From: Polymyxa betae A26-41
Lineage: Eukaryota; Protista; Endomyxa: Phytomyxea
Reading direction: 5' to 3'
DNA: 64,000 nt
Assembly: GCA_003693705.1 (NCBI GenBank)
Contig: RBZT01000261.1
Span: 29,667-93,666, forward strand
Shown here: one piece after another, positions 1-64,000 of the stretch
Layout: every line of letters starts with the position of its first letter
Numbering within the stretch: position 1 is the first letter of the stretch
Program-made: the position numbers and the translations under genes
The notes under the pieces: model-generated
What the model saw: the letters and a program-made list of their open reading frames with translations, nothing else
Database searches by the model: none
Told to the model about the DNA's origin: nothing

Positions 1-3000
1 AGTGAGGTCACGTTCACAAACATTGCAAAAGCAAAGTTGCTTGATGTAGTTATGAGGTCGCTATTGGCAACTGAGAAATTGTAATGTGGCTTAGTCGGAG
101 ACAAAATCAGGCTAACTCCTGCTGGAAAGGGATTCGGTGTTGAGATAGGGGCCGAGGACTGGAAATGAGGGGAGGAGGGAGCTTGTGAGTACATTATTGG
201 CGGGCCTGAAACCAAATTCTGGTACATTAATCTGTAAGTTTGGAGCTGACCCAAAGACAGTTGTGTTGACCAAAATTCCATGTAAGCCACGCGACATGAG
301 AGCGGAATTGAAGCATTATCAGCGCCACCTAAATAAATCTGGTCGGTGTTCAGAATTGCATGTGGGTCGATCAACGCGTGCGCTTCTATCAGCGGAGTGA
401 AGGAGTTGAAAAAGACGGTCTAAGCAACATAGCTCATTGCATAATCGTTTAACCAAAGAAGGGTCTCTTGACCTGTTGATAGCATTTAGCAAAGCGTCCT
501 GCTACTGTGAATGCTGCGAATATCCAGCTATTAATGGCGACTGGCAGAGGGCAGGTTAAAAGGAACTCTACATCGCCACCGCTGCCATACGAAGACAGCA
601 TTAGCCTACCATTGTATAATCAACATTTATAAAATCATAGATATGATAACCGTACCGGCTCGACGAATCCAGTTCCACAACTGGATATGCATAAAAATTT
701 CCAGGAGTCTGAACTTTTAGTAGAATGGACCGATTCAAAGCTGTTGTGATATTGGCAAAGAAAGCAAACGTAAAGTTTGAAGAGCTGCTCATGGACACCT
801 GGCCCGAACCCAAAAGAAAATACAAGCTGGGGGTGGCAGGAGCAGTAACAAGGGGTATTCCAGGTGGAGGGAAATCTGTTTCAAATTGCGGCCATGGTGT
901 CGGCTGAAATTGTACTTTCTTGGGCAACCAATCACTTAGCAAGAACTGTTGCTGATAATAGCGGTAGGCATCTAGCTGCCACCCACTAACAGCGAACGCC
1001 CAGTAAGAGAACGATAAAATGCACCCCTTCATCGGCAGCGCGGTAAAGCTTGAGTTATTGCTCATTACACCTAGATAGATTTTGTTTTGTGGATTGAATG
1101 GGGCTGTCATCACCGCATAGGCAACTGAAGCTAATGGTTGAATTGGATATTGATCGACAATCTATAAAGTGCTACCAATTAGAAAATATAAAGCAATGGC
1201 GCATCAGTAACCTGTTGATAGCATACGATTTGATTGGCTGTCCAAGTCACACCGATAAATATCATTCTCTGTGTACTCACTTTCAAGGGACACGGTAGCG
1301 AACTGAGCAATCGGCCGTCGGGCTCTTTAACCACCACTGCAATGCTGTAAAGAAAACAGTTAGGTGCCGATAACTCTAACAGCAGTACTCTAGGCTACCT
1401 TGCATTGGTGATCTGCAAGGCTGTGAAGGTTGAGTTTGGTGACCTGATTTCAAGGATAACCGAATCAATTTGTAACGAGATGTTCATGAACATTGCCAAT
1501 GTGAAATTTCTGCTTGCACTTAGATTCAACGAAGGGCCCATAATGAGATCATAGTCTGGCAACACAGGTCCTGTTGCCAGTTTGTTGGCAGTAGACAAAG
1601 GCTCGATTTGGTCAGCGGGGTTCAGAATGCCACTGACCAAAGTAGGTGAGAATCGGGCTTTCATCATGTTCCTATATTCGCCAATTCCAGATGCATTCAA
1701 ACTGAAAGGCCAGAAAGCGAAGGAAGCAACTAATCCGCCAACGAAACCGAAATTATCAACATTAAAGCCTCCGCCAAGAAATATTGAATCGCTATTCAAA
1801 AACGGGACCAGTTGGACAGTTTCTTGTGTAATTTGCATGACAGGATCTGCGACTGGGCTAATTTTCTGATCCACACTGTTCAGAGTGATGCCAGAAATAC
1901 TGTGTAGACTTACTTGAAGATAACATGTCATTACATTGCTTGACAAAGATATACCAAGAAAATACCACATTCCTGGCTGAATTCGTTTTCCACATGGTAT
2001 ACCCAAACTGTGAGTTAGGGTATTACTTATGTAAACCCATATCCTAGATAACCTTTGATTTAGTTTTTGAAATGAAATGTTCTGGATGCTTACAGGCCAG
2101 TTTCTAGCAGCAGTGCTCTAGGCTGAAACTTCGCATATGGCGTCGAACCGGATATCGGTGAATGAACATCGAAAATAATCCCGGTTTCCAGTGCAGTGAT
2201 ATTTAAAAACATAGCAAAGGTGACATTTTGAGAACGGCTGAGATCCAAACCGGTTCCAATCGGACCTTGCAAATTTTGAGGCCGGTCGACGAGGATAGAT
2301 CCATTAAAAGGCATTCTAAAGTTAAAAGTATGATTGAACGGGCCATGGTTTTGCGAATGTTTGAATAAACTAGACATCCCCAAGTTGGCATACTCTACCA
2401 ATTTTGTAGTGGTTAAGACAGAAGAGAACAAAGAGAAATATCCGACGTCGGCGTCTACCGGGACGAACCCATAGCTATTGTAATCTCCGCCCAAATAAAT
2501 TCGATCCGTTGGAGCAAATGCTATTTGCCCAAACTCCAAATCCGAGACAGAAAGTACTGAGACAGAGCCATTCAGAACCTATTCACGATTGAAGTAAGAA
2601 ATTAAATTGCAGATTCCTAACAAGCTAGCAATGGTAACTCACGGCTTGATAGCACAAGGTCTGACCTGGTCTAATAGTGACAGCCAAATAACTCCAGGCA
2701 CCAGAGACCACATAATCTGGACATCTTAATCCGGGATAACCTAGATTAATTGACCCAATCCAAATGCTAAAAGTTGCAAACGTCAGAATCCCGTTAATCA
2801 CAAAAATCGCTACGCTTGAACCTTCCAAATGCATCCACCTGCAGAAATGGGTAGATTGAATACGTAGGACTGCTTGTTGGAGTATGCACATCAAGAATGG
2901 TCCGAATTGACGATGGTACTGTGGCTACTCTGTAGAAGAATGCAAAGGTAACCTCCGTCAAGCGAGATAAATCGAGGAAATTGCCAATAGTGAAATTGAA

Positions 3001-4197
3001 TCGTGGTTGGGTTGCGTTCCGTAGTATTGTCACATTAAAATCTGATGAGAATGAGGCTGCTGTAGACGGAACTTGTGTTGCCGGATTCAATGTTGGCGTA
3101 TTTGTTGGAAGCTGTCCAGAAGTTAACACTGTCGAATGCCGAGTTGTTGGGTGCCGAGTCGTTGGCCGTCCAGTTGTTGGTCCTCGAGTAGTCCGTCTTC
3201 GAGTGGTTGGCTTCCTCGTAGTTGGCTTCCGAGTTGTCAGTTTCCGGGTCGTCGATTTCCTAGTGGTTGATTTTAGAGTTGTCGGCTTTCGGGTTGTTGG
3301 TTTTGGTGTCTTTTTTCGAGTCGTCGGTTTCCTAGTTGTTCTTATTGGAGTTGTCGGCTTTCGTGTTGTTGGTTTTCGAGTTGTCTGTTTTTTGGTCGTC
3401 GGCTTATGAGTCGTGGGTTTTCGAGTCGTTTTTCTTCGAGTAGTGGGCTTTCGGGTGGTCGGCTCATGAGTTGTGGGTTTTCGAGTCGTTTTTCTTCGAG
3501 TAGTGGGCTTTCGGGTGGTCGGCTTCCGAGAACTTGGTTTTCGAGTTGTTCGTCTCGAAGTCACTGGCTTTCGAGTGGTTCCCTTCACCGTCGGCTGTCG
3601 GGTTGTTAGCCTTTTCGTTGCCAGTTTGGTGGTCGGCATTCGAGTTGTTGATTTTTTCGTCGCTCTCCGGCTGGTAATGGCGGGCTTCTTTGTCGTGCTA
3701 ATTCTTGGTGTTTGCAGTACTGCAGTTATGAACCCTTTCCATCCAGAAAATTGCCCAAACGAATTCGTGTTAAATTGTAATTGAGCCCGATTCGAAAAAG
3801 TTGAATAAAACTGTGTTGGGACGGTTGGCGTCCCATTCAATGATGCAAGCATTACATAAGATGTTGCCGTATCAAAAAATCTGACAACATCAGCCCCGCG
3901 CTCGGTGTTAAATTCCACAAAAGTGATTCGAATGACATATCCGGGTGGAGAAGTGATGTTTAGCCGACATTTCGTGTTGGGTAAATATGCAGGTAGGCTG
4001 AAATCCTGACTAGTAATGGCCGTCCACTCATTTGGTTGGGCAGAGACGACTGATGTCGAATTCAAAGTACATGATACATAGCTTGTCAAAGCACATTGTG
4101 GTTGCGATGTCTGCGAACTGACAATTTTAAGATATACAATGGCGAAGATCACCCATTTCCTGAGTACTGAAATTCCGAGGCCAATATTCTTCACCAT
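1..4197 (-). CDS. Large secreted protein: signal peptide, CUB domain, basic Thr-rich (K/R)PTTR linker, at least 4-5 LamG/concanavalin-like repeats; multi-exon, runs off the left edge
   Basis: ATG at 4197 with a hydrophobic N-terminus. CUB motif YLPNTKCRLNITSPPGYVIRITFVEFNTERGADVVRFFD. A repeated unit (LDLS...TFAMF...W.YL...IYLGG...F..W) recurs in ORFs 2794-4197, 2090-2539, 1395-2006 and 601-1113. Confidence 0.75.
3130..3700 (-). repeat. Degenerate 15-bp coding tandem repeat encoding (K/R)PTTR, including a near-perfect 60-bp duplication at about 3406-3525
   Basis: Visible directly: TTRKPTTRKPTTRRKTTRKP in the translation; gggttttcgagtcgtttttcttcgagtagtgggctttcgggtggtcggct occurs twice. Confidence 0.95.
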
Positions 4198-4338
4198 AGG
4201 CCATTAATCAAACAAATTGAGTTGAAAACAAATTCGGATTCTTGTCTCTGTCTGAAATCTGGAACAGAAAAACGATCACTTGGTACACACTGACAGACTG
4301 ATCAGATGTCATTATCCTTTGTATCGTCGGAGTCAGAG

Positions 4339-5332
4339 TTATACTGGCCCGGCACCCGGTCTACTTTTGAACAGACCCTGCTTGCTGCTGGTATCGGCTC
4401 GTTGAGGAACTGAAGAATGAGGCTAGATGGAACTTATTTAAGCATCGCCATAACACAGATTAGCCTTTATTTTTTTCAAGTGAAGCATGAATCAGGTCGT
4501 ACAGCTCTCTGGCTTGACCAGATAACGAGCGATTGGCAAAGCCATGGATCGCATTAAAATCCAAAACGATATGCTCAGCTCCCGGTTGTGAACAAAACCC
4601 GCCAGCGATAGGCGGCTCTTGCTGAGGTTTTCGATTTAGATTCCATTCCAGGACTGGAAAGAAAAAACTTACTTCATCAATGACTTTTGCAGCAGTCATC
4701 TTCTGTTGACTCTCTAAAATCGCTTCTTTCCTCAAGATCGCATCAGTTGCAGATGAATCAGTATAATCTTTATGGACAAAACAGCCGCAGAAGAAACAAG
4801 GACCTGATGAAACCAGTTCAGTTCAAAACATGAAAATCCTATAAGGAAGGCAACTTACCTTCCCCTTCAACAGTACAAAGAATTCGACCGCATGATAAAC
4901 AATTTGAGAATACTTCATGCTGCGTTCCAAAGCAATCACATGACGTCCTATCTGGAGCGACAACTTCAACTTAAAAATATTTCTTATACAACAAACCGTA
5001 TGATTACTTCTATTTTGCTTTTTAGGTTTATTTGACTGGACTTTTCGAATAACCAGTCCTTTACCACGATTAGGATCTTGGATATTTGAGTGCTGCTCTG
5101 CCTGCTTTTTCTTGCTGTGATGATGCTTTTTTTGGTACAAACGGTTAGCCAGTTCATCAATAAAATCAGGCGATTCGTCGCCAACTATTTCATTGCAGTA
5201 GGCCAGCAATTCGTCCCTATTGCCAATGGCGTACAGGATATGGTCAGCGATTCCATCTACGTCGCTGAACCCCAGGATAGTCTGCAGCTGCATACAGATC
5301 CATTGCCGATGTTGAACCCGGGGATCTTCCAT
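4339..5332 (-). CDS. TRIP4: Activating signal cointegrator 1 / Rqt4-like C2HC5 zinc-finger protein; 3' end uncertain
   Basis: N-terminal PWI-like helical region (LQTILGFSDVDGIADHIL). The spliced exons read RSCDCFGTQHEVFSNCLSCGRILCTVEG...GPCFFCG, the zf-C2HC5 signature, followed by ...KVIDE. Confidence 0.8.
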
Positions 5333-5715
5333 GACAATTCACAATGCCGCTATAGCAAATCTGACAGCTCGCACAAATACGCAGCTGTGAAATGGCATTA
5401 AAAGATGAAAGCAAAGATGTGGCTCAGTGAGAAACTCATTCAATCCGAAAAATGTCCCAAATTCGAAGATATAATCGGTACTAGACAAGTGGTACTGCTT
5501 AATGTCAAACCACTGCTCACCTCATTCCTGCGATCCATTCTCAGATCACAGTATAGAAGCGCGTGGATTACATACTGGAGTGTTTCCATTGATGGATACT
5601 GTTCGATCGGAAGCTGCTATAGGCACGAGATCAGTCGTTGCCTGGATATCTTGTTGCTGTTGGGCAAAGGGTGAAGTGCTCGACTGGGTAGCGAGACCGT
5701 CTGGGTAGCCAGCCA

Positions 5716-8700
5716 ATGGCTCGCCTGCTACGACTTGCTAAGCATCATGGAGTGCAGCCAGATCATATAGACTTCAGTATTCAGATCCATTCATTGGAAC
5801 TATCGACCAATATGGAAGATAGAGTCCAGGTCATCATTAGTCGAGGATCGAAAGCCTGGCCTGGAGCCGTCGTATCTTCTGTTAGCAAAGATGGACATTG
5901 GCAGTTTCTCTGGAATTCGCCTATTCAGATCACTTCCAGTATGTTCCCTAGCAAAAAGGGTCCAAGAAAGTATGACGTCAAGGCTGCAAAGATTATATTT
6001 AAACGCATCACGAAGAATAGCGCGAAAACGTTTGGTGAAATTGAGCTTGATTTATCGGAATTCTGTGAAGCCGAACATAATAATCGATTGCAACGGCCGC
6101 TTCATAAATGCAGTGATAAATATGCTCAAGTTGATTTTACAATCACGTCATTGATAAGCCAAAGAGATGTCAGTCCATCAATGATGTGAGTACTACGTTT
6201 TCACTCGTGAAGGCATCTCTGATCAAGTGTAAACCCTTTCAGAGACGACGAATCGATGGCATTGACCCCGGAGCAGAGCCAGATTGAGAACGAGGCAGTT
6301 TATTCGTCTCAGTCGTTGGCTTCTGTCCAACAAGCGTTCACCAGACAAGAAAACGGATCGAACTTAGCCAGCAAGAAGCCTGAGGAACAGCCAAATTCTA
6401 ACGATGGCAGCAAACAATCGACGCAATCTGTCCAGCTCCTAATCGCTTTGAAAGATGATAGTATTAGCAGATTACGGAAGAAGGTGGATGAACTAGAACT
6501 TATCAATAAGTCTGCAATGGGCTTAGTCAACCGTGTCAACGAACTCGAAGAGCAATTGAACAGCAAAACGAAAGCCTACGATCAGCTTAAGCTAAATTCG
6601 CTGATGATGGAAAAGCTGCTTGCAGACGCTAATGCTAAAGTGGAAGACTTGGTGAAAGACAGCGATTCTGATGATGAGAATGTCAAGGATGCTCTTACAG
6701 AAAATATCGGCCCTGCTCCTTCGGTAAGAATCGTGATTTTTCTTGACCCATCGCTGAAGGTTTAACAGAATGACGAACTGCTAAAGCTATCACAAGAGAA
6801 AGAGCAACTATTAGCTGAAATCGCTAACTCAAAGCTTGACATGGCTTCACTTGAGGAATCTTACCGAAAAGAAGTGGTTGGTAGCCCTTATTCCAGTGAC
6901 TCTAGATTTAGACATTCTGCTTCTTCGCAAAGATGTTTCCTGTTTTCTGCATGAACTGTGTATAGGTTCTTGGACTGATTATCGCGTAGGGCGACCTCAA
7001 GTCAGAGTTGAATCAGGCAAGGAATGAAAGGAACGATGCTTCCAACAAGTTAAATGAAATTCAAAAGAGTAGCAAAGAATCTGAACTGATGGAAGCTCTT
7101 GAATTAGAAAAAGTGTCTTGTGAATCACTCAGAGGGATTATTCGTCTTTTACAAGAGAAGTCTACAGAGCAAGAAAGCATGCTCGTGAAATTGCATGAAA
7201 GTAGTGAGCAAGAGATTTCAAAGATGAAGGAAAAGCTCCTGCAACTCGAGCAGGAGAAGGAAGCAGCTTCTCAGGATGCAAAACTGTTGAAATGTGAGAA
7301 CACCAGCATTAAGAATAGTTTGGAGCAAAGTGAGGTTGCTGCCAAACAATTACTGAGTGAGACTGATGAACTCAAACGATCAGTTTTGGTGGAGACTCAA
7401 AACTTGGAAAGGGCAAAGGAAGAATTTAAATCGAATTTGGATTCGCTCACCTCTAGTAACAAAACGGATGCTGATCGTGCTTTAACTGAAGAACGTCGTC
7501 GTTTTGCGTTAAAGGTTGAAGAACTGTCAAGTCAAATCCGAACAAACAATGCTGTTATTGGCAACCTGAGGCAAAGCATAGTCCATCTCGAACATAAGCT
7601 TTCAGAAGCTGAAGAGACGATTAGAAACAACGCATCAAATTCTGAGAGGCAGATGGCAATTGTTCGTGACGTCTCTGAATCTTATCATCAATCGGAATCC
7701 ACTTTAAAGCAGCTGATCGCGTTTCAAAGCTCTTCTTCCGGTCTCCAGGATCAATTTGCTCTAATCGAGAAGCTGATGTCGGAAGCAACTTCTGTCGACA
7801 TCAAGCGTCGGGATACAGAGCTAAACCAAAACGAGCTCATTCAAAGGTTAACAGAGAAGATCCAGGACCAAAGCAATGCTCTCTCAATATGTGAGCGCTA
7901 CCGGTACGAATCACTCAAAGCGTATAAAGCCAAGATGTCGACCATGATGGCGGAACATTTGTCCCAAATCGATAGCTTAAACAATCGCATTGCTGAATAT
8001 CAGCAGATTATCAATCTGTCCAACAACAATGATCTTGGAGAAATCAATGCACTCAACAACCAAGTCGCCAGTCTAAAGCAGCAAATAATCAATGATAGGC
8101 ACAGTATCATCTCAAGTCTAGGATCTGCTTCTTCGTCAGCTCAAGAGCTCAGCCATGATATCTGTGAACTTGTGCATTCATTTTACACTCGCGATTATCT
8201 TCCTTCTGAGAATACTACAATAGTTACTGAAGCAACTAATGATGCGTTTTTCGTGATCTCATGTCTGCAAGCAAACAACGAAGCATTACAGCGGCTTCTT
8301 AATATCGAAACGGAGCGGTCAGTTATGCATCGCGATCGCTTACAACGAAAAATGGGCTCTATGAGAGATGAAGTTGAGCATTTGGAGGCCAAAGTGTACG
8401 AAGGTTACAAAGAGGGACAACGACTTGAGGTTGGAGGATTTTATCGAATATTGCTGCTCAACTAATCGAGTATGTAGTCTGAAGTGGATAAATTTCGAAA
8501 CCAATATGATGAAGCTCAATCCATCATTCGAACGTTGCAGCAAAAAGTCGATCTTATGGAGAAATCTGCTCTGGCAGACCAAGCTAAATTCAATCAGGTA
8601 ATGGCTAAATATGAAAAAGCGTGCATTGAGCGAGATCATATTATTCGTGATTTTATTGGTCAACAAATGGAATATTCTGATTTGTACGACCTGCACGTTC

Positions 8701-11386
8701 ACAAACTCTCTTTGTCTGCAGCATCGCTACAAACAGAAACTCAAATTGAAGATACATCATTGATAATATATTTGGACGATTTTAATTCAAGGCACGACCG
8801 GATAAAGAATGAGCTTGACACTATAAGATGCGGATTGAACAATACTCTGGGCGCTTTCTTGGTAAGAGAAGAAGCCACTTGGGATTTGAATGTTGACAGA
8901 TTCGTCTAGGCTAATCATCACCAACTGGCTTCCCGAAAAACTGAATTAGAGAAGCTGACGTCTTTTCTGGATTCTGAGCTAAAACGGGTTAATGGCGAAA
9001 CTACTTCTTCGCAAAGTGCCCTCCAATCGACTGAAAATTTGCTTCATGAAGAACGCGATTCATCAAAGCACGCCCAGATGAGGATCCAGCAGTTGGAACA
9101 GACAACCGCCTCACAAGCTGCTGTTCTGTTTAAGTCTACTGCATTGCTCCATCTATATGATCACGAACGCGAACGATTCGTGCAAACTATAGAGAGTTTA
9201 GAAGCTGATGTCGCAGAACTTTCCACCTGTTTAATCGGCCGGGAAGCTGTTTTATCATCTAATCTTCAGACAAAGGAGCTCGAGAGATGGCAGATTGTCG
9301 ATCAACTTGATGCAATTTCTGAGCAGCAGCACAGACATGACTGGAATTTGACTGGGTTGATGGGTGTCTGTTCCAATGAAAATCGCCAGCTACGACACGA
9401 TATCAAGATGCAACAAAACAGGAACCAAAGACATGTAGATGAACTTTACCAGAGTCTTATCACATCTCAAAAGGAGAAAGTCGATTCTGAGAAGCAATCC
9501 AATAATGTCATCATGCATTTGGAAAGTGATATCGAGCATTTGAAAGAGGAATTGGCTCAATCTCAGCAACATACAACTGATAACATCGACTCTATGAAAG
9601 CTCGAACTCAACTTGATATGAATAAGATTGCTGAACTTCAATGCGAGCTTCAGAGACTAAACGAAGAGACAGACGCCCGTGTAGCTAGATACGAGAGCAG
9701 CATCGCTTCAAATGCAGAGGAGCTCAGACAGAAATTCGAAAATTTTGAAAAATCCACGTTTGAGCTGAAAGTAACTCTTAAAGCAAAGGAGGACTTATTG
9801 GATGAGCTCCAAGGCGAATTGGATGACCAGCAGAAAGAAATCAACCAAATTCAAAGCGAGCTTTTGGAAGAACGATCACGCGGTGTGAGATTGCAAGAAG
9901 AATATCAAAACAAAATTCGCTTACAATCAGGAGAGTGGACAGCAAAAACACAAGAATATGAGAACCTGATTAATGGTTTAAGAGCGGCTTTACTGGAAAA
10001 TGAATGCCTTATGAGGCAACTACAAACTGATCTTGGAGACCTGAAAATGGACATTGAAAGAGATCGATCCTGTATGGTTAAATTGCAGGAAGATAGAGAT
10101 GCGACGATAGCTCAATATGAATGCCGACTTCGTCTACAGTCAGAAGAATGGACTACGAAATCGCAAAATCGTGAACATTCGCTATCTGTATTACGAACGG
10201 CGTTAAGAGACAATGAAGTTTTTGTGGAGAAGTTACAAAATGATCAAACGAGTCAAGATGAGAAAATCAAAAATTATGAAATGTCGATAACTGGATTGAA
10301 AACGACCTTGGAACAGAAAGATCAGTTTGTGGAAAAACTGCAAAGCAATTTGATGAAACAAAATGAGATATTAGACCAGATGAAAGACGAAATTGAGAAA
10401 AGGATCAGCCATCAGGTCGATCGGTCAAACCGCCCTGCTATCTCGCTCTTTGTTTTTGTTGTTGTTATTTTGAAACCGTGACCAATTAAATACTTTGAGT
10501 TGAGCTTAATGGATTTTATTTTAGGTGGAATCTGAAAAGCAGCATCTCGAAGCCAAGCAGAGATTCGAAAAATTACTGGAACAATACGAGGTATGATAGG
10601 GTCGATTGTCAAGCAAAGGTTCATATTAACTCGCTCTCAAGGAAATTAAGCGCTCTAAAGAAGAACAAGATAGACGTATCGCACACTACGAGCAACAAGA
10701 GTTAGACAGGGTAACATTTTGATCAACGTACAGATATCACACGACTTAACATCAAATAGAGGTCATCAAAGAGCGACCAGCTCACCGAATTAAGCAAAGC
10801 TCGATCGACCATCCAACAACTTGAATCGCAATTAGATGACTTAAGGAGCAATGATAATCAAGATATGTTGGTCACTAAGCAGAAGATTTCTGAATTGGAG
10901 CAAGAACTTTTAGTTTCACAGCAAAGCTTACAAGATCAAATCCAAGAACTAAAGTCAGCCCATCAAAGTTCGGAAGAAGAACTGCATAAAGCTCGTTCGA
11001 TAATTTCCGTTCTAGAGGAAGAGCTTCAGAATTGGAAGCAGCAAAGACAAGAACAAAACAGAGAGGTTCAAGCGGTTGAAGAAACCTTGACGCGGGCAAG
11101 ATATCCTGATGCAGTACAAGCTGAACAAGTCGCACCATGTTCAGATGATGGAAAAAGTCTGAGGCATTTGATATCTGAAAAAGATCAGGAAATCGAACGG
11201 CTACGAATGAGTTTTGAAGATATCCAAAAACTGAATAAGCATCTGGAAGAGCGATTAGTGAATACCAACGTCCGCATGAGCCAGATGCAAGACGAGGAGA
11301 ACCAGCTCGAGGAACAGATCAAGACGCTGGAAGCTGTCTTAGACGACGTTGTTAAACAGAAAACAATGCAGGTGAAGAAGAAATAA
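5716..11386 (+). CDS. N-terminal C2 (NT-C2, EEIG1/EHBP1-type) domain protein with a very long coiled coil; last exon unresolved
   Basis: First exon FSIQIHSLEL...W...ITSSMF...YDVKAAKI...FGEIELDLSEF matches the NT-C2 pattern. It is followed by E/K/Q/L-rich heptad ORFs (6256, 7008, 8484, 9039, 10865) joined by short GT-AG introns. Confidence 0.8.
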
Positions 11387-13673
11387 AACCTTCCAACATC
11401 TCTCTGAAGCGTCATTTCATTCGTTACGGCATTCGTCTGAAGAGCCCATGTAACAGAGTAGCGTAGATAGCGTCAGGAAGGAGGCCGGAGTCGGGGACCC
11501 CGTGACCCCATGGGGTCATGACTATCGGGAGGGGTGGCCTGTTGCGTAACGTCAATCATCTCGAAGATGGGCAGCAGACTGCTGGGCTGTTTGATGACTC
11601 CATCACAGCCAGGTGGTGTCCCTGCTACACCCAATACTCATTCGTCTGTACATTCGCGATCTGCCAGTGCCAAACAACCCAGTCCGACAGAACTCGGTCC
11701 TGCTGCCACCCAGCCATCGGTAACCGCTGATATTTCTGCCATGTAAATGTTCTGGGCTAAGGCAGCCTTAGCCGCATCCAAATAAACAAACTGCTCAGCT
11801 CCAGCAATCTCCTTGTCAAAATGTAACAGTTTATAATTGCATACTTCTATGAATTCAATTGACATTTCTGCTTTAGAGCGATATCGTTAACAAAGCTAAA
11901 GATGAACAACGACAGATGAATGGTATCTTGGGCAAAAAAACGCACAGCATGTTTTCTGAAAGCACCAATAGGTGGGCCGCAATCGAAATCCCGAAATGCT
12001 TGCATACATTGCTGCGGTTGGCCTCCGCCTGCTTCTTTTTAATTGCTTGAAGTTAAACGACGCTTAGAGCGAAATCTTGAATGCACCGGATACCCAGGAC
12101 CATGCGCCTTTTGCCTGTCGATGAAACCTGATTCATTACAATGCACGTTTCCACTGAAGCGTAGCAGATCGGATCAACAGGGTGCTTATTTATCTGGAAG
12201 TATCTGCAGTGGTTTCGCTTTCTTTATCGCAATCTGAAGTTTCATTAAGATACGGTTTCGGCTGCCGCTGACGCTGAATCAGAAGATGACGAAGATGTTC
12301 CTGAAGAAGACCGCAAAAGATCCCGGTTTACTTCCCAAGTATTGACATGCTTTCACAGGCACTCTGGTTTTTGACATCGGATTCAGGTAAGCACCAAAAA
12401 CCCTCTGAATGCGGTGCCAAGCTGTGTCATGGGCCCGCAACCCATCGACAAATGGAATGTGGATATGCTGATTCATATAACCATCAATCAGGTTTGATTA
12501 AGCATAGTTTCTGAATTTCTTTCAAATCAATGCGAGTAGGTGATCGACGACCTGAGGGCTAACCACTTCTTACGACCATCCGTTGCTACAGCGTCTTCTT
12601 TCAGAAACCAGGTGCATTTTCCTTCTGTGGAACCTAAGATGCTGTGTGAACACGGTTTGTAGTGCTATTATCGTCACTGGATTGCTGTTGGAGTAGCAAC
12701 TTGGGTCACGACGTTGGGGCCTCTAAAAGCTGACGCTGAATTTAATGAATTTGCCAAACTGTTCTCCGTATGTTGATCTTGTCAATTGGCTTGAGTTCTG
12801 ACGGCCTTTCAGGCTCTCCAAGATGCAGGAACCCTTGAATCTGCTTGGAACTTAGATACTCTGGTGCTAAAGAAACTTTTCTGGCTTTCAGGTGCAGGTA
12901 GGATACCATACTCGGATCTTCGAACATTCACGTAGTTTCCCATAGGGTTTACAATACATGATCGAACTAAGAAATATTCTCCTCGAATGGTATTGCCTGA
13001 ATTCTGCCTGCTCTTAATGTGGATGGGTCCTGCCGATATGACTGGCATTGTTTCTGCTTCTGATGCTGTTTGCATGATTTACAATTGGATCACGGCTTCG
13101 AAGGACAGGTTAAAAAATCAATCACTGACATGCAGAAGTGAATCTCAAATGCTGCTTGCAGAGTTTGTGTATTTCAAGGGCTGTGCTCACGGCAGTCGGC
13201 AATCAGCACGCTTCGCTTCAGCTCGTTCAATTGTGTCTACCACTTAAACGAAGGAAGAATGGAATGCGGGCGGGAGTTTCCAGCAGATTATCGCATCGAG
13301 TTTTTCTGCAGAAATCTTGTGTGTACAAGCGCTGTGAATCAAGCAGGTACTGTACATTTACTGAACGGTCTGGCTGCTTTTGCAACTGAATGCTCTGAAG
13401 GCCTGCTTGGGCCCGACAGGGGGCCTGCTGCATTTCGTCACGATCTTATGGTCGACATTACGAAAGTCAACGACCTTGCTGCTCCTTCAGTGACACCATG
13501 CCCCAAACAGTGAACAATCAACTCTTCCTATTTATCAGGACGTGCGTCCATTACAAATTGCTATTCTATTTATCAATATCATTCTCTCTATTCCCACACA
13601 TATATTAATATTAAAGTATGGATTCGTTCACAATCGATTCAATGCGGAATATATGTGACATATAATGCGACAA

Positions 13674-16359
13674 TTACTTGACAACTTTGGCCTTTTTACT
13701 CATTTTGTCTTGGGGGACTGCCTTGCTCTTGACAACGTCGGAGAAATCCATGGTCCCATGAATGGCATTATTTACAGTGACGAACGAACGAGAAACTCCT
13801 TTCGGTATCAAAGGTTTCTCCAGTTCAGCCTTTAAAGCCTGCCGTAAGCTTTCTTGCTCTGACTGCAAAAGATCAATATAATTAGGACCAGCACAAACAT
13901 CAGGAAGCAGTTTAACCGACCTCCTTTCTCTTTGCACTTCGATGATCGGTCATTTTCGGAGCCAGATCATCATCAAGGATGATATCCATCTCAGAAGCAT
14001 TCTTCTCGAACCAGTTTCGCTGTGATTGCAGGTTGACATTCGCCGACATGAAAATTGATAAATAACAGTACCTCAGAGGAGGACTTCTTGGTGGATGAAA
14101 GCAGTTTATCAAGTCTGGATGCCAACTTTACACGCCTCTTGATCGGATCTAACATGTTTAACTCGACTGGAAACTCAGGGATCTGAGACACATCATTATC
14201 CGAGTAAAACCACACACAGCAAACACCAATACCTTATGCTTGAGATCCTGAACATGTCGGTTATAAGCAGTCATCTCATTGGGACTCACCAAAATCAAGC
14301 TGTTAACAATGCTTAAGGCCACCATCATGAAAAAGCAATTTCTGAGAGATTACCTGAACCCAGATGCAGACGCTCTTCCAGTTCTTCCAGACCGATGTAC
14401 ATAAACGTCAGAACTAGGTGACAGCTGTGAAAAGTCAGCAGAGGTTACTAAAGAAAGACGACTGCAAACCTGATAATGAATGACATTGTCAACATTAGGT
14501 ACATCAATACCACGAGCTGCTACATCAGTACAAATCAGAACACAGTTCGACATTGTCTTGAATCGATCCAGGTTTTTCAAGCGCTGTCGCTGTTGCATAG
14601 ACGAATGCAGCGGATAGACCTGCGAAGGTGGATATTGAGCGAAGGGAGAGGGATAGAGATGATCATGAGCTGTACCGGAAGTGATAGAAGGGAGAACAGA
14701 CCATGGAAACGACGGACACTGGCGATGGAATTGGCAAATACGATCGTCCTGCCTGGATATTTATGAAGGAAATAATACACATAATAGTCCTTCTCTTCAG
14801 CCAGACATTGGATACGACCTTCAGTGATATCTGAAAGCAAACAGATTTGAATACCGGAAGAAAACACATGAAGCAAGAGAATCAGAAGGAAAGCAACGAT
14901 AAACATCAACAGAATTGTGAAATCGCCAATAATGGATTTGCAGAGATCCATCCATTGTATAAATACACAGCGTAAATCAGTGAAAAACTGAAAGAAAACA
15001 TTTTTGGAAACAATTCGCTGAACCGATTCGAAAGCAGCTTAATTGAGAGCGGAAACAGTTGCAAATGATGTTGGATCGTACTGGACGATGCCTTCATACT
15101 TACTTGATGCAACTCGCGTCTTGGTCGTGACATCGACAATCGCAGGTTTACCTCGGAAATTGATACGTCCGACCAGATCGTCTAACGAGGATCTCGCGGC
15201 CGCCCTGCACACACACGATCACCTTTAATCATCCGATCACGAAAACCCGCTCCAAATCATGCTCACCCAGTTCGTGCTGATTTCGGTTTCATTCTTGTAT
15301 CAGCTGATGTCATGGTAGCCGATAGCAGGACGGTCTGAGGAGCGGCTCGTTGCCGGTCCAGTACGGCCAGGATGCGGTCCAGCTCCCGATAGCATCCCTG
15401 TGCTACCATACGATCTGCTTCATCAATAACCAGGAATTGTAGAGCGCTGAAATCCAGGGCGGCACCAAGATCAGGATCAGCGCCACCATCACCGATCAGA
15501 TCCCAAATACGACCTGGAGTCGCTACCACGATCTCGGGACGCTTCATCAACAGACGTTTCTGTTTAGCGGCGGCCAGACCACCAACACATGATGCAATCT
15601 GCAATCAATAATGCATCAGCAATGCGATACATCGAACTTGAGCGATAAAGAATTCGATTCGAAAAAGAAAATCCGAAAAAGGTTTCGGAACCTGAATATT
15701 TGTGAATCGAGCAACAGCTTTAAGATGTTGAACGATCTGGAGAGCTAATTCACGGGTCGGGCTCAGGACCAGGCCCAGAATCTTCCCAGGACGTGATGTC
15801 GTGGATAACGATCTCGATAACATCGGCAGACCAAATGCCAACGTCTTTCCGGATCCCTAAAACATCAACAACGATCAGGGCGATGGAACGCGGGCAGCAA
15901 ACAGGGAGCGAGGACCGTTTCAGCGGCGGCGATGGCGTCCTTTCTGAATCTAATGAGTGGATTTGCAAGACTTAATTGAATATGTGTTGGTTCATAAAAT
16001 CCAAGTTCAGATAGACCACGAAGTAGACGTCGATCTAGATCAAAAGGTAGCCATGATGCCATAACAGAATCATCAAAATCGTCATTCTCGACTTCAGCAA
16101 TGGCGCCCAATAGTTCAGGGTCAGCGATGGGAATGTCCTCGGCAGAGGATGGTTTCGATTGCGGTGATAATGATGATGATGGTTGTTGTATAGAATCAGG
16201 AGATGTTAAAGCACGGAATTGATCTCCTTTAATCTCATCTAATTGTATCATACCATGAAGTCCATCATCATCTGATATTAATGATAGATCTGCATTAACT
16301 GATGTCCATGGTAGGCTATCCCATGGACCGGGCGCTGGACGAGCTCGCTTTCGCCCCAT
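13674..16359 (-). CDS. DDX24: DEAD-box RNA helicase, DDX24/Mak5 type
   Basis: Q motif [20 protein letters not shown] across an intron, [29 protein letters not shown] and [34 protein letters not shown] is typical of Mak5/DDX24. Start MGRKRARP at 16359. Confidence 0.9.
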
Positions 16360-16405
16360 CAAAGAGAAATGAAATCCGCCACGGAGTCCGCCCTCATGTA
16401 GACCT

Positions 16406-16555
16406 CGGGGGGGGGGGGGGGAAAGGAAAAGGAAAAGAAAAAAGGAAAGAAAAAAAGAAATAGGAAAGAAAAAGAAAAGGGAAGGGAAAAAAAAAGGAAA
16501 AGTAAAGAAAAAGAAAAAGAAAAAAAGAGAANNGGGGGGGGGGGGGGGGGGGGGA
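16406..16555. other. Low-complexity poly-G/purine tract containing Ns; probable assembly gap or read-end artefact
   Basis: Two G homopolymers flank an A/G-only stretch with 'nn' at about 16532. Confidence 0.85.
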
Positions 16556-16709
16556 CTCCGTATCATTTTGGCATTCAGAGGCACGTGCACGGGGGTAACG
16601 TTTGGTCCGATTATGATGTCATGTCCAGCATGTAACGTGACATGAGTCGGGCGCAGCCCGGACCGTCAGTTCGCCACGTTACAGTGCCAGTCGGGTAACG
16701 TGCTGAATC

Positions 16710-19700
16710 ATGACGACTCTGCGTCCGAACTTGAATGATGGTCCTGGACCTGGATTTGCAGCTAATCGTCGTCTGCGAATCTCGGTCGCGACCAGTACGG
16801 TCTTGGCCACCGTCACCACGGATACGACCGCGCCGTCGTTCGCCGAACGTCGCCGTCGTACTCGAAATCTGTCTCCCATCAAGTCTCTGTATAAACATGC
16901 ACCTGGTGCGTCATTCGCAGAACGACGACGACGACGACGTTCTGATCGTGTTAACGATCATGATGATGAAGTTACTATTGGACCAGATACACAGACAGAT
17001 GTTATTATATCAGAAACTTCTCCAGATCATGATATTGGGGCTGTTATACAACCTATCACATCTAATATCAATAATCAACAAGTGGTGGTCGCCATCCCCA
17101 AACCGATCACCACGACGGAGGCGGTCACGGCAGTTGCTGATCCGGACCCTTTCCGGGGCGTACTGGCCTTGTTCGATTGTCAGCTAAGTTGAGATCTATA
17201 TCCCATCTGCATGTTCTCTATCACTAAATCTGATAATTATGTATAGCGGAGACTATATGGTCATGGATTCAGGAACTTCGTGGTGTTCATCGTCAACGTA
17301 ATAAGACATTACAATTGGTATGTTATATAGATAAACAGGGGTTTATATATATATGAAAGAGCTGGAGTTCACCAATTCATTACAAGGAACTCGATCGGGT
17401 CGTCATACCGCCCCATTGGCGTCAGGCGGATCCGGACGCGATCGCCGACATGCTGGCCCAGTACCCAGCCGATCCGATTCTGGCTCTATCGAATCTACAG
17501 ACGTCGCTACTCGATGAAGTCGTCCCATGTGTCAATCCGGTCGTTCGCGTCACGATCGTCGATATCCGGGACGGGACGTACTGGCCCAAGCGGCATCCGG
17601 ACTGGTCGGTGGTGGCCCATTACGAATCAGGTCAGATCTGGCTGATTGGCTCTGACATTCATCCAATGATGGGTCGCGGCGTTCGCGCGCCTCTCCATAT
17701 CTGACTGGGTCGTACAGGCCCCGGTGCTCGCCTGATTCTACCAAATCAGACGCATCCGTGGTCCAGTTGTGGTCGGCGCGTACTGGCCCCGTCCTGGCCC
17801 GATCCGATTCTGTTCAATGAATCATTGATACACTTCTTCGATCCTCATGTTCTCATTCTATTCGAGCTACTAGGTCAGTATGGCCGGTTTCCGGGTGGGT
17901 CGTACTGATCCCGGCCCTTTTGGGGGAATAGATGTTGGGGCCCATATTGACCTGGATCGATATGGAGAGGGAGTACGACCAATAGCCTGGGCGTTCCTAA
18001 AACCTCTTAATATACATGGTATACCTAATCATGGATATATAACATTACAGTTATATAATAGATTACAATTATATCCACTACGTATTAGACCAAATGTTCC
18101 ATCTGTATGATATCAATCTATATATTATTATATTATCAATTATTTAACTGTTGCTATATGGATGGGGATCTTATTCCTGATTTACCAACTGGTTTTTACC
18201 TTGTGTGTTAACATACAATATCATTAACTAATTTCATATCTAGGTATATTTTGAGTATATTGAACAGAAGAATACAAGATGGAGTCCATATACAGGTACA
18301 ATATCTCTATATCTACATGGTATTGCTCCATTACGTCCTCGTATTATTAAGGGACATCGTCCTATATTACCAACTGATATAGAACATGGACGTATTGATT
18401 TTCAGGTAGGCAGAGAGAGAGAGAGAGAGAGAAAGGGCCCAGATCTGTTCATTAACTAACTAATATCAATATCAGACTATGAAAGCGGATCTTCTCACCG
18501 ATATATCGATGCCGTCGGTCGTACCGGCCCGCGATGCGGGTCCATCCACGAGGAACACGACCATGCATACGATACGATCTGGTTCAGATTCATGTCTCAT
18601 ACCTAATAGACGTCTCTATAAACTACCAGCTGGATCATTGGGTGCATTCGCCATCGAATTCAGTCCGGATGGGCGTTCGCTGGCCTGTGCCGTGGGCGAG
18701 TACGTCCTGTTCCCCGTCAAGATCGTCGATGTCGAATCGGGTCTGGTACAGGGCGTACTGGCCGGCCATCACGACCTTATACATGATGTCGCATGGTCGA
18801 CTAACGCCAGGTTCTTGGTGACGGCATCGTCGGATCGCACCGCCAAGGTACGTACTGCCCCCCGTGTTGGTCGTTGTTGTTGTTGTGTAACGTGTGTTTG
18901 ATGGCAGGTCTGGTCCATAACCAGTAATCAGGCTGTAGTAACATTACAACATCCATGTTTTGTGTATCAATCGAAATTCTGTCCAATACCCCATGATGCT
19001 CCAGTACGTTCTGCGGTCGTACTGGAATTCTCCTGTCAACTGACTTTCCGATCGCTCAGAATCGTATGGTGATCACAGCCGGATCCGACGGCATCGTCCG
19101 TGTTTGGGACGGTACGACGGGATCGTTGATGTATGAATTATGTGGCCATCATTCTGCTGCAATACATTCTATAGCATTAGATATAGCTGGATTAAGGTAT
19201 GTGTGATGTATGATACTCTGTATATATATAGAGATATCCCTATACATATGTATCCATATTATCTATCTAACTATCATATATAGATTATGGACAGGAGATT
19301 GTAATGGTACAGTGATATCATGGGATAGAGATCTATCTTGTATAACCTCCAGATTCTGTCTATTACATCATCTTCAATATCCTGATCTACATTCTATACC
19401 TATCACATGTCTACGATATGATTCAAGCAATGATCTACTTGGTATATTAGCTCGTAATAGCACTCTATACATATTCGGAGCACGCAGGTAACATAGAGTT
19501 CTTCATACACAGTTGCTGATCGAACTGATGCGTGGGCAGGTACGACCTGCGACAGACGTTGACCGGAGCCATCTGCACGAAATCGTCAATACGATTTGTG
19601 TTCTCTCCGGATGGGCAATACGTCCTGTCGGGATCTGAAGATGGTGATCTCTATGTCTGGAAGACATCTGGGGCCGTACTCGAGGCCAGGATTGAACCAG

Positions 19701-19955
19701 GTCGGAATGTTAGGGTTTAGGGTTTCTATAAGGTGCTCATGATAGCCATTGTGCAGGATTCCAGACGGCATCGTTCGCTGTGAGTTGGAGTCCTACCCAG
19801 CATATCATTGCAGCAGCATCGTTCGGTGCTGATTATCCAGTCTATGTATATGATTGTGTTGTAGATCAGCATAGAGAAGGACATCGACCTATTGATGTTT
19901 CCAGAAGATCTACAGATGCATCATCATTAGCAATGATAATGCCACGTGCTCTTTA
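16710..19955 (+). CDS. AHI1: Jouberin/AHI1-like ciliary transition-zone WD40 protein (no SH3 domain seen); both ends approximate
   Basis: NPVVRVTIVDIRDGTY...VVAHYE, ILFNE...ILFELL, IAWAFLKP...LQLY and CLIPNRRLYKLPAGSLGAFAIEFSPDGRSLA parallel Jouberin. WD40 repeats follow (GHHDLIHDVAWS, SPDGQYVLSGSEDG). Confidence 0.85.
18412..18432. repeat. (AG)n microsatellite inside an AHI1 intron
   Basis: About 10 AG units directly after the gtaggc donor. Confidence 0.95.
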
Positions 19956-20550
19956 GTCAATTATTTTGCAATACTATTTAATTTAATCAAGGAAATAATA
20001 AATGTAAATACTATTCCATAGCTATATGTTTTCATTAGCAGCTATTGACCTATCGCTCACCACAATGACTCTGAAGCTGTACACTTTTAAGCCTGTTCAT
20101 AACAATTCCTGCCTACCTGATAAGAGCTGAAACTTGCCGTTCAAGCTTTTTCGATGAGTCTGAGCAGATACCTGTTGCTATTATTGCACCTAGCCTAGAA
20201 TTGATACACGATAATCCAATGGTAGCATCAGCTGGAGATAGTAGAATGTAGACCATCACATGTAAATAGAGGATATGCACAGAACCAGCTTCTGCATAAA
20301 GCTTTGACCTGAAATATTGTAGACCATCTGACCGCAGTAGCCGATGTTCCAAAGCGATTCCAATTCATCACTCAATCTTTTAATGAAAACTGATAGCGCG
20401 CTATTGCAAACCAAGCCGATCTTGGTGATGATCCTGATGAATAAACAGGGACCTGGATGAGATAATCAGATAGGTATGTTGTATCTATTTGTCGCATCAG
20501 ATTTTATTCTTGTCCGGGAACCCTCTATTGGCTCCGTTGATATCGTCATC

Positions 20551-21237
20551 ATGTCGTCGTCATGCCAAAAGCTGAGTCTGTCAAAATATCGCAAGCATAC
20601 CATTGCACAGCACATCAATCATGTTGCCAATAATGCCAGATTCGTGATGCTGGCTCACTGGAACAGCACGGCCGCCTTCGAACAGGCTCGTCGGGCTTGG
20701 AGGGCCGCCAACATTCAATCATCGATTGTGAAAGTAATCGCGATGAAAGGCGTTTATTGTTATGGTGACGCATTGAGCGACGATGCTAGGTGAGGGTTGG
20801 CAGGGTTGGATTCAAAGATACTCGCGCCTCGTTCCTGATCCCATGCCTACGAGGTCCGACCGCTCTGGTTTATGCTGATAAAACCAGCGATGATGATCGG
20901 CTCGGCCAGAAACTGATTTGTCAGGCAGCGAAACCTGCTCTAGACTCCAACGACATCATGTTCATTGCGGCGTCGTTGGACGGTATGATGATTAATCGCG
21001 AGCAAGCCCAGGTCGGTGATCTATCGTTGGGAAATGGGTTCCGAGCTAATACGTTTAGAGCAGTATTTACAAAAGGCGCGATCAACTCCAGATCAAGACC
21101 TTGGTGCAGCGTTGTCCAACCTGCCTATGTACTCATTGCCTCGTTTATGCAGGACCAACATTGACGAAATCGCTCGTATCATGGAATTCCATCGCGATCG
21201 TCTTCAGGAACCCCCCTCCGCCGATGGCGAGGCGTAG
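20551..21237 (+). CDS. Probable mitochondrial ribosomal protein uL10
   Basis: Basic N-terminus, ...IQSSIVK|VRVGR...FLIPCLRGPTALVY...FIAASLDG fits the uL10 pattern (L.G.TA.V). Two short introns. Confidence 0.6.
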
Positions 21238-21341
21238 CTCATGCCTATTGCTGGGATTTATTACATTAAAAACAAAGCCACTTCAGATCGTCATATGCTC
21301 TCAGTTCTCTCACTAAAATCTGACAATGCTCAGGCAATCGT

Positions 21342-24080
21342 TCAATTCATTTCAGCATCAGCAACGATGATATTGGTGTTGTGATCGTGGAATGGGTTGG
21401 TTTCGATGGCGATGCCCAGCATTTTTAGCTCTATCTTCCTGCATTTTTTCTCCCATTGTCTCCGTTCCCTTGAAACTGCTACCTCGGCCTTATCCAGCTC
21501 CAGTTCTAAACGCGTCAACTGTTTCCTGAGGTTCTGTTCCTCTTCATTTGCCTGCTGTAGATGTATTTCTTTCTCGATCACATTCTGTTCCAGAATTGCA
21601 ATTGTTGAACGTAGCTCTGAAGATTGACTGTTGTTGGATTCGAACTGATGCTTTAGTCCTTTGACGTGTTCGCGAAGCCGATTTGCCTCTGATTCGAAAG
21701 TTCTCGCTTTGCTTTGCGAAACAGCTGTTTCGTCTCGAAGGTCTCGAATCGTTTTTTGGAGCTGATTTACGCTTGAATTGTGCGATCTTTGTATCTGCTC
21801 TATTTTGTCGTCGTAATCTCGTTGTATTCGAACATTTTTGGATTCGATTTTATCTCTCATATCATTTAAGTCCTGAATCCGATCATGCAAAGCGGCAATT
21901 TCCTTGTCCTTCGAGGTTTTCAAAACTTCATTTTGTTGCTGGAGTTGTGCTTGTGCTGCGCTATATTTTGCGATTTCGTTTAGAAGATCTTGCTTTGCTT
22001 TCTTCAACTCATTTTCGGCATTATTTAGTTTTTCTGTCAAAGATTTGCATTCTGAACGCCGCTCTCGTAATGATTCTGCTATCTGCGAAAGCTTGTCTTC
22101 GCAAATATCTCTTTCTTCTTCATATTGTTGTGTTTTCAACTAAAACATTTCATTAATCTCTGCGATCATTTCTGGTTGCTACAAGACCTTTAGCTCGTTT
22201 TCTAACTGACCATCCTTCTTCATCATCGTTTCTAGGCGGCTTTCTAAACGAACAATCTGAGCGCGGGCTTCGTTGAGAGTATCTCCAATCTCGTTTTGTA
22301 CCCGAATTGAAGTCTCCTGCATATGCTGAAAACTACATTGGAGAATTTCTTGTAAGTCGACAATATTATGATTCAGGATCATACTTTTTCATGGCAGACT
22401 GAGCGCGTCGATCGGCAATATCTCTGCTGTTTTCAAGCTCAGCGCATTTCGTTTGCAGTTGCTTGATATCTTCGAAAAGTTGTGACTCTTTGGCATTAGC
22501 TGTCGCAATAGCTTTTGATAGAGCGCTGGAGCTGCTTGAACGCAAAGACTGCAGAGCATCAGACAGCTGCTCGCACTCTGATTTTCTCTGATCGCAATTC
22601 AATTCATAAAATGAATGCATGATAGAATATCAATTACCTGCTTCTCAGCATGTTCCGCTCGTTGTACAGCCTCGTCGCGTTTGAGTGTGGCATCAAGAAA
22701 AGAGCATTTCAATTCGCCCAATTCTGACATGAGTTTCAGATTTGAAGTATTGAGATCTTCAATGCTCTTTTCTAAATTCTTTATTGTACAGAGCATTCCT
22801 GTTTTCTGTTGATTGCTTGAATTTAGCAGATTCTATAAGTCTCTTACCTTGTAGATCTGAGTCCTTTGAACCGATTATCTGCGTCTGCTGTCTGTTTTGT
22901 TCTAGAGAATCTTGAAGTAATTGATTTAGATGTCTCGCTTCTCCAGACGATTGCGTGTATTGAGTGTGCAATGTTGTCAGCTCACTTTTCAGCTCGTGGA
23001 TGCATTTCTCACTTTCGACTTCGTGCTCTTTCAACAGTTGCTTAAATTGCTCTGCATCCTTTGAACGACCCTGAAGCTCGACTTGAAGCTGCAGACTATC
23101 TTCTTGGGCTGATTTCATATGCCTTATAGCGTCCTCAGTCTGCTTTCTGTTAAAGGAAAGCTCCTTCTGCAGAGCCTCAATCTGGATCTCCATATCACTC
23201 ATCTGCGAAACTTTCATTTCATAGTTATTGATATCATTCCTATTTTGAGTTACTATCCGCAGCTACGAAAGAAGCAGCCAATTACCTCAGAGAAATTATA
23301 ATGGTGTCTCGTTCTTCGAGAAGAGTTCTAGTGCCATCCAGTTCTCGACGAGACTCTAATTCTTGTGTCCGTAACAGATGGTTTTCATCTCCCAACAGGG
23401 AACATCGTTGGTTAAGTTCATGAAGCTCGCTACTATCCATGATACCGCCTGAGTGCCCTCCGTCATCAAACCGCTGAACCAATTTTACAATATGTTCTTC
23501 CTAGAATGAACTTTAGATGCACAATAATCTCAACCATGAGACCTCTGTTACAAGCTCTGATTCTAGCTCTTCATTGCGAGCAACGAGCCGATTGAGGTCC
23601 GATTTCAAATTTTGCAGATCACGGCGAAGCTCGGCATTGGCGGTGTTAGCTTGAGCTAATTGAGAATCATATGTGACCAATAAAGGAGATCTACGAGAAT
23701 TTCAAAGAAACTCGATTTGTAATTAGAAGCTGGTACATGTATTGTTGATTGACAGTCCAAGGCGCCAGGTCATCGTTGTCATTGTCGATTGCCACCAGAA
23801 CGTCAGGAAGTTTCATTTGATAGGCTTTCAATTCGGCTTCCAATCGAGCAGCTAAACATCGCCTCCCGCAACATTCATATGCAATCCATTACGGTTGTGA
23901 AAGCTTACAATATGTTTTCAAAAAGTCCCTTTGAGATTCAGCCAGGTGCAGTTGGCGCAGTGTAGCATCGCGGTCGGCGAAGGCCAGTGATTGCTGCTGC
24001 ACCTGAGCGGCCTGAGTTGGCTGGACGAGATCAGCATCAGGAGGATATGATTGTCGTAATGATTGGGCTCCAATCATCAC
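21342..24080 (-). CDS. CEP89: CEP89/CCDC123-like centriolar coiled-coil protein
   Basis: The spliced N-terminal part reads APWTVNQQY.SPLLVTYDSQL...NEELESEL...ELHELNQRCSLLGDENHLL, resembling the conserved CEP89 block (PPW...YLSPLL.AYE...ENEEL...L.EEN.LL). A long coiled coil follows. Confidence 0.65.
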
Positions 24081-24300
24081 TTTTTAATCAAATCACAATA
24101 AGATTACGATACCAATGATTTGTACAACTCAACTGACAAGTGACGTTACATCACAGTCAAGTCATAGCATAACCCCATGAGGCCATGACCCATATGACTG
24201 GGACATTTCGCTTGAAAGCAACCTGCCGTTCCAAAACCATGCAATCTTGGTCAGTGGACGTAGGTAGGGATCTCGATGAATGGAAACAAAAGTTTTATTC

Positions 24301-26023
24301 TTATACTAAGAGCTCGCTGCTATTGTCAACTAGGATTTGATACCCATTAAGAGCACAGTGGTCAATAATGGCTGGTTCTGGTACGCTTGGCATGTGGCTC
24401 TCAGGCGACATGATTCGGGAGATGCCGAGCCCAACAACGGCCACAGCATATAATGTCGAGATTAGCATGTGCAGCGTAACTAGAACACGAGCACTGCTAC
24501 TGATCGCCCAAACGTCTCCATAGCCGGTTGTGCTCTGGACTACTGTGCTGAAGAATAACAGCGTCCATGCTCGACGTTCCAGGCCATATTTTACTCCTGG
24601 AGTTCCATCTAATGATGAAATTCGGAATGCTGCTGGACCTTGAACCAACGATAGCAGCAGGTAGAAATGGGCGAATATCATAACAGTCGCGATCACCGAT
24701 TGAAGCAAGAAAGAGAAATCGATATAGTTGACGTTGATTTTGTGGACGACTCGAACTGACATCGATATTACAACAATTGCCTATGAAAGCACAGTTGGTG
24801 ATAAATCTGCAACATTTCGACTGACAGTCTTACCTGAATGAGTCCGATGAACGCCAGGGCGTAGAGCGTTGTCCTAGATGTCGGAGATGTGAGGTTCGTT
24901 TCGTCACCAATGACTAGTTTGATGATAATTAAAGATGTCATTGAAGTCGTTATCACAAAAACTGCAAGATATCGAATCAAGAACTTCCGACATCTCTCCA
25001 GGCCTAATTATAAACACTAAACTGAAGTTCTGCCAATGACTTTAAATGCGACCTGGAATACGTTCCCTCATTTGCTTGAGCAGGCGCTGAAACAGATTTC
25101 GGTTCATGCGTGCATGTTCCCTTCTTAGCTGAACTTCTTCAAGATCGAACGCTTTCTGAAAGTGAGAGCACAATATAGCAAATATGCCAATATTATACAT
25201 TGTTCCAAGACACATTTGCAATGCAGCCAACGTTTGTCCAGGCCATTCCAAAGCGTACACATCACCGAATCCTTGATTAATCATGTTGATAAGCAGACAC
25301 AATGTGACAAGCGCGGAAAAACCGACCTGTACTTGAGATGGTGGCCACCGAGTAGTAAACCAAACTAATAATGGATTGCCCGAGTGTTATCGGATTGATA
25401 TCAATGTGATAGCTACTCGGATGGATGGTAAATGCTAACAAATGGAATCCAGAAAATGCGATGATCACTGCAATATACGTCTGTCCAATTCGCTTCATAG
25501 AGGGAATACCATGCAATATCATGTGGAATGTATGCTTTAGAAATGCAGCTAGGACCATGGCTTGCAGCACCTGAGGTTTATCAGCAAGTTTAGTAAAACC
25601 CATATTGTGTCGTACCTGGCAAACTGCCAAGCTAATCAGAGTCCTGTGATCAGGCTGCTGTGGAATAGCATTTGATCCATTCCAAACAATTATGATCGCG
25701 ATTGCTTGTAAGACCAAACTTGTTTCGACACAATAAATAAATAAAATTCTGTAAAAATTCCATAATGGCCCTGTACGCTCAGATTCAGCAGAAATCGGGC
25801 TATCGGATTATATGCATACCGTGCATATGAGTCTGAATATCAGGACTATCGTTCCTTCGAATAGTAAGGAGTGTATCCCCTGAAGATGACACTTTCAATG
25901 ATTCGCAGCCAGAACTAGATGTGATATAAACCGACTGGGATTTGGGCAATGCTTATGATAGTCCTTCTCGAAACTCCATGCCTGGTACAGCTGATTAATG
26001 AGATTCGATCTATCCTGGATCAT
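24301..26023 (-). CDS. Potassium channel with two pore domains; start codon uncertain
   Basis: Pore 1 is YYSVATISST|GFGDVYA (spliced) and pore 2 is FFSTVVQSTTGYGDVWA. Each is flanked by hydrophobic helices. Confidence 0.85.
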
Positions 26024-26033
26024 AGTAGCGCGA

Positions 26034-26766
26034 ATGTCCTCTGTGTTGCATGCAGTCGAATATGTTGGGCAGCGATCTTCATGGGACTGTGCTATCGCCT
26101 GCAGTGCCATGGTCTGCAGGTCATACGATAGCGAACGACCTCTCAGCTGCTGACGACTGATCTGGTCATAGGGCGCTGGCGCTGACCTGGTCCTATACCG
26201 ACCTGGTTCTGCAATGCCAGACGACGACAGTGTGGACAATAGATATTCTGCTAGCTCTATATAGATCCGGTGTGAAAGCTATTATGTATACTATACATGT
26301 GGGAGCTGATAGACGGCATGAGGCCAAGCCATATTATCAGGCGTCTTTCAGGCAGGATTCCCAAAGAGTTGGGCAGCTTTTCCTGGATGCTCGTCGCCTT
26401 GGGATTTCGATCACCGCTCATGCATTGACTTCATCGGAATTGGTCACTTTGATTACCGAGAAGTCAGCCGTTGTTATTCTGCTGATCGACCAAAAGGTTC
26501 TTCATCAGGAACGCAATTCGCAGCCTGGCGGCCCGAATTCGTTCGTAGGACACTATATCTTATTGATTGGATTCCAGCAAGATTCGTCAGGAAACGAAAT
26601 TTTTTGCTATTTAGATCCAGCAGCCCCTCCAGCTCCGTTTTCGTATAGTACGATAACGGTCCACGAGTTGGATCTAGCGCGGATGTCGCCTGGGACGGAT
26701 CAGGACGCAATCGTCATAGACATCACACAGAAAGCCAAGATGTATTCATATTACGGCATTGAATGA
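26034..26766 (+). CDS. GUCD1: GUCD1 family protein (peptidase C39-like fold)
   Basis: Exon 1 reads MSSVLHAVEYVGQRSSWDCAIACSAMVCR, followed by an intron at about 26120-26171. Exon 2 contains VWTID, GHYILLIG, DPA and ARMSPGTDQD. Confidence 0.9.
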
Positions 26767-26877
26767 TTAATAAATAAGTAAAGAGATAAACTCTCGTAGT
26801 TTTGAATTCTTGGCTCAACTCGAAGAAGAAAATGCAAAGGCATCTATGACGGGCCAGGACTCCAACACCTGTTTGCA

Positions 26878-28108
26878 ATGGTTCCTGAATACGGCTCGAA
26901 ATACAAGGTCATTGAAGAGATCGGCGAAGGCACATTTGGGCACGTTTATCGGGCTGTGAGAATTAAAGACAACGTGGTTGTCGTCCTAAAGAAGATCCTA
27001 ATCCGCCGGCCCGAACATGGACTGCCTAAAGCTGTCCTGCGAGAAATCCACGCCTATCATCAGGTCCAGCACAACCATGTCCTTAACCTACTAGAAACGT
27101 ACGCAAGACCTTCATCGGTTGTGCTGGTTCTCGAATCAATGCATAGCGACCTGCACCAATTCCTTAGAAAACTGACACGTCCGCTGACCGAAGGCGAAAT
27201 CAAGGTCTGATTGTCTAAACGAGTTTGTTGAATATCATGTGCTTAACTGCTGCTTAGTGCATCATGAGAATGCTGTTATCGGGGCTAGCAGCTGTTCATA
27301 AGTCCCACATTATACATCGAGTAATAACAATACCGAGCTGCTTTTTACCATCTCATGTTTTCGTCCTTTTTCGACGATTCTCGTCAGCTCATGAAGAAAC
27401 AATGGTTTCAAGCTTGTTTTAACACAAAATTTACAGGATATTAAGCCGTCCAACATCCTGTTCGACGATGTTGGCCGGGTCAAGATTGGCGATATGGGCC
27501 TGGCTCGGATTCACATCGGCGATGGCCGTTCGTACTCACACCAGGTTGCGACCCGATTCTATCGGGCGCCCGAACTCCTCTATGGCAGTCGTCAGTACGA
27601 TTACGGCGTCGATCTATGGGCCGTCGGTTGCGTGTTCGGTGAGATGCTGGGCCATGGGCCTGTATTCCAGGGCCAGACCGATATCGACCAGCTGTATCAG
27701 GTGGTCCGCGTTCTGGGAACGCCATCATGTGAAAATTGGCCGGTAGGAAGACATCGATGACAGGTTTGAGAAACTCTGACGTTGCTAATTAGGGTGTCGA
27801 GCAGCTGCCTGACTATGATAAAATTCGATTCTCGCTGGTGCCTCCTACGCCGTTTCGCCAGCTGTTGCCAGATGCTTCTGAACTGGCTTTGGATTTACTG
27901 CAGCAATTCCTCGTATATGACTCAACAAAGCGGATGCCTGCAGCAGAGGTGATTCGAAGCTGGCACTTTATAGACGAAACGTATTTAATTGGAAGGACAG
28001 GCGTTGGAGCATGACTATTTCTTCTCTGAGCCTTATCCAGCAAGACATGAGTATCTATTGCATCTGACAAGGCATTGGAATGATTCATTGCCGTCACCGG
28101 AACGGTAG
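26878..28108 (+). CDS. CDK20: Cyclin-dependent kinase 20 / CCRK (LF2-like)
   Basis: GEGTFG, HR|DIKPSN and DMGLAR motifs. SYSHQVATRFYRAPELLYGSRQYDYGVDLWAVGC, TDIDQL and LPDYDKI.F are characteristic of CDK20. Confidence 0.9.
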
Positions 28109-28580
28109 AAATCATCTCGCTGCCAGCTTGGCATTCTGATACCATTGCAATGACAATTCAGTCTTATTGAGGACTTTTAAAGCAAGATTATGGCCTGCCA
28201 GCTGGACACCGATTTGAACGTCTTCCTCGCGCCAATCAGTACACAACCTACTTATCATCTATCTCATACCGACAACAATTTGGTCATATGCATCACTTGT
28301 TTCATAAAAAGTTCATGCTAAACTTGGAGTCAATGAATTGCTGGCGACATCTCAAACATACAGCGGTCCTGCTGGACAATATTCACACTAAGTGGGCGAT
28401 GAATTGGAAGCATGAAACATGACAAGACGAAGGCTCAATCCATGACATGTTGACAACTCAGCATTTCAGGCATGGTGAGATCTATTCAATGCTTAATAAA
28501 GCCGGGTCTGTCCAAACTTCTGAAACAGCTGGGTCTGACCAATCCTTTATGAGAGTATCTGTCTAATCCTTTAATAAGAG

Positions 28581-28620
28581 CCATGGGGCCATGATGGGGC
28601 GATATGGGGGCAGGGGTCAT
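28581..28620 (+). promoter_or_regulatory. G-tract array (potential G-quadruplex) upstream of the CDC16 start
   Basis: ccatGGGGccatgatGGGGcgatatGGGGGcaGGGGtcat has four G4-G5 runs with loops of 7 nt or less. Function is inferred only. Confidence 0.4.
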
Positions 28621-28689
28621 CGTCGACTGCGTGTGCAGCAACCCGTTTGTCATGTTACATCGTCTGTGAGTTCAAATCAGCATTAGGCG

Positions 28690-30508
28690 ATGTATGATCT
28701 AGAACGGGTCATTTCGACTAGTCAGGCGTTCGGTTGTCGCCATGCTGCACTCTTCTTCGCCGACAAGCTCGCATGCGCTCATCCTGACCAGCCCAACCAT
28801 GCATATCTGCTAGCATCGGTGATGTTTCAACAGCGCGATTTTCGACGGGCCTATGACGTTCTCGTGAAATTTCAGCATTCGATGCCGTTAAAATTCAGAC
28901 TCCTGGCAACACAGTGTCTGGTACCGGGAGCTGTTTATACCAACTTTTAGGTCTTTTATATCATACGGTAGGTAGAACTGAAAGATTGGGATGCTGCCCT
29001 AAACTTGATTGGTGACGATGATGAGTCGATAAGGGAATCCTCTCCACAACCTCATGACATGCTTGAGAACGAACTCAATGTAGGATCTTGCATGCATTTA
29101 GAGAGTGACCTAAACCTTTGTTGAAGCCCTTATCGGCAGTTTGCTATTGTCGTGGAATAATTTTCGAAGCTCTTGAGAATAGACGCAGAGCTGTGCATTG
29201 GTTCAAGCAGGCCTTGCTTCATGATGTAAGATGCTATGATGCTTTTAGGTATTCTAATGGTGCATCGGTTTGCCTCTTTAACAGCATTGATCAGGAAATT
29301 GATTTACGAGAGAATGCTTCCTGTCAAAGAAGAGCGCATCTTTGTAGAGGGACTAGAATTTCCAAAGGAATTCGGCTGGCTGAGAAGCATCTATTTATGT
29401 GAGATGAATCAGGTTGTATGTATGCTCATGTTTGTTTATATCTTACATTCGTTTTCAGTTTGACCACACCAATGAAACACTATCTTTTGATATTTCAGCT
29501 TTATCGAGATTCAATCTTCATGAAAATAATGACGTCGTTGTATGCCTTGCCCAGCAAGCATACAATCGAGATCGGTTAAAGACCGCATATGATATTTGCC
29601 AGAGTAACTACCTGAAGGGTTTTTATTGAATGGCTAAGCATAAAGTAGACATCCTGGAGAATGACGCATTTCATAAGAAAACCCTACCAATTTTTACTGG
29701 TTGTCTTGTTCATCTTCGAAGGAAGAGCGAGCTGTTCTATCTAGCACATCAGCTTGTAGATACATATCCAAGCCAAGCCATATCTTGGTATGCTGTCGGC
29801 TGTTATTATTTTCTCATCCAGAAATACGAACGTAACCCAATTTCAGATTGCATGGCAAACCTAATATTTCCTATAGTTGCTCGGCGCTACTTGTCAAAAT
29901 CATATAGAGCAGATGCAACATTCGCCTCTGCATGGATCGCTTATGGGCACTCATTTGCTGCCCAAAACGAATCTGATCAAGCAATGGGTGCCTATCGAAC
30001 CGCAGAGCGGCTACTCTCTGGATCACATATACCGATTCTATATCTGGGCCTAGAACATTTGAAGACGAATAATTTCAAGAGCGCACATTCGTTTATTGTC
30101 CAGAGCTTGACAATATGCCCTACTGATCCATACGTTTATAACGAACTTGGTGTCGTTCATTATGTAAACGGTGAGTATGTTGACGCCATTCATTGCTTCG
30201 AGAAGGTCATTGAATTGATTGCACCGGATGCCCTTGTTGAATGGGAGGCAGCGTTCTTCAATATTGGTCATTGCCATCGTAAAATTGGCGAGTACGAAAA
30301 GGCACTTGAATACTACGATACAGCAAAGTCGTTGAATCCGGGGTCGCCATCCATCCATTCCGCGATTGGATTCACATACCATCTGCAGCGCAACCAGCAT
30401 GCAGCGATCGATAATTACCACAAGGCACTATCTATTAAACCCGGCGACATGCTAACCAGCGATTTGTTATGTCGAGCACTATCAGAGTTGTTTTCAAATC
30501 AGCAATGA
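28690..30508 (+). CDS. CDC16: Anaphase-promoting complex subunit 6 (Cdc16/Cut9), TPR protein
   Basis: ALFFADK, LFYLAHQLVDTYP..AISWYAVGCYY, AWIAYGHSFAAQNESDQAMGAY and DPYVYNELGV. Confidence 0.95.
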
Positions 30509-30721
30509 TTGCATAAATGTAACAAGAACCTAAAATCTCCAGCGTAAAATCAATGTATATGTACCGATTTCGAAGGCAGACTTTTCATTCTATCAAGTTT
30601 GGAGCCTGTAGGTCATTCTCACTTTATCATCAAGATATGGCAGGAAGCAACAGGTATTCTTTGCCGTTTTACCTACTACATCTAGTTTCTAAAGTGTTTT
30701 TATTACGAATTGGACATTGAC

Positions 30722-31749
30722 TTAGTTAACTTCGAGACATTATTGTCAACAAGATCATCAATTTTTTGAATCAATTTACTGCCGACTTGTTTGGCATACT
30801 GATAACAGTTAGAGAAGCACCGGTGTTAAAAAGTTAGTACTTACCGCAAGCGAATCAACGAGATCTGAAGGAGTTAAACTTCCCGTCCCTAAATGTGGTT
30901 AGAATTGATATCAACTTGTTGCTCTACTAATTGTTTACCAAGTTTAACGATGCCGCAAATATCGCCTTGAACATTGACAGCGACTGCCACCTGAGCAGAC
31001 ATACAAAGTTCTTCTTGTACTGTAGCATCGGCTACGAAACATCTGCCGATCTGCCGAAATTCAAAAGTGGAGCTTGTATCAAAGCAGAAAATGACCTTCG
31101 ACAAGCAGGTACAGATTGGAGCAGAATCAGTGAGCAGTCTTGTGGAGTCCAGAGGATCCGGTGACACTTCAAAATCGATATCATCGGTCTCATCTTGGGC
31201 ACCGATCAAATGAATAGTTGGCACCTGATGAAAATCAGCATTCTCGAAAACCAAACGAAATTACTGCACCTGCGCTGTCTTTAACGATGCTCGCACACCG
31301 ATAGAGATTGCATCTAGAGCGCTACCGTCCGTATCAAGCACTTCGCAATCGATATAGACCGTCCAACAAAGACGTCCTGGTACAATACACAGTGACTCCA
31401 GGCTGATACTTTGATTGTAAAAACGCTGAATTGCGCCGGTGAGCTCAGTGTTAGGATCCAGGGCGCCATGGCCACGGAATCGATCCGAAGCAATTGCTGA
31501 GCATTCAACGCTGCAGATGATGCTACCCTGGTTGGGAGTATCATGACCAGGTTGATTGACCTCAAGTTTGACGCCGACGACGACATGCGTCTGATCTAAA
31601 AAGACCCGAGCTGAGCCATGAGCGGACGGAACGACCTCTGTTTCGAGTTGAAGCGGTCTATAATCCAGTCGTGATCTGCCATCCGCTCTGCAATCGCCTT
31701 CTACGCCGCTAACGAGGAATTCTTTCTCTGACCTCGATAACGCGAACAT
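30722..31749 (-). CDS. EXOSC7: Exosome complex component RRP42
   Basis: LSRSEKEFL..GV..DCRADGRSRLDYRP, GSARV, LCIVPGRLCWTVYID and VADATVQEE; RNase PH fold. Confidence 0.92.
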
Positions 31750-31807
31750 TTCCCAGAAATCGATTTTGGATGGCAAATGTCTGCGCAGCGCAAATTGTAC
31801 ATTTTTT

Positions 31808-33174
31808 CTATCTCTTTATTCGAAACTCGGCTAGATCAGATTCTGTTACAAAAAATGTGATCTCTCCCTTGGACCAATCATCTGCTCGTTTGTAGTTGTT
31901 GACGACGTCTAAATCAAGTTCCCATACAACCAAATCGAAAAATTCATTGGATTTTCCGCCATCAATGATCTCATTGAGAACTTGCCTGGAGTTTCGATCG
32001 GCATGTGGTGCATTGCTTTTGCTTAAGGCAAACTGAAATGAGAGCTGCCATTGCATTTCGGTGGTCGGTGTTCGAAAATTGGCACACGCATCAGGCCCAT
32101 ACGGTAGTAATAAGGAGAAATCGTCCGATCTGAGATCTGCACATACTAATCTGTCTTCATGCCAGACCAGTCTTTCTTGGCGAATACATGCACCATTCTC
32201 GATTTCGTTTTCGCACGATACCAATTGAACTTGGACGAAAACGCAGTCTGATGCGCCTTTTTCAAATGTAAGTTTACCTCGAATAACATCGGCCACTTTA
32301 AATTGCTTTTGGGTTAATAGGAGGACAACGAACGGCTGATCATTGAAATCTATTCGAAATTCTTCGGGCGACATAAGCAAGACGTTGTCCACAACGTCAT
32401 CGGTGTCGTCGTAATATGGATCGTCTACATGCCAGTCTTTGTCTGGCTGTTTCAATCCAAGACGATCGATCATGGCGCGTAGCTTCCCTTCAAGCTCAGC
32501 TAACCTGCCTTCCATCATGCTATCTGATTCCGATGGCGGTGGTGGAATATATACAGGGACCTCCGCTTGCTCCGGCTCTGCATCAAACACAGTCATGTCT
32601 GGCTAATCAAAGCTCAATAAATAACAAGCAGAAAATAAATCCCTTACGATCCGCATCCAATCCGCAGAATAAGGAGACGATGGAATATCCAGATCGAAAA
32701 CGCCAGGCGATGTACGAACGGTAATGGGGATTCGGAATCGCCGAAACCTTGCCTTTTCTTCACGTTCAATCCTGATCTCGGCAAAATAAGCGCATCGTAG
32801 CATTTTGCCTCGATGAAAAGAAGGTAACAAATTAGCGCTCGGAAGTCGTGATTCCCAATTAAACGAGCAATTTATAATAGTGCTGACAGGACTGGCCTGT
32901 AGTATAATCTATGATGAGATTGTAAATAACAATGATGATGGACAAAACAACAACAACTAACAACTCTCTCTTCTTGTTTGATGAGGGCGGTTCCCACAAG
33001 GCGAACCGAAATGCAGAGATCTGGCAGAGGTGTATTGGGTCGGGCTTGGATCATCCTTTGCAGTGGCGACAGGTCGAGCTCGTCGCGTGTTGGCGCATGT
33101 GAAAGCTGGACCCTGCCGGTGATGAGCTGTCCAGGCTGGACAATGGATGGTGAGATGGACAGCGTGATTTCCAT
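31808..33174 (-). CDS. Rgp1-like (arrestin-fold) protein
   Basis: N-terminal PGQLITGRV, LPSFHRGKMLRCAY, and C-terminal NFRT...QWQLSFQF...WEL resemble Rgp1. Confidence 0.6.
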
Positions 33175-33395
33175 CTGAGCCCCTCTGTCTCTCTCTTAAC
33201 CTGTCTCACTATTTGATAGACCCCCACAGCCCACGATCTCAGTTTCGCCGCTTTTATACGCTCACGTTCATCACAGACGCAAAACTGTTTTGTTACAACC
33301 TATTAGCACTCCTACGTGAGTTACTGGTGTATGTATGTATGTACCTGACACTGTTTTTATTTGATAGGTTCATATCGTGACTAATTTACGCGAGT

Positions 33396-34248
33396 TCAGT
33401 AAGTCTGCCGCGTAAGAATTTCTAAGGTGATCTCATCTGTCCATCGCTTCACTTCTTTGACAGAGGAAGCCGAAAGCCATGTCCTATTCTTGCCGGAATT
33501 CACGACACAAAACGTGTTCAACATACCATCCATTTTGCCATCTTCAGTCGTCTTAATTGATGCATTCATTAAAGGAATGGCGCCTTGGCAGTGCTTGTTC
33601 ATTGCCATTGCAAACATCTTTCCTGAATGCAGAGCGATCCGTTGAAATGCTCGACAGCATAGCTCATCTTCAAAAGTATATATGCAGTTTTTCCCGACCT
33701 GAACTGAAATAAGCAAATGCGCAGTTAGTATGGAGAAAAGAGACCAACAGCGAAGTAATGTCGACTCCATTTAAACTTGTTCTTCTTGTACAGAAAGCCT
33801 TGTTTAGAAAATGGAAATTCGGGTAGAGGGGTAATCATTGCTCTTATAGCCTCTATCCACTGACTTTTACCGTCAACAGAGCTCGCTTGGCAAACATATG
33901 TCCTTTGTAGAGTGACAATATCGAACACGGTTCCTGCATTCTCGCTATTCCCGGAACCTGTGGAATCGCCGACAGCCAGGGCGTCTGATAGATCTATCAT
34001 CCCCAACATTGAGCGCTTGATTTCGGTTTTCGATGTCTCGGGACCGATCTCTTGCGAAAAATAGCACAGATACCGGTCATTACGAAGTATGAAATACCTT
34101 ACTAGCAATCAGTATCGACAGGAAATCCTATTTCTAACAGCAGACCTTCTTTTCCATGTTGAAACGAAACCGCCTCTTTTATTAAGCCATCCAGAGCAGA
34201 GGACATAAACCATAGACGACGACTCCTTGGCCAGAGCCTGATTTGTCA
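33396..34248 (-). CDS. Tandem PH-domain protein
   Basis: PH1: SGWLNKRGGFVSTWKR|RYFIL...RTYVCQA...WIEAI. PH2: KQGFLYKK..KWSRHYFA...WTDEI. Confidence 0.9.
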
Positions 34249-34476
34249 TCGTGGCGAAATCGACAGCTTCAGCAGCGATGGTAGTCTAATTGAGCGACGC
34301 GGCCCGACACTATTCGTTGTCCACATTACAGGCCAGTTGAGCGCCCCTTTACAGAGCCCAGTTACCTGACTGGTGACGCGGAATCTTAAAGGGGGCCCTG
34401 CTCTGTTCAATAAAGGGATCCTCTCTACTCACTCTACTATAGGTCGCCTCTCTCGTCATTCATCTATCTTTATTAT

Positions 34477-35673
34477 CTAACCATCGTTTGCATTATCATT
34501 GCCGCCGGTCGATTTCATGGCCTCGGTGGTGCCCGCCATCACGGTCCCGGGAATACTGTCCCATTCCTGGCCTGGATTTATAGCGTGAGACTTGTCTTTG
34601 ATGATGGTTTCGGGCCTGATACGTATTTCCTCTCCACCCTCTTCTATATCTGCGCCTTTTATCCTGAACGAGCTATCTAAATCGGTTGATAACGCTTTTT
34701 TGATTAGGCCTTCCAGCAGTGAATCGTCAATCACGATGTTTTTCAATAATGTTGTTGATTCAGTAAACGACCGTTTCAGCAGCTCTGATTCAACGGATTT
34801 GATGAATACTAATGCAAATCGATGGATAAGCTCATGGCCCATCCCAGTGAGAAATGCAACATCATACAATCGTACTGTCTGTCGAACTGGAAGATTATAA
34901 GCGAACATTGTTAAAAACCATGGGGTTCCATAACAGAACGGTTCGATATTCTCTTGACCAAAATGTGCAGTTAAATTCGGCATCGTCGAAGATATTGATT
35001 GCCCCAATCGGTTCAGATTTTCAGTTAAGGCCCTGAGCCCATCGGCAAACATTGTCCTCATACCTAAGTCTTCCATGAACGCCACGAGAATCCAAAATGC
35101 GTCCTCATCGTCGTCGACGACGAACAAAATAACAGCTACGACCATGTTCATACCCTGGACATAACCAATTTCCGAACCCAGGCGAGAAGAGATAGCATAT
35201 AGCAGCCTTTTCAATCGTTGTCGCCCTTGACCTCCTTCAACAAAGTAAGCATGATTTGAAAAAGTTCTCGGGGCGTCAATTTCCACTTGAGATCGAGTTA
35301 ACTGATCAGTACTCTCGACATAATCGTTAAATGCTTTCGTTGATCCTTGTTTCAGACATAAAGCGCCTGACGACGATCTCCAGACTTCTTGTCGAACCCA
35401 GCATGGAATTCTGGTAATAGGCCATTCTGAATTTCTGGTGGCTCGTGTTTGCTTTATCATTTCATCACTACTTATGAATTGCTGCCATTTTGCTGCTAAG
35501 GCCACATCATCTCCGGTTTCTTTCGATAGGTCAGAGAGCCGTTTGTTATTGCTTTTGCAAACGAATCCGTAATCGTCCAAGACTATTGGCGCCAACAGTT
35601 GCGTGTCGAGGATCGGTTTTTCAACGTTTCTGCTCGTAGTCTCGACCGATGCTTTACAGTGACAAGCCCCCAT
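34477..35673 (-). CDS. Rab-GAP TBC domain protein, intronless, with an N-terminal acylation motif
   Basis: Arg finger QVEIDAPRT, Gln finger YVQGMN, EDAFW and PWFLTMF. N-terminus is MGACHC. Confidence 0.92.
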   Translation of the reverse strand: MGACHCKASVETTSRNVEKPILDTQLLAPIVLDDYGFVCKSNNKRLSDLSKETGDDVALAAKWQQFISSDEMIKQTRATRNSEWPITRIPCWVRQEVWRSSSGALCLKQGSTKAFNDYVESTDQLTRSQVEIDAPRTFSNHAYFVEGGQGRQRLKRLLYAISSRLGSEIGYVQGMNMVVAVILFVVDDDEDAFWILVAFMEDLGMRTMFADGLRALTENLNRLGQSISSTMPNLTAHFGQENIEPFCYGTPWFLTMFAYNLPVRQTVRLYDVAFLTGMGHELIHRFALVFIKSVESELLKRSFTESTTLLKNIVIDDSLLEGLIKKALSTDLDSSFRIKGADIEEGGEEIRIRPETIIKDKSHAINPGQEWDSIPGTVMAGTTEAMKSTGGNDNANDG

Positions 35674-35956
35674 AGAAATGGGGTAGGTACGATCTGGTAC
35701 CGATCTGCCTTTTCATTATAATTTTGATAAAAATATGGCTAAACATGGTGCCATTATATGCTGATTCCTTACAAATCTATGGCTGGCGACCATCAGGTCC
35801 AATCAGATCTTGCTGATGTCGAAGTAAGAATCAGCTCGTGTAATATTGGTTAAGGCCGATTCAAACGAAATCTGGCTGGGAACGAGAATCGGCAGTTCGA
35901 CGAACACATGACGTTCACGAACTTGAGTCTGAAGATCCATAGATATAAAGGATGTA

Positions 35957-36707
35957 TTATCGATCAACCGGAGCGATGCTGAGATTAGCAATATCAAGCT
36001 CGGGATCATCGCCGTCTTTGGATGTGACACCATCATTGCCATCTGACTCCTCAACATGTGATTCTTCGTCATTGCTGAGGAACTCCTCGTCGTCCGACTC
36101 TTCAGCATCGTTGGCAATGCCGACCGGATCTTGGCGAGATTTTGTATATCCAGGACGAATATGTCCAACCGGGTCGCACATCTGAAGGACTTCTTCCAAT
36201 GTGAAAACACCATTCTCGATGGCTCTCATCATCGTTCGTCGATTACGCTCTTTGAATCCAGCCAAAGCTCTCTCGATCTGTTCAGTACTACGAGGGACAG
36301 AGTCCGATTCTTTCAGTGGGTTCTTTTCGTCAAAATTCACCTTGCATTTTGCACAGCAGTCCAGCTTGACCGAGCATGGTTCACAAATAACTTGATAGGC
36401 TGTGACGATAGAATGATTACCACATTCATCACAACGACGAGCATGTTTGCTGGGTTTGTACTTCCTGAAAGCTTTACGCCATTCTGAAGAACAGGTCAGT
36501 GTTCGAATAAATTCATGGTACAGAAATGTATCTACCAAGGATGTCAAAACAACGTGCACAAACACGTCGATGAGGAATCTTAGCAATGGCTCTGGTTTTA
36601 GCGCTGTTCGGATTATGTCGAAATGCAAATTTATTTAAATGTGCAGGCCCATGACCGGTTGGATTTCGTGAACAACGCCGACCTGTACGGGCGGTTCGAG
36701 TCGTCAT
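35957..36707 (-). CDS. C9orf85/DUF2039-like Cys-rich protein with an acidic tail
   Basis: HLNKFAFRHN...VCARCFDIL|EWRKAFRKYKP...CDEC...AYQVICEPC...CAKC. Confidence 0.85.
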
Positions 36708-37219
36708 TTCCACGCCTGATCTGGGAACGCTGCTCGTTGAACCCGAGAAGGAGACTCCGTCACGGACTCCATTTTACTCGCATTACTTCTTTCAATTTTC
36801 TGTCAAATTCAAAAAGTGCGCGTTCTTGACCGTTTTTTACGCAATCAGAACGTCGCTGTCGCAAATTTTCATGTTTATGATACTCATTGATCATATTCTG
36901 ACAGTCAACTCTATTCGAGACAAAGTGACTGAATAGTTATACTCATACTTCTATGATGTATTTATTAGCCACATGTTGACGAAGATATTTAAACTCTATA
37001 TGTTCTTGAGAAGATTCCTTACAGTTGAACTCCTTCTACATAGTACCTCTGCAATCTTTAACCCTCAGCCACCGATGACCGTTTCGGATATGCTTCCATA
37101 GTCTGATCATGGTAATGAAGATATCTTTCCAGTGCGGCGCCATCATCAAATATCTAGCGCCATCATGATTTCAATAGATATCACAGGACTGAATCCATCA
37201 ACCAGATTCAAAGTTAATA

Positions 37220-39236
37220 ATGTTGCTCTTCAGTCACATCTCTTTGCTTACATGTGTATTAATTGCTTGTGTCCATGCTGGTATTAATGATGGAAGATGT
37301 GGACCTAATTTTGAAAGCTATGGCTGTCCCCGAGACTTCTGGTAAGTCATACTGAACTCATATATCGAACACTATCGCTGATCGACCTCTCACAGCTGCT
37401 CCAAATTTCAGTATTGTGGCAATACACCAAACCATTGCAATGATCGTCTAAGTCCATTCACACGATCAGATGGACGATGTGGTCCTCATTATGATAAGGC
37501 ACCCTGCCCTATTGGTAGCTGTTGCTCCAAATCAGGTAATATCATATCACTCATTCATTCATTCTTCATCTTACGATTACTGGCAGGACAATGTGGAACT
37601 GGGATTCTGTTCTGTAATTCACCCAATAATGGTACTAATGGCCCTTCCTCTTCATTCCAGCGTCTATTATCATCAGTAACTTCAACATCCATAACTCCAC
37701 AGACATCTACCCCATATATCCGGTCAGATTCAAGATGTGGTGCTCCATTCGGTAATGCAGTCTGTCGTACTGGCCATTGCTGCTCTACATTCAGTAAGGG
37801 GAATCATCAATCGAATGGAATCTGTCATGAGTTTATTACTGATAGATTATTGTGGATCCGGTCCTGATTACTGTTCAACTGCAGCACCTGTCCCTGCATC
37901 TTCACCAGTACCATCATCAGCATCGTCATTATCATCACCAGCACCATCACCATCACAGTTACCATCATCAGCATCGTCATTATCATCACCAGCACCATCA
38001 CCATCACAGTTATCATCGTTAGCACCATCACCTTCAGCTCCCACTGCGATTCGATGTGGAGCACCATATGGTGATGCTGTATGTCCTCAAGGTCAATGCT
38101 GCTCGAAATGGAGTATGGAATATATCGACGCTGCCCTAATATATCATTTATATGTTTATGATAGATTATTGTGGATCTGGGCCTGATTATTGCCCTGCAC
38201 CAACACCCGCACCATCATCACCTCCGCAAACACAACCTCCGACAATTCGTTCTGATAATCGATGTGGTGCATTATTTGGTAATGCAGGATGTCCTCAAGG
38301 TCAATGTTGTTCACAATATAGTATGGGATTATATGAATATCATCCTAATATACTTTAATCATTAATTCTTTATAGATTACTGTGGTTCTGGACCTGATTA
38401 CTGCTTTACAAGCTCATTAACTACGCTTCTACCGAAATCACTCTATGATTCATTGGTGACTAAAGACCCGTCATGTGAAGGCCCACCGAAATACACCTAT
38501 GAAAATTTCCTTCGAGCTGCGAGTGCTTTTCCGACATTCGCTAACCAAGGATCTCTTGAAGCTCAAAAACGTGATATAGTCGGATTTCTGTCTCACGTGT
38601 TGCATGAATCGGGTGATCTCTGTTATATCAATGAAATAGCACACAGCGTAAGTATCATCCTCCAGAAAGCACAGTATGTCCACACTCTGATATTCAGCTA
38701 CTAGACACCAGCAACATATTGTGCTCCATCAGATCGATATCCATGTTATCCAGGAGCTAATTATCATGGTCGTGGACCATTCCAGCTAACATGGGTATCA
38801 ATAGATTTTCTTTTGGAGATGTTTCCTGCTCATAATGCTGACATATTCTTGTTTATCATAGAATTTCAATTACATCAAATTCGGTCAGACATTAACGCCA
38901 GATTTAGCTCTAGCTATATATCAAACACCAGATGCATTATCTAATGATGGCGAGTTACTATTTCGTACTGCCTTTTGGTATTATATGTTAGCACAACCAA
39001 CTGGCAGCATGCATGACAATATGATCGCAAATCCGCCCAATTTCGCTCAGACTATCAGAAACATCAATGGTTGGCATTGGTTTGTTCAGTTCCATCGCTC
39101 GATTGTGAATCTTGGTACAGGTCCAGTGGAATGCAACGGAGGCAATCCTGCTCAGGTCAACAGTCGTGTCAAGAGATACCAGGCGTTATGTAACCTGTTT
39201 GGAATCGATCCAGGAACAACTTCGCTTTATTGCTGA
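37220..39236 (+). CDS. Secreted GH19 chitinase with five N-terminal CBM18 (hevein-type) modules; paralog 1
   Basis: Signal peptide, then RCG...CP...CCS...YCG...C modules and S/P linkers. GH19 motifs: [61 protein letters not shown]. Confidence 0.92.
37910..38011 (+). repeat. 51-bp coding tandem duplication ([17 protein letters not shown] x2)
   Basis: Direct repeat visible in the chitinase linker. Confidence 0.9.
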
Positions 39237-41624
39237 AGGATCGCTATTGATGAGTTATCGTACATGCAGAAATGTTGAGGTCTTGGAATATTGCTATAAA
39301 CAGACAATTCCAATTGTTACTGGATGGCGTTACGTTCAATCAATGGTTGTACTTACAGATATTGATATATGGTCAGTTTCATGCTAATGACATCAATGTG
39401 ATATGTGACAATCTCACCCAAGACTTGAGTTCGTTCTTCATTATAATCGTCGCAATCGGGACTGTTTTTGCTGTGATTACCATTCTACCTTGATTAGATT
39501 TGTCGCTCGGTTTGCATTTTCAGTTGATCATCTGTTAGATCTTTTTTTGTTTATCCGCAGATAGATCATGGTCTATAACTGCAATTTGGCGTGATAATCG
39601 TTTCGTGACCAATAAAGCTAGAACCATCTGTTCTAATCGAAATTATACATAATCTTGGTATGTTGTTCAACAAAGATATCTCTAAGAATCTCTACATCTG
39701 TATTAATCCATAGGGAGTTTGATTATGTTTATGTCACATTGATAGTCTGGGAAATATTTGTGGTTGGTTTGTCTCGTATCAATCGATCTTGGAATACTAG
39801 CAGCAATATGAGAATGGTAATATATCTGCCTTTAAGAATATGTGTGACATTGCTTCCTGCACCAAGTACCGCCTTGTTCGCATTCTTCAGGGGGCGACTT
39901 CCGGTAGATCATGTTTATGGATGTCATTACAAGAACAATGATGTGTCGTTGTTGAAAGATCGCTATCAGACACAGTAAGTTCGCTAAATGAACAGTTAAT
40001 GCTCGCCTCTATCAGTTTCCGCAACACGCCGCTTCCATCAAAATAGAAGGCAACGGCTTCTGACAATCCGTTCGAATTTGACGAATATTAGCTCCATGAT
40101 AAATGTCGTCCTTGACATACTGGCCAGCTGGCCTTCATAGGTGTTAACAGGTAGTAGATCTGAGACAGCTGGGCTTCAACAAAACAGGCTGCAAGAAGAC
40201 ACAGCACCATATCATCAGAATTAGGTGCACGAGGCTCAGAGAAAAAAACGATGCAAAGAAAGGTTCGAGGCATAAATTCAGCTCAGGACGTAAAGCTATG
40301 GGCTGGTATAAAAATCATGATCAAATGATAGAGGTATCCAAATAGAGAGTTTCTGATCATAGATAGTACAAATCAGCCGCCAATCGATATTTAATCCATT
40401 CCCCGAATTCGCCCCTGTCGATCTCTGTATTGTTGGAAGCTATTGATAGTGATTTCATTGGCTGCGAAGTCGTCTGCTCGCTTCGACCCGTCGGACTACA
40501 GACAATTTGCTGCTCGTGGAATAAGTGGTGACCAATTTTATGGGCGGCGGTAAACACGACAGCTTCATTTGGATCTCGCTTTGCAATGGGTTTCAATACT
40601 CAGATTACATCAGCAGGAATCATGATATCATCAGATCATTGTCTGTCGCTCATTGCATAAGGGTCACTATTGCTAACATGTTGACCGCCGATTATACGAA
40701 TCAGCGACAGACAATCTTGAAGAATTGCTCGAGCTCAGTCGATATTCTCCTTAATTGGTTCATTTGCAAATGCAGCAGGATTATGATAGCACTCAATTTG
40801 TCTACAATACCTGACATAAACTGTTACAGGTATAACGTTGTACCTGTGAAATGAAGGTATCTTTCTTTAGAACGAAACAGAAGGCCCGAGCTTTCCAAAA
40901 GTGTTTTATTACTAATGCATACAAATTCTTCAAACAGCTAAAGTGCCTTATCCAAAGTCGCAATTTAGCCTTTGCAGGGTTTTCAATGTACAGAAATTGG
41001 GCTAATCGATTAATGCAACGAAGAAAGCTATCAGAATACAGGTACACAGTTTATCAAGTACAAACGTTGATACCTACATAAATACTTCAATGATTGGGTA
41101 AAGCAATAAGTATGGAATTGAGTGCACAGAACGTCTAGCGATACATTCAAGTCTATGGATCGCTATTTTAGCAATGAAATCTGCAAGATTTGCTCCTATC
41201 AAACGACGCCCGATTGGCCAGCTGAACCTGGTTAAGTGAGATTCAATATCCAGCGATATATCATTGGTTACAGACTTCATTTGGCGTTTTCTCTCACCCG
41301 TTGAGTGAAGAAAGTTCAAACTCTGAATTGACAACTATGCTTTTGGACATTAATACGAGAGATATGTCTGTGCAAACTAAGAGAATATGTCGCTTATAAT
41401 CGGCTACAGTGTAACCATGTTAATATTCAGAATTCGTTTTCAACTGGTACTAGAGAGATCTTTATTCGGCAGAATATCTTGTCAAGCTGCAGTCGAATGG
41501 AAATGCATGTCTAGAAACCGTAAAATCAATGAAATATCTGATGGTTGGCTCGGCTCCGAAATTTAATATCTTTGGCTTGTTTATGACGATCTCATACAGC
41601 ATTAACTTTTTAAAGAATTTCAAT

Positions 41625-43252
41625 ATGATGTATCATATGCAGACAATCCCAATTATCTTCTGCATATTGGCCATCGAGATCAACGCAAACAAGAACGATG
41701 GCCGATGTGGACCTAATTTCGGCAGCAATGGATGTCCAAAGAACTTTTGGTGAGAACATTATCTCAACATCATCATCAAATTGTTAAAAATTGTTTCAGC
41801 TGCTCGAGTTTTGCTTATTGTGGTAATACACCAAATCATTGCCGGGATCACACGACACCATTTATCCGATCTGATGGATACTGTGGGAAACATTATGATG
41901 ATGGAATTTGTCCAATCGGCAGTTGTTGCTCTAAGAAAGGTACTAGTAGATGTATCAGTATTGAGCCATTCCTAAACCAATCCCGTAACAGGAATCTGTG
42001 AGACATGTGTGTCTGTATCATCTATCAGTACCAGTAATAGATTGACACTCTCGCCTGCATATTCATTCCAGCGTCTCATAACCACGTTATCAACGACACC
42101 AGCTTCATTGCCGACACCAGCACCGACACCAGCTTCAACGCCATCTCCAACTCCGGCTCCTACGCCAACGCCTGCTCCGACTCCATCTCCAACACCATCT
42201 CCATCTCCAGCATTACAGTCAAGCCCAGCTCCAACATCATATATCCGTTCGGATGGACGTTGTGGTTCTATATTCGGTAATGCAGTGTGTGTTCCAGGTG
42301 AATGCTGCTCAGAATGGAGTATGTTGATTAAACGATATTAAGACATATATCATTACTAATATCTGCTTATAGATTATTGTGGATCGGGAGATGGATTTTG
42401 CACAACCTCATCTTCAGCATTATCCACATTGCTCACTAAAGCCATGTTCAACTCGTTGTTGAGCATCGATCCCAGCTGTGAAGGTCCACCTAAATACACA
42501 TACGATAATTTGTTGCAGGCGGCAGCTGCCTATCCAACATTCGCTAATCAAGGCTCGTTGGACAATAGAAAGCGTGATATAGCCGGATTTCTGGCTCATG
42601 TATTACATGAATCTGGCTCCTTATGCTATATCAATGAACTCGCACCGAGTGTAAGCTATATCCCAATTGAGGGCCAGTATGTCCACCCTCTGATATTCAG
42701 CTACTAGACACCGGCGACATATTGTGCTCCATCAGATCAATACCCGTGTTATCCAGGAGCAGATTATCATGGTCGCGGACCATTCCAGCTAACATGGGTA
42801 TCAAATTACTGATTTTATCAACTTGTTTTTCGAATATTTTGCCTGATGTGGATATTGATGTCGTGATGGTGTAGAATTACAATTATATCGAGTTTGGTAA
42901 GATATTAACACCAGAACAAGCCATAGCTATCTATCGCACACCAGATACATTGGGCAATGATGGTCAACTTCTATTTCGTGCTGCATTCTGGTTCTACATG
43001 ACATCTAAAGCTAAGGGAAATATGCATGATTTAATGATTGCAGCTTCCCCAAATTTCGGTGCAACCATTAATATCATCAATGGTATTAAATCTAGGAATG
43101 ATTGTCTAGTTCGAGTTTGTTACAACGGGTTTCATTCAGGTGGATTAGAATGCAATGGCAAGAATCCGGCCCAGGTTAATAGCCGTGTTCAACGATATTT
43201 GAAGTTATGTAATATGCTGGGTGTCAGTACTGGTGACTTACTTTACTGTTGA
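41625..43252 (+). CDS. Secreted GH19 chitinase with three CBM18 modules; paralog 2
   Basis: Same exon structure and motifs as paralog 1 ([47 protein letters not shown]), with a PT/PS linker. Confidence 0.92.
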
Positions 43253-43620
43253 GGCAAGATCAGCAAAGTGCTGTTGAACGCAATTCCTTTCTCTTCGACA
43301 ATTTTGTTATTCTGTTATAAACAGATTAGATTTGTTAGCAAGTCAGCTGTAGTTCAACAATACCTAGTTCGACTGTAGTGGACTGCATGAAAAAACTGCC
43401 CAGATTTCTTCGCACTTGATACAGTACAATCGAAAATTTGAATTTTCAACTTGAGGGTGTTGGTCCCCTGTTACGCAATTTTGTAATAATGTGAAACACA
43501 ATTAGTCCGCACTGTGCCTACTGGTACCTATTTATTGCTTATTATTATAAATATAATACGTACTCGTAGTTCTTAAGTTGCAAACAAGCAAGGGACATCT
43601 GCCAAATACATTAATATCAA

Positions 43621-44967
43621 ATGGATGATGGTCATATCGAGATCGTATCAATTCGTGATGCAGATCACGATTTGCAATTACGTCTGATTGATGGCGCCGC
43701 CAACTTCCTCAGCCGTGTCTGGCCACAGATTTCTTATCAAGTTCGTTCACTGCAAATCAAGCAGGTGGTCGCCTCCAGCGCCGGATTCGTCTTGATATCA
43801 CATCACTGTCATAATGTTATTGGGGTCGCCAAACTCCAACCTCTACATCGCTCATTTCGTGATCCTGTCGCGTATCTCACCTGTTTTCTAATTCACGACG
43901 ATTACAAAGGGCAAGGGTTAGGACGTCGAATGTATTCTGAGGTCGAACAACATGCTCTGGCACTGAATTATGTTCGAATATTTCTCGAAGCTGACCAAGC
44001 CTTACAATTTTGGTCACGACTCGGTTTTTCATCATGTCCGAAACCTCGAGAATTAATTAAATCATCACGATTAAGTGCAGTCTCACAGCAGACCCTGGAA
44101 AGGCTATTCGGACAGAAAGCGTCGGAACTACTACTGACCCCACGAGGTTGGATGACGAAAGCCATTGTCGAAGATCGCGGATTTGTTAACAACGACAGCG
44201 ATTGGTGGCAGGCTGAAATCGAACGGTTAACACCTCGTGGTCCTTCGACAAAAGTTGGGATTGCGTTCAAGATGGCTTCCACCCAGCAGGTTGGACCAAG
44301 TTGTGGTCTGGCAGCTCTCAGAATGGCAGCTCAGCCAATGCAACAACCCATCTGCTTCAAAATTGATAATGATGTGTACCGGGCCATCCCAAGTGACGAT
44401 GTTGTCAAAGTGCTAAATAGATACATGGACAATGACAATCTAGATGATTTCCTGATTGAATTGCCAGAGAGCAAGATAGGTCATAATCATCAATCAACTT
44501 CATTGTTATCAACAGCCATATATATGGGTTATACATATCGAGGTGAGATGTTCAATGCAATTCATTTAGCACATCTAGGACGGGTATACTACCCCCAACA
44601 TACCATTACCTGCATTAAGAAGTCCCTCCAAATCTCCGATATTCTTGCATGTATCATCCAGGGCAAGCGCATCCTCATCGCCTACGATCGATCTGCAGCC
44701 AATCACGAACCCGCCTTCAACCGCGCCAATTCTGCCCATTGGCTAGTCGTCGTTGGCGCCATCATCACCGATCTCGGCACGGTTGACGTCGTGGGCCAGC
44801 ACGGCATGAGCCAGCGGCCGCTGATCGTGCCGGCCCAGAATCTGCTGCGATCGAACGCTCAACTGACGGGACCGCTAACCGATCCGACATCGTATAAGCT
44901 GGACCAGGATGGTATTCAACTATGCGATTATATGGTGACTATATACGAGAATTACAATGTTGATTAA
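43621..44967 (+). CDS. Fusion of an NAA80-like GNAT acetyltransferase and an ACTMAP (C19orf54)-like actin maturation protease
   Basis: Single 448-aa ORF. GNAT half: [31 protein letters not shown]. Protease half: [57 protein letters not shown]. Confidence 0.85.
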
Positions 44968-45079
44968 GTGGACCGTATCAAATGTAAAGGTCCGGAGAGG
45001 GCCAAACCCACCACCAACCTTCATCGTCTCACACCATCCCCGTACTGGCCCGGTCCAGGAAAATACTTGTGAGTGTGTC

Positions 45080-46583
<1,504 letters not shown>

Positions 46584-46610
46584 TGCTGAGAGCCAGTACG
46601 TCCCATATTA

Positions 46611-47804
46611 CTAACACAATGTATAACATTTTTCGATATGAATGTCGGGTGTAACCGACGATCGAACAAGATTGATATCAAATGTGATATCGAGTAGACG
46701 ATGTGATTCCGAATTTGGTCCAATACGGACGACGCCCCGAACGTGATCGCTTTGATCAACCCGCCATCCTTGACTGTCAAGGAAGAACACCGTCTGCTTC
46801 CAATGTGTCTCGGGATCGTCAGGCGATGTTCCCAGTCGTACCGATCCGTTGGGAAACTCGACATCAAACCACAGGCAGAGACCGTGAAATATATCACGAG
46901 TGGTTATCTGCAGATCAAATGTCGTTTGAATTTGTTGAATATGATGACGATTAGCTGGCTGTGTTGTTAGATCTATAGTACGGAGACAGAATGATTGACC
47001 AATAATATCCTCCTGATTCAGAGACATGATCTGTGCATCATCCAGGCGTTCTGCTATAAGTCTATATAGTGCTGATAGATCTACACCATACATTGGAAGT
47101 TGCCATGGTGTCAACGTCTCCTCAATGAAGGTAGTGCCCGAGAACGGAGCTACGTGAAGTCGAGCTTTACATGGAAAGATGAGTCCACCTGGGCGAAGAA
47201 AGCGATCTCGGGCGATCAGAACGGATTCCAGCATTGATTCGAATAGTAATGCATAACCTAAATAGGGATTAAAATCAAGACTCGAATCCATAATTAAATG
47301 TATTACCCATCCATTCAGATATGATGATATCTACTGTATCAACACCAGGCAATGACTTTACATCTTCTACACGCTCGTTGATCAAGGTCACACGATCTCT
47401 GACTTTGTTATCTCTTAGGACCTGCTCATTGTCAACCGATGATTGTGTTTAACGATCTCCTATTGATACGGACCTGATCAGCGACCTGAAGCAGTCCATC
47501 TGCAGCATCAATGGCGAACACATGAGCAGCTCCAGCTTTAAGTGCAAATAATGTAAGAACACAGCTCAGACCACATCCTACATCTAGTACAATCTTGGCC
47601 TGGAATCTATCATGACAATGCTGAATGGCGTTCTGATAGGCGATAGTTCGTGATTCATCTAGGAGCATCTCCTACACCATTTCAATAGATGTCAGGATCT
47701 GTACCCAGAAGACCTACCTCATGGATGTCCACTGATGAATATAGAGCGAAATAATCACCATCGTCTTTGAAGGCGCCAGACGATCGCTGCCTTTTCCGTG
47801 ACAT
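46611..47804 (-). CDS. Type I protein arginine methyltransferase (PRMT6-like)
   Basis: YFALYSSVDIHE|EML.D..RT.AY, VLDVGCG, DIIISEWMG|YALLFESML and the THW loop ETHWKQTVF. Confidence 0.92.
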
Positions 47805-48493
47805 TTACTGGAAGTTTTTAACAGAGTTCCATCTGATCAATTGCGTGGAACTTTCGCAGAACAGGATCAAGTTATTATAACAATAATCATCAAAGTTCTA
47901 CAACGGGAGAAGAGCAACGATTAATACAGTCGCTGTAAGTTTAAGCGGAATTAACGGATGGATGGAAGTCGGAACGCCAGAAATGGAATTGTGCTGGAGG
48001 TGACCACGCCGACCGCTGATTAAATTCAAGCGATTCGACGATTCCATTCCATAATATTTAAGGTGAAGTCGCGAAAAGTCCCCATTAAGATTGAGAAGTG
48101 TCGACTTTTTATTAGATAGAGAGAATATATCATGAATGTCTGACCAAATGGAGGCCATGCAGATATAGATCGTTCAACGCCTAACAAGGCCTGACCGAAT
48201 CTGGCATGGTACTATGAGATCAAGTATTAGTATTGGACATCGCCTGTCAAACGCAAGCACCAGACGAAACGAAAACCGTTTCAAATCAGCACCAGACAAA
48301 ATGGCAACTTGAATACGTTATCATAGAACGCGACGTCCAAAACCCGATCACACATAGAGGAGAGCGATCCGGATTTGAATGCGGTCGTACCCGAACTTCG
48401 GATTCCGAACAGCGCAGATTCAGATCAACGAGATCATGACGCAAGTAGCGACATTCAATATATGGAACATGCGCTAATGTATTTTCTGCAAAA

Positions 48494-49396
48494 TTACTGG
48501 AAATCAGATTCATTGGTACCAGCAGGTTCGAGGTCGTCTAGATCGTTCTGGACCTGATCCGCAACACCACTGACAGCGTCCTCCATCTGGTCTGTGACGC
48601 CTTTCACGGCGCTCTCCACTTGCTCGGATAAACCACCGACGACGTCCTCCATTTGGCTGCTTACAGAGTCGGTAACTTCCTGGACGCGAGCTGAGACTTC
48701 TTCTTGGACACTGGCGATCTGATCCTGTACGGCGTCCTTGGCGGCTTGAACTTGGTTCTCGACCGCATCCTGAACGGCACTTTGAATGCTTTCGAGCGGC
48801 TCTTTAACAACCTCTAGCAGACGTTCATGGGCAGATTCCACATACTCATCAACATCCAGATATGTTCTCGCTTTTTCACCGATGCTTGTCACAACCGATG
48901 ATAGAACCAGATTTGCTGCGAATGTGGCAGCGTGACCAATTCGACCTAGAATCGTTATGCTATCATCATCGACGTCCCCATCGTCGGTATCCATGCCCAT
49001 TTCCTTCCGGGTTTGGCTGGCTTTATCGGAAATCAAGTTACTGGCACGGTTGCTGATCGCACCAAACGAGAATCCATCGGCGAATAGATCGGTCTTGGTA
49101 TAGAGATAGACACCAGCCCCAACAGTAATTGCAGTAACCCCAATGCCTGCAATCCATAAGGTTGTTCGCGACATTGGCGGAACGGGCTTGCATTCCTCCC
49201 CGCCGTCTCCATCGGTTTCGATGTCTTCACACTGCTGGGCGATTAAGGGTTCAGATTCTGGCGTCAGATCGCCGGAAACTTGACCGGCTTCTTCGATGAT
49301 ATCGTTGAGGGTGGCGACTGTCTGCACTAATTGCTGGGTGGCATCAGTTAGCAACTGCTTGACTTCTTCGAGGGGAACGCCGGCTTCGGTTGTCAT
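48494..49396 (-). CDS. Intronless acidic protein with one TM segment and C-terminal 11-residue amphipathic repeats
   Basis: 300-aa ORF with TM LWIAGIGVTAITVGAGVYLY and repeats such as QMEDVVGGLSE/QVESAVKGVTD/QMEDAVSGVAD. Confidence 0.75.
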   Translation of the reverse strand: MTTEAGVPLEEVKQLLTDATQQLVQTVATLNDIIEEAGQVSGDLTPESEPLIAQQCEDIETDGDGGEECKPVPPMSRTTLWIAGIGVTAITVGAGVYLYTKTDLFADGFSFGAISNRASNLISDKASQTRKEMGMDTDDGDVDDDSITILGRIGHAATFAANLVLSSVVTSIGEKARTYLDVDEYVESAHERLLEVVKEPLESIQSAVQDAVENQVQAAKDAVQDQIASVQEEVSARVQEVTDSVSSQMEDVVGGLSEQVESAVKGVTDQMEDAVSGVADQVQNDLDDLEPAGTNESDFQ

Positions 49397-49634
49397 CGTA
49401 TTAGATAAGAAGCTATTCTAAAACTGAATTCATTCAGGCCTTGAAGGTCTTGGATTTCGTGTTTTAGACTGATCTGGACGAACGATTTCTCGGAAGCTAA
49501 ACGGAATCAAGGCGTCATTGTCTTTTTGGTTCTGGCACTATTGACCATAAATCAGGTAAATTTATGCATGAATAAAGAATCGATAAATTGTTTGATAAAT
49601 TATAGCTTGCCACAGAATGCGACAGGTTTAAGAA

Positions 49635-52600
49635 TTAGCGAGGGGAGATTGCTGCAGAGTTCTGAGCCTCTGCACAATTTCGTCAAATGACGGCCTTGTA
49701 TTGGGATCAGTAGCCCAGCAGTTTTCAATGAGTTTTCTGATGTCTGCTGGTGTATCTTCGGAAATGATAGGTCTCAGATTCTGTGTCACTACTGCAACAC
49801 TGACCTAGGAATCGTCAAAATCAATGATGTGATTACCGCCCAAGTACCTGGACACCGTTCATCCCTTCAAAAGGAATCTTCCTGGCAGCCAGCTCCCACA
49901 GAATTATCCCAAAGCTGTAGACATCGGCCTTCTCAGTGTACTTTTCATTGCTGACAACTACCAGGGTTATTTGTAACAAGAAATAAGAAAACAGATCAAA
50001 CCCACCCTCAGGTGCCATCCATTGAAATGTACCACATTGTCCGGTCATTGTAACATGCTGAGTTTTCACTCGTGACAAACCAAAATCAGATACTTTCACT
50101 CCATAATGCTTATCAAGCTGAACAGATGAATTACGGCTATCTGAATGCCAGTATTGCAACGTACCAGAAGATTAGCGCTTTTCAAATCGCGATGTATAAT
50201 GCGGCTGTGATGTAGAAAGTTGACCCCGGTAGCTGTGTCGACAGCCATCTTAAGGCGCATCTTCCACGTTAATTTAACATTCGTATTATGCAGCAAATCG
50301 AATAAGCTCATTTGCAACAACTCGGTTACCATCATCAGGTTTGGTGGGACAGTACATGCTCCCATAAACATGACAACGTTCGGGTGTCGAAGATTCCTAC
50401 ATAAAGATGACGTTTTAGACGGTGGTCATTTCAAAACAGAACTGTTTTCACTTGAGTAACGCGACTTCTTTCCGAAACTCCAATAAAGTGTTCGCGCTTT
50501 GTTTCTGCATTAGAAGCTTCTTCACAGCTACCTCAGTACCACGCCATTCTCCTTTAAAAACCTGCGTTGTAAGCTTAGATATCAATCAGCAATTCAGTAG
50601 TCTTCATACTTCAGCAAATCCTCCAATACCAATTCGATCGCACATCTTGACTTCATCGGCCGGTATTTCCCCTTCCCCAAAAGCCGAATCAAACGAATCA
50701 TGGCTTGCGTCTGTTGAAAAGCCGGACTGATTGTGACAACACTCAGATAAATAAAAAGCATGCTCAAAGCATTACATCAGTTATGGAAGCTGATCGAGGC
50801 TCAATAGTAAGTGCAGAAGATGGACTCGATGGTCCCAGCCTTGGACTCTGCTGTGCTTTGAAGCTTCTCTCAATAACAGCAAAAGGATTGTTCAGGTCCT
50901 CTTCTTTCGTAACAGTGATCTCGATATTAGGCTTTGATGATTCCTGTGAAAAGCTTATAAGAGCAACAAAACCTCTCTGTTTTGATATACCCGAACAATT
51001 TTAGCCCGTTCAGATTCGCCCAAAACAGGAGCTAGTTTTCTATCGAAAGGAGACGATTTTGCAGTGATAACTGATGGCGAACCGGCCACCTTAAAGTTGC
51101 AAAAATAAGAATTAACATACTCCGAAGCAAAGAACGAACTGACACACCTCGTTATTAGAAGTCGGTTTGGAATTCGGAGTCCATTCCACTGTATCAGAGC
51201 AGCTCCAATCGAATTCGTTTGCAAATACATTCCAGTCCGCATGACTTGAATTCCTAGTTCTGAACACAACCGAATCAGTAAGAATGGAGCATTAATATAC
51301 TTGAGAACTTTAGCCTAATGTTAGGAGCTCCTTGTTGAGCCCACGAATAGGAGCGCTTTATAGTGGTCACAGGCGACGCTGGCGAAGACGAGCTTGTAGT
51401 AGGTAAACATGGACTTAGCACATTGATCGGCACATCATTAGGGGTGCCAGAGCCATGCATAAGATTTTCAAATATGTTTTGAAGATTGAAATCAGAAGAC
51501 TGAGCTACTTTGTGAGCAGCGGGCGCAGTGGCTGATCGCGAATCATTATGGCTTCGAGGATGATGTGTTCCGCTCCGTGAGGCGGCTTCCAGAAGCAGAA
51601 CAAACTGAGATCGAAGCTCTTCACAATATTCAATATTTTTGGACGCCTGCCCTGGAACATTGGAGGGCGGTGGATAAACCGAAGTATTCATTGACAGTTC
51701 AGTGACTGTTTTCGGCAATTCCGGGAACCCTTGCAGAATCGAGACCAAAGCAGATTTCGAAGCTCGGTGCATCAAAGCCTGGAAGCGCGAAAAAAACGAA
51801 TCGTAAAGACGTTTAGTATCGCTGACATCAGTACGATGTAAAGAGCAACAATCCATAATTATTCCCAACAGAAAGTTCACTGTTGAGAAGATCCCAAACA
51901 GATCATCTAAGACCGGGACCAGAATTGATTCCCTAAATAGCAAATGTTGTTTGGTAGGACCGATCCCGCTAATACCCATTGCTAGAAATCCGCAAGCGAT
52001 GAGTTGAAGACCCAGTTCCAGCATCTTCTGTACAACGTCAAAGCACCTGGCGAACCAGAAATCAACACGGAATCCTGAGTAATGATTCTGGCGTGCTTCA
52101 AGTAGATACGTTGACATACTGAAGTTACATTCGAAAACAAAAGATTCACGAAGGAAGAGCAGTCGCTGTTCCAACAATAGTGCATACGCAACTAAAGTTT
52201 GAGACAACCAGGGGTCAATTTCGGTTTGCTGAATCTGCCATCGTTCTGCAATTGTCAACAAAAACGAGCGATGCTGCATCAGTTCAGACGTTAATGAAGC
52301 GGGTCCTTCTTGCATAAGCCTGTGAATGAGCTGCAAGGACTTGTATGCAGCAACGCCGTTATTAAAAACTGGCTGCTTCAGTAGGAAGTCGAACAATGCA
52401 GGGAGAACCTCTGATGAAGGAGCACCTTGCCTCTCCCAAGCTAATATGACTAGACGTCTTACGTATTTGGCCTTGGGTGGCACTAATTTTAGTACGAGTG
52501 CTTTGGAAGCCCAACGAGTGACATCGGCAGCAACTTTGGACAGTGACTGAGTTCTCGGAGACGATGGATTAGACGATGGATTGCTATGTATATCCTGGCT

Positions 52601-53660
52601 CTGGTGGAAATTGTGGCCCCAATAATGAGCGAATCCTGCATCCAAAGGGATCAAAGATTGCCTGGAGTTCGTCGAAAGATTTTTCCCGAGCATAAGACGA
52701 TAGTGGTTATATAATTCATCGACATTCCTGTACAAATCTTGTATCACAGGGCGACAGTCCGGATCGACTTGAAGCATGCTTTCCAACAGATCGATAACAG
52801 GCTTTTCATAAGCTGGGGATTGGGGGATTTCATATTTACCAGAAAGAATGGCGGACTTGTCTGAGTCGAAAGGATATTTTGAGAATAAAATGTAATAAAA
52901 TACGACACCCAGAGCCCATATGTCTGATGCTTTGTCCACTAGATGCGTATTTCTGATGTTGATAAATTCGGGAGATCGATATTGCTTCGGCACATCCATT
53001 AGTTGGTCAAATTTCCGAAATTCTTCAGATCCTGAGCACCGAATAGGAGATATGGCGCTGGTATTAAAATCGCCTAAGACCCAGTTCCCATTGGCATGAC
53101 GAAATATATTGTCAATCCGAACTCCAAGATGAACAATAGGATGATCTCGTGTGTGCAAAAATAAAAGGGCACTACAAACATTTTGTAGAACGTGCATAGC
53201 GTCAGGGACTTGAAACGAATGCCCAAGTTTAAACATAATCTTTTTCAGGGATCCCTTTGAACAAAATTCCATAATCGACAGAAGCTGAGAATTACCGTCC
53301 TTATCAGTAAAACGCTTTAGCCCATAGCATTGTAGAAGATTTTTGTGATTCGGCAATTTTTGCTAAAAACAAAACTTAGAAAAATGAATAGCTGACAAAT
53401 CAACGCATACATATAGACTTGATTCCCATTGAGAACGAGCGAAAAGATCTTTCGAGCCCTTCCTGATTATGTATCTTTTCAAAACAAATAGCTGCCCATT
53501 AGCGTCTTTAGTAAGATAAAAATTCGCGTGTTTGGCTAGGGCAGATTCAACCAACGATTGTGAAACAGATAACTGTATTCAGACCTGAAGATTTCAGTTG
53601 CGATTGCACAGTTAACTTATGATTGCCAATTTCGACTGTTTTCCCCTGGGCAGCTCCCAT
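49635..53660 (-). CDS. Multidomain kinase: NAK-like pseudokinase, ANTH domain, NPF-containing linker, TKL (Raf-like) kinase
   Basis: Start MGAAQGKTVEIGNHKLTV. The N-terminal kinase has HLGVRIDN and GDFN. ANTH motifs PPKAKYVRRL and YKSLQLIHRLMQEG. The C-terminal kinase has GIGGFAEV, VAVK, HRDLKSAN, DFGLSR and GTFQWMAPE. GT-AG introns keep the frame across 50700-51310. Confidence 0.85.
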
Positions 53661-54287
53661 GGAGAGTCAATAAGCGAAGTCGCAAACGGATGTTGAGCTC
53701 GAGCTATTGCTGGATCTTCATGGGACGCCTGCAGCGCCTCGCCGTCTAGCTGCGACGCCCAAAGCAGCCAGCAATAGGGTATGATGTTAGGTAGAGGCGA
53801 TATACGTACAGGGCAGGAGAACAGCAGCCAGCCCACCACCCCAGCACACACCACGCTGGTTCTCTTATAAACTGTTATAAGCAAATGATTGACTGTAAAG
53901 GGAACCTGACAGCGGCCTTGCTTCCCATTTCCTTTCATTTCTCTCATTCAAAATGATGTCGTTAATTGATAGCACCATGCTCTGCTGCGGGTTGGTCATC
54001 TGTGCCATTTTTCTATCTTCGCCACAAGCTGTACTATCAATTTTCTGAAATTTCAGTTGTTGTCATCTGTTATGACATTGCCGGTTAGAGCTATCCGGTA
54101 ATTATGCAGGCCATCAAAAAGTCAATTGCTAAAAGCGGATTCTTATTCTGCTGTAAAGTTGTTATCGTTTTGTGCAATGAGCTACAGGATATGATGCGCC
54201 AAGACCGCTTATTCGTTGGTATCTCTTTTCCTTTTTTAACGCTGATAGCATAAAAATCCTGTGGAAAAGTGCACAGCTGAGAGAATT

Positions 54288-56509
54288 TTATTTCGATGGA
54301 ACGGGCATGCCAGGCTCCGCTTCAGCTTCGTCAGATTCTTCAATTTTGAAGATATTGGCCGCTGGCGTTGAATGGTTGTGATATGGGACTCCAGCAGCTA
54401 TTCGGGTTAATAAAGGGGTTATAGTCTCGTAATCAGTCGCTTTAAAATAGGACTTTCTGAATGGCATATCCTGCTTGTTGATAAACTGAGCTACAGCTAA
54501 CACGTCGCCAGAACCGTTTTTTACAGGGACACAGAATACGCTTGTCGTCTTATACGAGTCTATTTTGTCTTGCGCTTTATCAAATCGATTGTCTTCATAA
54601 GCGTCCTCAACGATAATCGGAACCCCTTGATTGGCACAACAACCAATCAAGCCTTCTCCTAGCTTGAAAAACAGTGGATCCATTTCTTGACAGCCTGCAA
54701 GCAGCATGAGAAAAATATATCATGTTATTGCAATATCACTAACCCTCTCGAAGGACTGATTTTACTAATTTATTCTCTTGATCCACTATGTATAATGCTG
54801 TTCTATCTGCACCCAATTTATCTCTTGCTTCCAGAAGCGCATCTACTGCTAGTCTATATTGGATTTCAGACTGGGACAAATATTACGTAAAACGAAAGAC
54901 TGACGAGAATCCAATGTCAACTTTTCTCAAATCCTGAGTGATTGTAGAATTTGTACGTTTAGACGGAGAGGCCTGCCGGCTCGGATGAGACGAAACCGAT
55001 CGGCTTGAAAGAGCCTTATCATAAATAATAAGCAGTGAAAAGCAGCAGGTTCTTTGTTGAAGCTTACAGAGCTTTCTGCAGAGCTACCTCCGGCATCAGA
55101 TTCATAAGAGCGAAGATCGCCCAGCTGTCCGTTAACAAACCCAATGGGATTCTGCACTCTCATCATGGTTCGCTGAAAATCCTGCGATTGTGTAAGCACG
55201 AATGCAATCCGTTGGCAAGCGCTATGCTGACGTGTTCCTGAATGAGGTTTAATATCTCCTTCATTTCATTGCACTTCTTTTGTAATTCAGCAGCATGTTG
55301 CACAGTGAAGTAATCTCTCGTATATTGATGGTCCTGTTTGTTTCGAAATTCCAGAACAGCAGCGACACGTCCAGCCCGATCACGAACTGGACCAAGTAAT
55401 ACGCTTGTCGTTTTATAGCTGACCTCTGTATCATTTGTTTGATCAAATCTGGGATCAGCATACGCATCAGGAACTATCATAATCTCCCCGGTTGCCTGCC
55501 AACTATCAGAAACAGACCAGACGAACAATTTGATATTACGAACAGCTACAGTCCCGACTAAACCCTGATTCATTTGATATGATCTGGCATCTGCTTGTTG
55601 TCCCTCTATAACAACCGATTCTACAACGAAGTTTTTGTGATCGACGAGGTATAAAGCACCTCGATCAGCTCCGAACTGCTCACGAGTAGATTGTACGAAG
55701 CTTGCAAGACGTCGGAATCTGGCGTCCTATGAAACTTGAGCTGTATTTTAAAGAGTTTGCAGACGGTCACCTTGTCCATAAGAGCACTTGTGATGTACGA
55801 ATGAGAACGCCGATGTGCTTCGTTTGCTTTGGTGATTATCTCATTTTGAATATCTGTTGATAGTTTCCTCTGATGATATACTTTACTGTATTCATCGACA
55901 GCATTATTATTCTCGGATGCTTCTGATTCGAATAAGGCTTTGACGTCGTTTACTTCATCATTGAAATCGTCATCTTCTTCACCGAGGTCGAAAAGGCTTC
56001 GATCCCCAAATGCAATATTGCCGATTGCTGCTGCAAAGCTGTCTCTTGCTGCCTGACAGAAGACATTGAAATTATTGTAATTGGAACTGCAACATTACCG
56101 GCGAATCCGCTTCTAAATCGATAGTTCTCTCATCTGTTAGAATTGATAAACAGATCTCTGGAGATTCTTGAAACTTCTGTCGAAACAGCGGGCACTGGCT
56201 TGGATTGATCTTTTTGTCAACCACTAAACTAGTAATCGAAGAGACAGGTATATTGCCTTTGGCTTTAGCGACGTTATACCGTCCAGTAGGAAGTCGAACA
56301 TCTTTGATATCGCCCCAATACAACGTTAATAGCATTGGATCACACCAAAGAACTCGCCGCTTCCCTCTCCCATACTTGAATTTATTAAACTCCATTCCGG
56401 TGACAGCTATGGCTTTATAACGATGATAGAGGAGTGTGAGAGACTTATTTCGATGCTGCTTGCGACGAGCACCTTTGGCATGGCTCGGACTGGGGTTTGA
56501 TGCCTCCAT
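54288..56509 (-). CDS. PH domain plus tandem GAF domain protein
   Basis: PH: GMEFNKFKYG...LYW...LSILTDERTIDLEA. Two GAF domains: GADRGALYL...GLVG.VA...DAYADPRF...NK and FQADR...GLIG...DAYEDNRF...INK...F...D. Confidence 0.85.
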
Positions 56510-57155
56510 GGCAGGATCAAAAACAGGTCAATGACCACACACGATGACGGTCTGCATCATTCGGGTCGTACTATATCGTGCCCTCAGTTGCTTTATTTTG
56601 GCAAGAATTCTGCTGCCGAATTCTTGATCAAAGGCATCTGCTCTTATCATTGCTTTTCCTGTTACGTCAAAACTTAATTGTTTTTGAGTCCAGTTTAATC
56701 AAGCCTTTGATGACTTTGAATGTTAACCATGATACATTTTCGTCTCTAATGTAGAAATTATAATATACTTACTACAACTGTAGTAGCTGGGAATTTGGTG
56801 ACATGTTCAAGCTTCAGAAGAAGCTGCATAATGCGTTTCGGCTCCATAAGGTCACAACGTTTAGTTCACGGTAGACTTCTATTTAAACGCTTCATGCTGC
56901 AATTTGGCGGCTTTCTCCATTCGTTGGATTCAGGCCAACATAATCCTTATGCTGTTTGAGGTCGCCAAGGTCAAGCTGGCTGTTTGTGTAGACCCAATCA
57001 TGGTTGACAGCAATGCAAGCGGTTGTTATGAAAATGTAATGTTACGTAGGGGAAGATGGCAGCGTGCAGTTATGATAGAAAGTGCGATTGTGTTACCAAA
57101 GACTCCACCACCTCATTATTTTCAGAACTAACAACCGAGTCGTCATATCTGACGA

Positions 57156-58633
57156 ATGGCGTCTCATCCCAGGTCGCTGCTGACTGTTGCCATCCTGGCG
57201 ATATGTTTCTCGGTCGGCGCAAGCGACCTTCCGGGGGCACCAGAAACCCATCGAAAGCCAATGGAAACCCATCATTCCTGTTTCCCACCTTTCGACCAAG
57301 GATCGGTTTACTGGAAATATGGAGGCAACGCTGTCTCCACATCAAAATCTTTGAGGCTTACTCCTGCAACTCAAAGCATGCAAGGGTGGTTCTGGAATGA
57401 CTATCCACTAGAAAGTCCAAACTGGGAAGTCGAGGTATCACGATTTTATTTCGCCATTTCTATATTGAGGACTGCTTCTAGGCGGGTATCAAAGTATCGT
57501 CGAAACCGCATTTCGGTGGCGATGGATTCGCCTTCTGGGTTCTGTCATCGGAAATGGATCCTTCCTTTCAAACGTCTGATAACTCGTTAAACGGTCCGAT
57601 TTTTGGAATGCAAGAGAACTTTAAGGGACTTGGCGTCGTCTTCGATACTTACGACAATGACGGCCGACGGGATAATCCCTCTGTATTTGCCATCAAGAAT
57701 AATGGCGAAAAATTTATTTACAACAACGATAATGACTACGCCGACAACTACATTCGCGATACTCCAACCAATTCTCATTATAAATGCACAGCCGACTATC
57801 GAAACTTAGTATGGAAAATTTTGTAATCAGAAAATCATATTGCTCAAGCTTTGCAGGGGAAGCCAATGAAAGTCCTGTTCAGATACGTTGATAAAGTACT
57901 TCATGTCTATATCGATGATTCTGTAAAGGAACGAGGCTACAAATTCTGTTTCTCAGTAAATGTCGATCTCGACTACATCCCAGAAAAACATCTGGCGTTT
58001 ACCTCAATGACCGGTTAAAACTTTGTATTATGTTTCCAAATAATTTCATTGATCGATGTTTAGGTGAAGTCGCCGACATTGTCGATCTAACTTACGTGTC
58101 CACACATTATCTTGACGAACGTGATGCGAGCATCTCCGATAATTATTTGGAACACTCCGAAAGTATCGGTGGCTCCAAGTGGCGCTGGACGTACTGGTTC
58201 GTTGTGTTATGTTCTGGTGAGATTAATGCACGTGCTATAAATTCAATTAAAAAATTTCGCAGGAGTGTTCTTGTTGGGCTGGACTGTTCGGGATATAGTT
58301 CAGCTCAGCTCGTTCCAGAAAAGCCACGTCAACCCAGTGTATATTTGCAATGAGCTTAATTCGTGGATTTTGCCTCATTTCATTATCCATTTCTGCTTGT
58401 GCTTTTTGCTGGTTTTTGGCAGCTGGACCGCTTTGTTGTTGAATGCCCCGTTGGTCATCTACCGCATCATGCTGATCGTCCAGAAAAATTATGCATTGGA
58501 TCCAGCAATACTTTCTGGTGGCAGTCATAAAGGCCATGCTAAGCCCAAGTTATCATATACTACCCGCCTTTACATAACGGCTTTCCTCTACCTGATTCCT
58601 ACATGCTTCTACTTTTTTCAACTTTTTTACTGA
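57156..58633 (+). CDS. L-type (ERGIC-53/VIP36-like) lectin fused to a cornichon/Erv14 domain
   Basis: Signal peptide, HSCFPPF, LRLTP..QS.QG..WN, GGDGFAFW, FKGLGVVFDTYDN and MTG|EVAD. The C-terminus reads HVNPVYICNELN..ILP...W..LLLNAPL..Y....LDP. Confidence 0.88.
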
Positions 58634-58717
58634 AATAATTTCAATATTCTCAATACAATACTTTAAATAGTACCTCTCTTGTGATCTGTGATTATTTTCG
58701 AACTATCAATCACACCT

Positions 58718-59917
58718 TTATTTCCTCCGAAGATTTCGAATGAATCGCAATATCCTCTCGTAAAAAAGAAAAAGGAAAGCAGCATTCAAAACAGTTTGCC
58801 ACAGTTTTGCCCAAATACCGGAATAGAGTCCAATGAAACCTGCAAGCAAGCTTTAAAAGCTGACCAGTACCCGATTTTGGTCTATACCAACCTTCGATGG
58901 AGTATACTTTCACTAAAGCGTCCAGAACATTGGCATATTTCGGTTTCTTTTGATTGTTCACTTTGGGTGATGTAAAAACTTGCATTCGCGATTTAACCAA
59001 TTGATACGGATACTTTTGAACATTCAGTTAACCTCAAACCTATCAAATCACTGGACATACAGTTGCAAACGTCGCAGCAGCTTTGGCTACCGCACCCAAT
59101 AGAAAGTACGTAAAGTCAGACTAAATCAGACTTTAGTGACAATTCACTGCTTCGATGTACAAGTTACAACCAAATGGCTCTTCTTGGATCTTGCCATCAA
59201 TGAGACAAGCTGATCGTAAACCACAAACTGGATTGCAGGATTTGACACCAAAATCAACGAAGGGGCAATGCCTGAATACAGGCCAGCTAACCCTTCGGCC
59301 TTGAAGATTTGGTATAACGCTTCAATTAGACTTGAATACTTGGCTTTTGCAGCAACAGCCAATCGAGTCTGGATAACCTAGAAGCATCAATGAGAAAACG
59401 TGGCCGGATTCTAACAATGCAACCAACCCATATAGGATTCGTGATTAAAGCATTTGCTACACCGGCCAGTGCGGCGATGCATAGGTTTTTCCCAGGAGAT
59501 AACACACCATTAGAACTTACTGCCCGTTTCTTCAGGTACTCGTAAAAATAAAAGTACACTGTTGAGCCAATGAAAACCCCGGTCAAAGCAGAATTCATCC
59601 CCCTACTTAATCGCTGAAATAACAGAGGCGAACTTTAACGAACAAACCTGAAAAGGCTAGCGATTCCTTCTTCTTTAGGGATTACATAGAGCGCATGCAA
59701 GACGCCTTCCAGACGGCGACGTGAACCACTACCATCACTTTCGCTTTCGCTTTGATTCACTATTCAATTTTAGTCGGCGGAAGACCCCAACTCGATCGGT
59801 ATTACGCTGGACCTGCAACCGACATCGGACGTTCTCAAGTGGATACAGCAAGCCCATAGCCAAGACTGACGCCGCTCCTCCAGATAAGGCATGGGTCGTT
59901 GTATCAATATCTGACAT
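58718..59917 (-). CDS. Mitochondrial carrier family protein, peroxisomal PMP34/SLC25A17-like
   Basis: HALSGG...YPLENVRCRLQ, VYFYFYE, TNPIWV, LILVSNPAIQF..Y and YPYQLVKSRMQ. Confidence 0.88.
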
Positions 59918-60041
59918 TTTACAATTGTGAAACGAGACACGACCCTATAGGGAAGGCATTGTTTAACGCCAACTCTTCTAAGTAATGTTACCTTCTTACA
60001 ACTCATAGTATTGCTGACCTTCAGCTGTTATTTTATTTTCT

Positions 60042-60723
60042 CTACCGCGCTGTACTGCTGTCAACTAAAAAGACTTTCGAGGCCCGAGTCCAGCGTATAC
60101 TCTGACTGATGCTTCCAAGGCAGAATGCAACCCAGACACTGAGGAATCGGTTCCCATATACAGGCAAGCTCAAAATCGCAACGAATATAAGGACGGCAGC
60201 TAGAATCCATTTTGAGTAGACTTGAGCGAGTTGGATCGGAGGGCGAGGCTTTACAATCGACCGATGTGCTGGCCGTCGCTTCTGGTCTTTGGGTCGAATT
60301 GTTATCATTTTCTGGCCGAACTTTGACAGCCCCCGATGGAAGACAATGATTTTCAACTTAACCGCATCGTACAGCATACAAACAAGACGAACCGATCTGC
60401 ATGATTCTGAGCTATTCAATCAGATTACCGAATAAACATACAATTTTGTCGTTTGGAAAGGGGCGACGAACCCCGTCGTCGAGTCCATTACCAAAAATTC
60501 AGGCCAATTGGTAACAACTCGATATCTATCACGATGAGTTATTGCTCAGCGATCCAAATCACAGAGTTTCCGACTCTAACTCATGGGGAAAAGGATTCTT
60601 GATTTCTAAGGTATCCGACCATACGACATGGTTTGGTTCTTTGGGCAGCACGAGAGATGCTGGCTCTACAATACAAGGAATCTTCCACACAGGTTTATCA
60701 GTTGAAAATAAACTTGTCGACAT
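60042..60723 (-). CDS. MSP-domain membrane protein (MOSPD-like); 3' end uncertain
   Basis: Spliced N-terminus VEPASLVL...LEIKNPF...LE|YRVVTNWP.....TGFVAP follows the MSP pattern. Two C-terminal hydrophobic segments. Confidence 0.6.
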
Positions 60724-60843
60724 ACTTCCGAACTGAGTCTGTTGTTCAACGCCAACCATTTTACTTCCGCTTAAATTTATGGGTTCATACAGGCCGAATA
60801 AACAATGCGATTAGGCATTTCAGTGTTAAAGAATACGAAATGA

Positions 60844-61086
60844 TTATTGCAGAAGGCAGGATCCTTGGTTTTCCTCCTGTCGCTGTTTTCGACGCTTTTC
60901 TGCCTGAAAACAAAAATACCCGTCAGTTGGCGGCAACGAGACCAAGATCGAGACCTGTTCTTTCAGGCAAGCTTTATAAGCATCAAAAGACGGCTGGCAT
61001 TTGCTTCTATGTTCGTAGTTCTTTTCGATGCAGGAGTAGCTTTGGTTGGCAAGAGGAGCGCATGGACTATCAGCAACAAGTGACAT
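60844..61086 (-). CDS. Small twin-Cx9C (CHCH) protein, Cox23-like
   Basis: C-x9-C-x10-C-x9-C: CAPLANQSYSC IEKNYEHRSK CQPSFDAYKAC. A probable in-frame intron lies at about 60904-60954. Confidence 0.8.
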   Translation of the reverse strand: MSLVADSPCAPLANQSYSCIEKNYEHRSKCQPSFDAYKACLKEQVSILVSLPPTDGYFCFQAEKRRKQRQEENQGSCLLQ

Positions 61087-61425
61087 GATTCCGGTAAAGT
61101 AACTGTAATACGCACTACCGTCTGTATCATGGGTGCATTAAACGGAGACCCTACTGGCTGTTTGCTGTCTTCCGATGAAAACATTGTACAATTGAAAACA
61201 GCAGGCAAGATCTAGACAGGCCGAAAGATGTATGAGTGTCTGCTTCCCTAATCCTAACACTTACAACACCTATCATAGGCGTTGCGTTCACTTTGATCTG
61301 TATTGAAGTCTAAAACCCAAAGGGTTGAAGTCTACTGACAATAAGGTGGTATTGACATCTCGATTGCGGCTGAACGTCGAAGCGGCTGACTCTAAGGACC
61401 TGTAATTTTAATGGTCAAAAGAAAT

Positions 61426-62700
61426 TCAACCAGTAATGCGATGTACCATCTTGAAAAGATTATCTCGATGACCAGACTGAGTAAATCGCCGCTTGCATGC
61501 AGAATATGCGAACGGCTTCTTGCCTGCCTGCGTTAGCTTGACTTGCAGGCCAAGTCTTTGATCACATTTGAAGCATGCATAAGCGCCGATACGCATATCA
61601 AGGAGCCAGTCATCCGTTTTCATGGACGAGCAGTTAGATGTAAAAAACTTTCAGATAAAGAATAGTCTTTGCCATCACCGATGACTTTTTCGCCCACATT
61701 AATGTCTGCGTGTTCTGCGATTCCTTTCTGTAGTGGAGAGTCTCTCAGGCGTCGTACAATTGGTCGAACGATGGCGGTCATTTTTTCGACATCGTTACCA
61801 GGGATCCCGTTCTGAAGACAGAAATGGAACGATGTCTCTTGGTCTGTAAGAAGACGAGCGTGACTTTGGCGTAATCGATCCGGCTCCAGATAGCAACCGT
61901 ATCGCTCTCTTTGCAATAACCATCGTCCCAGATTCTTTCACAGTGCAGCGGTATTGTTGTGAAAGGGATCCCAGTGACTGCATACGGTTGTCGAATCCCG
62001 CCATGTGGTGGCTCAGCGTGCCTTCGAGACTCCATTCGCGAATGTGGATCGGTTCTCTTCGCCAGCAGAACTGACTGTCGAAAGATTGCTCCAATGAAAA
62101 AATGTGCCAGCCGTCCGCTCTGTTACCATCCCCATCGACCGTGATTTGTCGTTTGTCGTAAGGCCAGATGAACAGCGCGCCACAGCTTTAGCATCGCCTC
62201 ATCATGTTCAATTGATTAACGGTTATCGCGCGCTGGCATTGCTTCTCGTTGGAGGACCCGAACCAGATATGGCAAATGAGCATGACCTGATCGTCACTTT
62301 TCGGCGTCGTTATAGAACAATGACATGCCTTCCTTAAAGATTGTTGGGTCGCATGTGACTGTGTAGGCCCAGATTTCGAACTGAATGCAAGCTCGACTCC
62401 ACAATGATGGCAGAGGAATGAACTGTCTCGAAGTCGACTGTAACATCTGGAGCAGTCTTCAAATGCTTCTTGTTGGAAAGTTCTAAACAAAATCTCAAAG
62501 CAACCGTAATTTCGAAGTCGATCGTCCATGAGTCGGTTATTCTATGTTTGCTCCTCATGTCCTTGACAATTCGTCTAACTACCGTTTGGACTGCTCCGAA
62601 AATGCAACTGCTTCGAGTTTGTAAAGGTAACTCCCCGGTAGAGACTCGGCAAATTCATGTTTTGTTTATGGAATCTATCCTAGTGAGACACGGAATGGAT
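61426..62700 (-). pseudogene. Possible degenerate C2H2 zinc-finger gene
   Basis: Broken fingers YACFKCDQR... and KKPFAYSACKRRFTQSGHRDNLFKMVH lack some Cys/His ligands. The upstream ORFs are fragmented across frames. Confidence 0.4.
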
Positions 62701-64000
62701 GGTTGAAAGGTGGCGATCCCTCCATGACTTGAATTACGTTGCATCCCCATGGGCCCAATTACCCGACACAGTTTGCGTTACACTCTTAATGGCCGCTTTT
62801 CTGCTGATGCAGACATGGAGTATCTCACACCTATGTTGAGAATTCTACGCCAAAATTAATGCAACAAAGTCGACATTGTCTTTATTATCTGCAACTATCT
62901 CTGGATCGTCTTATGGCACTGAGCCAGATTCTGATGATGAAGCTTTAAAAAACAGATACAAACTTGCAGAGCAACTGCATCTTTGATCTCAGTGCTTTTG
63001 CTTTCCAATTTTAACTCTGCACGCCTTCGAGATCGACAACATTCGATATCCGGTTCTATTTAAGGTACAAATCGCCAGAAACTGAAACTTTCTTTTATTT
63101 GGATATTAAAGATTCCGGCTTGGTTTAATCTTTACGCGACTTGAACATATCGTTAAAATAAACGTAAGTGACTTTCATATCTGGGTTAGGCTCGTTCCAT
63201 TGGCCAATCTTATCTTTCGTTCCTGGACGCTCAAGAACGACTGGAACGGTCACCTGAGATAAGACTGATTTTACTGAAGACGGCTCCTGCAAATATCTGA
63301 TTAATTTCAATATGACGTCTCGCAACATTATGCACCAGATTATATTCTTTTGCTAATTTTTCCACAGATTCGTTATCTGGATCTTTCCGATGGCGAACGA
63401 TCAATTCGGCCCAGGCTTTAGCTGTTATTCTGAGCCAAACAATGAATATAAATAACTATACCATGGAACGCAAGCACCTTCCAGGAATTTCCGGATCCTC
63501 ATACTGATCGACATTCTTTGATACCGGCAAAGGGCCTGCAGCTTTGATAGGCATCGGTGGAATTACCTCCACCTCTTGCATGATCTGTGTAGCTCGGGTT
63601 ACCAACATCTCATCCTTCACATGGATCGGATGAACTAATGATCACATTATGAACCGAAACTACCACGGAGGGCCACCTACGATGCCTCGTCGAGGCGTCG
63701 GTCTGTGGTGGCTCCGGTTTCAAACGCTGCACGGCCGGTGCTGTTCGCTTCGATAACCGTGAAATCGCACCGCCCATTGTCTCTTATTGCAATGGCGATT
63801 TACCTCACTGATAACCGGATGGGGGATTGGGGTCCGTTCCGGGCAAATCACCGATTCAATTCTTGTATCTTTGATCGGATTGAGGATTATCATAAGCTCT
63901 TGAACGTTTTCGCAGTAATAAAGATATCTGTCTATTCGCAACAGCTTGTTTACTTAAATCATCATAGATAACTATGTCATGCTTTCTCTTCTCTACTGCA

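Follow-up and report, generated by a model that had tools for sequence, protein, structure and literature searches.

A NAA80-type acetyltransferase joined to an ACTMAP-type protease in Polymyxa betae, a candidate single-chain actin maturation enzyme with relatives in several eukaryotic lineages

In animals, class II actins are matured by removal of the initiator methionine, acetylation of the exposed cysteine by NatA, removal of the acetyl-cysteine by the protease ACTMAP and, finally, acetylation by NAA80 (PMC11465159). The nucleophile of human ACTMAP is C132 (PMC12934940), while residues W36 and R43 of Drosophila Naa80 are essential for activity and bind actin at its second acidic residue (PMC5924903). 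An inactive mutant of human NAA80 carries alterations at R170, G173 and Y205 together with W105 (PMC5924898), and the V220-L231 segment of the human enzyme has been mutated (M1/M2) in tests of actin binding (PMC7141826). In reviews published in 2025 and 2026, actin maturation by ACTMAP and NAA80 is described as animal-specific (PMC11735805, PMC13557074), and NAA80 has been reported to occur in some Amoebozoa and to be absent from fungi and plants (Drazic 2018, PMC5924898).

Here we describe a gene of Polymyxa betae A26-41, a root-infecting plasmodiophorid (Rhizaria), that was proposed, in a first-pass annotation of 64,000 nucleotides of contig RBZT01000261.1 (hereafter the window), to specify a NAA80-like acetyltransferase and an ACTMAP-like protease on one polypeptide. 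Neither such a fusion nor ACTMAP in protists was found to be described in the open literature that was searched; the ACTMAP discovery paper (Haahr 2022) and a 2023 commentary lie outside that set, and an earlier mention there is possible.

Gene structure and transcription

The gene is a single open frame of 448 codons devoid of internal stops (Table 1), and an in-frame TAA is located three codons 5' of its ATG. Transcription was assessed using contigs from three unlabelled sequencing runs aligned to the window. These contigs skip three GT..AG introns in neighbouring genes and leave the intergenic positions 43355-43536 uncovered, and are therefore RNA-derived; none of them displays a splice joint inside the fusion ORF. 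One raw-read RNA run, compared in the same way, contained no reads of this organism. One contig of run X3 is continuous over 43562-45215 with zero differences from the window, while a contig from a second study (run X5) covers 44125-44408, i.e., from the last GNAT strand, across the junction between the domains and past the Cys228 codon. The long X3 contig extends into the GMP reductase gene, which it shows in spliced form, and thus does not define one transcript; since neither a stop nor an intron separates the two domains, any mRNA from this region encodes both. The fusion gene is real and expressed. The open frame and the unspliced contigs confirm the intronless 448-residue ORF of the first-pass annotation, both contigs provide RNA coverage of the junction at approximately 44150-44280, and the positions which that annotation assigned to the KGQGLG motif (43906-43923) and to the Cys228 and His373 codons (44302 and 44737) are exact. 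That two adjacent genes, or a mis-assembly, have been read as one ORF is extremely improbable: the assembly is a short-read draft and the longest RNA contig also enters the next gene, such that contigs can join transcripts, but the frame is stop-free, the sequence is identical between independent runs, and approximately 140 unrelated clusters share the architecture together with a conserved junction motif.

Table 1. Coordinates in the window of the fusion gene and its candidate functional elements.
Feature	Position	Strand	Basis
NAA80-ACTMAP fusion gene, intronless, 448 aa	43621..44967	+	ORF, Pfam, unspliced RNA-type contigs, single copy
5' untranslated leader, approximate	43561..43620	+	RNA-type contigs (two studies) start at 43561/43562, upstream uncovered; contig ends only approximate the start
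NAA80-type GNAT N-terminal acetyltransferase domain, residues 1-182	43621..44166	+	Profiles, predicted fold
Putative substrate-recognition loop W34-P35 and R42 (equivalent to fly Naa80 W36, R43)	43720..43746	+	Alignment register; function from PMC5924903
Acetyl-CoA binding motif K96-G101 (KGQGLG)	43906..43923	+	G101 invariant in 144/144 other fusions
Proline-poor insert, residues ~140-170; start aligns with human NAA80 actin-contact segment V220-L231	44038..44130	+	Alignments
Last GNAT strand W177-I182, leading into structured linker (strand, helix, strand)	44149..44265	+	Junction motif, model
ACTMAP-type papain-like cysteine protease domain, residues 216-448	44266..44964	+	PF21646, Atlas match
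Q223 (presumed oxyanion residue) and C228 (presumed nucleophile)	44287..44304	+	100% conserved in 150 other fusions
H373, presumed catalytic histidine	44737..44739	+	98% conserved; role inferred

The fusion gene is flanked by a GH19 chitinase gene on one side and a GMP reductase gene on the other, both of which possess introns. RNA-type contigs from two studies bridge, without a gap, the 115 bases (44967-45082) between the fusion gene and the GMP reductase gene that follows it, which would reflect either overlapping UTRs or read-through; a model in which the two genes are spliced together was considered and is ruled out by the stop codon at 44965-44967 and the lack of a joint. An exact 16-base repeat is present at 45042-45057, just 5' of the GMP reductase start, and at 45220-45235, within the first intron of the same gene. 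Upstream, positions 37700-43252 hold a tandem pair of intron-containing genes whose GH19 chitinase products possess chitin-binding domains and Pro/Ser/Thr linkers; the nearer gene is transcribed and spliced according to the RNA-type contigs. A 300-residue ORF on the reverse strand (48494-49396) displays a hydrophobic stretch and apolipoprotein-like helical repeats, with all of its Pfam matches being sub-threshold.

Assignment of the two domains

The C-terminal half matches the Pfam family ACTMAP-like_C (PF21646) with an E value of 7.6e-23 and a score of 81.6 bits, against a curated cut-off of 27, and all 47 members of the fusion family that were scanned match the same profile. The Gln/Cys/His trio is intact in 146 of 151 fusions, and we infer the roles of Q223 and C228 by analogy with papain-like enzymes and with C132 of human ACTMAP, of which C228 is presumed to be the equivalent by motif rather than by direct alignment. 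In a structural search of the Atlas, in which both sides of each comparison are predictions, the best match was a chordate cluster labelled Actin maturation protease (TM 0.63, 223 aligned residues, rmsd 3.1), followed by a NAA80 cluster. The ACTMAP assignment is thus supported by the Pfam profile, the predicted fold and the three presumed catalytic residues, as the first-pass annotation had proposed.

The N-terminal half carries a GNAT domain (Acetyltransf_1, residues 50-136, E 2.6e-10). The Polymyxa sequence by itself matches human NAA80 weakly (E 0.012, second-ranked match). A profile of 13 GNAT halves from the fusion family, seeded without any animal sequence, retrieves human NAA80 at 3.3e-26 and fly Naa80 at 4e-26, with the next GNAT at 3.6e-13 (95 bits versus 53), while a profile of 98 sequences returns the human and fly enzymes at 4e-32 and 1e-29 (115 and 107 bits) versus 3e-13 (53 bits) for the next GNAT. 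Furthermore, NAA80 structures occupied ranks one to five in Foldseek searches with two models of the GNAT half, and four family members run singly each returned NAA80 as their top two PDB matches. VIA-align placed fly Naa80 first among 48,161 chains for the model of residues 3-182 (Z 17.8, rmsd 2.6, 156 aligned), by a small margin over other GNATs (Z 16.5 for the next), and the top three matches of the Atlas search were arthropod clusters, one of them labelled NAA80. Profiles, predicted fold and substrate-pocket residues therefore support the earlier assignment of this half as NAA80-type, and by sequence and predicted fold the protein is a member of both families.

Residues W34 and R42 match the essential W36 and R43 of fly Naa80 in a register that is shared with the nearest relatives and includes a one-residue insertion; in a pairwise alignment lacking this insertion Q40, and not R42, lies opposite R43. 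The secondary pocket residues of the fly enzyme, N33, S46, K73, S88, S124 and T125, correspond to S31, Q45, K71, C88, E123 and A124, of which only K71 is identical. Human R170, G173 and Y205 correspond to K96, G99 and W131, i.e., one identical and two conservative positions.

These differences bear on whether the acetyltransferase of the Polymyxa copy is still effective. W131 is found where 99% of the fusion relatives have Tyr, and V69, K96, E123 and A124 likewise depart from the family (His in 83%, Arg in 93%, Trp in 81% and Thr in 86%, respectively), while the Polymyxa copy forms the longest branch of the FastTree tree; caution is therefore warranted, in that the site has drifted and the activity may be altered. 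It is nonetheless unlikely that, within a family of bifunctional actin maturases, the Polymyxa member has a weak or dead acetyltransferase half, such that the protease alone works and leaves unacetylated Asp-actin. Against this explanation, the protein retains W34, P35, R42, K71, G99, G101, E109, F130 and its last GNAT strand, the GNAT domain is modelled with a pLDDT above 90, and the frame is intact. Phe-Trp is, moreover, common at the position equivalent to 131 among active bacterial GNATs.

The insert before the last GNAT strand comprises 37 residues with three isolated prolines, in agreement with the proline-poor loop noted initially, and its residues L151, L159 and E160 are kept in 81-90% of the fusion family. 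A polyproline profilin-binding loop was found neither in the Polymyxa copy nor in 150 of the 151 fusions, as judged from a scan of the insert region. Human and zebrafish NAA80 possess such a loop whereas fly Naa80 has none (PMC7141826), so that its lack does not set the fusions apart and the loop is not a defining feature of NAA80.

Candidate actin substrate and proposed mechanism

The two conventional actins of the Polymyxa genome (L002 and L003) both start with M-C-D-D-E, the class II actin start, in line with the proposal that actin is the substrate. The genome also contains a NatA auxiliary subunit and a profilin match, and an exon-by-exon search of the draft assembly returned no second NAA80-like or ACTMAP-like locus. 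Taken together, the actin start, the pathway partners and the single locus make it likely that the last two steps of the class II route are performed on one chain. The gene thus probably encodes a bifunctional actin N-terminal maturation enzyme, i.e., NAA80 and ACTMAP on a single polypeptide. The residue removed, which the first-pass annotation had taken to be acetyl-Met, would here instead be acetyl-Cys, both actins being M-C-D-D-E.

In the proposed mechanism, methionine aminopeptidase would take off the methionine of the Met-Cys-Asp-Asp-Glu actin, upon which NatA would acetylate the exposed cysteine, as in the class II route of animals. The C-terminal domain would then cleave off acetyl-Cys through C228 and H373, and the N-terminal domain would move an acetyl group from acetyl-CoA onto the new Asp amine, with W34 and R42 reading the second acidic residue, to yield Ac-Asp-Asp-Glu actin. 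Monomeric actin is probably gripped by the helix that follows the GNAT core, in the same manner as by fly Naa80, which likewise has no polyproline profilin site. Both activities, the substrate and any hand-over between the two sites are proposals of this scheme. The whole-protein model, built from 98 sequences, reaches a pLDDT of 86 and a pTM of 0.84, values which suggest that the two domains are packed in a fixed arrangement, and its last GNAT strand runs into a structured linker; substrate channelling between the two sites is a hypothesis compatible with this model.

Actin may not be the sole client. NAA80 is intrinsically able to acetylate other acidic N-termini (PMC5924903), and approximately one third of the fusions, including those of the named diatoms (see below), have Tyr at the position equivalent to Arg43 and Tyr or Phe at that equivalent to Ser88, substitutions that hint at an altered specificity for N-termini within this group. 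On this basis the enzyme could trim and re-acetylate a wider or different set of N-termini, i.e., those of acidic-start proteins, with actin as one client or none. This appears improbable for the Polymyxa protein, in that actin was the sole substrate found in human cells and zebrafish (PMC11465159), the Polymyxa actins carry the exact class II start, and the actin-contact segment is alignable.

Distribution, origin and comparison with described systems

A search of 1.84 billion representatives at 50% identity returned both domains, in the same order, in 142 of the best 150 matches, two-domain status being called by our own cut-offs and the other eight having the appearance of fragments. Carriers with a name include the diatoms Cylindrotheca (CAJ1929955.1) and Mayamaea (GKZ01284.1), a Bacillariaceae MAG and Pelagophyceae CCMP2097 (KAJ1451017.1); complete MMETSP transcripts also encode it, and one transcript is assigned to the diplonemid Flectonema neradi, where contamination is possible. 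The hydrozoan Hydractinia symbiolongicarpus carries the fusion (XP_057293642.1) on chromosome CM055247.1, between the GrpE and PAXX genes, with one 216-base intron inside the GNAT half. This gene is annotated as uncharacterized LOC130622221 (L016:6001-7728) in a tractable animal model. A close relative is an intronless fusion (L023:6001-7470) whose long-read contig spans 1.7 Mb and displays GT-repeat introns; a neighbouring SRCAP/p400-like gene is much nearer to human than to yeast, and we therefore infer that the host is another animal, perhaps a sponge. This taxonomic range is a lower bound, as most members bear no taxon label. Word-index homolog searches with the GNAT alignment and with a 47-sequence alignment contributed hardly any further members; neither a stand-alone NAA80 or ACTMAP from an animal nor a second plasmodiophorid was among the matches, a blank that reflects the index and the length window rather than absence. 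Some members have additional parts, i.e., a PDZ-type insert in the protease half (P0009) or extensions of 250-500 residues (the P0009/P0071/P0090/P0159 group).

The description of the fusion as an oddity of one non-animal lineage consequently proved too narrow, given its presence in Hydractinia and in a large family. Its corollary, that the pathway may be wider than animals, fits the fused carriers among protists and algae, although it is not the first such hint, NAA80 having already been reported in Amoebozoa.

The two halves co-descend, as judged from unrooted FastTree trees of fusion proteins, in which the deep nodes are tentative. Twelve of the 15 well-supported splits of the GNAT-half tree recur in the protease-half tree, and identities of one half correlate with those of the other (Mantel r 0.71, 0/500 permutations), the correlation being weak among distant pairs (rho 0.16). 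The junction motif, of the W-[LM]-[RK]-K-R-L type, is kept in 123 of 151 fusions. Four animal-associated fusions cluster in both trees, with support of 0.98 for the protease half and 0.47 for the GNAT half, and the fusion on the 1.7-Mb contig scores 72-74 bits against human and fly NAA80, compared to 50-56 for Hydractinia and 37-49 for two other fusions. This pattern is compatible with a fused gene that was inherited vertically and underwent fission later on; horizontal transfer and repeated fusion are possible alternatives. We tentatively entertain, as a plausible reading on which we place somewhat less than even weight, that the fusion is ancestral, arose near the eukaryote root and was split later into the human and fly genes, with fixed active sites handing the actin N-terminus from protease to acetyltransferase, and that the fused state has been kept in Rhizaria, stramenopiles, a diplonemid and early-branching animals.

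A different ancestry is conceivable in the light of bacterial proteins that combine a GNAT domain with DUF3335, a C39-like domain, in the same order (PMC10318531). Clusters of these proteins are look-alikes of the whole protein in a language-model comparison (0.93), and descent from them, with the same job (peptide modification) and a secondary likeness to NAA80 and ACTMAP, could be envisaged. We consider this very unlikely: DUF3335 (PF11814) matches none of the 47 members, all of which match ACTMAP-like_C, and nothing in the Polymyxa genome, no bacterial or archaeal, viral or plasmid-borne relative turned up when prokaryote genomes, viral contigs and plasmids were scanned, and the shared features number 145-157 of 256, fewer than members of one family typically have in common. 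A remote shared origin of the GNAT plus papain-like architecture is possible.

If the fusion is truly conserved across several eukaryotic supergroups, the actin maturation pathway would date to near the origin of eukaryotes, and Ac-Asp or Ac-Glu actin would be predicted in diatoms and Rhizaria. These data suggest that a pathway held to be animal-specific arose much earlier, possibly in the form of one enzyme, and they raise fission inside animals as a testable event. Furthermore, the fusion lends independent support to a functional coupling of ACTMAP and NAA80, while the single chain would be useful for obtaining a first ACTMAP-type structure, for testing substrate hand-over and as a one-gene tool for maturing recombinant actin.

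Among described systems, human NAT6 and Drosophila CG8481 (NAA80/NatH; PDB 6NAS and 5WJE) share with the GNAT half the fold, the Trp-Pro and Arg of the alpha1-alpha2 loop, the acetyl-CoA motif, the insert before the last strand and an alignable actin-contact segment. The Polymyxa protein differs in being joined to a protease, in lacking an N-terminal extension and, as in the fly, a polyproline profilin site, and in bearing Trp at the Tyr205 equivalent and other pocket changes, with about 20% identity to NAA80. With ACTMAP (C19orf54; PF21646) it shares, in the same order, the motifs Gln-x-Gly-Pro-x-Cys-Gly, Gly-Glu, Tyr-Asp, Ala-His-Trp and Ser-Asn-x-Gln-Leu; unlike ACTMAP, it has as its N-terminal part the enzyme that acts next in the pathway, occurs in Rhizaria and contains a lineage-specific insert of 60 residues after the Cys helix. 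The bacterial GNAT-DUF3335 fusions have the same layout of an N-terminal GNAT and a C-terminal papain-like domain, but their protease half belongs to a different Pfam family and they are not known to carry an NAA80 signature. Close counterparts are the Cylindrotheca, Mayamaea, pelagophyte and Hydractinia proteins, which possess the same domains, order, junction motif and catalytic residues at 20-31% identity to the Polymyxa copy, the most divergent of the set, and which carry automatic labels only (hypothetical, uncharacterized or 'Actin maturation protease'). The pairing of GNAT and ACTMAP-like_C is visible in automatic database annotation; the principal interest lies in how widely the fused form occurs and in its possibly ancestral status.

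What the first reader, a model, noticed from the sequence alone, without database searches (positions are those of the whole stretch)
57156..58633. L-type lectin cargo receptor fused to cornichon/Erv14
Seen: the lectin exons splice in frame (TGT TCT G|gtgag...cgcag|GA GTG TTC) into a three-TM cornichon domain. The first cornichon helix replaces the usual lectin TM, and there is no KKFF/KKxx tail. Established: ERGIC-53/VIP36/Emp46-47 (luminal glycoprotein cargo) and cornichon/Erv14 (membrane cargo, binds Sec24) are separate COPII cargo receptors. Inference: a hybrid ER-export receptor in which cornichon supplies the coat link for a glycan-binding head.
Basis: partly seen in the sequence, partly recalled or inferred. 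Interest (0 to 1): 0.75.

Follow-up and report, generated by a model that had tools for sequence, protein, structure and literature searches.

The report
Rhizarian lectin–cornichon fused cargo receptor
This spliced gene joins two normally separate protein-export receptors, a sugar-binding head and a four-helix cornichon, into one protein found across the Rhizaria protists, and it likely carries glycoproteins out of the endoplasmic reticulum.

Summary
The fusion is real. Five exons (57156-58633, +) give a 428-aa protein: predicted signal peptide, ERGIC-53/VIP36-type lectin, short linker, whole cornichon. All four GT..AG introns are skipped in contigs of 5 runs from 2 studies. The lectin-cornichon boundary lies inside exon 4, not at an intron.

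It is not a one-off: 89 of 194 proteins in hand carry both domains, and their lectins fall in one clade. Nine of the 10 named carriers are Rhizaria (Endomyxa, Cercozoa, Foraminifera, Aquavolonida).

The Erv14 Sec24 motif (IFRTL) is kept in 0 of 86 members, so the coat link is inferred only. The lectin's sugar and calcium residues are conserved and look VIP36-like.

Best reading: a likely ER-Golgi glycoprotein cargo receptor anchored and trafficked by its cornichon. It is also a candidate molecular marker of Rhizaria. My paper searches found no description. No earlier finding of this scan mentioned cornichon.

The parts
57156..57434 (+). Exon 1: residues 1-93, predicted signal peptide (hydrophobic stretch, about residues 5-23) and start of the L-type lectin domain
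   Evidence: PF03388, E 2.4e-9; hydropathy only, no signal-peptide predictor
57435..57481 (+). Intron 1, 47 nt, GT..AG
   Evidence: skipped in X6, X7, X8, X1 and X9, X10
57482..57808 (+). Exon 2: residues 94-202, lectin core with D107, D148, Y150, N152, D153, N158, D178 (sugar and calcium site)
   Evidence: (PF03388, E 1.9e-13)
57809..57856 (+). Intron 2, 48 nt, GT..AG
   Evidence: skipped in X6-X10
57857..58013 (+). Exon 3: residues 203-254, lectin strands and second conserved cysteine (C233)
58014..58063 (+). Intron 3, 50 nt, GT..AG
   Evidence: skipped in X6-X10 and X1
58064..58216 (+). Exon 4: residues 255-305; holds the fusion point: last lectin loop and strand (G255, E256), short linker, first half of cornichon helix 1 (from about 58177)
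58217..58262 (+). Intron 4, 46 nt, GT..AG, inside cornichon helix 1
   Evidence: skipped in X6-X10; kept in one low-depth contig of relative X1
58263..58633 (+). Exon 5: residues 306-428 and stop; rest of cornichon helix 1 and helices 2-4
   Evidence: (PF03311, E 4.1e-16)
58481..58555 (+). Predicted cytosolic loop between helices 3 and 4 (about residues 379-403); residues 389-393 (58511-58525) align with the Erv14 Sec24 motif but do not keep it

Best explanation
The gene encodes a 428-residue fusion of an ERGIC-53/VIP36-type lectin and a whole cornichon, shared across Rhizaria, that likely works as an ER-to-Golgi cargo receptor for glycoproteins. A predicted signal peptide would put the lectin in the ER lumen, where the conserved calcium and mannose residues likely bind high-mannose N-glycans. 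Tyr150 and Glu256 sit at VIP36's two specificity positions, which suggests a preference for glucose-trimmed glycans (inferred). The cornichon's four helices replace the stalk, single helix and KKFF tail of ERGIC-53. With both ends luminal, the loops after helices 1 and 3 would be the only cytosolic surfaces, so coat recruitment and retrieval would have to run through them or through a partner (inferred, untested). Shown: gene, splicing, domains, family, residue conservation. Predicted: fold and topology. Inferred: location, glycan preference, coat binding, cargo.
For: Splicing in 5 runs of 2 studies. Both Pfam domains are precomputed on 43 of 50 hits; 89 of 194 proteins carry both by my own family-built profiles. 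Lectin part of the Spongospora orthologue's model matches ERGIC-53 at Z 29.8 and VIP36 at Z 28.4; residues 295-433 match CNIH1 residues 2-139 at Z 12.5; ESM Atlas TM 0.81 to a cornichon cluster. Binding residues across 87 rows (n = rows spanning the column): D121-equivalent 59 of 66, N156 74 of 79, G251 84 of 87, both cysteines 85 of 85, Tyr at the F154/Y164 site 72 of 79, Gln/Glu/Asp at the G252/D261 site 72 of 87. PMC3912170 names D121, N156, F154, G251-L253, Y164 and D261 as the contacts (passages). Erv14 has four helices with luminal ends (PMC13640594). Lys+Arg counts fit that topology: 5.0 in the helix 3-4 loop against 0.3 in the helix 2-3 hairpin and 0.5 after helix 4. A hydrophobic N-terminal stretch is present in 40 of 42 near-full-length members. 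The I97-equivalent is L/V/I/F in 77 of 87, and CNIH1 uses a non-IFRTL sequence there that is needed for export (passages).
Against: [IL]FxxL in the helix 3-4 loop: 0 of 86. That loop is the least conserved region (0.30, against 0.57 for the lectin). Erv14 F18 is Phe in only 12 of 87; D33 is Asp in 13 of 87; Asp/Glu are not among the five commonest residues at D29 or E31. So the known coat and cargo surfaces of cornichon have drifted. The segment just before helix 1 also carries 1.9 Lys+Arg, so positive-inside support is weak for that boundary. The window protein has Asn at the H178 site, where 57 of 80 members have His. Pfam cornichon scores fall under the cut-off in several divergent members and one (P0065) has no hit. 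No localisation, binding or cargo data exist for any member.
Confidence: 0.62

Rival explanations
1. The cornichon has decayed to a membrane anchor. The protein is a resident ER or Golgi quality-control lectin (VIP36/VIPL-like retention or retrieval) and moves, if at all, through partners.
For: Loss of IFxxL, F18 and the acidic site 1; cornichon regions conserved at 0.30-0.46 against 0.57 for the lectin; VIP36-like specificity residues.
Against: All four helices and the core residues persist (N45 81 of 87, P76 76 of 87, C41 60 of 87). A mere anchor needs one helix, yet inside the clade only 1 of 70 rows (P0118, long branch) looks like a true single-helix form.
Confidence: 0.18
2. It is a two-key receptor for membrane glycoproteins: the cornichon grips the cargo's membrane helices while the short-tethered lectin reads its glycan, so only folded, glucose-trimmed membrane proteins are exported.
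For: The stretch from the lectin's last strand to early helix 1 is short and nearly constant (25-45 residues, mostly 27-30, in 87 rows), which holds the lectin near the membrane, unlike the long ERGIC-53 stalk (passages). Cornichons bind membrane cargo through helices 1 and 4.
Against: The cargo-contact residues known in Erv14 and CNIH1 (F18, acidic site 1) are not kept. No cargo is known.
Confidence: 0.17
3. Two neighbouring genes wrongly joined (annotation or assembly artefact).
For: Contigs in this compact genome do chain neighbouring genes (X10, 5300 nt). Relative X1 keeps intron 4 in one contig. One Plasmodiophora model (P0005, 334 aa) stops inside helix 1.
Against: The domain boundary lies within exon 4; the intron-4 joint is seen in 5 runs; a second Plasmodiophora model with the identical lectin is full length (P0052, 447 aa); the fusion recurs in records of 10 named organisms.
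Confidence: 0.02

Closest known systems
ERGIC-53/LMAN1 and yeast Emp46/Emp47 (L-type lectin ER-Golgi cargo receptors)
   Same: Lectin fold (Z 29.8 to 1r1z; profile E 2e-42), mannose and calcium residues, disulfide pair, predicted luminal position.
   Different: No coiled-coil stalk, no single membrane helix, no KKFF tail (0 of 86); four-helix cornichon instead. Tyr and Glu/Gln at two sites where ERGIC-53 has Phe154 and Gly252.
VIP36/LMAN2 and VIPL
   Same: Short link to the membrane (VIP36 architecture recalled); Tyr at the Y164 site and a side chain at the D261 site; Z 28.4 to 2duo.
   Different: Gln or Glu rather than Asp at the D261 site; multi-pass anchor; no cytosolic tail.
Cornichon family: yeast Erv14, human CNIH1-4, plant CNIH
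   Same: Whole four-helix domain (CNIH1 residues 2-139 aligned), PF03311 above cut-off, conserved Asn, Cys and Pro core, helix-3 kink proline.
   Different: Carries a luminal lectin on its N-terminus; IFRTL/IFxxL, F18 and acidic site 1 are not kept.

Membership tests
L-type lectin cargo receptors (ERGIC-53/VIP36/Emp46-47) | Lectin_leg-like domain and fold | tested here: met
   PF03388 above cut-off; Z 29.8 and 28.4
L-type lectin cargo receptors (ERGIC-53/VIP36/Emp46-47) | Mannose- and calcium-binding residues | tested here: met
   D107, D148, Y150, N152, D153, N158, D178, G255 in the window protein; family counts; mapping. H178 site is Asn here. Numbers D152, D155, D157, N161, N162, H178, D181 are recalled labels.
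L-type lectin cargo receptors (ERGIC-53/VIP36/Emp46-47) | Type I topology with one membrane helix and a cytosolic KKFF/dilysine tail | tested here: not met
   Four helices; KKxx/KxKxx in 0 of 86
ERGIC-53/LMAN1 | Long coiled-coil stalk and tetramer | tested here: not met
   Only 25-45 residues from lectin end to early helix 1, so no stalk; oligomer state itself unresolved
L-type lectin cargo receptors (ERGIC-53/VIP36/Emp46-47) | Calcium-dependent binding of high-mannose glycans and ER-Golgi cycling | not testable with these tools
   needs a glycan array and localisation
Cornichon (Erv14/CNIH) | PF03311 domain with four-helix fold | tested here: met
   59.8 bits against 29.2; E 1.8e-8 to Erv14 32pz; Z 12.5, rmsd 2.5, 132 residues to CNIH1; TM 0.81
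Cornichon (Erv14/CNIH) | IFRTL/IFxxL Sec24-binding motif in the helix 3-4 loop | tested here: not met
   0 of 86; human CNIH1 also lacks the exact motif yet needs that stretch
Cornichon (Erv14/CNIH) | Cargo-contact residues (F18, acidic site 1) | tested here: not met
   F 12 of 87; D33 13 of 87; D29 and E31 not among the commonest residues
Cornichon (Erv14/CNIH) | Small stand-alone protein of about 140 aa | tested here: not met
   fused, 428 aa
Cornichon (Erv14/CNIH) | Binds Sec24 and is packaged into COPII vesicles | not testable with these tools
   no rhizarian Sec24 sequence was in hand to fold with it

The most novel reading that the evidence does not exclude
A single ancient fusion in the ancestor of Rhizaria, and only there, made a two-key ER-export receptor in which cornichon reads a cargo's membrane helices and the lectin reads its glycan. 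It would be a supergroup-defining molecular character, and a Rosetta-stone hint that cornichons and L-type lectin receptors cooperate as separate proteins in yeast, plants and animals.
Probability: 0.2. Interest if true: 0.85.

Novelty: new variant of a known kind. Interest (0 to 1): 0.62.

Why it matters
COPII cargo receptors are treated as separate classes: lectins for luminal glycans and cornichons for membrane helices. A conserved covalent hybrid shows the two can work as one chain. It gives a ready construct for asking how a cornichon without IFRTL reaches the coat. It also fits the recently solved four-helix topology with a luminal N-terminus, because only that topology can carry a luminal lectin on helix 1. 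If wider sampling holds, the fusion is a rare shared derived character for Rhizaria, a supergroup whose cell biology is little studied. It is a house-keeping trafficking gene, also present in free-living members, so it is not a parasite specialisation.

Tried and rejected
No whole genome is held for this window, so I could not test whether this organism also keeps a stand-alone cornichon or an ordinary ERGIC-53/VIP36. The 64-kb window has no second copy of either domain. A word-index search with a cornichon-weighted alignment (6 hits of 2167 candidates, 67-473 aa) found no stand-alone cornichon; it is too insensitive to count as absence.

No listed holder run is on record as RNA; X6-X10 are of unrecorded kind and are read as RNA because they skip introns on both strands. 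Raw-read runs X15 and X20 laid 0 reads: no test.

Homodimer prediction of P0001 residues 30-433 gave no answer (score 0.00).

P0131 (2185 aa) had a cornichon-looking tail but is a lectin joined to an Rrp5-like protein with no PF03311 hit: rejected as a second fusion. ESM Atlas feature hits were under 0.9, leads only; no Atlas cluster shown carried both families. Foldseek against PDB listed only lectins.

The Ploeotia vitrea (euglenid) record nests among cercozoan sequences in a 96-supported clade; I read it as contamination by prey or a co-isolated cell, but did not test that. Eight 'unfused' rows lie inside the clade: seven look truncated or mis-modelled, one (P0118) looks like a single-helix form. 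Rows dropped before counts: P0031 (apparent frame change) and P0051 (near copy); lectins covering under 170 profile positions (146 of 192 kept); one search used 44 hand-picked rows (24 fused, 20 unfused). Earlier scan notes held nothing on cornichon.

Full report
Gene structure. The region holds one plus-strand gene of five exons (57156-57434, 57482-57808, 57857-58013, 58064-58216, 58263-58633) and four GT..AG introns of 46-50 nt. Joined, they give 428 residues and one terminal stop. Keeping intron 4 shifts the frame and ends in a stop. Pfam finds Lectin_leg-like on exons 1 and 2 and Cornichon on exon 5, from profile position 13 of 122. In the full-length Plasmodiophora orthologue the match starts at position 3, so the start of the cornichon lies in exon 4, together with the last lectin strand. 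The fusion point is inside an exon.

Splicing. Of 8 runs laid, 5 (X6-X10; studies P3 and P4) each have a contig that skips all four introns. Their kind is not on record; they also skip the minus-strand introns of neighbours, so they behave as RNA assemblies. Such contigs chain adjacent genes (X10 is 5300 nt), so contig length alone does not prove one transcript; the intron-4 joint and the exon-4 boundary do. X1, a 95-99% relative, keeps intron 4 in one contig of depth 3.35. X15 and X20 laid no reads.

Family. Exon 5 searched against longer proteins gave 2 hits among 277 candidates, both with the two domains. The Spongospora subterranea protein P0001 then gave 50 hits among 3891 candidates, 43 with both Pfam domains precomputed. 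A profile search of 1.84 billion representatives (best 150 of 2595 listed) added more; 89 of the 194 proteins then in hand, the window protein included, carry both domains by profiles that I built from the family. The window protein is 66% identical to the Spongospora and Plasmodiophora proteins and groups with them at support 99, so the source is likely a phytomyxid. I looked up 20 fused proteins; 10 gave an organism: Spongospora, Plasmodiophora, Leptophrys, Lapot, Bigelowiella, Paulinella, Cercozoa sp. M6MM, Ammonia, Nonionella and Ploeotia. Nine are Rhizaria (lineages; Plasmodiophora, Ammonia and M6MM placed from recall or name). Ploeotia is a euglenid label that nests among cercozoans. The other fused proteins were unnamed or not looked up, so 'Rhizaria only' is a hypothesis. 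On lectin-domain trees the fused proteins lie on one side of a branch: 62 fused plus 8 unfused rows at support 99 among 146 rows (FastTree), and 24 of 24 fused against 20 unfused at SH-aLRT 100. The trees are midpoint-rooted and I ran no topology test, so one origin is the simplest reading, not a proven one.

Structure and topology. The AlphaFold2 model of P0001 (47 sequences, pLDDT 89.8, pTM 0.79) shows an N-terminal helix, a beta-sandwich, and helices at 297-330, 334-361, 365-383 and 409-432. I folded the orthologue, not the window protein. Residues 31-277 match ERGIC-53 (Z 29.8) and 295-433 match CNIH1 residues 2-139 (Z 12.5, rmsd 2.5). That Z is within the range the tool warns of for helical bundles, but sequence matches to Erv14 and CNIH1 and TM 0.81 in the Atlas agree. 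Erv14 has four helices with both termini in the lumen (PMC13640594; I read part 1 of 5 of the text, and passages). With a luminal lectin and four helices the C-terminus is luminal, which explains why no member ends in a dilysine motif (0 of 86).

Lectin site. PMC3912170 (passages) names D121, F154, N156 and G251-L253 as ERGIC-53 mannose contacts, and Y164 and D261 as the VIP36 residues behind its higher affinity and exclusion of glucosylated glycans. Mapped through and counted (87 rows), the family keeps D121 (59 of 66), N156 (74 of 79) and G251 (84 of 87). It has Tyr at the F154 site (72 of 79) and Gln, Glu or Asp at the G252 site (72 of 87; Gly in 11). The window protein has Y150 and E256. 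An active calcium-dependent mannose lectin with VIP36-like selectivity is likely; the selectivity is an inference from two positions.

Cornichon surfaces. Core residues persist (N45 81 of 87, P76 76 of 87, C41 60 of 87). The Erv14 Sec24 motif is gone (0 of 86), as are F18 (12 of 87) and most of acidic site 1. IFxxL is kept in yeast and plants (PMC10259512, passages). Human CNIH1 has a different sequence there whose mutation blocks export (10.1101/2025.10.27.684930, passages), and the first motif position stays hydrophobic in 77 of 87 fused proteins. So the coat link is neither shown nor excluded. ERGIC-53 relies on a KKFF tail and a long tetrameric stalk (PMC10944485, passages); the fusion has neither.

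Mechanism. Most likely the protein cycles between ER and Golgi, binds trimmed high-mannose glycans in the lumen, and uses its cornichon loops or a partner to enter coats (0.62). Rivals: a resident quality-control lectin on a decayed anchor (0.18); a two-key receptor for membrane glycoproteins (0.17); artefact (0.02).

What is known. Public records label the orthologues only 'L-type lectin-like domain-containing' or 'hypothetical', although both Pfam domains are precomputed, so the architecture is likely visible in InterPro (not searchable here). Paper searches: cornichon+lectin+Rhizaria 0; cornichon+Plasmodiophora 0; 'cornichon domain'+'lectin domain' 0. Looser searches (listings only, and only the top 10-20 of up to 83 papers) showed no title or abstract on this fusion. 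The library lacks most subscription journals, and I opened no supplementary files, where orthogroup or domain tables may list it.

Verdict. A real, conserved and apparently undescribed fusion of two known receptor classes: a new variant of a known kind. The domains are ordinary; the combination, its spread across a supergroup and the open question of how it reaches the coat make it worth 0.62.

Noticed in passing
window 58630-59914, minus strand: A convergent mitochondrial-carrier-family gene (PF00153; about 300 aa when spliced; resembles peroxisomal PMP34/ANT1 by recall). It has a 44-nt intron in its 3' untranslated part (58630-58673) that overlaps the stop codon of the lectin-cornichon gene, so the two transcripts overlap tail to tail.
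   Followed up: partly
window 54288-56527, minus strand: A divergent upstream gene with at least one GAF domain (PF01590, E 1.3e-9 at 55166-55726), a second GAF-like ORF at 54288-54719 (not scanned) and an N-terminal ORF at 56075-56527 with no Pfam hit.
   Followed up: partly
window 58217-58262 in run X1: The related strain in X1 keeps intron 4 in one contig and has it one base shorter (45 nt). By hand count, retention there would stay in frame and lengthen helix 1. One contig, depth 3.35.
   Followed up: no
protein P0118 (trees, tail): A 280-aa lectin that falls inside the fused clade on a long branch but ends in one membrane helix and a basic tail: a possible loss of the cornichon, or misplacement.
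   Followed up: partly
protein P0005 against P0052: Two Plasmodiophora brassicae gene models of the same locus: CEP01500.1 (334 aa) stops inside helix 1, SPQ93221.1 (447 aa) is complete. The shorter looks like a missed last intron.
   Followed up: yes
protein P0018: A Ploeotia vitrea (euglenid) EukProt record sits among cercozoan sequences, suggesting rhizarian contamination of that data set.
   Followed up: partly
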